Made by a program: the position numbers and the translations under genes. From Candidatus Hodarchaeum mangrovi (GTDB lineage Archaea; Asgardarchaeota; Heimdallarchaeia; Hodarchaeales; Hodarchaeaceae): a DNA stretch of 45,747 bases. Shown one piece after another: positions 1-45,747 of this stretch. The DNA lies in assembly GCA_016839515.1 (NCBI GenBank), contig JAEOUE010000230.1, positions 1 through 45,747 on the forward strand. Reading direction: 5' to 3'. Each line of letters opens with the position of its first letter. Position 1 is the first letter of the stretch. Below the pieces are notes generated by a model. The model had not been told where the DNA came from and ran no database searches. It saw only the letters and a program-made list of their open reading frames with translations.

Positions 1-240
1 ATCATAGAGATTTAGTGCCACTGTATAAATTAGAAAGCCAAGGATTGCAGCCATTCCCCCAATAAACCAAATTCGATTTTTTATGAGTTTCCAAGCTGCT
101 GGAAGAACATCCCAAAAAAAATTATCAATTTGGATGCCTCCTGCTTTAAAGATACCTATCTTCAGGATTATCGCTGAACCTCCACTGACTACTCCGTAAA
201 TTAACATTATCAGTAAAACAGTTAAATTTTCAGGAAGCAA
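1..240 (-). CDS. EamA/DMT-family small membrane transporter, 3' part runs off the window
   Basis: Not in the ORF track. Manual translation from TTG at 240 gives MLPENLTVLLIMLIYGVVSGGSAIILKIGIFKAGG...KLIKNRIWFIGGMAAILGFLIYTVALNLYD, open to base 1. The hydrophobic helices and ILKxG / WFIGG pattern are typical of DMT (ArnE/F-like) proteins. Confidence 0.6.
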   Translation of the reverse strand, partial: MLPENLTVLLIMLIYGVVSGGSAIILKIGIFKAGGIQIDNFFWDVLPAAWKLIKNRIWFIGGMAAILGFLIYTVALNLYD

Positions 241-260
241 AATTATGAACTATCTCCAGA

Positions 261-1013
261 TCATTCTTCTTCATTATTGAATATCTTTTTTAGCATTACT
301 CCATTTTTAATTATTTCTTCACGTTTAGATAGATATTCAACTTCCTCTTCAGATATTCCTAACTCTTCCTCTTCTTGAATTTCTGCAGGTGATAGATTGT
401 TTTTTCCTTCCCTAATGTCAATCTCTCTTAGATCCTCGTCAATAAACTCAGGTTGATGCATAATATGATTCCCTTCCTCATTATTCCTTTCGAGTTTTTC
501 AGAGAGATCTTCCAATGCTTCATCAAAAATCGTCTCATTATTACTCCTTTTGTCATATAATTCATATGATTCTTGATCTGGTTCATTGAATTCAATTACC
601 TGTTCTTCCTCAATTTTAGAGGTTTCTTGAAGATAATCTGTCTTATTCTTTAACTCAATTTCTGATTTTTCAAGGTATTCTTCAACAGTTGGCTTTTCTT
701 CAGAGGGTGAATAAGGAAGATATTTAATTGATACTTGATGTTTTTGTAAATAATTAGCTTCACCAGTGGATTCTTCAATCAGAATACGGAGTTGACCTGG
801 TTTAGAGAGTCTGATTAATGGGATATGTAACTCGATATACTCTCGATTAGATCCACCCATGTATTGGCCACGAATTTTACCAAAATCATCGATTAATCTA
901 ATTCGATACCTTTTCATACCTTCTTCCATTTTAACACGAATGTAGAAAGGAATTGGAATTGAAATCTCTGAAATTTCATTGCCAGAATCGTCTGCAATCT
1001 CAATCTTTGGCAT
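261..1013 (-). CDS. Hypothetical protein: N-terminal beta-rich domain plus long acidic, probably disordered C-terminal half
   Basis: 250-aa ORF, very Glu/Asp-rich after about residue 100; ends 20 nt before the DMT gene start. Confidence 0.6.
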   Translation of the reverse strand: MPKIEIADDSGNEISEISIPIPFYIRVKMEEGMKRYRIRLIDDFGKIRGQYMGGSNREYIELHIPLIRLSKPGQLRILIEESTGEANYLQKHQVSIKYLPYSPSEEKPTVEEYLEKSEIELKNKTDYLQETSKIEEEQVIEFNEPDQESYELYDKRSNNETIFDEALEDLSEKLERNNEEGNHIMHQPEFIDEDLREIDIREGKNNLSPAEIQEEEELGISEEEVEYLSKREEIIKNGVMLKKIFNNEEE

Positions 1014-1123
1014 TTTTCCTCACTAATATTCTCATACATAACCTTAATTTCCTTATTTTATTTCTTTTTGCGGAATAACGAATTTCTTTGAAAAGGTAAA
1101 TAAATAACGATTGATGCCAATCT

Positions 1124-3541
1124 GTGATAGCTATGATTCATTCAGATGAAAATAATGAAAAATTCACTTGTTTTAATGAATTCATTACGATTTCACTTGA
1201 AAAGAGATCTAAGAAAATTCTAGTTTCTTCTAATATTGCTATGCAGAATTTAAGTGGTATAAGACCAGCAATTAACTTCTTTAATAAAGGTAATATCAAA
1301 TCAATTTATCCTAAGGAGAATAAAGATTTTTCTGTTGAATCACATGAAATAGTTGATGAAATTGGGAAGGGGAAACAATTTAATATCTTTTTAGAATTTG
1401 GAAATCATCCTGATTTACTCAATATCTCATTTCTCATGATTTTAGCTATTAAACTGTATGAAACAGAGAATTTTTGTACATTTCAGTTAAAATTGAATTA
1501 TACTGATAATCTCCCTAATTTACCTCTTCATTCCATCTCACCTCTTCAAATAACTTCTGGTAGAATTGTATTAAAGCAGAATGAACTAGTTCAACCTTCT
1601 AATCTAAGATTTTTTGAGCATGGATTTCAAAGCTGGAGTTATTCAAAACTCAAGGGAAATGATGAAGGTTATGAATCAATCATCGTTGATATTATTGCTA
1701 GGATACATCAAAATCATGATAATACACTATCTGGAGATTTTATGTCTGAATCGGTTACAATGATCTCAGATCAAAAATCAAAAGGATCAATATGTCTAGG
1801 TTTTATTACACATAACCGCTGTTTTTCTCGTGTTGTATTGAATCGTTTAAAGAATCCTTCAGAGATTAGATGGCTATCAGCTTACTCACAATTTGATAAT
1901 ATAATACTTAATTTGATTGAAATGGATCCAATTAGTTCAGAAGAACTTTTAATCGGTTTTCATCCTTTTCAGGGCTATTATAGTCTTTTAAATTATGCAG
2001 AAATCACAGGTAAAAAGATGCACGTTAAAATTCTACCCCCAAGGATTGGATGGTGTAGTTGGTATTATTATTATGTTGACATAACTGATAAAGAATTGTT
2101 AAAGAATGTTGAATTTTTTAAAAGTAATCCAGATTTACCTGTTGATATGATACAGCTCGATGATGGTTATTTTACAAATGTAGGTGATTTTACATCATTT
2201 AATTCCAAATTTCCAAATGGTCTTCTCGAATTCGTTGAGGAAACACATAATCAAGGTAAAAAAGCAGGTTTATGGATTGCTCCTTTCTTTGCAACTGAAT
2301 CTTCAGAATTATTTAGGAAAAATCCCAGCTGGTTTCTAAAAAATGCAACAGGAGAGTTTATTCCAGTTTGTTTTAATTGGAATGAGATTGAATATGCTTT
2401 AGATGTAACATATCCTGAAGTTCAGACACATTTGATAAATTTAATCAAGAAAATAACTAATGAATGGAAATTTGATTTCATAAAAATTGATTTCATATAT
2501 GCTGCGTCAATTTATCAGAGTGTTTATTATAAAAAAGGATTGACCAGAGCTCAGGTATACCGTAGCGCTCTCCAACTAATTCGTGATGCAATGGGGGATA
2601 ATAAATACATTTTAGGATGCGGAGCACCTCTTGGACCAAGTATAGGGTTAGTTGATGCCATGAGAGTTAGCGAAGATACAAAAGAGGTATGGAAAACTGA
2701 TGTAGAACCACTTTATGGCGATCCTTGCTTAAAGTATGCATTAATTGCTACAATTTATCGATCTTTTACACATAATTCATTATGGGTTAATGATCCAGAT
2801 TGCTTGATAGTTCGACGAAATCGTAGCTCTCTAACTGAAAAAGAAGTGGAACTTCAGATCACAATTTTCGGATTAAGTGGTGGACAAATTTTTATATCAG
2901 ATGATATGACAGGAATTGAAGCTGAAAGATTAAATTTGGCATTGAAAATCATACCCCCTATTCCTAAAAGCGCTATCCCTTTAGATGCACTTTATGAACC
3001 TTTACCAACATTATACTTTCTATCTACTCAAGTTCTAAACAAAAAAAGACTACTTATTACTGTTATTAATTGGGAAGATCAACCAATTGAAAGAAATTTC
3101 TCTATTACAAAAATTCTAACCTTGAGCGGTTGTGAAATTACTACAGATCAATTTATTGTTTTTGATTGGTGGAATGAACAACTTATCGGCTGTTTCAAAA
3201 AGAATGAATTAGTACAGTTAGGAACAATTTCTCCCCATAGTTGTAAATATTTGGGGATAATACCTTATCAAAAAGATACTACTATATTCATTTCGTCAAC
3301 AGTTCATATCGCTCAAGGTAGTTTAGAGGTAGTTAATTTTAATTTATCAAAATCAAAATTAAAAATTGAATTAAAATTACCAGGAAGACATCAAGGAAAA
3401 CTTTTCATACTATTACCTATGAATACAAAGGTTCATGAAGAAAAAGAAAACCATTCTATTCAACAGACTCCTTGGGGATTATTATACGAAATTTTTGTTG
3501 ATTTTATTGATTATTCAGAAGTCAGTCTTATTTTTAAGTAA
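1124..3541 (+). CDS. Glycoside hydrolase family 36 (alpha-galactosidase/melibiase-like)
   Basis: Motifs GFQSWS, GWCSWYYYY, QLDDGY, GLWIAPF, KIDF (nucleophile Asp), MRVSED and NDPDCL. Confidence 0.88.
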   Translation: MIAMIHSDENNEKFTCFNEFITISLEKRSKKILVSSNIAMQNLSGIRPAINFFNKGNIKSIYPKENKDFSVESHEIVDEIGKGKQFNIFLEFGNHPDLLNISFLMILAIKLYETENFCTFQLKLNYTDNLPNLPLHSISPLQITSGRIVLKQNELVQPSNLRFFEHGFQSWSYSKLKGNDEGYESIIVDIIARIHQNHDNTLSGDFMSESVTMISDQKSKGSICLGFITHNRCFSRVVLNRLKNPSEIRWLSAYSQFDNIILNLIEMDPISSEELLIGFHPFQGYYSLLNYAEITGKKMHVKILPPRIGWCSWYYYYVDITDKELLKNVEFFKSNPDLPVDMIQLDDGYFTNVGDFTSFNSKFPNGLLEFVEETHNQGKKAGLWIAPFFATESSELFRKNPSWFLKNATGEFIPVCFNWNEIEYALDVTYPEVQTHLINLIKKITNEWKFDFIKIDFIYAASIYQSVYYKKGLTRAQVYRSALQLIRDAMGDNKYILGCGAPLGPSIGLVDAMRVSEDTKEVWKTDVEPLYGDPCLKYALIATIYRSFTHNSLWVNDPDCLIVRRNRSSLTEKEVELQITIFGLSGGQIFISDDMTGIEAERLNLALKIIPPIPKSAIPLDALYEPLPTLYFLSTQVLNKKRLLITVINWEDQPIERNFSITKILTLSGCEITTDQFIVFDWWNEQLIGCFKKNELVQLGTISPHSCKYLGIIPYQKDTTIFISSTVHIAQGSLEVVNFNLSKSKLKIELKLPGRHQGKLFILLPMNTKVHEEKENHSIQQTPWGLLYEIFVDFIDYSEVSLIFK

Positions 3542-3555
3542 AAGAAATCCAATCT

Positions 3556-4323
3556 CTAAATTTTGATGCAGAGAAAGAAACCTAAATCCTCTAGGAAGTA
3601 AAAATCTTGAACTAAACGAAATCCTGAATCCTTTAATCCTTTTTGAAACATTTCCCATGTAAAACGGGCTTGAAATGGATGATAAACTTTTAAATAACGC
3701 TGAAACCTGTTAATTGATCGATTGTTAATCTCATTAACTAAAAAGAATCCTTTTGGTTTAAGAAGGCGATTTACTTCCTTTAATGCTTTTTCCCATTCTA
3801 TAATGTGATGAAAAATTGTAAAAGCAAATACCACATCAAATCTACTAGAGGGAAGTTTTACTTTACGAATATCTCCTAAAAAGACCATTATTTGACCCCT
3901 ATAATTTCTTGTCTTTGCTTTAGTCAAAGCGACCATTTGAGGATTTATATCAAATCCTTGATATTCCTTAGGATGAAATTCCTTCATTATTGATTCAAAA
4001 CCATAACCTGCACCACATCCGACCTCCAGAATTCTCAAACCTGAAAGATTAAGCCCTTGGGTATGCAATAATAGTTTAAATATTCGCATTTCAAACTGCG
4101 TTTGCATCAATTTTTTCAATGGACTTTTAATGAACTTTTCTTCTATAAAATGAAAATTCAATGCAGAATTAGAATTTTTTTCTTGTAAATTAGCTTTCAT
4201 GATGGTAATTCCAAGAAATCTCTTAAATTTACTGAATAAATTTTTTAAAAATATATTTTGGTCTTCTTCATATCGTTCCTGAAAGGTTTCTTTGATTAAC
4301 CTAATGTTATGCTCATATTTCAT
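3556..4323 (-). CDS. Class I SAM-dependent methyltransferase (Methyltransf_11/UbiE-like); true start may be the ATG at 4200
   Basis: ILEVGCGAG motif I, GFDINPQMV, FDVVF, FHHI and RLLKPKG. Confidence 0.85.
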   Translation of the reverse strand: MKYEHNIRLIKETFQERYEEDQNIFLKNLFSKFKRFLGITIMKANLQEKNSNSALNFHFIEEKFIKSPLKKLMQTQFEMRIFKLLLHTQGLNLSGLRILEVGCGAGYGFESIMKEFHPKEYQGFDINPQMVALTKAKTRNYRGQIMVFLGDIRKVKLPSSRFDVVFAFTIFHHIIEWEKALKEVNRLLKPKGFFLVNEINNRSINRFQRYLKVYHPFQARFTWEMFQKGLKDSGFRLVQDFYFLEDLGFFLCIKI

Positions 4324-4358
4324 GTATATTTAAACTGGGAACCATTCTATAACAGAAG

Positions 4359-4724
4359 ATGAAGGAGATGTACGCTCAAATTCCTGTCTATAAGAATTAT
4401 GGAAAGATACTGGAATTTTCTGAAAATTTAAAAAAAGAAGATATTGAGTTTTTTGCTGTAAATATTACCCCAGATCAGCTTATTGATATATCAAAGGATT
4501 TGGATATATTATTTACGTCTCAAACCTATGTTATGGTCAATAATTCATCAAAACATATTTTTTTATGGATTGGTAAAGAAGCACCTGTAAGACTTCGGTT
4601 TTTAGGTGCTTACCTTGCTCATAAATTGCAGCAAAGGAAAGGTTTCACATACCGAGTAATAAGTATTGATCAAGAAAATGAATCAGATGAATTTATAAAG
4701 TCTCTAGCAATTTTATATGATTAA
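4359..4724 (+). CDS. Single-domain gelsolin/villin-like protein
   Basis: The C-terminal ~75 aa match the gelsolin repeat pattern: YVMVN..IFLWIGKEAP...GAYLAHKL...VISIDQENESDEF. Confidence 0.75.
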   Translation: MKEMYAQIPVYKNYGKILEFSENLKKEDIEFFAVNITPDQLIDISKDLDILFTSQTYVMVNNSSKHIFLWIGKEAPVRLRFLGAYLAHKLQQRKGFTYRVISIDQENESDEFIKSLAILYD

Positions 4725-4915
4725 AAATTTTTATTATTAAAAACACAGTCGATCTCTGTTGTTAATCCATATCCTATTTATGTTACCTAATTTAATTTTA
4801 AAAAAGGTTCGGAAATGGGGATGAATACGAATATTAGGAAAAAAACAAATTAAAAGGTAATTTTTTTTAAGTCTAATTATTTAAAATTACTATAATTGAC
4901 GATTTTCATATATCA

Positions 4916-5668
4916 ATGGGAGTAAAACTGATGTCTAAAGAAAAAAGAGTCTCACAAAAAGAAAAGTTGGTAGGTTTAATTAAATTAGCACGTCCTCAAT
5001 TTCTTATTGCTTATTTTATTGTTGCAATTGGTGGTTTAACCATGGGATTTAAAGAAAGTTATCCCATTGATCTATCGATGGCCGTTTTCGCTATTTTTAA
5101 TGCTTTACTATCAGCAATTGGGGTTCATTTTCGAGACGAGGCTGGAGATTGGGCTTCAGGGTATGATAAAGAAATTGGAGGGATGGGAATAATTCGAGAT
5201 AGAATATTTACTGAGGATTCCGTTCGTACGATGGGGAGAATTCTTAGTTCTCTTACAATTCTTTTAGGACTCCTTCAGGCATTGATAGTTCTTGTATTGA
5301 ACAATCAAGGAATACTCTTCATGATTGGAATTCCTATCATTATTATGATTATATTTGTAAATTATCTTACAGAAGAAATACCCTTAGGTCATGAAATAAT
5401 TACTGCTGGATCTTATTTTGCTACCTTTTATTGGGTCTTTTTCTCTCAAAGCTGGGTTTTAACACCATCAGTTTTATTTTTCTCACTTTTTTTATATTTA
5501 ATTGTTTTCGCTTTGATACCTTATCAGGATATTGCAGATCTAGAGGCAGATGCAAAGACAGGGAAAAAGACATTAGCTTCAAAGCTTGGTCTTGATGGAG
5601 TAGGACATCTAGCTATATTCATTGGATTATTAAGTTTCCTCCTATTATATGTGGCTATCTTGATATGA
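4916..5668 (+). CDS. UbiA-family prenyltransferase (MenA/DGGGPS-like)
   Basis: N-terminal LARP, Asp-rich motifs DEAGDWASGYD and QDIADLEADAKTGKKT, multiple TM helices. Confidence 0.8.
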   Translation: MGVKLMSKEKRVSQKEKLVGLIKLARPQFLIAYFIVAIGGLTMGFKESYPIDLSMAVFAIFNALLSAIGVHFRDEAGDWASGYDKEIGGMGIIRDRIFTEDSVRTMGRILSSLTILLGLLQALIVLVLNNQGILFMIGIPIIIMIIFVNYLTEEIPLGHEIITAGSYFATFYWVFFSQSWVLTPSVLFFSLFLYLIVFALIPYQDIADLEADAKTGKKTLASKLGLDGVGHLAIFIGLLSFLLLYVAILI

Positions 5669-5943
5669 AAAATTACTTCCATAAATAAAATAAAGGAAAA
5701 TATTGGAATTCTCAATCTAGAGTTTTATGATCACTTGTAAAAATAAATTTCCTCAAAACTGGAATTAAACTCTACTACGATTGTCGTAATTTTAAGAGAA
5801 TATTTTAGAGAAGAAGAATGAGAAAATAAATCACGATGCAGAACCAAATCAATTCTTTGGTTAGAATTTATAATTAAAATCATAATTCTAAAAAATCGGT
5901 ATAGGAACTCATTTTAGGCATGTTAAAACATGTAAAAACAAAA

Positions 5944-5955
5944 TTTTTATATATT
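5944..5955 (+). promoter_or_regulatory. Putative archaeal TATA box for the rubredoxin-DUF2231 gene
   Basis: TTTTTATATATT preceded by an A-rich BRE-like stretch, about 50 nt before ATG 6005; GGTGA RBS-like sequence just upstream of the ATG. Confidence 0.4.
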
Positions 5956-6004
5956 AAAAGAATGTTAGACAAATTTATTCAAATTGATTTGGTGAGAAAT
6001 AAAT

Positions 6005-6598
6005 ATGAACAAAGAGATCCAATTAGGAGGATATGAAATATGCAAAGTGTGTGGTTTTATCCGACCAGCTGGAAAAGGAGGTATTTGTTCAGCTTGTGGA
6101 GCACGAGAACGTGCTTTTATACCTTTTGAGCATAAAGCTTCAAAAAACAGACGAGAATATTTAAAATTTGATGTTCATCCAGTTATAGTGCATTTCACAG
6201 TCAGCTACACCGCAACCATGGTTATTCTTTTTCTAATAAATGAATTCATAACTGATAATATTCTTGGGATGGAAATCTCTCCCGCTTTAGATCTTATAAT
6301 TCTTTTACTTCCTCTTTTAGTAATGTTAGCAGGGATAACGGGCTTGATAGATGGAAAAGTTAGATATCGAAAATTACTAACTCCTTATTTACGACTTAAA
6401 ATCTCAATGGGTGTAGCTTTATTTATTGATTCATTATTCATTTTATTATTTCATATATTCATTGCATCTCAAAATGGATTATTTTTTATTCTCAAAGTAA
6501 TCCTCATTCTTGCCGCGATTGGATTAGCTAGCGGACTGGGTTGGTTTGGAACGAAGCTCGTTGGTTTTATTGTCCCAAGAGGGATCGAGTTAAAATAG
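6005..6598 (+). CDS. Rubredoxin-like Fe/Zn(Cys)4 domain fused to a DUF2231-like membrane domain
   Basis: CKVCG...CSACG, then HPVIVHF and about 4 TM helices containing AGITGLIDG. Confidence 0.75.
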   Translation: MNKEIQLGGYEICKVCGFIRPAGKGGICSACGARERAFIPFEHKASKNRREYLKFDVHPVIVHFTVSYTATMVILFLINEFITDNILGMEISPALDLIILLLPLLVMLAGITGLIDGKVRYRKLLTPYLRLKISMGVALFIDSLFILLFHIFIASQNGLFFILKVILILAAIGLASGLGWFGTKLVGFIVPRGIELK

Positions 6599-6640
6599 TT
6601 TACAAATAGGAATGGGTTGTGGGAAAACTTTCTTTTTATA

Positions 6641-7315
6641 TTAGATTAATCCAAGGATATCATCCTTTGCGATACTATAGATCCAGCTAACACTAGTATA
6701 AATTTTTCTAATCATTAGTGTTCTATCAATTAAAACACTAACCCAAGAATGAACGAGTTCAGCAGGATAAGTTTCATTTTCATGGTGAATACTTAGTTTA
6801 AACCCAGATGTGGAATTATTAATAGTAGTATTAAACCACTCAAAGAAATCTTTGGCATAAGAAATAACATTGTAATCATCAACTACTTTATTGATTTCTG
6901 CTTGAGTATGAGCAGTTAAAAACTGCCATACAGAAAAGTTAGCTCCATAATCACTCCCATATGTTTTTAATCTTTCGGGAGTATCATAAAGAGGATCCAA
7001 TGTTATACTGAGCATTTGAAAATCTGTATCTAATTTTGGAAAAAGATCACTTTGAAGCAATTTAAAATGAGTTGTCATTAATGGACAGAATTCATCTTGA
7101 CAAGCTGTATACATAAAACCAATTAAGATAATCTTATTCTCAAAATTTTCCAATGTTACAGTTTGATTATCTTGATTAATTAATGTAAAGCTAGGGGCTC
7201 GTTTAATTACTGTAAGAGGTTGATTCTGAGCAAGTGGTGCTAATATAAATGCCATTAAAACACCTGAAGTAATCATAAAACCAATAAATAGACCAACTAA
7301 ATTTTTTTTATCCAT
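6641..7315 (-). CDS. sco: SCO1/SenC-family copper chaperone
   Basis: N-terminal TM; FTLINQD, FMYTACQDEFCP, SITLDPLYDTPERLKTY, WQFLT, conserved His in LVHS; last gene of the oxidase operon. Confidence 0.9.
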   Translation of the reverse strand: MDKKNLVGLFIGFMITSGVLMAFILAPLAQNQPLTVIKRAPSFTLINQDNQTVTLENFENKIILIGFMYTACQDEFCPLMTTHFKLLQSDLFPKLDTDFQMLSITLDPLYDTPERLKTYGSDYGANFSVWQFLTAHTQAEINKVVDDYNVISYAKDFFEWFNTTINNSTSGFKLSIHHENETYPAELVHSWVSVLIDRTLMIRKIYTSVSWIYSIAKDDILGLI

Positions 7316-7340
7316 TTTAAATCCTCAAGAAGAATATTCA

Positions 7341-7712
7341 TTAAATCCCGCAAAGGTAAACAACTGTTCCCATTGCTGGAATTAAGACAACTGGTAACGC
7401 GATAAAAAGGGGGATTCCAAACATGATGCCTGCTGTTACCCAAGGGCGTTTTTGATATTTAATTCCCATAAAAAATGCAGCAACAAGAGCAGCTTTTACA
7501 AAAGCTAATGAAATAAGAGTAATTGGAACTAATAGCTCTACAATATTCTCAAATGTCGGTATATTTTGCATAATATCCCCGATAAAACTTACATTAAGCT
7601 CTAAAATTGTAAGAATAGCTAAAGATAAAAATACTGTCGTATAAGGACGTTTTACTGGTAAGGATGGCTTTTCTTCTGGTTCTCTTTTTTCATTCAAGTT
7701 TATCATCTTCAA
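7341..7712 (-). CDS. ctaF: Cytochrome oxidase subunit IV (caa3/CtaF-type)
   Basis: 3 TM helices; LAILTILE and KAALVAAFFMGIKY; overlaps the end of subunit I. Confidence 0.75.
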   Translation of the reverse strand: MKMINLNEKREPEEKPSLPVKRPYTTVFLSLAILTILELNVSFIGDIMQNIPTFENIVELLVPITLISLAFVKAALVAAFFMGIKYQKRPWVTAGIMFGIPLFIALPVVLIPAMGTVVYLCGI

Positions 7713-9312
7713 ACGTTAGTTCTTCTGTTTTCTTTACAGGCTCTTCATCTAAGGCTGATAATCCAAAGGGATCCTCACCTGCTTCAGGTCCCCATTTCAA
7801 GCTAAAAATCATATTAACAAAAAAGATTAAAATTGAAAAAGCCATTAAAAACGCACCTATGGTTGCAAGAAGGTTTAATATCGTAAAAATTTCTACTTTA
7901 CTTACTTCTCCAAAAATTCCGAACGGGATAGTCTCTGTAAACGTTGTATAATCAAAATATCGACGTGGCATCCCATAAAGGCCAACAATCATCATCGCAT
8001 TAAAGGTAATGAAAACTCCTCCTAACCACGTAAAGGTATGTATCCATCCTAATCTACGATTATACATCTTTTTTTTCCCAAACAGAGTCTCTGTAAATTC
8101 AGGGAAAAAATTATAGAAGCCGCCAAATAAAGAAGTCACTGCCCCACCAATAATAATCATATGAAAGTGTCCTACAACGAATGCAGTATCATGAGCAATA
8201 ATGTCAATAGGAATAATGTTAAGCCATACTCCAGTTATACCTCCAATGACAAATCCAACAACAAAACCCATAGGAAGAACCAAAGGTGATTCAAATTTTA
8301 TTTTTCCGCCCCACATGGTAAGTAACCAATTAAATGTTTTAATTCCTGAAGGGATGGCAATCAAAAAGGTTAGTGCATTAAAAAATGTAGTTGTTACTGC
8401 ATCTGCTGCCGCCCCATATATTGTATATTGATGATGACCCCATACGAGGAAACCAATGAATGTAATAGCTAACATTGAATATATCATTGATCTATAACCA
8501 AAAATTCTGTTTTTTGAAAATTTAGATATTAACAAAGATGTAATTCCCATTGCTGGAAGTATCATAATGTATACAGCTGGATGTGAGTAACTCCAAAATA
8601 CATGTTGCCACAGAAAGGCTCCAATACCTGATCCCAAGGCAGTAAAGAATGCAGTATTAAGAACGCGATCAGATAAAAGGAGAATTAGTCCGGTAGTAAT
8701 TAGAGGAGTAGCACAAAGCTGAATAATTGAAGTACACAATATCGACCATGAAAAAAGATCCATATCAAACCATTTAAGTTCAGGTCGACGCATAGATACA
8801 ATCGTCATAATAAAATTGATAGCAGAAACTAATGATGAAACTCCAGCAATTAATACACCAATTATCCATGTATCAACACCAATACCCCAATCAATAGAAC
8901 TTAATGGAGTATACAATGTCCAACCAACACTCGCTTCACCAAAATAAAGTAAAAGAGCTGCTGGAACTAATAACCAAAATGCAGCATTATTCCACCTAGG
9001 CCAATACATATCGGGTGCTCCAATTAATTTGGGAACTAAATAATTAGCTAATCCAGCTCCTATTGGAAAAATGACCAGAAAAATCATAGCTGTTCCATGA
9101 GCTGTGAATAAAATAGAATAAACTTCATCATTGACAATTTGACCGCCAGGTAATGCCAATTCAATACGAATAATCAAGGCTAATAATCCAGAAACCGCAA
9201 AATTGAATAAAGCAAAAACTATGTATAAAATTCCGATTTCCGCATGATTGGTTGTACCAATTAAAGTATTGAGACTTTTGTAGAAAGGCTTGTAATGAGA
9301 TCGTTCATTCAT
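7690..9312 (-). CDS. ctaD: Heme-copper oxidase subunit I, family A2
   Basis: TAHG (low-spin heme His), APDMYWPRWNN (D-channel), GWTLY, WSYSHPAVY (CuB His/Tyr with YS motif), WGHH, GIKTFNW (K-channel), VGHFH, GMPRRY. Confidence 0.97.
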   Translation of the reverse strand: MNERSHYKPFYKSLNTLIGTTNHAEIGILYIVFALFNFAVSGLLALIIRIELALPGGQIVNDEVYSILFTAHGTAMIFLVIFPIGAGLANYLVPKLIGAPDMYWPRWNNAAFWLLVPAALLLYFGEASVGWTLYTPLSSIDWGIGVDTWIIGVLIAGVSSLVSAINFIMTIVSMRRPELKWFDMDLFSWSILCTSIIQLCATPLITTGLILLLSDRVLNTAFFTALGSGIGAFLWQHVFWSYSHPAVYIMILPAMGITSLLISKFSKNRIFGYRSMIYSMLAITFIGFLVWGHHQYTIYGAAADAVTTTFFNALTFLIAIPSGIKTFNWLLTMWGGKIKFESPLVLPMGFVVGFVIGGITGVWLNIIPIDIIAHDTAFVVGHFHMIIIGGAVTSLFGGFYNFFPEFTETLFGKKKMYNRRLGWIHTFTWLGGVFITFNAMMIVGLYGMPRRYFDYTTFTETIPFGIFGEVSKVEIFTILNLLATIGAFLMAFSILIFFVNMIFSLKWGPEAGEDPFGLSALDEEPVKKTEELTFEDDKLE

Positions 9313-9326
9313 ATTTTAATCACCAA

Positions 9327-9986
9327 CTAAGAAACTATAATCGTCGCTTCCATCGTATAATGACCGAACCCACAGTATTCTGCACAATGAACTGCATAGC
9401 TACCAGGTGTTGAGACTTTTAGGTAAATAATATTGAATCGTCCAGGAATCATATCAAGTTTAATTGACAATTCATGGCAATAAAAGCTATGAATAACATC
9501 TGTACTAGTTAAATTTAACTTATAGGATTTATTAACCTGTAAATATACAATGTTTGTTGTAGCATTTCCAGTTTGTTTATTATAAAACTGGAAGTAATAT
9601 TGGTAGCCTACTACTAGAATTTCTTCATCATATTCTTGATCAGTCAAATAACTTGTAGTTACTGGAAGACTTGAAATGAATAGAATAACAACAATAATTG
9701 CAGCAAATAAGATCCATGCTAATTCAATCCTAGTTTCATTCTGAATTAGCTTTCTGATGGTTTTAGAACCCGCACGGAAACGTACGAGAATATAGGTCAT
9801 TAAACCATAAACAATCCCTGCAATTAATAAAGAAAAAAATAAAACAACAGCGAAAAGAGACTCAAGTTGAGGGGTGTATTGGGATCCTCCTTGTCCAATG
9901 GTTTTAGAAACTAAATTCGTGACTACATAAAAAAAACCTCCCAAGCTTAAGAATTTGACAATATAATTATTCCTCATTCGTCTCAT
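9327..9986 (-). CDS. ctaC: Heme-copper oxidase subunit II with CuA site, no fused cytochrome c
   Basis: IELAW, GYQYYF, DVIHSF, CAEYCGFGHYTM; no CxxCH motif. Confidence 0.95.
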   Translation of the reverse strand: MRRMRNNYIVKFLSLGGFFYVVTNLVSKTIGQGGSQYTPQLESLFAVVLFFSLLIAGIVYGLMTYILVRFRAGSKTIRKLIQNETRIELAWILFAAIIVVILFISSLPVTTSYLTDQEYDEEILVVGYQYYFQFYNKQTGNATTNIVYLQVNKSYKLNLTSTDVIHSFYCHELSIKLDMIPGRFNIIYLKVSTPGSYAVHCAEYCGFGHYTMEATIIVS

Positions 9987-10064
9987 CCTTTAATTTTCAC
10001 TTATTTCATCTATTTAAGATTTTTTTCGTGATATTATCTGAAAGATTTTTCTTTAGTGATTTTT

Positions 10065-11519
10065 TTAAATCAGATATACTAATGTGAAAAGAATAATCCA
10101 AACTAGGTCTACAAAATGCCAATAGAGTCCTACTAATTCGACTGCTCCATAATTTTCTTTTGTGAAACCCCCACGATAGGCTTTTAGTGTTGTAAAAAAT
10201 ACCAGCAATACCCCAAAAAATACATGAAGCCCATGTAATCCTGTTTGAATGTAAAATGTAGAACCAAATAGATTTGTTGCTGGTGTAAATTGTTCCTGAA
10301 ATAAATTAGAATATTCAAATAATTGAATTCCTAAAAAAATTGTGCCTAATGTACAGGTGGCTGCTAAAAACTGCCATAAATGCTTTCTATTTCCATATTG
10401 AATTGCTTCAACCGCCTTAACCATTGTAAAGCTACTTACAATTAAGATAAAAGTATTAATGGCTGTAAGAGGTATATTAAGAATGTCTCCTGGATTTGGC
10501 CAATTAGCTCCTGATGCGATTCTTAATCCAAATGATGTGCCAATTATCATAGAAAATAGAATTACTTCAGAACCCAAAAATATCCAAACCCATCCTTCCT
10601 GAGTGTGCTTAAACAAATTCTGAGTATAAGCCTCATTAAAAATAAAACCAATAAGTAAAACGAAAAAAATCCACAACAAAGCAATTGCAGAAATTTCCTG
10701 ACCTTGAGTAAATAAAAGAATCGCATAAGCAACGAATAAAGTTCCTATTGCCAAGGCAGCTGGCCATAGAACCACCTCATGAACATATTCAGTAGAACTG
10801 TTAGAAGGATCTTCTTCAATATCTTTTGGTTTTTTGCTGAATCCAATTAGTATAATAAGTATTAATCCAAGAAATGCAGCTAGGAGCACAATTGGTAATA
10901 AATCACCACCACCCCCAGGTAGGAAGTCAGATAGTATAGGAATGTCATAAATAAGAGTGCCTCCATAAACAATTATTGCTCCCGCTCCAGCAACCATTGT
11001 CAAGATTAAATAGCCAAAGATTTGACTACCAAGATAGAGAATTTGAATTAAAAAATTTTGTTTGTTATAAAGACGTTCATGACGATAATTAACAAAGTAA
11101 ATGCGTATTAAACCCGCAAAGATAAAAAAATAAGTACCAAAAATTGACCAAATTACTTTATATGAAATTATTTCGCTCTTTCCTGCTAATTCGATACCCA
11201 AAAACAGGTTATCAAGATTTATATTTGATATTCCAATGTTTCCAGAAGCATCTAGGAATCCAGCAATTGCTGCAATAAATAACATGAATAAACCATAAAT
11301 CAAACATATAAACGCGACAAATTCAAATTTATCAAGAATCTGAATAAATTTAGCCTCAGAAATTTTAACCCTTCTGTCAAATAGTAATGAAAATGGTTTT
11401 TTCTGAAATAGATTGAGAGCATTTAAAATTGATATGATAAAAACGATTATACTTGTTATTAAACTAGCTGCAAGTAGTGCGATATGAAAATGTAATAAAA
11501 TTGGGTGTAACTCAGCCAT
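10065..11519 (-). CDS. ctaE: Fusion of an N-terminal DUF2231-like membrane domain with cytochrome oxidase subunit III
   Basis: C-terminal half has WIFLGSEVILF, NTFILIVSSFT, QLFEY, TGLHGLHV and YWHFVDLVW. The N-terminal ~230 aa begin HPILLHFHIAL and contain AAIAGFLDA. Confidence 0.88.
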   Translation of the reverse strand: MAELHPILLHFHIALLAASLITSIIVFIISILNALNLFQKKPFSLLFDRRVKISEAKFIQILDKFEFVAFICLIYGLFMLFIAAIAGFLDASGNIGISNINLDNLFLGIELAGKSEIISYKVIWSIFGTYFFIFAGLIRIYFVNYRHERLYNKQNFLIQILYLGSQIFGYLILTMVAGAGAIIVYGGTLIYDIPILSDFLPGGGGDLLPIVLLAAFLGLILIILIGFSKKPKDIEEDPSNSSTEYVHEVVLWPAALAIGTLFVAYAILLFTQGQEISAIALLWIFFVLLIGFIFNEAYTQNLFKHTQEGWVWIFLGSEVILFSMIIGTSFGLRIASGANWPNPGDILNIPLTAINTFILIVSSFTMVKAVEAIQYGNRKHLWQFLAATCTLGTIFLGIQLFEYSNLFQEQFTPATNLFGSTFYIQTGLHGLHVFFGVLLVFFTTLKAYRGGFTKENYGAVELVGLYWHFVDLVWIILFTLVYLI

Positions 11520-12308
11520 TCAAGATTCCTCCTTATTATTATGTTTGTTATTGAGTAATTTACGCCCTTTATTATCTACATAAATTAATAAAATAAAAAG
11601 AGTTAAGAAAAATACGGTCCCTAGTAAGAATGGTGGTCCAAAGTCAACAAAATACGGACTGGCACCCTGTAAATTAAGTCTACCCGACCCACGAGTAGTT
11701 TTAACATGTTGAACTTCAAAAGAATCAGAATCAGAGTAGGCCCAAATGATTTTAATATCCCCTGTAAGAGGGATCGGCTTATCGTAGGAATCTCCTGTAT
11801 TAAGTAAACGTTTAAACTCAATGGTCGTTGTACCGTCTACTTCAGTTCCATTAAACTGAATTATATCAGAAGTACCTCCAAGCTCAGAATCAGGTGGATG
11901 AGGTCCTGTTGGTCCTGTACTGAAAGCATCAATGATTTCTACTTCACCAGAGTCTGTAACCCATCCAAAAACCATATCTGCATCTTGCATTAATAAAACA
12001 GGATCAATTCCAATAGCTAGCCATCCAGTTGATTTTGCTCTCATTCCAATAATGATTTCATTCCCATTTCCACTCCAAAAAATTTGAAAGTTTCCATCAA
12101 CAAAACTGATATTATGCATATACTCTCCATCTGAAATGATACCATCTATTGCATTAATTGTTACACGAGCTGAATTTTTATGAACCTGTAATGATGAAAA
12201 AACCAATAAATTTACCAATGAGGATAGGATAACTAAATTTATTATATAATTTTGAAAACGATTAGATTTCTTTTTTCTTAATGCCTGTAACAATTTTGAA
12301 GAAGTCAT
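11520..12308 (-). CDS. Membrane-anchored extracellular DOMON-domain protein (putative heme b binder), first gene of the oxidase operon
   Basis: N-terminal signal/TM; GWLAIGI...MQDADMVFGWV, TTIEFKRLLNTGDSYD, IIWAY...H; C-terminal TM. Its TGA stop directly abuts the ATG of the subunit III fusion. Confidence 0.85.
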   Translation of the reverse strand: MTSSKLLQALRKKKSNRFQNYIINLVILSSLVNLLVFSSLQVHKNSARVTINAIDGIISDGEYMHNISFVDGNFQIFWSGNGNEIIIGMRAKSTGWLAIGIDPVLLMQDADMVFGWVTDSGEVEIIDAFSTGPTGPHPPDSELGGTSDIIQFNGTEVDGTTTIEFKRLLNTGDSYDKPIPLTGDIKIIWAYSDSDSFEVQHVKTTRGSGRLNLQGASPYFVDFGPPFLLGTVFFLTLFILLIYVDNKGRKLLNNKHNNKEES

Positions 12309-12545
12309 AATCAGACCACCGAGTGATAAACATCAAATTAAAGAGCTAGTTCAACTATAGTAGAGTCTTTTTTAAAGTTACTATTCATAGAGGTATAGAA
12401 TCGGAGCAGGATAATATTAGATTCATAAAAGTTTCTTTAATAAAATTACACTCTTACGAAAAAGGAAATTGAGAGGTTTTTCCTAATTAACTTGACTATC
12501 TCACATTAAATTCAAAAAGATAAAAATATAATTTAATAAATAGTA

Positions 12546-12572
12546 GGAAGAGATCAAATATGATCTCTTTCC
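12546..12572. repeat. Inverted repeat/hairpin AAGAGATCA-aata-TGATCTCTT (operator or terminator)
   Basis: Perfect 9-bp arms at 12548-12556 and 12561-12569, extendable by GG/CC with one bulge; lies in the 508-bp gap between the BtpA-family gene and the oxidase operon. Confidence 0.55.
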
Positions 12573-12816
12573 GATATCGAGCGGATTGATGTTGAATGAG
12601 GAAGAAAATTAGTTCAAATTAACTATAGTGAATTTAGGATTATAAAGATTGCTTAAACATCCTTTACTATGATTTTGATCCCTGAGTAACTATTCACTAT
12701 TTATCTCCTTGGAATAGTCGTTAATTAAAAGCAGCGTCTTCATTGATAACGAATTAATAATTATTAATATTAATAGGGGATTGAGAAAAGAAAGTTCATA
12801 TATCACTATTGTAAAT

Positions 12817-13626
12817 TTAATATTCTTTCTTGTCTTTTTCAGATTTCCAAATTTGTGACAGTTTTTCAGCTTTATTTTGATCTATTAAAGCACTAAGATC
12901 TCCATTTTTTAAAAATGTTCCCACAATAGCCCCAGAAATATATGGAAAGACTTGTTGAACGTTTTTGCTTGTCAATCCACTTCCCAAAATAGGTTTAATT
13001 CCTGTTAATTGATACAATTTTTGTAGGTCAACAAGATGAATCATTGATCCTGTTTCTCTTCCTGAAACAATTATAGCATCAGCTTTTCCTCGGATTAAAG
13101 CATTCTTAGAGGCCTCTTCAAGAGAAAAATTCCCTAATGGAGAAGCATGTTTAACATGAACATCAGCTAATATCATAATGTTTAATCCAAATATGTTCTT
13201 CTTTCGAATAACATCATATGCAACGCTTTCTATTTTACCTTGGTCTGTTATATATGTCCCTTCCCATACATTACAGCGAATAAAGGCAGCTCCATGTACT
13301 GCAGCCATGATTAAAGCCTGTTTACAGGCATTACGTAAGATATTGATTCCAAAAGGAATTTTTATTTCTTTAACTATCTCTCCCACGATAGTACTCATCA
13401 CGAGATATTTATAATCATCTAGACGGTATTTTGGAAAGGGATTATCATGAAAATTCTCGATTAAAATGGCATCAAATCCTGTTTCTTGAAGAACTTGTAC
13501 ATCACATAAACAGTGTTCGATTACTGAATCTAAAGATTTTTCACTAGGCCTTGGAAAAGGAGGTAAATGAATCATTCCAATTAAAGGTTTGGTTGTTAGG
13601 TCAAAGGAATTAATCAGCTGAGCCAT
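12817..13626 (-). CDS. BtpA/SgcQ family TIM-barrel protein
   Basis: IGMIHLPP, IENFHDNPF, GINILRN, ADVHVKHA, ADAIIVSG, GAIVGT. Confidence 0.92.
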   Translation of the reverse strand: MAQLINSFDLTTKPLIGMIHLPPFPRPSEKSLDSVIEHCLCDVQVLQETGFDAILIENFHDNPFPKYRLDDYKYLVMSTIVGEIVKEIKIPFGINILRNACKQALIMAAVHGAAFIRCNVWEGTYITDQGKIESVAYDVIRKKNIFGLNIMILADVHVKHASPLGNFSLEEASKNALIRGKADAIIVSGRETGSMIHLVDLQKLYQLTGIKPILGSGLTSKNVQQVFPYISGAIVGTFLKNGDLSALIDQNKAEKLSQIWKSEKDKKEY

Positions 13627-13816
13627 GATACAACCTCTTATTATTCTACTTCATTTATTAAATTATTTGAGAATCTTATATATATAAGATAGCTTTTGAT
13701 GTAAAGTTTAAAATACTTTTAATCTATTTTCAAATCACCAAACAATTATTACGAAATATTATAACAAAGAAATATAATTAAACTTTAATAAAATCGTTTT
13801 ATAAAGAGGGATATTC

Positions 13817-14251
13817 TTGTCTGAGTTTGACACACCAATAATTCATAAAACTTTTATAAAAGCGAAAAGAGAAAAAGTATTTAATGCAATAACTACCTCA
13901 GAAGGTCTAGATGGGTGGTTTACTAGAGGTACATCAGTCGATCTCAAGCCTGGAGGAATAATGCATTTAAAATGGGTAAATTGGGGCGTAGATAAAATTA
14001 CCACAGAGGCAGTTTGTCCTATTATTGATGTAATTATTCCTGAGAAATTTTCTTTTAAATGGTGGGAAGATCATTATACTACTGTTGAAATATTTTTTGA
14101 AGAGGTCGAAGGTGGCACTATTGTCATGTTAAAAGAAACAGGTTACCAAGATACAAAGGAAGGTCGTCGAAGATGTCTTGAATGTGCTGTAGGTTGGGGA
14201 GAAGCATTAACACTTCTCAAATTTTTTGTTGAATATAATATTAGATATTAA
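13817..14251 (+). CDS. SRPBCC/AHSA1 (START-like) domain protein
   Basis: EKVFNAITT..GLDGWF, DLKPGG, FSFKW and C-terminal GWGEALTLLK helix. Confidence 0.88.
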   Translation: MSEFDTPIIHKTFIKAKREKVFNAITTSEGLDGWFTRGTSVDLKPGGIMHLKWVNWGVDKITTEAVCPIIDVIIPEKFSFKWWEDHYTTVEIFFEEVEGGTIVMLKETGYQDTKEGRRRCLECAVGWGEALTLLKFFVEYNIRY

Positions 14252-14286
14252 AAGAAATAAACAATCTAGCTAAAATTGGAATTTAG

Positions 14287-14559
14287 ATGCTCGAAATTCA
14301 TATTTATGGATCACTCAAAACCTTATTTGTTCCAAAAGCTTCTTTAGCAGAAGATACAATAGTTTCACGAGATTTCTTACCAAATGAGGTTTTTAGTCAA
14401 CTATTAGATCGATTAAATATTAGCATGGAAGTATGTGGGGATTGCTTCATCAACGGTAGATTAGCAAAACAGACTGATATCATTCCGAAGGGAGCAAGAA
14501 TTGGAATTTTTCCGAAGGGAATGAATTTAATTGATGGAGGTCTATATCTTAAGATATAG
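14287..14559 (+). CDS. MoaD/ThiS-like beta-grasp (ubiquitin-like) protein
   Basis: IHIYGSLK, LLDRLNI, FINGR, GARIGIFP; GG followed by the tail LYLKI. Confidence 0.65.
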   Translation: MLEIHIYGSLKTLFVPKASLAEDTIVSRDFLPNEVFSQLLDRLNISMEVCGDCFINGRLAKQTDIIPKGARIGIFPKGMNLIDGGLYLKI

Positions 14560-14643
14560 TAGATTTATGATCTCTAAAGAAAAATTCTTAAACTAAATCC
14601 TATGAAGTTTTCGTGCATGACAAAATATTGTTATGTAATGACG

Positions 14644-14713
14644 AAGGTTTTACCGACTGATGATCCAAGTTTTTGCTTAGGAAATGATGAGAACTGGCAA
14701 CTGACTAAACCTT
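14644..14713 (+). ncRNA. Candidate archaeal box C/D sRNA
   Basis: CTGATGA (14657-63, box C-like), ATGATGA (14684-90, C'), CTGA (14701-04, box D), flanked by the complementary arms AAGGTTT/AAACCTT. D' is degenerate. Intergenic location. Confidence 0.4.
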
Positions 14714-14910
14714 TAGTAGGGAAAGGGATTAATACGGCTCACATTGTACAGATTCCGATTTTTTTCTCCCCTAGCGTGAAAAATCATATTATTTTGAATA
14801 TACTCTCCTTTTTAATTTTAACATTTAACCTCAATTTTAAATATCTCGTTTTTCTATAAATTTAGTGTTCCTTAATAGGTTCAAATTTTTAATAGGGATG
14901 AAGTTCAGAA

Positions 14911-16773
14911 ATGAATGAGGAATTATACAACAATGTACGTAAATTTCTTCTACAAAAAAATCTAAATGAAGCGGAAAGCCTCTATTATAGTAATTTGGAA
15001 ACTAATCTCTCTGATACAAACTTTGAAGCTTTTTATTGGCGTTCACTTATTGAAGCGGAAATTTTTAGGACAAAAAATGAATATAGGATCTCTAAAGAAA
15101 AATTAATGGCAATAGTTCGAAATAGATTTAATACATCATTGAATTTTTCTCAACGTCGACGATTATATGGACGTTTAGGAGTTATTTCATATAATCTAGA
15201 AGAGTACGAAGAAACTGTTAATTGGTTAGAACCTGTACTCCCTCTTTGTACTGAAAATATAGGAAGATATAATTATTACAATTTTTTTCTGTTAAAATCC
15301 CTTAAACAGCTTAATAACCAAGAAAAATTCTCAAATTTTCTTTTCCAAGGATTATCACTGAACCTTAATATTTTTAATGAAACCAGGCCTTCTTCGACTT
15401 TAAATTATTTAAATGATCTTTTAGTAATTTTACAAGAAAGCCCAAATTATCGAATTATTATATCGAATGTTGAAAATTTTATTGGAGAATCCCAGAATAA
15501 TTATGCTGAGATATTATTATCCTATTTCAAAGCCATAGCGTCATCTAAATTAAAAGAATTGTCACAATTTTGTGATCAATTACAAATATGTGTCGAAAAA
15601 ATAACGCCTTTCTCCAAAGAATTAAAATTCCAACTATATTGGAATCTTAGTTACCAATTAGAAAACACCTTTAGCGATTACCAAAGAGCAAAAGAATTAT
15701 TAGAAAAATGTTTAATAGACTACCCAAATCCTTGTTGGCAGCGAATATCACTTTTAAATAAGTTAGGTTCTTTATTACGGTTTATAGGAGATTATAACCA
15801 AGCAATTAACTATTTAGAAGAATCTATTGATATCAACAGCAGATCTATAAATGATTCTTGGTATAAATCGTATTCTCATAACACTCTTGGTATGATTCAC
15901 ACATTTTTGGGAGATGTAACGTCTGCACACAATCATTACGGGGCGAGTTTGTCACTTAGTGAGAATTCAAAAGATTTTTATAGTTTGGGTTATGTTTATG
16001 GGGCATTGGGTTGGTTAAATTCCAATCAAGGAAGTTTAATAAAAGCGAAACACTATTATGAAAATGCAATCAATACTTTTTTGAAAATTTCAAAATCACC
16101 ACCCTCAATCATCCTTCTTGCCTATGCAGAAATGTTAGCTCAGCTTGATTTCATAAAAAACCAAGAAGAGATTGAATCTCTATTAAAAAAGGCAGAAAAA
16201 TTAGTTGAAAAATCTCAACGACCTTTGGATTATGGTAGATATTATAACTCTAAAGCTTATATTCTTCTTCATCAAAAAGAATTTCAGAAAGGACTTAAAA
16301 CTTTTAGAAAAGCATTGGAATATTCAGAATCTTTTGAAGTTGAGACAAGAACACTTTTAGGAATGAGTCAAGCTTCTCTTGAGCTCTACATTAGTATCGG
16401 AGAAGAGGAATATCTGAATAAAACTGAATTGTATCTTAAGGACTTAAAAAATGCTGTAAAAGCTTCTAAAATTATAACAGGAGAGGTAGAACTTCTACTT
16501 AGTATCATTACTTTACATAATTTACAATTTTCTGAAGCTAGGGACTCATTTGAAAGACTTTTGAACTTTATACATCTTAATAATCTTACACAATTAGAAG
16601 AAAAAGTATATAAACAATTTAAAATCCTTCAAATTCTCCAAAAGCAACAAGATTTAGATGCTTTTGTTCATTCAAGTCAAGAATTCGTCGAATTTAAAAC
16701 AACCTCGATACGTGAAATGATTGATTATATTAAAGAAATTTTGATGCTTCTTAGTGCATATGATGAGAAATAA
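14911..16773 (+). CDS. Tetratricopeptide-repeat (TPR) protein
   Basis: Repeated TPR-like helix pairs: LNKLGSLLRFIGDYNQAINYLEESI, HNTLGMIHTFLGD...HYGASL, YGALGWLNSNQG...YYENAI. Confidence 0.85.
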   Translation: MNEELYNNVRKFLLQKNLNEAESLYYSNLETNLSDTNFEAFYWRSLIEAEIFRTKNEYRISKEKLMAIVRNRFNTSLNFSQRRRLYGRLGVISYNLEEYEETVNWLEPVLPLCTENIGRYNYYNFFLLKSLKQLNNQEKFSNFLFQGLSLNLNIFNETRPSSTLNYLNDLLVILQESPNYRIIISNVENFIGESQNNYAEILLSYFKAIASSKLKELSQFCDQLQICVEKITPFSKELKFQLYWNLSYQLENTFSDYQRAKELLEKCLIDYPNPCWQRISLLNKLGSLLRFIGDYNQAINYLEESIDINSRSINDSWYKSYSHNTLGMIHTFLGDVTSAHNHYGASLSLSENSKDFYSLGYVYGALGWLNSNQGSLIKAKHYYENAINTFLKISKSPPSIILLAYAEMLAQLDFIKNQEEIESLLKKAEKLVEKSQRPLDYGRYYNSKAYILLHQKEFQKGLKTFRKALEYSESFEVETRTLLGMSQASLELYISIGEEEYLNKTELYLKDLKNAVKASKIITGEVELLLSIITLHNLQFSEARDSFERLLNFIHLNNLTQLEEKVYKQFKILQILQKQQDLDAFVHSSQEFVEFKTTSIREMIDYIKEILMLLSAYDEK

Positions 16774-16938
16774 TGACCAGTAATTCAACAATAAAATTAT
16801 TTAGCCTAGGTATTCAAGTAAAAAGGATTATCTTTAGTCGAAAATAATAGAATGATACAGATAAAATATTATTAAATTTATACAATTGCTATCTAAATTT
16901 CCATTATCTATAAATTGAAAGAGTTGAAGGAATAGTAA

Positions 16939-18090
16939 ATGAATATTACTCAACTAAGAGAAAATTTTCCAGTGGTTGAAAAAGCTATCTATCTCAATCA
17001 CGCTGCAATTGGCCCCAGTCCATTACCAGTCCAAGATTTAACCCAAAAATGGATGGTTCATCATAAAACTTATGGAGAGTTATATTTCAGACCATTAAAT
17101 CAGATGTATGAAGAGATAAATAAGGATCGGAGAACTGTAGGTACTTTCATTAACGCACAGTTTCCTGAGGAAGAAATTGCCTTTACTTACAATACTAGCT
17201 ATGGTCTTGCTGCTATTGCAGAAGGTATTGATTGGAGAAAAGGTCAAGATAAAATCATATTGAATGATCTCGAATATACCTCGAATTCTTACACATATCA
17301 GGTATTAGCACAAAAATTTGACCTTGGTACATCTATAATACGGAATAAGAATGGGATTCTAGAATTAGATGATTTTAATCTTGATCAAGATACCCGACTG
17401 GTTGCGATATCTCATGTACAATTTGGAAACGGTTTTCGTATTAACCTTGAGGAATTAGCTAAAATCGTCCATGAAGTCGGAGCTTATCTTATAGTTGATG
17501 CTATTCAATCATGCGGAGCTATTCCAATAGATGTTCAAAAAATGAATATAGATTTCCTCGTAGCAGGTGGTTATAAATGGCTTCTTGGACCTATGGGTAC
17601 AGGTTTTATTTATGTGAAGAAAGACCTTGCCAATCATTTAAATCCTTCCTTTGTAGGATCAATGTCTGATATGAATCCAATGAACCTTTCTCATCATGAT
17701 TATGTTCCTGGAACGGGAGCAAAACGATTTCAAGCTTCATTAGGACCAAATTCAACACTTTTAAGTGAGGCAGTGAAATTTCTAGCAGATATCGGAATAA
17801 ATAATATATATCATCAGATTGAAAAGCTTACTTCATTGATTATTGATATTGTACTCAACACACCTGAATTTATATTACAGTCTCCTATCAAGCAGAAAAG
17901 TATGCGAAGTGGGATTATCAACTTTAAATGCCCACGAGCAAAAGAAATTGTATCTGAATTACGATATTTACCTAAAAAAGTCGCAATTTCCTATCGAGAA
18001 GGTGGATTAAGGCTTTCTCCTCATTTTTATAATACAGAAGATGAGATTATTGAAAGTTTAGAACAAATAAAAAAACTTTCACAGAAATAA
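16939..18090 (+). CDS. Aminotransferase class V PLP-dependent enzyme (SufS/isopenicillin-N-epimerase-like, no desulfurase Cys loop seen)
   Basis: IYLNHAA, FTYNTS, VDAIQS, GGYKWLLGPMG (PLP Lys), LRLSPHFYN. Confidence 0.9.
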   Translation: MNITQLRENFPVVEKAIYLNHAAIGPSPLPVQDLTQKWMVHHKTYGELYFRPLNQMYEEINKDRRTVGTFINAQFPEEEIAFTYNTSYGLAAIAEGIDWRKGQDKIILNDLEYTSNSYTYQVLAQKFDLGTSIIRNKNGILELDDFNLDQDTRLVAISHVQFGNGFRINLEELAKIVHEVGAYLIVDAIQSCGAIPIDVQKMNIDFLVAGGYKWLLGPMGTGFIYVKKDLANHLNPSFVGSMSDMNPMNLSHHDYVPGTGAKRFQASLGPNSTLLSEAVKFLADIGINNIYHQIEKLTSLIIDIVLNTPEFILQSPIKQKSMRSGIINFKCPRAKEIVSELRYLPKKVAISYREGGLRLSPHFYNTEDEIIESLEQIKKLSQK

Positions 18091-18136
18091 ACTTGATTTC
18101 ATTAACTCTTTATTTTCTAAAGAATAGAAGTTATTC

Positions 18137-18841
18137 TTATTCGCCATTTTTTGACAAGCTACTCCATGGACTCTCACCGTGCCACTCACGAATTTTTTTG
18201 ACAGGACTACCCGCATAAACCGAGTTGGAGTCAAGGGTACGATTGGCAGGAATCACAGAATTTGAAGCTACGATAACCTGATCTCCGATAGTTACACCAG
18301 GAAGAATAATGGTACCTGCACCAATTGTACAGTTTTTCCCAATTTTTATTCGCTTTCTGAATAATTCTCCTTGAGAAATAGCATGTCCTCCAATGATACA
18401 TCCAGTTCCAATCGAAGTATAATCTCCTACTTCAATTAATTCCACATCCCAAAGTCTTGTGTAAATTGCTACACCTTTACCGAGATTTCCACCAAATAAT
18501 TTATAAAATATGGCAGGAAATATTTGGTTAATGAAAAATTTGTTAACCATATAGTATGCAGTGTCTTGACAAGTCATGGCAATCCCCCATAATGCCATAT
18601 CTCTTCCAGAAAGGATTCCTTCCTCATTACGCATGAATGATCTAGCGATTTTATGGATCATTGCAAAAACGAATAATGATGAAAAAAGTGTGAATAATAA
18701 AGCCATTAAAAGTGAGAAAAAGAGTTGTAGAGGAAATCCTTGAAAAAGCTCAAAGAATATCAAAAATGAATTTACTCCGATAAAAAGTGTCAAAGCAAGT
18801 AGTATGATTTGAAAAAGAACCCATGCAACCAGTGTAATCAC
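18137..18841 (-). CDS. Membrane-anchored hexapeptide-repeat (left-handed beta-helix) acyltransferase
   Basis: Two N-terminal TM helices, then IEVGDYTSIGTGCII, IKIGKNCTIGAGTIILPGVTIGD and YAGSPVK. Confidence 0.85.
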   Translation of the reverse strand: MITLVAWVLFQIILLALTLFIGVNSFLIFFELFQGFPLQLFFSLLMALLFTLFSSLFVFAMIHKIARSFMRNEEGILSGRDMALWGIAMTCQDTAYYMVNKFFINQIFPAIFYKLFGGNLGKGVAIYTRLWDVELIEVGDYTSIGTGCIIGGHAISQGELFRKRIKIGKNCTIGAGTIILPGVTIGDQVIVASNSVIPANRTLDSNSVYAGSPVKKIREWHGESPWSSLSKNGE

Positions 18842-18862
18842 CTTAAAACGATTATTTTCAAT

Positions 18863-20530
18863 TTATGTAACATTCTGTTCGAAGTTTATTGAGGGAGCAA
18901 GATGACCAAAAACTTCTTCTGCAATATCAACTGCTCCATCAAATAAAGATCGGGAGCCATTCCATGTTTTTAATGTTTCAGAATATCTAGCAACAAATTT
19001 TTCAAGGAATTCTTTCAACGCAAACTGAAGCTCAGGATCTTGTTTATTACTAAATATAGCAGCAGAAGCACCTTTCTTTTTTTCAGTCAAAATAAAATGA
19101 TGTCCATGCTGAACAAGATTTAAATCGCCTTTCTCTTTCATTGTTTCGCTCATAAAGGAGGCGACAGCAGTTAATGCCCCTGCTAGAAGTGTTAATTCAA
19201 CTGAGATCTCAATCTTTTTTTGGAATAAGTAATCGAAGATTGGTAATCCTCCTTCTTCCATTACTAGTAAGAGTGTGAAGTCTAATGGTTTATAGCTATC
19301 AGAAACCCAAAATAAAGGAAACGCAGAAAGAATTGCCAGTATTATCAGTAAATAAGTAAGAAATTCAATATTTCCACCAATTGGAACAATAATCCATTTT
19401 CCTAATCCCGATCCAACCCCTAATCCTAATGTTAGAGAGATTAAACCTAGAGAAAAATATCTTCCTAGTCCATCACGAGGTGATAGATCAGCCCAAATTG
19501 AGGAATCAAGAGTAGAATGAATAAAAGCAAATGAAATCCCAAGAATCATCGCAGAAAGCAGATAACTTTCAAAACTTTCTCTTTGCAGACCAAAAATCAA
19601 TGTCGAGAAAACGATGCCATATATTGTAACAACAATAAGGCTTTTTCGCCCTATTCGATCAGCAAAATATCCTGCAGGCAGTATTGCTATTAAATCACCT
19701 AGTAAGACAATAAACCAATAAGTTTTATCAGTAGGTAATTCAAATTGACCAACACTGGGAATAGTTACGCCTAAATCAACATTAAATTCCATCCCAATTT
19801 TAGAGAAACTCGTAATTACAAGTCCAACCATTGCATAAAGTAGGAAATGAGTGATTAAATAAGCCTTTACAGACCGTCTTCCAACAATTTTACCAAATTT
19901 AGTTGGCCATTTATCATTTTTCCAAGGAGTTCCTAAATCTCTGGATATTAAGAAAAAAATTAGGGTCAATAGGAATCCAAGAACTCCTATTATTGGCAAA
20001 ATTACAGCCCAGCTGTGGCTAAATAGCTCTGTATCAGTAAATCGATGAGAAATTAGCCCTCCTACTATAATACTAATAAGCGTGAGTATTATAAAAGAAA
20101 AAATAACAACTGAATAAGTCTTTCCCCTACTCCACATATCAGTAAGACCACCAAACAAAGTACCGCTACTTGATAATAATATTGCAAAGGAAATAACTAG
20201 ACAGGTTAAAGAAAGAAGTAAGATGAAGCTTTGATCGATCGTAAATGTAAAAAAAATTATTGAAATAGAACTTCCTAACATACCGATTATCGTAGTAAGA
20301 CGTAATCGTTCAGGATATTTGTCTAAATAAGCACCAGTAAAATATAGTGCTATTATAACCAAAATTAAAAAGAAACTTAATAAAACAAGTCCAAAGCCTG
20401 AAAAGGGATTATTTGGAGAGTTTTCAACATAATCTAAGATGTCAAATAAATAGATTAAAAGGAGGAGAGAAGCTAAAATCCAAGAGAAGATCGAGGGAAT
20501 TGTTATTGTTAGTATAGTTTTAACTTTCAT
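18863..20530 (-). CDS. MFS transporter fused to a C-terminal longin-like domain (paralog A)
   Basis: About 12 TM helices, MFS motif A GYFADRIGRK. The soluble C-terminal ~135 aa read LLLVMEEGGLPIFDY...LLAGALTAVASFMSE...AAIFSNK...LKEFLEKFVARY...WNG...F. Confidence 0.82.
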   Translation of the reverse strand: MKVKTILTITIPSIFSWILASLLLLIYLFDILDYVENSPNNPFSGFGLVLLSFFLILVIIALYFTGAYLDKYPERLRLTTIIGMLGSSISIIFFTFTIDQSFILLLSLTCLVISFAILLSSSGTLFGGLTDMWSRGKTYSVVIFSFIILTLISIIVGGLISHRFTDTELFSHSWAVILPIIGVLGFLLTLIFFLISRDLGTPWKNDKWPTKFGKIVGRRSVKAYLITHFLLYAMVGLVITSFSKIGMEFNVDLGVTIPSVGQFELPTDKTYWFIVLLGDLIAILPAGYFADRIGRKSLIVVTIYGIVFSTLIFGLQRESFESYLLSAMILGISFAFIHSTLDSSIWADLSPRDGLGRYFSLGLISLTLGLGVGSGLGKWIIVPIGGNIEFLTYLLIILAILSAFPLFWVSDSYKPLDFTLLLVMEEGGLPIFDYLFQKKIEISVELTLLAGALTAVASFMSETMKEKGDLNLVQHGHHFILTEKKKGASAAIFSNKQDPELQFALKEFLEKFVARYSETLKTWNGSRSLFDGAVDIAEEVFGHLAPSINFEQNVT

Positions 20531-20662
20531 TCTTTCACTATCCTAATCTGGGAATTTTTTATTCTTATGACTAAGATTAGTCTCATAACAGAAATTATCT
20601 CTATATATTACAATTTAATCTTGATAATAGCGAATCATTTTTCCATATAGAAAAACTTGTTG

Positions 20663-22246
20663 CTACCAACTTTTACCACTTCGAGCTGGGATTAATGGAC
20701 CAAATATTTCCTCTGCGTCTTGAACTGCAGAATGAAAAATTGAAGACAAACCAATCCATTTTACAATATCCTGTTGGAATCGTAAACAAAATCTAAAAAC
20801 AAATTTATCAAGATTCTTTTTTATTTCAGAATCTAATTTGTTTGTAAAGATTGTTCCAAAGATTGTTTTTCCATCCACAGTTTTTACTTTAGATTGAATA
20901 ATAAAAACATTACCATGGCGAACCAAATCTAAACCACTCCCTGAATTTTCATCAATTGCTTCAAATATTGTACCTAAAGCTGATAATGCTCCACTAACCA
21001 ATGTTAAATCCTTTCGAGATATATCATCTTGAGATTCAAAGTCATGATGAAACATCAAAATACCACTAGTTGAAACAAGTAAAAGGTAAATTTCAAGGGG
21101 TTTATAGGAATCAGCAATGAAAAATAAAGGTGATAAACTCAAAACAGCCAGTGCAATTAATAGATATGTAACTATATCAATTCTACCTAATGGTGAAATT
21201 AAAAATCCAATTATAAAACCTAATCCAATCCCCTGTAATAATGAAGTAATATTTAATGCAGAATAACGACCAATTGAATCTAAAGGGGCTAGATCTGCCC
21301 AAACTCCACTATCTATCGAAGGATGCATCATTGAGAAACTTACCCCTAATATAATAGCAGATACATAATACACAACATAAAAATCAGTAACTGCACCAAT
21401 TAAAACTGAAAAAACAATCATATAAGTTCCAAAAACAAATAAATCTTTTCTCCCAATACGATCAGAGAGTTTTCCCATTACTATAACTGAAAAAAGATCC
21501 CCTAAAAATACAAGAACCCAGAATAGATTTGGTTCAATGACCATTTGAGAAATTGTTGTGAAGGCTACCCCAAGCATTATATAAGTTAGGAGATGAGCTA
21601 TTGTATAAGCTTTAACGGATCTTCTTGTTATTATTTTCCGTGTAGAAGTAGGAAATTGATCATTAACCCATAGAAATTTAGTCTTAGTATAATAAAAAAT
21701 AATAATTGATGCAATTAAAGAAAAACATCCTATGATAAACAGCGGGACATCAACATTTGATTTTAAGATTTCAAAAATAATAATAAAAATTAATGCAATA
21801 AACATGCTAGTAAATACAGCACAAGAATAAATAAAACCTCTATCAGTAGACTTTATATTAACTGTAAATATTGAATGAGCTGCAACAGCAAGTATTCCTA
21901 GACTAAATCCTAAAAATGGTAATCCAATTATTATAAAGTGATTGAACGATAAACTGAAAGCGGTACAAATGAGAGAAAGGCCATTTAATAATAATGATCC
22001 AGCTATAAGCTTTATAGTATAGGTAGGTTGTTTATCAATAAAGTAACCACTTCCTACTATTGAAAGAGTTGAAATACCAGTTATTATAAATAATAAAAAA
22101 GTCCCAAAACTCGTAAATGGATTTGACATTTCTGTTAACGGAATGGAATCTAATAGCTCAAAACCATATATGAATATGAAGAGAGAAGTTTCCAACCAGA
22201 CTAATGTAACAGGTAATAGGATTAAAAATAGTTCAAATTTCCGCAT
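20663..22246 (-). CDS. MFS transporter fused to a C-terminal longin-like domain (paralog B)
   Basis: About 12 TM helices, motif A GKLSDRIGRK. C-terminal domain reads LLLVSTSGILMFHHDF...LVSGALSALGTIFE...TIFTNK...LDKFVFRFCLRF...WIG...F. Confidence 0.82.
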   Translation of the reverse strand: MRKFELFLILLPVTLVWLETSLFIFIYGFELLDSIPLTEMSNPFTSFGTFLLFIITGISTLSIVGSGYFIDKQPTYTIKLIAGSLLLNGLSLICTAFSLSFNHFIIIGLPFLGFSLGILAVAAHSIFTVNIKSTDRGFIYSCAVFTSMFIALIFIIIFEILKSNVDVPLFIIGCFSLIASIIIFYYTKTKFLWVNDQFPTSTRKIITRRSVKAYTIAHLLTYIMLGVAFTTISQMVIEPNLFWVLVFLGDLFSVIVMGKLSDRIGRKDLFVFGTYMIVFSVLIGAVTDFYVVYYVSAIILGVSFSMMHPSIDSGVWADLAPLDSIGRYSALNITSLLQGIGLGFIIGFLISPLGRIDIVTYLLIALAVLSLSPLFFIADSYKPLEIYLLLVSTSGILMFHHDFESQDDISRKDLTLVSGALSALGTIFEAIDENSGSGLDLVRHGNVFIIQSKVKTVDGKTIFGTIFTNKLDSEIKKNLDKFVFRFCLRFQQDIVKWIGLSSIFHSAVQDAEEIFGPLIPARSGKSW

Positions 22247-22330
22247 TTCTGATCACAAATAGTAATCAAAGCATAAGTAGAAATTTGGTAATTTAAATTA
22301 TTTTAGCTATTACATTCCCTGGAGAGAAAT

Positions 22331-23380
22331 TTGAAAATGCTTGAAAATGAATTATTCAAAAAAATAAAAATGTATAATGAAGTATTTGGCCCAGTGGGGA
22401 GAGAAGAGCAAGTACAGGAGTTAGTAAAGAAAAATTGGGAAAAGTTTGGAGTCTTAACAAAATTTGATAATATTGGGAACCTTTTTGGACGAATTGATGG
22501 AATAGGTCGGCATTGGGCCATCGTAGTTCACGCTGACTCTATAGGTTTTATAGTCCAACAAGTTCTTGATGATGGTTTCATAAAATTATCGTTTAATACA
22601 GCTGCAACAACCCCTGATGCGAGATTCTTATCTGGAGTACCACTAAAATTCTTTACACGAAAAGATACTATCGTAAAAGGGTATTTTGGTTTAAGAAGTG
22701 GTCATATAGCTGGTATCGAAGGTAAAGTAACACCTATTCTTTTCGAGGATCTCTTTGTTGACATTGGTGTTTCATCCAAACAAGAGGCGATAGATCTAGG
22801 AATCGACATTGGAACTCCCGCAGTTTTTGATATTGAGGTGAAAACAATTCAAAAAAATCTTGTTGGTCCCTCTATGGATAACCGAATAGGTTTAGCTGTT
22901 CTTAACTTACTGTTAATGGAATTAGTCAAACTAGAAAAAAAACCTAATCTTACTCTTATTTCAACGGTTCAAGAAGAAATGGGTTTAAAAGGAGCTACTG
23001 CAGCTGCCAAATCAGATCAGTTTGATACAGTAATAGTATTAGATATAGGATTATCAGGTGATATTCCAAATACTGATAAAGATTTTATCCCAACAGCTCT
23101 AGGAAAGGGCCCTATAATAGTTTATAAAGATTTTTCAGTGCATTATCATGATTCATTAATCAAAGAAATTGAAATATTGGCTGATACAGAAGCTATTCCA
23201 ATTCAGCGAGCAGTATTTAAGAATTATCGTACTGACGGAGAAGTATTTTTTATGGAGGGACATTCAACTGTGATGCTAGCAATTCCATGTCGCTATACTC
23301 ATACATACTTTGAAACAGTACGGAAAGAAGATATTTTTAATATGGTAAAATTAATCATCCATTTGATTAATCCAAAATAA
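22331..23380 (+). CDS. M42 family aminopeptidase (TET-like)
   Basis: GPVGRE, VHADSIGF, LFVDIG, MDNRIG, QEEMGLKGA, GKGP, PCRYTH. Confidence 0.9.
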   Translation: MKMLENELFKKIKMYNEVFGPVGREEQVQELVKKNWEKFGVLTKFDNIGNLFGRIDGIGRHWAIVVHADSIGFIVQQVLDDGFIKLSFNTAATTPDARFLSGVPLKFFTRKDTIVKGYFGLRSGHIAGIEGKVTPILFEDLFVDIGVSSKQEAIDLGIDIGTPAVFDIEVKTIQKNLVGPSMDNRIGLAVLNLLLMELVKLEKKPNLTLISTVQEEMGLKGATAAAKSDQFDTVIVLDIGLSGDIPNTDKDFIPTALGKGPIIVYKDFSVHYHDSLIKEIEILADTEAIPIQRAVFKNYRTDGEVFFMEGHSTVMLAIPCRYTHTYFETVRKEDIFNMVKLIIHLINPK

Positions 23381-23388
23381 CAGTTCAG

Positions 23389-25083
23389 GTGAGACAAGAG
23401 TCTATGATTAAAAATTTCACTTTAATTAAATTAGGTGGGAGTTTAATCACTTATAAAAAAGATGAACAGTTGATAAAAAGCTATTTAGATGAAATTAATA
23501 GATTTCTTCATAAATCATCTTCTCTTACAGCTCTTACTAAATCTATTTCTGATTTAACAAACTTTTTGACTTTAGAGAAGATATTTAAATCATTAAAAAA
23601 TTTCATTGACCGCTATCCTAATGAAAAGCTCATTTTAATTCATGGAGCAGGATCAATAGGGCATTCTTTAGTTTTATTTCTACAGAATTATTCAAAAAGT
23701 TTCAAAGACACTTATCCAATAGTTAAGCTTGCTGTAGGAATTCAAAATCAGCTAATCATCGGCAAAGCGATTCAATATGGCATTAATGCAATTTCAGCAC
23801 CTTCCCATCTGATTATACAAGGAGAATCAACACAAGGAATTTCAACAAAATATGGAGATTCACCAGATCTTTCACTTCTTGAAGAAATATTAAATAGTGA
23901 AATTTCTCCTATACCTTTTTTTTATGGAGATATAGGATATACAACCAATGGATGGAAGGTTTTTTCAGGGGACATTATTCCAGGCGCATTAGCACGAAAG
24001 TTCGTAAAATCACGTATTTCGCGAGCAATCTTTCTAACTAATGTCGAAGGTAAGAAAACAGGGATTTATTCCAAAGATCCAATTGATCCTTCTGCAGAAT
24101 TTGTAACAACAATTTTAGTATCTGAAAATAACATTGAATATCTAAATTCTAATAACAAAAAATTATTTTTCCATGCTCATGAAAGTTTATCTAATTATGA
24201 TGTAACAGATGCTATGACTGGTAAATTAAGAAATCTTGTAGAACTAGCTAGAACTAATACAGTCTCATGGGTTATAGGGCTTGAAGAGTTTAATCAAGCT
24301 TTAAATGGGGAAGTATGTGGCACAATAATCCGATCCAAAAGAGTCTATTCCAATTACTTAACATTCTATGGTATTGGTGATGCTTTTTCATCTGGAGGAA
24401 AAAATAGTTCTGCAATTTACTCTTGGATCGATAATAAAGGAATATTATTAGATTGTGGTCCCCAAACGCTTTCAACCTTAAAACGACATAAGAAAGGAAC
24501 AGGGGATATTGATTTGATTCTAATTTCTCATTTTCATGGAGATCATTTCGCTGGTTTACCTTTTATCTTACTCGAAGCAATGTTGCTACAAAGAAGAAAA
24601 AAGAAACTAACTATTATTGGTCCAGAAGGAACCAAAGAGCAAGTTGAAAATCTATTTAATCTACTTTACCCAAGTATTGCATCATTAGAAAAGGGATTCC
24701 CTTGTGAATATGTAATAATAAATGAAGATTTTCCAGTTGAATATGAGGGCATTAAAATTTCTGCATTTAAGATGAATCATACACTAGAAGCTTTAGGATA
24801 TCGAATAGAGGTTAAAAATAGTTCAGTTGCATATTCGGGTGACACAGGATGGACAAATAACTTAAAAAGTCTCGTTCAAGGTACTCAATTTGCAATAGTT
24901 GAGTGTAGCTTTCTAGAAATCGAATTAGAGTCACATTTAAATCTACAGGAAGCCTTAATTTTAGCGCCTCTCACCAAAAGGCTTGTTCTTACTCATCTAG
25001 GGCAGGATGTTCTTGATCAAACTTCAAAAATCAAAAGGGAAAAGATAATAATCCCAGTTGAAGGTCAAACGTTATGGTTTTAG
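23389..25083 (+). CDS. Fusion of an isopentenyl phosphate kinase-like (amino-acid kinase family) domain with an RNase Z-like metallo-beta-lactamase domain
   Basis: N-terminal IKLGGSLIT, IHGAGSIGH, FYGD, FSGD, DVTDAMTGK. C-terminal GIGDAFSSGG, LLDCG, ISHFHGDH, H in KMNH, YSGDT, ECS, SH, LTH. Confidence 0.82.
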   Translation: MRQESMIKNFTLIKLGGSLITYKKDEQLIKSYLDEINRFLHKSSSLTALTKSISDLTNFLTLEKIFKSLKNFIDRYPNEKLILIHGAGSIGHSLVLFLQNYSKSFKDTYPIVKLAVGIQNQLIIGKAIQYGINAISAPSHLIIQGESTQGISTKYGDSPDLSLLEEILNSEISPIPFFYGDIGYTTNGWKVFSGDIIPGALARKFVKSRISRAIFLTNVEGKKTGIYSKDPIDPSAEFVTTILVSENNIEYLNSNNKKLFFHAHESLSNYDVTDAMTGKLRNLVELARTNTVSWVIGLEEFNQALNGEVCGTIIRSKRVYSNYLTFYGIGDAFSSGGKNSSAIYSWIDNKGILLDCGPQTLSTLKRHKKGTGDIDLILISHFHGDHFAGLPFILLEAMLLQRRKKKLTIIGPEGTKEQVENLFNLLYPSIASLEKGFPCEYVIINEDFPVEYEGIKISAFKMNHTLEALGYRIEVKNSSVAYSGDTGWTNNLKSLVQGTQFAIVECSFLEIELESHLNLQEALILAPLTKRLVLTHLGQDVLDQTSKIKREKIIIPVEGQTLWF

Positions 25084-25089
25084 CTAGAT

Positions 25090-25323
25090 TTAATCGATTT
25101 TTAATAGAAACCAAATTATCCTTTTACTCCCTTCTTCTTTCACTTTATCAATTCTATATCCTACCTTCCCTTGCAACCGCAAGGTTGTTAATACATGAGG
25201 AATATTATCAGCACAATCGGTATTAAAAATAGCAACACGATTTATAATTTCCTCAGTTGTGGCTTCTTTTAACTCCTTTAATACTAATTCTATCCATTTT
25301 TCAGTTCCTGAAAATTCTGACAC
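25090..25323 (-). CDS. Small hypothetical protein, possible winged helix
   Basis: 77 aa; helices followed by LRLQGKV and a beta hairpin ending IIWFL. Confidence 0.5.
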   Translation of the reverse strand: MSEFSGTEKWIELVLKELKEATTEEIINRVAIFNTDCADNIPHVLTTLRLQGKVGYRIDKVKEEGSKRIIWFLLKID

Positions 25324-25702
25324 TTACTAAAGCCGCCTTCTAGGATAAAAAATCAAATATTTAGACATAAATAGAAATTTACCTTAGTTTGCGTTTTTAA
25401 TCAAATAAAGTTGGTTCCTTTTCATCTTAAGGATGCAGGCTAATAAATTCTTCTCAATACCCTAAAAAAAAATAAGTATTTTAATCTCTAATTCAATTTT
25501 TCAGAAATCTTGATTTAGAGTTCTTTTGAATCCTTTTAAAGGAAAAAGCTTAGGTTTACAATTAACTCTCAATTAAATATCATGAAAATAAAAGAATTGA
25601 TGGATGAAATTAGGAAAAGACAATCCTTTAAAATCAAGATATGATAAAGATTTAGCTAAATTTCTTCATCTATCTTAGAATTAAATCTAAAATAATTTTG
25701 AA

Positions 25703-26266
25703 GTGGATATCTTGAGTAAAGAAGTTAGGCACATATTGAAAATTTTGTTACTTGGAGATGGTGCAGTTGGAAAAACGTCCCTTATACTTCGGTACATCGA
25801 AAATAAGTTTAAGGAGGAATATAGCATGAGTCTCGGAGTTGATTTTCTCACTAAAACAGTAAAATTCATTGATGAACAAGATGTTCTCCGTACAGTATCA
25901 TTACAACTTTGGGATATTGCTGGACAGGCATCTCATGTGAGCTACGCTCATTTGTACCTTAGGGGGGCACATGGAGCGTTATATGTGTTTGATTTAACTC
26001 GAAAAGCTACTTTACTTCAGATTCAAGAACGATGGCAATCTCAAGTCCTTCGAGTATCTCCCAGGTGTCTTTCCGTTCTTATTGGGAATAAAGCTGATTT
26101 AAAAAAAGAACGTGAACCTACAAAGGCTGAATTAAAAAGAATTCAAGGAGCCATGCATGTTATTGAATATATTGAAACCTCTGCAAAAACAGGTAAGAAT
26201 GTGAATGAAGCTTTTGGGACTATGACGGCAAAAATTCTCAACGTAAATCCAAAAGAATTTCTTTAG
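25703..26266 (+). CDS. Rab-like small GTPase (Ras superfamily)
   Basis: G1 GDGAVGKT, switch I SLGVDF, G3 WDIAGQ, G4 NKAD, G5 ETSAK; no C-terminal Cys prenylation motif. Confidence 0.95.
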   Translation: MDILSKEVRHILKILLLGDGAVGKTSLILRYIENKFKEEYSMSLGVDFLTKTVKFIDEQDVLRTVSLQLWDIAGQASHVSYAHLYLRGAHGALYVFDLTRKATLLQIQERWQSQVLRVSPRCLSVLIGNKADLKKEREPTKAELKRIQGAMHVIEYIETSAKTGKNVNEAFGTMTAKILNVNPKEFL

Positions 26267-26286
26267 TCACTATAGGAGAAATATTT

Positions 26287-27060
26287 ATGTCTTTAGACGA
26301 GTTCAAAACTATTAAAGCATTTTTTATTTTTCAAAAGGATAGTGGTAACACAATTTTAACACGTTCATATGAAATAGATAAAACAACTACACCAGATCCC
26401 CATCTAGTAGTTGCTTTTTTATCTGCAATGTTCTCCTTTGCTAGATCCTCAGGATCACTTAGTGATCTAAAAGTTGTCGATATGACTGATATTCGTTTTT
26501 CATTTATTGAAAAAGAGGGATTAGTCTTTGCAATATTAGCTTCCCCTTTAGTTTCACCCTTGGATTTACAGTTCAAACTTACAACAATAGCAAGTCTTTT
26601 TTTAGCGGATTATGGAGAAGAAATTAATACAATGCATATTATTGATACTGATGCTTTTGTTTCTTTCATTGGAAAGGTAGATGAGATTTTTAAGGGCGAA
26701 ACCCGAGAGATGCTTAGTTCATCGAAAAACGCTGCTTTATTTTATTTAAAAAAATTAGTTCACAACCCTGATATAGGAGCACGAGGAGCAATGGTTGTTT
26801 CTTTCACTGGGGATATTCTTCTTGAATATAATATGGATAAAGAACGAATGGCTGGAGCAATCCGCATTCTAAATGTTAGTACCTACATGCGGAATCCGAA
26901 TTATCTTGTTGTGTCATCAGAATCGACTCATCTAGTAGCATATAAAATCTCGGAGGGTTTAGTGCTCTACGTTGATGGTGAGCCAAAATCAGGACTTGAG
27001 AATCTTGTTGTCAAAGTTTCAGATACAGTCAGACAGATTAAGGAGATAATTCCTTACTAA
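26287..27060 (+). CDS. Longin-like plus roadblock-like two-domain protein
   Basis: N-terminal FFIFQKDSG..ILTRSY...LVVAFLSAMFSFA...LVFAILAS...FLADY (longin pattern). C-terminal ARGAMVVSFTGDIL...LVAYKISEGLVLYV...VRQIKEII (roadblock pattern). Starts 20 nt after the GTPase stop. Confidence 0.7.
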   Translation: MSLDEFKTIKAFFIFQKDSGNTILTRSYEIDKTTTPDPHLVVAFLSAMFSFARSSGSLSDLKVVDMTDIRFSFIEKEGLVFAILASPLVSPLDLQFKLTTIASLFLADYGEEINTMHIIDTDAFVSFIGKVDEIFKGETREMLSSSKNAALFYLKKLVHNPDIGARGAMVVSFTGDILLEYNMDKERMAGAIRILNVSTYMRNPNYLVVSSESTHLVAYKISEGLVLYVDGEPKSGLENLVVKVSDTVRQIKEIIPY

Positions 27061-27077
27061 AAACAGGGGAATTATCC

Positions 27078-27572
27078 TTGCTGAAGGAAAACCCTACAAA
27101 GGATTTAATATATTTTCGTAAGGCTAAAATGAATGAAATTTCTTCAATTGAAGATATTTTACAGGAAGCTTATCAACCAATTGTTAAAACTCTTTCTCGC
27201 CTTCCTGGGGCTTTAGTTGAGACAAAAAGAAAATTATTAGATGATTTTCATAATAATTCTCTATTTAGTATAATCCACAACAATAAAAACATGATTGGCA
27301 CTTTTTCATTGCGAAAAATTAATAAAAATATCATGAAACTTTATCATTTTGCAATTGATCCCTCCTTTCAACATCAAGGATTTGGTAAAAATATCTTGAA
27401 CCAAATAAAGGAGGAAATTAGGAACAAGCACCAAGAAATTAAAATTTTAGCCGTTGAAGTCTATCAGAAAACACCAGAGTTACTAAGGTTTTATGAGAAA
27501 GAAGATTTTATTTTATTTGATGAGAAAACAATAAATCTTGAGAAAATATTGATTCTACATCATGGAATTTGA
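27078..27572 (+). CDS. GNAT family N-acetyltransferase
   Basis: FAIDPSFQHQGFG (motif A) and LRFYEKEDF. Confidence 0.88.
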   Translation: MLKENPTKDLIYFRKAKMNEISSIEDILQEAYQPIVKTLSRLPGALVETKRKLLDDFHNNSLFSIIHNNKNMIGTFSLRKINKNIMKLYHFAIDPSFQHQGFGKNILNQIKEEIRNKHQEIKILAVEVYQKTPELLRFYEKEDFILFDEKTINLEKILILHHGI

Positions 27573-27683
27573 TGAAAATTTTTTTTTGATTTTCTCACCA
27601 AAATGTTATTTAAATCACAAAAAAGCTGTTCTCTTAACATTAATCATTGAATTACTCCCTTAAAGATTATTGAAGGTGTCTAA

Positions 27684-28160
27684 ATGGAAGATTATAAAAG
27701 TAAATCCCCTTTCAATGCCTTTCCGTATAAACATGCTCTACAAATTATTGATAAATTAGAATATTTAGGTGAAGAAGCAAGTCCTTATGAAATATCTCCT
27801 GGAACGGATTTATGCATTAGTGATACATACTATACATTAGGATTTTTTAATTATCTTCATGCCTTTGGAAAAGTTGTTAAGGATGGGGAAATATGGAATT
27901 TAAATCCTAAAGGAGAACCAATCCCTGAAAAACCTTATAGATATGCCCTAATTGAAGATGCTGTTAAAATTTTAAATATATTGCATTCTGGACCTAAAAG
28001 CTTAGAAAAGATAGCTGATGAATTGCCAGATTTCTCAAAGACTGAAATAGAAGAATATCTCAATGTCTTAGCTGCATTAGCGCAAAAAGGAAAAGTCAAA
28101 CAAATATCGAAGGGATGGGACGCAACTTTTGCACTTACTGAATGGACATCTAATGATTAA
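27684..28160 (+). CDS. Hypothetical protein, probable tandem winged-helix domains
   Basis: Two internally similar halves, each ending in GKV...W; GPKSLEKIADEL HTH-like segment. Confidence 0.55.
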   Translation: MEDYKSKSPFNAFPYKHALQIIDKLEYLGEEASPYEISPGTDLCISDTYYTLGFFNYLHAFGKVVKDGEIWNLNPKGEPIPEKPYRYALIEDAVKILNILHSGPKSLEKIADELPDFSKTEIEEYLNVLAALAQKGKVKQISKGWDATFALTEWTSND

Positions 28161-28218
28161 GCCTTCAAAGTGTAATTGTCGTTCTTAAGCCTAAATTACC
28201 TTTTTGAGTTGAATTCCA

Positions 28219-29286
28219 ATGGATTTAGAGAGTATAAAGACCATTCAGGGAGAATTATCTGAAATTATTGGCGTTAGTGGATATGAAAAACCAGTAGTGG
28301 ATTATATCATTCCTCATATTGAAGGTTATGTAGATAAATTCTGGATTGATCGCCTAGGATCGTTATTAGTAGTCAAAAATGGCAATTCAACTAGTGATAC
28401 GCCCGAAAAGATAATGTTAGATGCCCATATTGATGAAATAGGATTTATGGTAAGTCATATTGAAAAAAAAGGATTTTTAAGATTTGTACCGATAGGAGGG
28501 TGGGATACTCGAACATTACTAGGACAAGCAGTAAAAGTTCTTGGAGATAACTCTAGAAGTCATGATGGTATTATTGGATCTAAACCACCTCACCTGACAA
28601 CAGAAGCTGAAAGGAAAAAACCTCTAGAAATAAAAGATATGTATATTGATTTAGGAATGAATGAAACTGAATTACAAGAGGCAGGAATTTCTATCGGATC
28701 AACAGGAACATTATATGATCCCTTTGTTGATCTTGGGAATGGTATGATTAGAGGAAAAGCGTTTGACGATAGAACAGGCGTGAATATCCTTATTCATATA
28801 ATTCGTGAATTTAGTCAAATTTCTCATGAAAATACCTTAGTATTTAGCTTCTCAACCCAAGAAGAAGTCGGTGGGCGTGGAGCTGCAACAGCAACTGCCC
28901 AATTGAATCCTACAATGGCTATAGCTTTAGAAAATACAACAGCAGGAGATGTTCCAGGCATTCCAGACGCTGAATGTCCAGCATATATCGGAAAAGGACC
29001 AGCTATTACTGTTGCAGATCGTTCTATGCTGGCACATCCCATGATTAATCGACGTCTTATTGAAAATGCTAGAATGGAAGGGATTCCTTTTCAAATTAAA
29101 AAACCAATATTTGGTGGGACAAATGCAGGACGTATTCATCAAATTGGAGAAGGGGTTCCTGCATCAGTAGTTTCAGTTCCCTGTAGATATATTCACTCTC
29201 CTACATCATTATTAGCCTTAAGCGACATTCACCATAGTATAAGAATGATTTCAGTCTTTATTCGAAATCCAGCAGGAATTAAATAG
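28219..29286 (+). CDS. M42 family aminopeptidase (TET-like)
   Basis: GVSGYE, DAHIDEIGF, IGGWD, KPPH, KAFDDRTG, QEEVGGRGA, PCRYIHSP. Confidence 0.95.
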   Translation: MDLESIKTIQGELSEIIGVSGYEKPVVDYIIPHIEGYVDKFWIDRLGSLLVVKNGNSTSDTPEKIMLDAHIDEIGFMVSHIEKKGFLRFVPIGGWDTRTLLGQAVKVLGDNSRSHDGIIGSKPPHLTTEAERKKPLEIKDMYIDLGMNETELQEAGISIGSTGTLYDPFVDLGNGMIRGKAFDDRTGVNILIHIIREFSQISHENTLVFSFSTQEEVGGRGAATATAQLNPTMAIALENTTAGDVPGIPDAECPAYIGKGPAITVADRSMLAHPMINRRLIENARMEGIPFQIKKPIFGGTNAGRIHQIGEGVPASVVSVPCRYIHSPTSLLALSDIHHSIRMISVFIRNPAGIK

Positions 29287-29403
29287 CTTTAATTCCAAAA
29301 ACAATAACTCTAAAATAATAGCTTAGATTTTTTTTTCCGCCTATGAAAAGTAAAATCTTATAATAATTTTCCCTGTTGAATATTAAGTTGAGTATAAAAC
29401 AAA

Positions 29404-31791
29404 GTGATTATTATGACTGAGGAATCTGTGATTATCGATTTACAAAACCTTAAGAGTAAGGACTCAAACCAAAAATGGGAAGCAGTAAACAATCTAAAAT
29501 CTTTCCTGAAATCTAATCCTTCTGATTATCGATCTAAGTTAATTGTCAAATCTTTTTTAATATTAGTAAAAGATTCGGATGATAGAATTAGAGAAACAAC
29601 CTTTTCAACCCTTATTACGATACTTACAGATTTTAAACAAGTCGAAGATCTCGTTATTAATGGATTTAATGATGCCAATCCTGGAGTAAGAGCTCTCGCC
29701 TTAGAATGGATGAATGTAAATAAATATCCTAAATTGACTGATTTTACAATACGTTCTTTGAAAGATCCTAAGGAAGTTGTACAAAAAATTGCACTTGATA
29801 TAGTAGCGTCACAAGAAATTCATGGTATTGAAAATATTTTAACAAATATGCTTCAAACAAGTATAAATGCCTCAACGGGACTTCGAAGATCTATAATTTA
29901 TGCTCTAGGAAAACTTAAAACCGAACAAGCCATAGGATTGCTTCTAGAAATTATGCAGAACAAAAATTATGATGATTGGACCCGAAACCAAGCAAGTTCA
30001 GCTTTAGAACATATGGGGGGTAGTGAATTAATTATTCCTTTTCTTAAAAACTTAATTGACCCTAATGAATATGTACGAGAAACTGCAGCTTCTTATCTTA
30101 GTAAAAATAAAGAAAATATTGTTCCAATTATTCGAAGATCAAGGCAGATTGAATTTCTAGCTTTTTTAAAATTTGGATCTGAAAATACTAAGAAGGATTT
30201 TTCTGATAATTTACACATTCTTTTGATTGATTTAGAGCCAGAGCTGAAAGAATTTCATAAGAAATTGCTAGAAAAAGAAAAATTTACATTCAAAGAAATT
30301 TCTAGTCAATTAAACACTAGTGAATTAGCAGTCAAAATATTAATTAATGAAATTTTAGAAATTCCACTTTTAGAGCTAAAAGATGGCAGTTTAATGACTG
30401 AAACAGGGCTTATAAAGCTAATTACTAGTTTGATTAATGAAAAAAGATCTCTATATTTCCCTGAGTTAATTAAAAAGGATCCTTTTAAAGGAATTCAGTC
30501 AGAAAATATTAAAGCTATTTCAAATAAAATAGATAGTATACAATGGAGTTCTCCGAATTTTATTGTCCATAAAACCGAGCTAGAAGAAATTTACAATACC
30601 CTACAAACTTCAGGAATATTATCGCTAAAAGAAATAGCAAAAATGCTTAATCAACCAGTTGAAAGAATTAAAATCGAGCTAATAGATGAATTTAAAGAGG
30701 AAATTCAAGGATGGTATAATTCCTTAGGAGAATTTTTTACAATAGATTATTTAACTCGCATAATCAATGAAAAAATTTCAAAGGATAAAATTTTAGCAGT
30801 CCCAGTACTCTTAAAATCACTTGGTAATCCAAAAGTCGATACTGAAAAAATAAAAGAAATAATAAAGCATACTCATGAAGGGAAATGGCTCGATGATATT
30901 CAAGTTTTTATTGACATTTCTGAATTTAATAACCTGATAGAGAACGCCTCTCGTTTAGATGAGGGAATAGTTCAGCACTTACTGAAGCACATAGATTTAA
31001 ACTTTTCTATTTTTTTAAATAGCCTTAAAAAGATTGTAACCATTAAAACATTTAAAACAAAAGATGGAAAATTAATATCTTTGGAATCATTGTATCAACC
31101 AATCCAAGAAAGAATTATTGGAAAAGGTTATCTTTCAATTTTAACACTTTTGAACGAATCTAAGCTCGATAAATCTCTTCAGAATGAAATATTAGATTAT
31201 ATCTCCAATGAGTTTTCAGGACGTTTTAATATAGATAAAACATACTTTTTCTCTGAAGAGTTAATTCTTAAAGTTGAAGAAGAAGTAAAATTATTTTCCC
31301 GTTTAAATTTCGATATAATAGCTTATAAGCTTGATCTACCTAAAATTATTGTAGAAATAATAATTCAACAAATTTTGGTTATTAAAGGCTTTGTGAACAA
31401 GACTGGGGAATTTATTACTAGTAAGGGTATAAAAGAAGAAATTAATCGAATTCTTGAATACAAAGGAGAAATTCCTTTGGGAGAATTATTTGAGGTATTA
31501 GAAATTTCTGAGGATGAAAAACATCAAGAAACAGTTCGTAATTTGATTCTTTCAGAAAAAAAATTCATTCAGGGAGCAAATCAACAAATATTCTTTACAC
31601 AAAAGAGAGCAATGAATATCGTTTTATTTTTTTTAAAAAAACCTGAAACAAGAACGAAGGAACTTATTGAATGGGCTGAATTGATAAATTTAACTAATCT
31701 TCCTAAAGAAATTCTCAAACAAATTTTAGAGTCATTGGTATCTAATCAATTAATTCCAGGTGTCTTAGATAAGAAAGGTTATCGTCCATAA
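29404..31791 (+). CDS. HEAT-repeat protein with a C-terminal array of winged-helix (PCI/UFL1-like) repeats
   Basis: HEAT-like units in the first ~240 aa (DSDDRIRE, DANPGVRALA, DPKEVVQKIA, DDWTRNQA, DPNEYVRETA). Then repeated helix-helix-G(W/F)..G.F.T units, ending LVSNQLIPGVLDKKGY. Confidence 0.7.
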   Translation: MIIMTEESVIIDLQNLKSKDSNQKWEAVNNLKSFLKSNPSDYRSKLIVKSFLILVKDSDDRIRETTFSTLITILTDFKQVEDLVINGFNDANPGVRALALEWMNVNKYPKLTDFTIRSLKDPKEVVQKIALDIVASQEIHGIENILTNMLQTSINASTGLRRSIIYALGKLKTEQAIGLLLEIMQNKNYDDWTRNQASSALEHMGGSELIIPFLKNLIDPNEYVRETAASYLSKNKENIVPIIRRSRQIEFLAFLKFGSENTKKDFSDNLHILLIDLEPELKEFHKKLLEKEKFTFKEISSQLNTSELAVKILINEILEIPLLELKDGSLMTETGLIKLITSLINEKRSLYFPELIKKDPFKGIQSENIKAISNKIDSIQWSSPNFIVHKTELEEIYNTLQTSGILSLKEIAKMLNQPVERIKIELIDEFKEEIQGWYNSLGEFFTIDYLTRIINEKISKDKILAVPVLLKSLGNPKVDTEKIKEIIKHTHEGKWLDDIQVFIDISEFNNLIENASRLDEGIVQHLLKHIDLNFSIFLNSLKKIVTIKTFKTKDGKLISLESLYQPIQERIIGKGYLSILTLLNESKLDKSLQNEILDYISNEFSGRFNIDKTYFFSEELILKVEEEVKLFSRLNFDIIAYKLDLPKIIVEIIIQQILVIKGFVNKTGEFITSKGIKEEINRILEYKGEIPLGELFEVLEISEDEKHQETVRNLILSEKKFIQGANQQIFFTQKRAMNIVLFFLKKPETRTKELIEWAELINLTNLPKEILKQILESLVSNQLIPGVLDKKGYRP

Positions 31792-31827
31792 ATGGACTAT
31801 TTCAGATCTCAAGAATGTGAATAAGTA

Positions 31828-32547
31828 ATGTCGAAGCTATTACATATTATTGTAGATCATCGTGAACCCAATTCATTAAAAAACCATTTACGTAAACTAG
31901 AAATGAACGTTGAAGAAGCACATCTTGATATTGCCGATTATATCATCTCAGATCAAGTAGCGTGTGAACGAAAAACTGGGACTGATTTAATCGCTTCTAT
32001 TATGGATAGTAGATTGTTTGAACAAATTGATCGCTTAATTGAAACTTATGATCAACCTGTTTTAATCATTGAAAATTTAACAGCTGCATTTGAACGAGTT
32101 GAATGGAAAAAGAGGAAAAAGCATGTCTATGGAGCCTTGACTTATATTTTCTTAAAACGTCAACTTCCAATAATTCCAACGTCAAAAGTGAGTGAAACTG
32201 CGATAGTTCTCAACCGAATTGCCTCTTGGGTTCAGGAAGATAAATCTGATCCTTTAATTGCTAGGAAATCTCCTAAGAAAAGAAATTTAAGAGACAATCA
32301 AATATTCTTTTTACAGGGATTGCATAATACTGGTCAAAAGAAAGCAGAAATACTTTTAGATCATTTTAATCAAAGCCCAACCAATGTAATAAAAGGAATA
32401 TTAAAGTCCAAGGTAATTTATACAAAGACAGGAAATCCTAAAGGATTGGAGGGTCCATTTGAGAAACTGGAAGGATTTGGACCTAAATATTTAATAGAAA
32501 ATAAAAAAATTCTAGGTTCTTCTGAAAAAGAAAAAAACCCTAATTAA
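31828..32547 (+). CDS. xpf: ERCC4/XPF-family structure-specific endonuclease, short form (nuclease + HhH)
   Basis: IIVDHRE, ADYII, CERKTGTD, SRLFEQ; HhH-like GLHNTGQKKA and LEGFGPK. Confidence 0.9.
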   Translation: MSKLLHIIVDHREPNSLKNHLRKLEMNVEEAHLDIADYIISDQVACERKTGTDLIASIMDSRLFEQIDRLIETYDQPVLIIENLTAAFERVEWKKRKKHVYGALTYIFLKRQLPIIPTSKVSETAIVLNRIASWVQEDKSDPLIARKSPKKRNLRDNQIFFLQGLHNTGQKKAEILLDHFNQSPTNVIKGILKSKVIYTKTGNPKGLEGPFEKLEGFGPKYLIENKKILGSSEKEKNPN

Positions 32548-32786
32548 ATCTTTGACCAATGAAGTGTAGATTCCCATACCCCTATCTCAATCATATCACT
32601 TAAAATACATCCAAGACGTAGATTTTGACGACAATACATAATCCAAGGACAATCCAATTCACAAAATGGGTGTGGAGGATTTTCTAGTCGTTTTTTTAAT
32701 ATTAAAAGTTCTTCTAAGAATAGTTGTTTAATGATGGATGGTTTTACATTATCTGAAAAAAAATAATTAACAGAGTCGGATTCCAT
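32544..32786 (-). CDS. Small Cys-rich hypothetical protein
   Basis: 80 aa with HPFCELDCPWIMYC...GC; GAAGG immediately before the ATG; convergent 4-nt overlap with xpf. Confidence 0.5.
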   Translation of the reverse strand: MESDSVNYFFSDNVKPSIIKQLFLEELLILKKRLENPPHPFCELDCPWIMYCRQNLRLGCILSDMIEIGVWESTLHWSKI

Positions 32787-32913
32787 CCTTCAATCAAATG
32801 ATTTTAAAGCTCAACTTCTTTAAAAACGCTTCTATCAGCTTTAAATATAATTTAAGACAGGGAGATAATTGAAAGTATTGAATGTGAGGTGATTCAATAA
32901 TATGAAAAATCAT

Positions 32914-33726
32914 TCATTTAGAGGAAGGCATTTCATAGCTAAAGGTTAAATCTGGAAATACTTTTTCTCGAACTTCTTTGTTGTATTGCTGAACAGCTAA
33001 TAATATTTGATCTTTTATATTGGCATACCTCTTTACAAATTTAGCCTTAAAATCAAAGTAACCTAGCATGTCATAAGTAACAAGGACTTGACCATCACAA
33101 TAAGGACCAGCGCCAATACCAATTGTAGGGATTGAAATTGCTTCTGTTATTTTTTTTGCTACTTCCCATGGTATTGCTTCTAATACCAATGCAAATATTC
33201 CTGCTTTCTCTAATGCTTTAGCTTCATTTAATATAAATCTAGCTGATTCCTCAGAACGAGCCTGTACTTTAAATCCACCAAATTTATGATAGGATTGAGG
33301 AGTTAGTCCAAGATGGCCCATAACAGGGATTCCCGCATCTAGAATTTTCTCGATTGATGTAACCCTCTCACTTCCACCTTCTAATTTGATTGCCTCTGCA
33401 TTTCCTTCTTGAACAAGCTTCACTGAATTTCTCACTGCTTCTTCAGGAGATACTTGAAATGTACCAAAAGGTAAGTCTCCAATTACTAAAGCAGATTTCG
33501 CTCCTTGAGCCACAGCTTGCGTATGACGAATAGAATCCTCTAGGGTAACTTTCAATGTCGTTTGATGTCCAAAAACAACCATTCCCATGGTATCACCTAC
33601 GAGTAACATGTCAGTCCCTGCTTCATCTAATATTGATGCCATTACATGATCATAAGCAGTGAGCATAGTAATTTTAATGTTATTTTTCTTCATTTCCATT
33701 ATATCAATGACATTTTTCTTCTTCAT
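32914..33726 (-). CDS. panB: 3-methyl-2-oxobutanoate hydroxymethyltransferase
   Basis: MLTAYD, LLVGD, DLPF, KLEGG, GHLGLTPQ, IGIGAG, DGQVLV. Confidence 0.97.
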   Translation of the reverse strand: MKKKNVIDIMEMKKNNIKITMLTAYDHVMASILDEAGTDMLLVGDTMGMVVFGHQTTLKVTLEDSIRHTQAVAQGAKSALVIGDLPFGTFQVSPEEAVRNSVKLVQEGNAEAIKLEGGSERVTSIEKILDAGIPVMGHLGLTPQSYHKFGGFKVQARSEESARFILNEAKALEKAGIFALVLEAIPWEVAKKITEAISIPTIGIGAGPYCDGQVLVTYDMLGYFDFKAKFVKRYANIKDQILLAVQQYNKEVREKVFPDLTFSYEMPSSK

Positions 33727-33735
33727 CAGATCACC

Positions 33736-34527
33736 TTAACTTAGATTAAACAATTTCTCTTCACGAGAAAGTAAAATTAATCGATCAGCCATAAATTTCA
33801 ATGATTCTTGCAATAATGCTTTATTATTTAATTTCATAAGTTGATTCGTTATTGAATCATGAGAACATGCTCTATATTCTTCTACAAACTTTATCATTTC
33901 TGGAACTGCCCTGATGATATTGTTTGTTATTGTAACTGAGGCAGCAAGTGATGTTCTGGACAAAGGGTTGAGGTCGATTGTTATAACTGATTTTCCTAAT
34001 TTTCGTAAAGCCAGAGTACGATCCCCATCTTCAAGGGGAACGAAAACACAATCTGAACTTGCAATCCCACGAGAATCAACAATTCTACGAGAATGAGACA
34101 ATTCTTTTATAATCTCCTGATAGTCTGGGTCTATACCAAGCAAATGATCAGCCCCTGCTTTTAATAAAACCTCTTTGATAGCGTCTTCACGCTCTTTTGA
34201 CCTATAAAACAGATTTATTTCAAGAGGAGCATTGACTATTTTACTAAATCGAACAATATCATTAGGACAAAGTGCTGCTACATTCCCATTCACAGAAATA
34301 ATTGGATGTTTTGCTTCTAAAAGATTTAATACAGCTAATCTTTCCTGTTTTAACGCAAATGGAGGAGTTTCTTCTCCTAAAATATAATCAAAAGCCTCTC
34401 CTCTTCCATGAGCTATTAAACCTGCTTCAGCTACTACTTTATTATGCATGCCATTTATAATAGATTCTCTTATAGTTAATGATAGATATCTAGGATGATC
34501 TTTAGGAATTTGATGGTTTCTCATCAT
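33736..34527 (-). CDS. pps: 4-phosphopantoate--beta-alanine ligase (archaeal phosphopantothenate synthetase)
   Basis: IPKDHPRYLSL, GLIAHGRGEAFDY, ISVNGN, VPLEDGDR, IDLNPLSRT. Confidence 0.95.
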   Translation of the reverse strand: MMRNHQIPKDHPRYLSLTIRESIINGMHNKVVAEAGLIAHGRGEAFDYILGEETPPFALKQERLAVLNLLEAKHPIISVNGNVAALCPNDIVRFSKIVNAPLEINLFYRSKEREDAIKEVLLKAGADHLLGIDPDYQEIIKELSHSRRIVDSRGIASSDCVFVPLEDGDRTLALRKLGKSVITIDLNPLSRTSLAASVTITNNIIRAVPEMIKFVEEYRACSHDSITNQLMKLNNKALLQESLKFMADRLILLSREEKLFNLS

Positions 34528-35411
34528 GATAACCTTTGTAAAGTTTTATAACAAATTTCTTCTTTTCGTATTAAATCTGAATCTAGGTTTAACTCATATA
34601 AATCATCATCATTCTGATAAAAAAGTAAAATTGCGTCTCCTAACATGATTTGAGACCCAAATATGCTACTAGGAAGATTTAAAATAATTTTTTTAACTTT
34701 CTCAGACCAAAGTTGAACACCTAAGGTAAATTTATTCGCTATTTTGATAAAATTACTAAATATAGGATTAAGAAGTAATTGGTCAATCAGTGCTGCCCCT
34801 GTTGAATTAACCCTAAACCGTTTATCAGAATCTGAAAGTACACTTGATGTAGGTAAACCACTAAAGGATATAGTTGCGATTTTCCACTTTTGATCCATTT
34901 CTATGCCAATTGTTTCTCCATAACCAGGAGCCCCTGCTCTAATACGGATCTCTAAGCCTCCTTGATATAATGCAATAATATCACCTAGTCCAGATTTAGT
35001 TAAAACTTCAGATCTATGGGCAATTTGATATAATGTCAAATCATTATAACCTAATTCAAAAAAATCGTTAATACAGAACGCTGCACCTAATGCTCCAGCA
35101 GCAGATGCTCCAAATCCTCCTCCAATTGGGATATCAAAAGAATGACTAATTATGAAATTTTGTTGTTCTTCTGGAGAAAGTAATAAATTCATAACTTGTA
35201 CGGAGACCATTGAATCTGATAAAGGCTGATTTTTGCCATTGAAATGAATTTCAGGCTCTTTTTTATTATTATCTAGGATGGTAGTAGTTACACCTCTTTT
35301 AATAGAAATTCCAGCACCACGAGAACCTTTTTCTAATATATTAGATGATTGGTCACGAATTTCAAAAATGCAAGTCAAATGAGCCGCGATCCAATAACTA
35401 GGACACTTCAT
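34524..35411 (-). CDS. pok: Pantoate kinase (GHMP family)
   Basis: HLTCIF, GSRGAG, PIGGGFGASAA, AHRSEV..SGLGD, GAPG, QIMLG; operon context. Confidence 0.92.
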   Translation of the reverse strand: MKCPSYWIAAHLTCIFEIRDQSSNILEKGSRGAGISIKRGVTTTILDNNKKEPEIHFNGKNQPLSDSMVSVQVMNLLLSPEEQQNFIISHSFDIPIGGGFGASAAGALGAAFCINDFFELGYNDLTLYQIAHRSEVLTKSGLGDIIALYQGGLEIRIRAGAPGYGETIGIEMDQKWKIATISFSGLPTSSVLSDSDKRFRVNSTGAALIDQLLLNPIFSNFIKIANKFTLGVQLWSEKVKKIILNLPSSIFGSQIMLGDAILLFYQNDDDLYELNLDSDLIRKEEICYKTLQRLS

Positions 35412-35423
35412 TAAGCTAATCCT

Positions 35424-36344
35424 TCAGTTCAATGAATGATGTTCAATATGATGTATTAAATCTGTTATAGCTGTATTTATTGGGGCTTTTAATCCTAATC
35501 GACGGCTTTCACGTACAATAAATCCATTAATAAAGTCAATTTCAGTTTTTCGCTTCCTTTCAACGTCTTGAAGCATACTACATTTATTTTTCTTCGTTTT
35601 CTCAAGTACACTAAGTGTAAAGTCTCGAGTCTCAGAGAAATCAACTTCAGGGAGGTTAATTTGAGCGATAGCCAATCCTTCTTCTATAATTGCATTAAAA
35701 ATCTTTTTAATAGAAGATTTCTCTAAAATCTTTCCATTAGGAACCTGTAAAATTGCTCCCAAAGGACAAATAGCTGCATTTACCAATAATTTCTGCCACA
35801 TTTTAACTTCTATATCAGGTGTAAATTGAATTGCAAAACCTGAACTTGATATAATTTTTTGAATTCTATTACTAAATCCATTTTCAGAACCCTGAACTTG
35901 ACCAAAAACTGTTTTCCCGGATGCAACATGATTAACAGTTCCAGGATAAACTAACTCAGCTGCTTCTGTAGTTATTGCACGGAAAATCGGATTTCGAGAA
36001 AATTTAGACATAAAAATTTCTTCATTTCCCATACCATTCTGGAGTACAACTAATGGGACATCAGCTCGAATTTTCTGATGGAGACTATCTGCAACAATTG
36101 GATTGGAATATGCCTTTGTAGTAATGAAGATTGCTTCAGAAGAGACTATTTCATTGGGAAATACAGTGTCAGCAGGTAAATGGGTTAGTATCTCTTCATA
36201 TTCCTCAATAATCCGTAATCCATGGCGATTAATCTCTGATATGTGAGGATCTCTGCCGATTACAGATGTTGAATGGCCCGAGTAGGCTATTTTCCCAGCA
36301 AAAAGTGATCCAATACTCCCAGCACCAAATACAGTTATAGGCAT
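35424..36344 (-). CDS. panE: 2-dehydropantoate 2-reductase
   Basis: GAGSIG, TKAY, LQNGMG, WQKLLVN, SMLQD, TEIDFING. Confidence 0.95.
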   Translation of the reverse strand: MPITVFGAGSIGSLFAGKIAYSGHSTSVIGRDPHISEINRHGLRIIEEYEEILTHLPADTVFPNEIVSSEAIFITTKAYSNPIVADSLHQKIRADVPLVVLQNGMGNEEIFMSKFSRNPIFRAITTEAAELVYPGTVNHVASGKTVFGQVQGSENGFSNRIQKIISSSGFAIQFTPDIEVKMWQKLLVNAAICPLGAILQVPNGKILEKSSIKKIFNAIIEEGLAIAQINLPEVDFSETRDFTLSVLEKTKKNKCSMLQDVERKRKTEIDFINGFIVRESRRLGLKAPINTAITDLIHHIEHHSLN

Positions 36345-37600
36345 TATACTCCACCTCCTAATTGAAAATCTTCAATAATTAATTTAACTAAATTATGTGC
36401 TATTTGATCTTTTCTAGTTTTAAGATGAATTACTTCTTCCTTACCCTTTCTTAGAATAAATACCTCGTTTGTTTTAGCAATAAAACCTTTTTCAGGCTCT
36501 CCAACCCAATTTGCACAAACAATGTTTAAATTTTTAGAATTAAGTAGTTTTCGTCCTCTAGTGATCAATTCACTTTCTGAAACTCCCACTTCAGCTTTAA
36601 AGGCTAAAATATAAAGGTTTGGATATTGAGTTCTGACTTTATCAATAATCTTAATTGTAGGTACTATTCGAATAAACAAATCTTGTTGTTCTGAAGCTAT
36701 TTTTCCTTTGGAAAACTCAGGTTTATAGTCAGATACTGCAGCAACGGATATGAATCCATGATAATCACCATTGGACAACTCTTCATGTATTAAATTATAC
36801 ATATCAGAGGTTGACCTTACGATCATTGTTTTAAATGCATTATATTCATCTTTAATGTTATTACCCTCTCCTAGTATAAACATAATCTCAGCTCCCTCCG
36901 CAACAAGTGCTTTACAAATTTGAAGTGCAGTAAATCCTGTGGAGGGATTAGAGAGAAATCTAACATTATCAAAATACTCTCTTGTCGCCCCACCACTAAT
37001 CAAGAATCTTTTTCCTGTTAAAAACTTCTTCGGAAGAAGGATTTGAAAAATTAATGTCATTAATTGCTCAAGAGGAGGAAATTTAAACTTTTTTTCATCT
37101 TCGGAAACTGGAGAAAAATAAGCACCAAGTTCTTTAAGGAATAAGACATTTCGTTCTGTAACAGGATTTTCAAGTAAGACAGTATGTGCTGCTGGAACTA
37201 TTAATACTGGTATTTTTGCTCCAATCGCAGCTAAAGATACAAGGGTTACTGAAGTATCTGCGATACCATTTGCTAGTTTAGAAATAGTATTGGCAGATGC
37301 AGGGCAAATCATGCAAAGATCAATTTTACTGTTTGGATCTACAGTCCACTTTATATGTTCTGATAAGCCTGAAATTTCGGTAATGGGTGGTTTATCCATA
37401 CACCACGTAAGGGCATCAATAGCAACAAATCGAGTAGCTTCTGGAGATAATACTACGATTGGTTCCCCTGAATGTCGGATTATTTCACGAATTAAATGAG
37501 GTACTTCAATCGCTGCTATAGAGCCAGTTACGCCAATAAGAATGCGTTTACCCTTTAAATTGGAACTTTTTGTCCCATAAATTTCTAGTATTCCCATCAA
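36344..37600 (-). CDS. coaBC: Bifunctional phosphopantothenoylcysteine decarboxylase / phosphopantothenate--cysteine ligase
   Basis: GVTGSIAA, PASANTISKLANGIAD, GGATREYFDNVRFLSNPSTG, AAVSDY, FKAE. Confidence 0.95.
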   Translation of the reverse strand: MMGILEIYGTKSSNLKGKRILIGVTGSIAAIEVPHLIREIIRHSGEPIVVLSPEATRFVAIDALTWCMDKPPITEISGLSEHIKWTVDPNSKIDLCMICPASANTISKLANGIADTSVTLVSLAAIGAKIPVLIVPAAHTVLLENPVTERNVLFLKELGAYFSPVSEDEKKFKFPPLEQLMTLIFQILLPKKFLTGKRFLISGGATREYFDNVRFLSNPSTGFTALQICKALVAEGAEIMFILGEGNNIKDEYNAFKTMIVRSTSDMYNLIHEELSNGDYHGFISVAAVSDYKPEFSKGKIASEQQDLFIRIVPTIKIIDKVRTQYPNLYILAFKAEVGVSESELITRGRKLLNSKNLNIVCANWVGEPEKGFIAKTNEVFILRKGKEEVIHLKTRKDQIAHNLVKLIIEDFQLGGGV

Positions 37601-37800
37601 TAAGCTCTATATACGATTTAGTTATTTATAATTCAGGGTTATACCCCTTTTTGATGTATATACATATTATACATTGGTACAATTTTGATTAACATTTTAT
37701 GAAAACAAATAAATGTATGCTCTTTTTACTCCTATAACCAATTTAATTAAATACTTAGGGATTTTTTATCTACACTCATTTTAGACAGAGCGAGAAGATT

Positions 37801-38688
37801 ATGGTAATTACACAATTAATCGGAGAACTAATCCTGAACAATTTTTTCGAAGGATTGCTCTTTACTTTTTTTGCATTTTTTGTTGGAATAATTTCTTCAT
37901 CTTTAGGTGTTGGTGGAGGATTCATCACAACTCCTTCTCTAATAATTTTAGGAATAAATGAAGCTTTTGCAGTAGGAACAGTGTTATTTATGATTATATT
38001 TACAGCAATATCATCTACGATTGCATATTCACGACAATCAAATATGATCCAATTTCGAACAGGACTTTTGGTAGCGATAACTAGTGTGATTGGTGCCGTT
38101 TGTGGAAGCTTTACTAGGTCATACTTTGCAGTTGAATCCCCTGCATTATTTCGACTTATTTTTACCATCTGTCTTATTCCCATTGCCATTAAAATGATTC
38201 TTTATCCTAAACAAAGGAAAAAAGGAATTAATACAAAAGGGGAAGGAGAAATAGAACATGATGAGATAATTTGGTTTGGATTTGAAAAACGTGAAATATG
38301 GTGTACTTTGTTCGGATTCATCGCTGGTTTCTCATCAGGATTGTTGGGGATTGGAGGAGGTGTTGTAATGGTTCCAATATTAATCCACCTCGGAAAGATT
38401 CCAATGCATAAAGCTGTAGCCACTTCAATGTTTATTATGATATTCACGAGTATTGCAGGAGCGGTAATCAAACTCGGTATGGGACAGGTCCATCCAGATT
38501 TAGCCTTATTTCTTATTCTAGGAATAATTTTAGGGGCCCAGATTGGCCCGTTAATTGTTCAACGGATTGACACTGTAAATTTACAAAAAATTTTTGGAGG
38601 GATGATGATAATAGCTCTTATTTCGATAGCAGTAGGTCGAGACCAAGTGGTTGGATTTATCCAATCTTTTTTATCCTTATTTAAATAG
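37801..38688 (+). CDS. TauE/SafE family (sulfite exporter-like) membrane protein
   Basis: Duplicated GVGGG / GIGGG motifs with AVGT / AVATS; about 8 TM helices. Confidence 0.92.
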   Translation: MVITQLIGELILNNFFEGLLFTFFAFFVGIISSSLGVGGGFITTPSLIILGINEAFAVGTVLFMIIFTAISSTIAYSRQSNMIQFRTGLLVAITSVIGAVCGSFTRSYFAVESPALFRLIFTICLIPIAIKMILYPKQRKKGINTKGEGEIEHDEIIWFGFEKREIWCTLFGFIAGFSSGLLGIGGGVVMVPILIHLGKIPMHKAVATSMFIMIFTSIAGAVIKLGMGQVHPDLALFLILGIILGAQIGPLIVQRIDTVNLQKIFGGMMIIALISIAVGRDQVVGFIQSFLSLFK

Positions 38689-38818
38689 TGATTTTTCATG
38701 ATATATCTAAATAATATCCTCGAATTTTTCAAAATGATATGGTTATATACTATAAATTAAAAGTAAATATTAGAAATTTGATATAAAAAACTCAATTACT
38801 AAAAAGGCCTTAGATCTA

Positions 38819-39250
38819 TTGAATACAATTCCAATACACCTAAGAAGTGAGAAAATGCAGGGAGATATGATTTTTGTTGTCGATGATGAAGAGGATACTG
38901 TTGAACTTGCTCGGATGGTGCTTGAATACGAAGGCTATCAAGTTTTTTCTGCTAGTAACGGAGAAGAGGCTATAAAATTCCTTAAGAAATCAACCAATAA
39001 ACCAAATCTTGTTCTTTTAGACGTACTAATGCCAAAGATGAATGGACTAGAAGTCTGTAAATGGATTAAAAATGATGATAGACTAAATACAGTACCTGTT
39101 CTTTTATTTACAGCAAAAGTTGGAAAAAAGGATAGAATAGCAGGAGAAGAAGCAGGAGCTGACGCGTATATAAATAAACCATTTAGTGCCGATGATCTTG
39201 TCTCTTTGATAAAAATGCATCTTGAAAAGGCTAAAAATAGAGCTCAATGA
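38819..39250 (+). CDS. Stand-alone response regulator receiver (CheY-like); likely start is the ATG at 38855
   Basis: VVDDE, LLDVLMPKMNG (phospho-Asp), FTAK, YINKPF. Confidence 0.93.
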   Translation: MNTIPIHLRSEKMQGDMIFVVDDEEDTVELARMVLEYEGYQVFSASNGEEAIKFLKKSTNKPNLVLLDVLMPKMNGLEVCKWIKNDDRLNTVPVLLFTAKVGKKDRIAGEEAGADAYINKPFSADDLVSLIKMHLEKAKNRAQ

Positions 39251-39286
39251 TCTGATGTACATTTAGACTCAAAAAGTCATTCTTTG

Positions 39287-39595
39287 CTATAAAAATGAAG
39301 AAATTATTGGAAAAATAGCTTTTAACTCCTTAAAGAAGTTAGAACTAGGATTATAAACACGAAGAGTAATATTAAATGGTATCTTATGAAAAAAAAGAAC
39401 AGAATGAATATCTAACCAGTAATCACGAGTTTCTACAAACCGTAACTTAAAAAAATTAAGATTTAATTGGTTTAAATATTTTAGTACTTCCAATTCAGGA
39501 ACTACAAGGAGAATATTAGATGGAGAACTTAGAAGCGCTAGAGAAGGATTGAAAAAATTCGATACTTCAGATAAAATTAAATCAAGGCTGCTCAT
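39287..39595 (-). CDS. Hypothetical protein
   Basis: 102-aa ORF with an ATGA overlap on the FAH gene stop, suggesting translational coupling. Confidence 0.5.
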   Translation of the reverse strand: MSSLDLILSEVSNFFNPSLALLSSPSNILLVVPELEVLKYLNQLNLNFFKLRFVETRDYWLDIHSVLFFHKIPFNITLRVYNPSSNFFKELKAIFPIISSFL

Positions 39596-40389
39596 TTTTT
39601 AACTCCAACCTTTAAAACGCCTATTGGATCTATAATTGCTTCAATTTCATCTCCTACATGTAATGGCCCTACTCCCTCTGGAGTACCAGTTGCGATAATA
39701 TCCCCTGGTTCAAGTGTAACAATAGAACTACAATAGCAAATAATATTTTTAATATCAAAGATCATATCTTTTGTATTTCCTTTTTGTCTGAGTTCCTTAT
39801 TTACATATAATTCTATTTCAAGATTTTGAGGATTTTTAATCTCATCTGGAGTTACAATCAATGGACCGAGCGGAGCAAAAGTATCATAACCTTTTGCTTG
39901 AAACCATGGTTGACCATTTTTTTTAGCAATGGTTTGAATATCTCGAGCAGTTATGTCAAGTAGGATAGTATAACCGAAAATGTAGTCTAAACTTTCTTCA
40001 ACAGAGATATTTTTACCTTTTTTGCCTATGATGACTGCTAGTTCCACTTCATGATGAATTTCCTGAGAATTACTGGGAAATATAATGTAATCATCTGGAC
40101 CTATAAGTGTAGTTGATGGTTTTAGAAATAGTGAAGGTGTTTTAGGTAAGATTTTGGGATCTACACCCATTTCTTTGGCATGTTTTTCATAATTTTTTGC
40201 TAAACAAATTATTTTGTTTGAAATAATTGGCAACTCAAGATCTGGAGAAGATTGTAATTCTTCATATTTAGCCAACTTTAGAATTGATGGATTAAGTATA
40301 ACATCTAATAAATTTTGAATTTGTGGATATTTTCGAATTGTATTATCTTTCCAGACAATTAAAGAGCCTTCACTTTTCCCAATTTTCAT
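39592..40389 (-). CDS. Fumarylacetoacetate hydrolase family protein (FAHD1-like)
   Basis: KIICLAKNYEKH, FLKP, HHEVEL, DITARD, KGYDTF, GDIIATGTPEGVG. Confidence 0.95.
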   Translation of the reverse strand: MKIGKSEGSLIVWKDNTIRKYPQIQNLLDVILNPSILKLAKYEELQSSPDLELPIISNKIICLAKNYEKHAKEMGVDPKILPKTPSLFLKPSTTLIGPDDYIIFPSNSQEIHHEVELAVIIGKKGKNISVEESLDYIFGYTILLDITARDIQTIAKKNGQPWFQAKGYDTFAPLGPLIVTPDEIKNPQNLEIELYVNKELRQKGNTKDMIFDIKNIICYCSSIVTLEPGDIIATGTPEGVGPLHVGDEIEAIIDPIGVLKVGVKK

Positions 40390-40597
40390 AAAGCAACCTC
40401 AAAGCTTTCACTTTTGATTAGAAATTAATAGTTAAAATTCTTGATCAAACAAAAAATATCCTTTGTTAAATATTCTTATTGATTTCTCATTAATTGATTA
40501 ACATAATACCTTTTATCAAATCATGATTATTTTTTTAATTCTGTTCTTTACTAAAGCAATTATATAGTAAAAAGAGTAATAACCAGAATATGGAGAG

Positions 40598-41533
40598 TTG
40601 AATTTGAAAATCTTGATTACAGGAGGAGCAGGATTTTTAGGTAGTCATTTAATTGAAGACTTGTTGTCACAGGACTATGAAGTCACTTGTTTAGATAATT
40701 TCAGTACGGGTAAATTGAGGAATATTGAATCATTTAAAAAAAAGATAAATCTAGTAGAAGGTGATATTCGTGACTCAAAAATAGTTATGAATGCTTTGGA
40801 GGGTGTTGATTTCACATTTCATTTAGCAGCTCAGATTTCTGTATCTCGCTCAATGAGAGATCCTATTTTTGATGCCTCTGTTAATATAATCGGATTTCTC
40901 AACCTACTTGAATCAATGCTAAAATGTGGAATTAAGAAATTAGTTTATGTATCTACCGGTGGAGCTATTTATGGAGAACCTAAAGAAATACCTGTACAAG
41001 AAACTGCATTTGAAAATCCCATCTCCGCATATGGGTTAAGTAAACTCGTTGGAGAACGATATCTGAAATTGTTTCATGAAACCTATGGTATTTCTTACTC
41101 AATAATTCGCCCAGCAAATATATATGGACCGAGACAAGATCCAATGGGGGAAGCAGGTGTAATATCGATCTTTTTAGGAAATTTCTTAAATAAAAAACCA
41201 GTTGTAATTTTCGGAGATGGTTACGATACACGAGATTACATTTATGTTAAGGACATTACAAATATGTGTATTAAAGCAATGCATGCTAATCAGAATGCAA
41301 CATTTAATGCAGGAACTGGTATTCAAACAAATTTAATAGAATTAGTTAATACTATAGAAAAAGTAACCGAAATGAAAACAATACGAAATTTTGAGTCGCC
41401 ACGCCCTGGTGACGTTAAACATATATCCTTAGATTCCAGTAAAGCAAAAAATAAACTCAATTGGGAGCCTAAAGTCACTCTAGAGAAGGGAATTAAGATA
41501 ACTTGGGATTGGTTTAGGGATTTTATGAATTAA
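40598..41533 (+). CDS. NAD-dependent epimerase/dehydratase (UDP-glucose 4-epimerase-like)
   Basis: TGGAGFLG, HLAAQ, STGGAIYG, YGLSK, NIYGPRQ, RDYIYV. Confidence 0.93.
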   Translation: MNLKILITGGAGFLGSHLIEDLLSQDYEVTCLDNFSTGKLRNIESFKKKINLVEGDIRDSKIVMNALEGVDFTFHLAAQISVSRSMRDPIFDASVNIIGFLNLLESMLKCGIKKLVYVSTGGAIYGEPKEIPVQETAFENPISAYGLSKLVGERYLKLFHETYGISYSIIRPANIYGPRQDPMGEAGVISIFLGNFLNKKPVVIFGDGYDTRDYIYVKDITNMCIKAMHANQNATFNAGTGIQTNLIELVNTIEKVTEMKTIRNFESPRPGDVKHISLDSSKAKNKLNWEPKVTLEKGIKITWDWFRDFMN

Positions 41534-41553
41534 AGCCATTAAGAGTATTTAAT

Positions 41554-42552
41554 TCATTTTATTAAGTCTTTTATTATTGATACTTTTTGATGAAACCATT
41601 CTTCATTGATTTCAGGATAACCAAACCATTTCCAAAAACTTCCTACAACCCAAGGATCAAGTTTGACTTCAGTTCTGGGATTTTGTGCTACAAGAAAATA
41701 TGCTTGCCATAATTCACCAATTGAAGTCTCAAAAAGTCGAGTCGATAGATTTATGTCGTATTCTTTGGCTGCAATACTTTGGGTTAATCTTTTTTCTGAT
41801 TCATTAAGAGCCACAAAAGCTGCTAGTATCCACATCTCACGATCGGTTTTGATATTATCTAAATATAATCGATCAGCAAGTTTTTCAAGTTCTCTCCTTG
41901 ACTCTTCCAATTTCTCTATAGAAAACATTTCAATTCTTAGAAGAGACTTGAAAAATAAAAAAATATCATTATGATGATCTCTAAGAGTATCTAATAAAAG
42001 AGGAGCACTCCCAAGACCAAAAGAGTTTTGTTTCATTAGAGGAACACATATTGCTTCTTCCGCAGCCTTAATCAACCATATATAGGCATCAGCGAGCATA
42101 TCTTCTTTAATAAATTTTTCCATACGTTGTAACAATGATAAAGTCGTTTGTTGTTTTAATTGAATCACATCAGGAGTCCATTTAATTTGATTTATTTTAT
42201 TAACCCACTCCTTTAATCGGCCTTTGGGGTCATAAATGATTTCACTATTATTTAAAACACGATAAACAGTAGCTACTTGCCAATAGGGAGTATTTCGTCC
42301 ATCTAAAACTTCCAAAAAGAATGAAGGAGGAGCATAAGTAAGTTTGAGCTCTAGCTCTGGTTGTTCAACCATTGGGGTAAGAGCTACTTCCTTTAAGTCT
42401 CGAGCACTTTCCTGTACAGCCCAAAAAGTTATATGTAAATCAAGGGTATCAAAACTATCCTTGACTAAAAAGCGACCCCATTCCTGATTTTTTGCCTCTA
42501 TTTTTGACAATACATACTCTATTACTCTTTTTTTGACACTCAATTCAACCAT
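41554..42552 (-). CDS. Hypothetical protein, possibly a degenerate nucleotidyltransferase plus helical (HEPN-like) domain
   Basis: 332-aa ORF; IIYDPKG segment resembling the C-terminus of NTase folds, followed by a helical bundle; canonical GS/DxD motif not evident. Confidence 0.45.
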   Translation of the reverse strand: MVELSVKKRVIEYVLSKIEAKNQEWGRFLVKDSFDTLDLHITFWAVQESARDLKEVALTPMVEQPELELKLTYAPPSFFLEVLDGRNTPYWQVATVYRVLNNSEIIYDPKGRLKEWVNKINQIKWTPDVIQLKQQTTLSLLQRMEKFIKEDMLADAYIWLIKAAEEAICVPLMKQNSFGLGSAPLLLDTLRDHHNDIFLFFKSLLRIEMFSIEKLEESRRELEKLADRLYLDNIKTDREMWILAAFVALNESEKRLTQSIAAKEYDINLSTRLFETSIGELWQAYFLVAQNPRTEVKLDPWVVGSFWKWFGYPEINEEWFHQKVSIIKDLIK

Positions 42553-42750
42553 TAGCTTTTCTTTCCATCAAAAATAGTATTATTACTTATTTGATAATCA
42601 AGACTTTATAAAATCTAATTTTTTAAAATCTGTTCACTGATTTTCTATCTAAAAATATTAAGAGTATTTTTTTAACTACGAGATAAGGGATGATATTCCT
42701 TATATTTTAATCTGAATGGTATTCATAATAGACATTCAAGGTGAGTCTCG

Positions 42751-45174
42751 ATGCCAAAACGATTTCGTTTTACAATTTATACCTTTTTTGGCTTTCTAAT
42801 TTTAATATCGCTCTTAACATATCATTATTCGTCAATTAATGGTGATAATACAAAAGTAAACATAAATTTAAAATTTAATATCTCACAAACGACTTTAAAC
42901 GTCTTGGTAGTGTTAATGGAAATACCAGATGATCCTTATAATCCAATGCACACACCTCTGCACTATGAAGATCTATTTTTTTCAACTGGTACAGATTCGA
43001 TTCGACAATATTATCAAAATGTTTCCTATAATGAAGTATCATTAACAGGAGAAGTTTTAGGATGGTTCCCAACCTTAAATAATCGTAGTTATTATGGAGC
43101 TGGGGAACGAACCCCACCTGGACAGGATTTCAGAGCAGATGAAATAGCATATGAGGCTAGAGGCCATGCTATATCTAGTGGGAAAAATCCCCAGAACTAT
43201 GATCTTTTTGTTGTTATACACTCAGGAGATGGACAAGAGTATTCAGGAGATTCTGAGGATATATGGAGTCATCAATGGAGTTTATGGCGATTTGAGCTTC
43301 CTGAAGTAGTCTATTCCATGAATCATGAATATGTAGATTATGAAACACCCTCACATGAATTAGGACATGCTCTTGATTTTCCAGATTTATATGATCTTAG
43401 CTATACACATGATTTTGCTGGTCCATATTGCATTATGGATGGGGGTCCTGGACACTTCTCTATCTGGAATAAATATTATAGTCATATATCAAAAGCTAGT
43501 TCCCCCCAATTTATCAGCAGTAATCATCGATTACAAATTAATAATTATTCAAAAGATACTATTGTAACAATAAATCCAATTGCATCCAATATACCTTCTG
43601 GAATTATGTGGCTAGAATTAGGATGGAATTCCTCAGGTTTCATTAATACAGAACATGGAAGAGGTTGGACGGTAACGGTTAGAGAAAATTTAGATTATGA
43701 CAAATATCTTCCTAAACATGGATTAGTAATTGCTGAAATTCAAGTCGGCCCACGCACTTCAGGACAAACCCAAGTTAGTTTGGATGTTTCCCCTCCATGG
43801 AATGTGATTGATTCAATTCCTGAAACAAGTGAAAATAAAGATGATGCTGCATTTTCTTTAGGTAATGGAGAAGTCTCATCCTATTCATCAGGAAAAGGTT
43901 GGGCTGTTCAAATAATTGAAAAATTAACAAATTTATCCTACCGTGTACGTGTCACTAATGAATCAAATATTCCCAAAGTCTCATTAATCCATCCTCTTAG
44001 TTCAGTTTCCGATAATTATTCCCTACTTGTTTATACAGATATTACATCTAAAGCATCAATAGAATCAGTTGAAGTATCAATTGATTATGGACCTTGGAGT
44101 GAATGTTCTGCTGTATTAGAAACTCCAAACTTGTACACGTTCACCTGGCAAACTGATCTAGAAAGAGAAGGCAGTCACATAATCAGAGCTAGGGCTTTTG
44201 ATAATAGTACAATCCCTAATATTGGTTATTCAGATTTTAAAATCTATGAAGTGGATAACAATAATGGTTCAATTTTGGTTATTGATGATGATTTAGGACG
44301 AAATTCTGAAGCTTCTGTTCTTAGTACTTTAGATTTGTTAGGGTTAACTGGAGATTATGAAGTATTTCAAACTTCCTCATTTATTAATGCAGAAATCACT
44401 GCAGAAGAATTATGGAAATATAATCTAATTCTTTGGGTCGGAAATCCAGCAATCAGTCCTCTTAGTAACTCCCATATTAATTATAATGAATTTTTAGTTA
44501 TTAAAGAATATCTCACAAATTCTCCTTCTGAAAAAAACCCTCGAATAATATTTATGTCTAGCTATAACATTTTTGATTTTAGTAATCAGGGAGATTCAAT
44601 TCAGCAAGAAACATCTCTCATTTTTAGAGCAACAAGTCCTAAAAATTTTAGGGCTCCTAGTACAAGAATTCATGGATTGGAATTCCTCAGTACACTTCCT
44701 ACATTCACACTCGGATCAAATGATACATTGAGAGCAACTCGAAGTAGTGATGGTGAAGTGGTTAACTTACTTTCAGGAGCAGTTTCTATTTTAGAAGATG
44801 AACTTCCTGTATTTCCAGGATATAAATCTAAAGGCTATTATGTTGATAATGGAAAATTTCGCATTTTAAATTATCTATTCCAGCCAGAAATGGTTCCCGA
44901 ATATATTTTAAACGATCTACTGTCACTTTCCATCAATTTTATGAATTCAAATATTAATTCAACATTCTCATCGACTTCGTTAACTTCAACATCAAACACT
45001 ATTTCAAAATCAAATGGATTTCTTGATGGTTTAGGATTTATTGATGATCCAATTCTTATTTTAGGGACATTAGTTTGTGCAGGAGGCCTTTCAGTCTTTA
45101 TTCTGTTCAGATTACTTAAAAAAAGAAAAACAACCTCATCTCGTTCTTACTGGCTTAAAAAATTTGATCAATAA
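42751..45174 (+). CDS. Secreted, membrane-anchored M6 (immune inhibitor A-like) metalloprotease with an Ig-like domain
   Basis: Signal/TM; YYQNVSY, IHSGDGQE, IWSH, HELGHALDFPDLYD, CIM; Ig-like VEVSID..W...HIIRARAFD; ILVIDDD domain; Ser/Thr linker; C-terminal TM with basic tail. Confidence 0.9.
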   Translation: MPKRFRFTIYTFFGFLILISLLTYHYSSINGDNTKVNINLKFNISQTTLNVLVVLMEIPDDPYNPMHTPLHYEDLFFSTGTDSIRQYYQNVSYNEVSLTGEVLGWFPTLNNRSYYGAGERTPPGQDFRADEIAYEARGHAISSGKNPQNYDLFVVIHSGDGQEYSGDSEDIWSHQWSLWRFELPEVVYSMNHEYVDYETPSHELGHALDFPDLYDLSYTHDFAGPYCIMDGGPGHFSIWNKYYSHISKASSPQFISSNHRLQINNYSKDTIVTINPIASNIPSGIMWLELGWNSSGFINTEHGRGWTVTVRENLDYDKYLPKHGLVIAEIQVGPRTSGQTQVSLDVSPPWNVIDSIPETSENKDDAAFSLGNGEVSSYSSGKGWAVQIIEKLTNLSYRVRVTNESNIPKVSLIHPLSSVSDNYSLLVYTDITSKASIESVEVSIDYGPWSECSAVLETPNLYTFTWQTDLEREGSHIIRARAFDNSTIPNIGYSDFKIYEVDNNNGSILVIDDDLGRNSEASVLSTLDLLGLTGDYEVFQTSSFINAEITAEELWKYNLILWVGNPAISPLSNSHINYNEFLVIKEYLTNSPSEKNPRIIFMSSYNIFDFSNQGDSIQQETSLIFRATSPKNFRAPSTRIHGLEFLSTLPTFTLGSNDTLRATRSSDGEVVNLLSGAVSILEDELPVFPGYKSKGYYVDNGKFRILNYLFQPEMVPEYILNDLLSLSINFMNSNINSTFSSTSLTSTSNTISKSNGFLDGLGFIDDPILILGTLVCAGGLSVFILFRLLKKRKTTSSRSYWLKKFDQ

Positions 45175-45176
45175 AG

Positions 45177-45747
45177 GTGATAAATATAATAACTAATCAA
45201 CGTGTAGTAATTACTGGTGTAGCAAAAGGGGGCATTGGAGAGGCTGTTTTAAAGAAAATTAGCACACAAAATAATACTATTATTATCTCAAGTAAAAATA
45301 TATCATCAAATAGATTTCCTGGCTTCCATTCTTTAGCAGTAGATTGTACAAAAGAGAGGAATATCCGAAATCTAGAAAATTTTATCAAAGAAACCATGGG
45401 AGGGATGGATTGCCTCATCAATTGCATAGGAGGGTCATTGAGAAGTATCAATCCACTTGAAGTAACTGAGGATTTTTTTCAGCAAGTTCTATCACTAAAT
45501 CTTACATCTGCTTTTTTATTATCACAGATGGCAACTCGACTTATGAATAAGATGGGGGGTTCTGTCGTTCATATTGTTAGTTCCTCTGCTTTTGAGCCAG
45601 AGATAAAAAAAATGCCCTATGGAATTGCAAAGGCAGGATTAGCATACTTAATAAGATCTTTCGCAGTTTTTTTAGCTCCATTCAATATTCGGATTAATGG
45701 GGTTTCACCAACCTATGTGTTTACTTCTCGCCATATAGAGGAACTTC
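45177..45747 (+). CDS. SDR family oxidoreductase, 3' part runs off the window
   Basis: Not in the ORF track. Manual translation from GTG 45177 gives VVITGVAKGGIG, MDCLINCIG, VHIVSS, YGIAK (YxxxK) and IRINGVSP, open to the window end. Confidence 0.88.
   Translation, partial: MINIITNQRVVITGVAKGGIGEAVLKKISTQNNTIIISSKNISSNRFPGFHSLAVDCTKERNIRNLENFIKETMGGMDCLINCIGGSLRSINPLEVTEDFFQQVLSLNLTSAFLLSQMATRLMNKMGGSVVHIVSSSAFEPEIKKMPYGIAKAGLAYLIRSFAVFLAPFNIRINGVSPTYVFTSRHIEEL

Follow-up and report, generated by a model that had tools for sequence, protein, structure and literature searches.

A DUF2231-like membrane module fused to cytochrome oxidase subunit III of Candidatus Hodarchaeum mangrovi and its gene linkage to a DOMON protein

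Of all known archaea, Hodarchaeales are the most closely related to eukaryotes, and aerobic respiration by eukaryotes' archaeal ancestor is a matter in dispute. In the report on the first cultured Hodarchaeales, the strain is said to lack any recognisable route by which electrons could reach its Cox, and uncharacterised proteins are allowed as a possible fill for this gap (10.1101/2025.02.26.640444). For Kariarchaeaceae, DOMON-containing neighbours of the Complex IV operons as well as coxA-coxC fusions have already been noted, and we found no mention of an N-terminal domain on CoxC in the passages of that preprint that we consulted (Appler et al., bioRxiv 10.1101/2024.07.04.601786). The Hodarchaeales enzyme has also been termed a typical CyoABCD: a Hodarchaeales cyoABCD in E. 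coli membranes reportedly exhibited ubiquinol oxidase activity, which would speak for quinol entry, and no cytochrome c oxidase activity, in an assay without DOMON co-expression and in a host with quinol oxidases of its own (Lu et al., 10.1101/2025.11.07.685452). The text consulted does not mention an extension of COX3 and does not say whether the cloned cyoC carried an additional module.

We analysed a window of 45,747 nt (the whole stretch of DNA under study) from contig JAEOUE010000230.1 of Candidatus Hodarchaeum mangrovi (Hodarchaeales, GCA_016839515.1), in which the gene for subunit III of the oxidase also encodes a membrane module, here called the N-module, in front of the COX3 domain (Table 1). 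The open reading frame starts with ATG and contains no internal stop, and because the G+C content of the window is ~31%, open frames of such length are not expected by chance. Its translation starts with MAELHPILLHFH, contains the linker KKPKDIEEDPSNSSTEYVHE and ends with LYWHFVDLVWIILFTLVYLI, the final letters being YWHFVDLVW. In the Pfam search with the whole protein, COX3 (PF00510) covers aa 251-483 with 90 bits (cut-off 23.8; model positions 10-255 of 258), and DUF2231 (PF09990) matches aa 4-116 with 16.1 bits (E 0.012), missing its cut-off of 26.4. The subunit III matches in NCBIfam and in the PDB profile search are confined to the C-terminal part, with E-values down to 6.5e-36 for subunit III chains in the PDB; the N-module had no match in the PDB sequence search, every PDB match falling in the COX3 part. 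In the AF2 model of the whole fused protein, five TM helices lie in the N-module and seven in the COX3 part (aa 252-483). A preliminary description of this locus had proposed that COX3 is preceded by an extra membrane module of ~230 aa and that the frame, including an acidic linker, is uninterrupted; both proposals hold, with a module of 232 aa and 5 TM helices followed by a 7-TM COX3, and a translation of 484 aa without a stop.

Table 1. Features of the oxidase locus in the window, with strand and the basis of each assignment.
Feature	Position	Strand	Basis
Entire fused gene (N-module, linker and COX3; 484 aa)	10065..11519	-	ORF, Pfam, AF2
N-module, aa 1-232, 4-helix bundle + fifth TM helix, divergent DUF2231-like	10824..11519	-	profiles, AF2
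Acidic linker, aa 233-251, variable, pLDDT <50, predicted cytoplasmic	10767..10823	-	alignment, AF2
Subunit III (COX3/CtaE) domain, aa 252-484, complete, 7-TM	10065..10766	-	Pfam, NCBIfam, PDB profiles, AF2
DOMON protein, 262 aa	11520..12308	-	Pfam PF03351
Subunit II (COX2), full CuA motif	9327..9986	-	Pfam, translation
Subunit I (COX1), YSHPAVY motif	7690..9312	-	Pfam, translation
Small subunit IV (COX4_pro)	7341..7712	-	Pfam
SCO1/SenC copper chaperone	6641..7315	-	Pfam
Zn-ribbon + 4-TM DUF2231-like paralogue	6005..6598	+	Pfam, topology

The fusion recurs well beyond this contig. In a word-based protein search, 33 clusters with lengths of 467-499 aa span 99-100% of the query at 47-90% identity, and 4 further clusters, shorter or partial, also carry the N-module. 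Where the fused clusters are labelled, all labels are Asgard (Hodarchaeales/Hodarchaeota, Heimdallarchaeota, Promethearchaeota, one Odinarchaeota, one Hermodarchaeota and one partial Kariarchaeaceae), and the matches ranked below them are 266-311 aa long and contain the COX3 half only. Among the species genomes of the class, the same open frame, with a length of 447-486 aa, is present in 8 genomes of the window's genus, its own genome included. Near-identical DNA was found in 19 runs from 7 studies; a 1695-nt contig of run X3 covers positions 10065-11265 with 0 differences over 1201 bases, a 255-nt contig of run X10 covers 10583-10837, and both of them cross the linker. The fusion is genuine and vertically conserved, and its confirmation, for which the preliminary description had suggested reads or proteomics, comes from these independent assemblies, which bridge the junction. 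A 167-nt contig from a metatranscriptome run (X20) lies on 10344-10510, which is no demonstration that the fusion is transcribed. A search of genome contigs, which drew on patterns of the COX3 part, was dominated by bacterial COX3 and returned a single fused relative (L003). Subunit III with such a module is a variant so far undescribed.

When ten N-modules were searched alone, all of them matched PF09990 at E ≤ 1 (best 2.3e-6), and the N-module of the window scored 13.5 bits, under the gathering cut-off of 26.4. Three of the 25 family representatives pass the DUF2231 cut-off (P0131 with 27.3, P0140 with 39.5 and P0144 with 29.8 bits), and the N-module is therefore tied to DUF2231 transitively, through these relatives. 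Judged from its sequence, the N-module is a divergent, DUF2231-like branch and no formal member of the Pfam family. The DUF2231-like character claimed earlier is supported by the matches of all ten modules and by the three passing relatives, with the score of the window's own module staying below the cut-off. Literature searches on DUF2231 (COG4244, PF09990, IPR019251) yielded only unrelated work.

An exhaustive profile-HMM search of 1.84e9 representative proteins gave 27 matches at E ≤ 1e-3, comprising 2 fused representatives, 1 spurious beta-propeller and, for the rest, stand-alone proteins of 123-263 aa. The preliminary description had called for an HMM search of the DUF2231+COX3 architecture and its spread; COX3 turned out to be the sole fusion partner, no other partner being found among the 1.84e9 proteins, and the spread is that of the Asgard-labelled clusters. 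Longer fused forms of canonical-like members were not found either, which is weak evidence with a search of this type. A word search with the module alone (134-429 aa) returned a single partial fused protein, and the stand-alone paralogues surfaced only with profile searches. Identity of the family to the window's module is 20-67%. In a maximum-likelihood tree, 18/18 fused rows form one clade (support 100/99), which is nested among the 5-TM stand-alone paralogues, and the 4-TM stand-alone forms make up the other main clade. A single nested clade of this kind indicates one fusion event, in a Hodarchaeales lineage. The Zn-ribbon DUF2231-like paralogue of the window recurs close to the operon in two other loci (L112 and L116); its HP/D motifs lie on the K/R-rich, presumably cytoplasmic side, and its orientation is opposite to that of the N-module.

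The N-module was modelled with AF2 from a 30-sequence alignment with good confidence (pLDDT 91.1, pTM 0.87): four helices form an up-down bundle, which is joined by a short helix at the surface (aa 102-114) and by a fifth helix. A Foldseek search of this model against the PDB returned nothing at E ≤ 1e-3. In the wide structural scan with VIA, the top match (Z 11.6) was a de novo design, the common helical-bundle level of this tool being ~13, and the top scores of the ESM Atlas search, 0.81-0.84, were under that tool's informative level. We also considered the N-module as a duplicated COX3 bundle and dropped this idea, as its VIA scores to COX3 chains (Z 8-10) do not exceed those to unrelated bundles.

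HPxxxHF at the opening of helix 1 together with an Asp closing helix 2, which we take to be the defining motif of DUF2231, is seen in the family members here: among the fused rows, H5 and H10 are each kept in 20/20, and across the family H5 is kept in 30/30 rows, H10 in 27/30 and D90 in 28/30. The preliminary description had feared that the His residues might be unconserved, and for His 5 and His 10 these counts dispel the concern; His 12 bears it out in part, since it is kept in 19/20 fused rows but in only 18/30 family-wide, with Pro in the remaining 12. K121 is found in 30/30 family rows, and G87, G108, G180 and G186 are likewise conserved. On the cytoplasmic side, the 5-TM subfamily has a second set of conserved residues, R139, Y141, R146, E148 and Q154, and the module carries a conserved RxYxxNYRxER. 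The orientation of the module can be approached from two directions: the predicted inner loops contain more K+R than the outer loops in 20/20 fused proteins, and the N-terminus of 7-TM COX3 is cytoplasmic, in agreement with the Thermus I+III fusion that was matched in the PDB profile search. Taken together, these put H5, H10, D90 and K121 on the side of DOMON and CuA, so that the conserved site is predicted to sit where helices 1-4 end at the outer membrane face.

The gene preceding the fused gene encodes a DOMON protein (87.3 bits to PF03351, cut-off 32.7) with an N-terminal signal or anchor and a C-terminal TM helix, and the fused gene starts immediately after its stop codon, with 0 nt between them. 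M107, H137 and H201 are invariant in 10/10 oxidase-linked DOMON proteins, and a VDSxGR tail beside the TM helix is conserved as well. In characterised DOMON cytochromes, haem b is ligated by a Met/His pair, and by analogy M107 and H201 are candidate ligands of haem b in this protein. The DOMON profile had no match among PDB sequences. DOMON is located directly upstream in 8/8 fused loci (the window, L111-L116 and L089), and among the 16 stand-alone paralogue loci of the class, ten have a DOMON or DOMON-like gene upstream. In four of these (L101, L103, L104 and L106) the gene immediately upstream was identified as DOMON by phmmer; the other six have a conserved, C-terminally anchored, DOMON-like gene of ~305 aa, whose profile aligns with the DOMON profile in hhalign (E 7.8e-5, probability 61%) with the invariant Met/His columns in register. 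The remaining 6/16 loci lack a recognisable DOMON neighbour: the upstream gene is MFS in L095/L096, a 374-aa Big_7 protein with a colinear but insignificant DOMON alignment (E 0.2) in L097/L098 and an unknown 185-aa gene in L099, which gave no match, and in L102 the contig ends. Some of the module-linked DOMON proteins are large surface DOMON-FN3 proteins with no relation to an oxidase. The module-less operons of the genus (G060 and G061), with the order COX2-COX1-COX3(277 aa)-COX4, are missing DOMON too, implying that the two parts come and go together. This association of module and DOMON genes is new in the present analysis, and its counts in fused and stand-alone loci substantiate the earlier linking of the extra domain to DOMON/CuA.

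The gene order of the operon is DOMON-COX3-COX2-COX1, with COX2 and COX1 directly downstream of the fused gene. The translation of COX2 has an intact CuA motif, H-x34-C-x-E-x-C-x3-H-x2-M, and the YSHPAVY of COX1 presumably marks it as A2-type. Subunit II of the bo3 type has lost the CuA ligands, and R71, D75, H98 and Q101 of CyoB are, as we take it, the residues of the bo3 quinol site. At these positions, the numbering of which was checked on the E. coli K-12 CyoB sequence, COX1 of the window has V/L/V/I, and none of the four residues is kept in 6 Asgard rows; the window oxidase therefore shows neither the quinol-site residues nor the loss of CuA that go with the bo3 type. Cytochrome b and Cytochrom_C were each found in 0/22 genus genomes, and Copper-bind in 1/22, that genome carrying a module-less operon. 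In the window's own genome, which is 91% complete so that absences are soft, complex III, cytochrome c and a blue copper protein were not found, which suits the background part of the earlier suggestion that the module substitutes for complex III. Neither PF13442, nor cytochrome bd, nor the futalosine-pathway marker was found in this 91% complete genome; its sole Rieske protein is soluble and oxygenase-like, and MenA is present above the cut-off.

From the gene linkage, the predicted site and the respiratory context, we infer that DOMON may have its membrane partner in the module, and that electrons (from quinol) may enter there on their way to CuA, our preferred reading, to which we assign a probability of roughly 0.45. 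The module would be dedicated to the DOMON protein of the gene directly upstream, which is exported and tethered to the membrane, and the two together would make up the electron-entry device of the oxidase. The outer-face site (H5, H10, D90, K121 and the conserved glycines) would bind the DOMON domain and hold it at the enzyme, and the module would probably also oxidise (mena)quinol at the outer face with no cofactor of its own, in an NrfD/PsrC-like manner. Electrons would then pass from quinol to the putative DOMON haem b (candidate ligands M107/H201) and to CuA in subunit II, and from CuA onward to haem a and a3/CuB. Subunit III is found at a distance from subunit II in the A-type oxidases of known structure, so that DOMON would need to extend or swing over to CuA. 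The points that favour this reading are the DOMON linkage, the outward site, the missing donors, MenA and the intact CuA; quinol entry in particular is indirectly favoured by a subunit I without the bo3 quinol site next to a subunit II that keeps CuA. We know of no quinone-site motif for DUF2231, and none was found in the module. Against the entry reading stand the 6/16 stand-alone paralogues without a recognisable DOMON neighbour, the fold, which matches generic bundles only, and the futalosine-pathway marker, which was not found in the 91% complete genome.

It is rather unlikely, but worth weighing first among the alternatives, that the module handles cofactors at the outer face, where it would give haem b to a Sec-exported DOMON or supply CuA/SCO1 with copper, and is a fused assembly or maintenance factor; an assembly factor was also named as an option in the preliminary description. 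The DOMON protein has no twin-arginine motif, which suggests that it is exported unfolded and would have to acquire its haem after export. The conserved outer-face residues of the whole family (His, His and Asp) and, in the 5-TM subfamily, a further conserved patch facing the cytoplasm, which is conduit-like, are consistent with such a function, and so are the SCO1 gene within the operon and the 617-aa Cytochrom_C_asm protein that follows the stand-alone paralogue in L102. Weak Cytochrom_C_asm Pfam matches also occur in 3/10 N-modules, but the best of them has an E-value of 0.002 and they are far under the cut-off. Moreover, the stoichiometric fusion of an assembly factor to a core subunit is rare, Met- or Cys-rich copper motifs are absent, and the link of the module is to DOMON generally, including the oxidase-unrelated DOMON-FN3 proteins, rather than to CuA.

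We regard as unlikely a purely docking or structural role, in which the module anchors the C-terminal TM helix of DOMON or stabilises or oligomerises the oxidase, and the electrons come from another donor or quinol site. Gene-order linkage by itself demands only co-function, the conserved VDSxGR tail of DOMON and the cytoplasmic RxYxxNYRxER of the module could contact each other, and no cofactor or quinone motif was found in the module. However, the His, Asp and Lys that are invariant at the membrane surface in a family of such low identity (20-67%) suggest chemistry over packing, and another donor was not found in the 22 genus genomes.

It is very improbable that the module binds haem and acts as a b-type cytochrome or quinol dehydrogenase in its own right, relaying electrons across the membrane or along it like the cytochrome b561 of CYBDOM. 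The pairing with DOMON does resemble CYBDOM, and there are weak fold likenesses to STEAP (Foldseek TMq 0.40), to part of a cytochrome bd subunit (VIA Z 11.4) and to cytochrome b6f chain 7r0w_I (Z 9.3), but the VIA matches are not above those with de novo bundles. Only columns 5, 10 and 12 keep a His in 80% or more of the rows; the three lie together at one end of helix 1, and no conserved His was found on any other helix in the module alignment. Because the conserved His residues are confined to helix 1 and H12 is Pro in 12/30 family members, a classical transmembrane cytochrome b is disfavoured; the earlier idea of a haem-binding module finds no support on the same ground, with three His within 8 residues of one helix and no specific cytochrome-b fold match. 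An artefact of assembly or read-through uniting two separate genes, named in the preliminary description as the outcome that would overturn it, found no supporting point and is ruled out for practical purposes by the 33 full-length clusters from many assemblies, the 8 genomes of the genus with the same frame and the contigs of other studies that span the junction, one of them with 0 differences over 1201 bases.

The reading of module and DOMON as the entry device can be carried further, to a joint proposal that we consider possible but doubtful: a two-part quinol:CuA device, composed of a cofactor-less outer-face quinol site and a tethered haem-b DOMON shuttle, would replace complex III and cytochrome c in Hodarchaeales, and at the same time the DOMON/DUF2231-like pair would be a general, undescribed prokaryotic membrane-to-surface redox module, a counterpart of CYBDOM. 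The fused module and DOMON are operon-encoded, testable candidates for the electron input that is missing for the Hodarchaeales oxidase, and the pair may be the route along which electrons reach oxygen in these close relatives of eukaryotes. Within the uncharacterised DUF2231 superfamily, one branch also gains its first functional context in the form of a DOMON partner.

With regard to known systems, the C-terminal 233 aa correspond to a complete 7-TM COX3 of the A-type subunit III (CoxC/CtaE, PF00510), in an operon with COX2, COX1, COX4 and SCO1. The E. coli bo3 oxidase (CyoABCD) has four homologous subunits; however, its CyoC (204 aa) is without an N-terminal module, whereas the oxidase described here keeps CuA and has V/L/V/I at the quinol-site positions. 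DUF2231 (PF09990), an uncharacterised 4-TM family, shares with the N-module the HPxxxHF(H/P) that opens helix 1, the Asp ending helix 2 and the 4-helix core, while the N-module (13.5-16 bits) adds a cytoplasmic loop of ~30 aa, a fifth helix and the fusion to COX3. In eukaryotic CYBDOM, cytochrome b561 is fused to DOMON, and b561 has four conserved His on several helices and binds two haems. The likeness to CYBDOM lies in the combination of a membrane helical module with an extracytoplasmic DOMON of the Met/His type; the difference is that the module here lacks the multi-helix His pattern, and that module and DOMON are encoded by separate genes. Membrane subunits of the NrfD/PsrC/ActC type oxidise quinol without a cofactor and have an extracytoplasmic redox partner. 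The likeness to these is in the proposed logic only, by which an outer-face subunit would oxidise quinol and hand its electrons straight to the partner, whereas proteins of the NrfD type possess at least 8 TM helices and work with iron-sulphur partners, and no relation of sequence or fold to the module was found. The Complex IV operons of Hodarchaeales and Kariarchaeaceae, as described in a preprint (10.1101/2024.07.04.601786), differ from the present one, in which a 232-aa, 5-TM domain stands before COX3 and the genes follow the order DOMON-COX3-COX2-COX1.

The oxidase operon is flanked by genes for a UbiA/MenA-like prenyltransferase and a UbiE/COQ5-like methyltransferase, and the true MenA of this genome is located outside this locus (G000:C109:1673-2497). 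At L116, another locus with the fused subunit III gene, the UbiA-like gene likewise adjoins a gene for a zinc-ribbon DUF2231-like protein, an arrangement that may represent an accessory pair with a quinone-related role. The zinc-ribbon gene is found close to the operon again in L112, also a fused locus, as well as in L116. Its product in the window carries an N-terminal CxxC...CxxC zinc ribbon in front of the DUF2231-like body, and matches the module family with an E-value of 9.5e-5 (hhalign). The HP and D motifs of this protein are on the side rich in K/R, so its membrane orientation appears to be opposite to that of the COX3-fused module. Two other neighbors were noted. The gelsolin-repeat gene adjoins the respiratory locus; gelsolin repeats are cytoskeletal, eukaryote-like domains that Asgard genomes typically carry. 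The BtpA-family gene immediately precedes the DOMON gene upstream.

Features in the window and at related loci
Feature	Location	Strand	Details
UbiE/COQ5-like methyltransferase	window 3556-4323	-	
Gelsolin-repeat protein (PF00626)	window 4359-4724	+	121 aa; 23 bits (cut-off 21)
Divergent UbiA/MenA-like prenyltransferase	window 4916-5668	+	33 bits (MenA cut-off 102)
Zn-ribbon, 4-TM DUF2231-like protein	window 6005-6598	+	197 aa; 16 bits to DUF2231
BtpA-family protein	window 12817-13626	-	225 bits
Unfused DOMON/module/oxidase arrangement	L104 52-6365 (G033)		
Second DOMON paralogue	L120 1315-2067 (contig C261, window's genome)	+	
NapH-like membrane polyferredoxin	L120 2092-2934 (contig C261)	-	Fer4_5 + Fer4
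Second oxidase operon type	L121 5548-8834 (G061)		COX2-COX1-COX3(277 aa)-COX4
Second oxidase operon type	L122 6785-10071 (G060)		COX2-COX1-COX3(277 aa)-COX4

The second oxidase operons, from two genomes of the same genus, contain neither DOMON nor module; among the 22 genus genomes, only G061 has a Copper-bind (blue copper) match (24 bits). In the window's own genome, the second DOMON paralogue lacks a His at the place equivalent to the candidate haem ligand H201 (translation read by eye). Its gene lies tail to tail with that of the NapH-like polyferredoxin, and the two possibly form another DOMON membrane redox pair.

Among the stand-alone module paralogues, a surface cluster recurs in other Heimdallarchaeia families (L100, L105, L107-L110), comprising genes for large DOMON-FN3 proteins (~900 aa), an anchored DOMON-like protein (~305 aa), the 4-TM paralogue and a LanC-like protein (516-543 aa). 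At L102, by contrast, the gene after the paralogue encodes a Cytochrom_C_asm protein of 617 aa. L104 has the order DOMON, stand-alone module (188 aa), unknown 533-aa protein, O-methyltransferase, 119-aa ORF, COX2 and COX1, and may represent an intermediate between the stand-alone DOMON/module pair and the fused operon.
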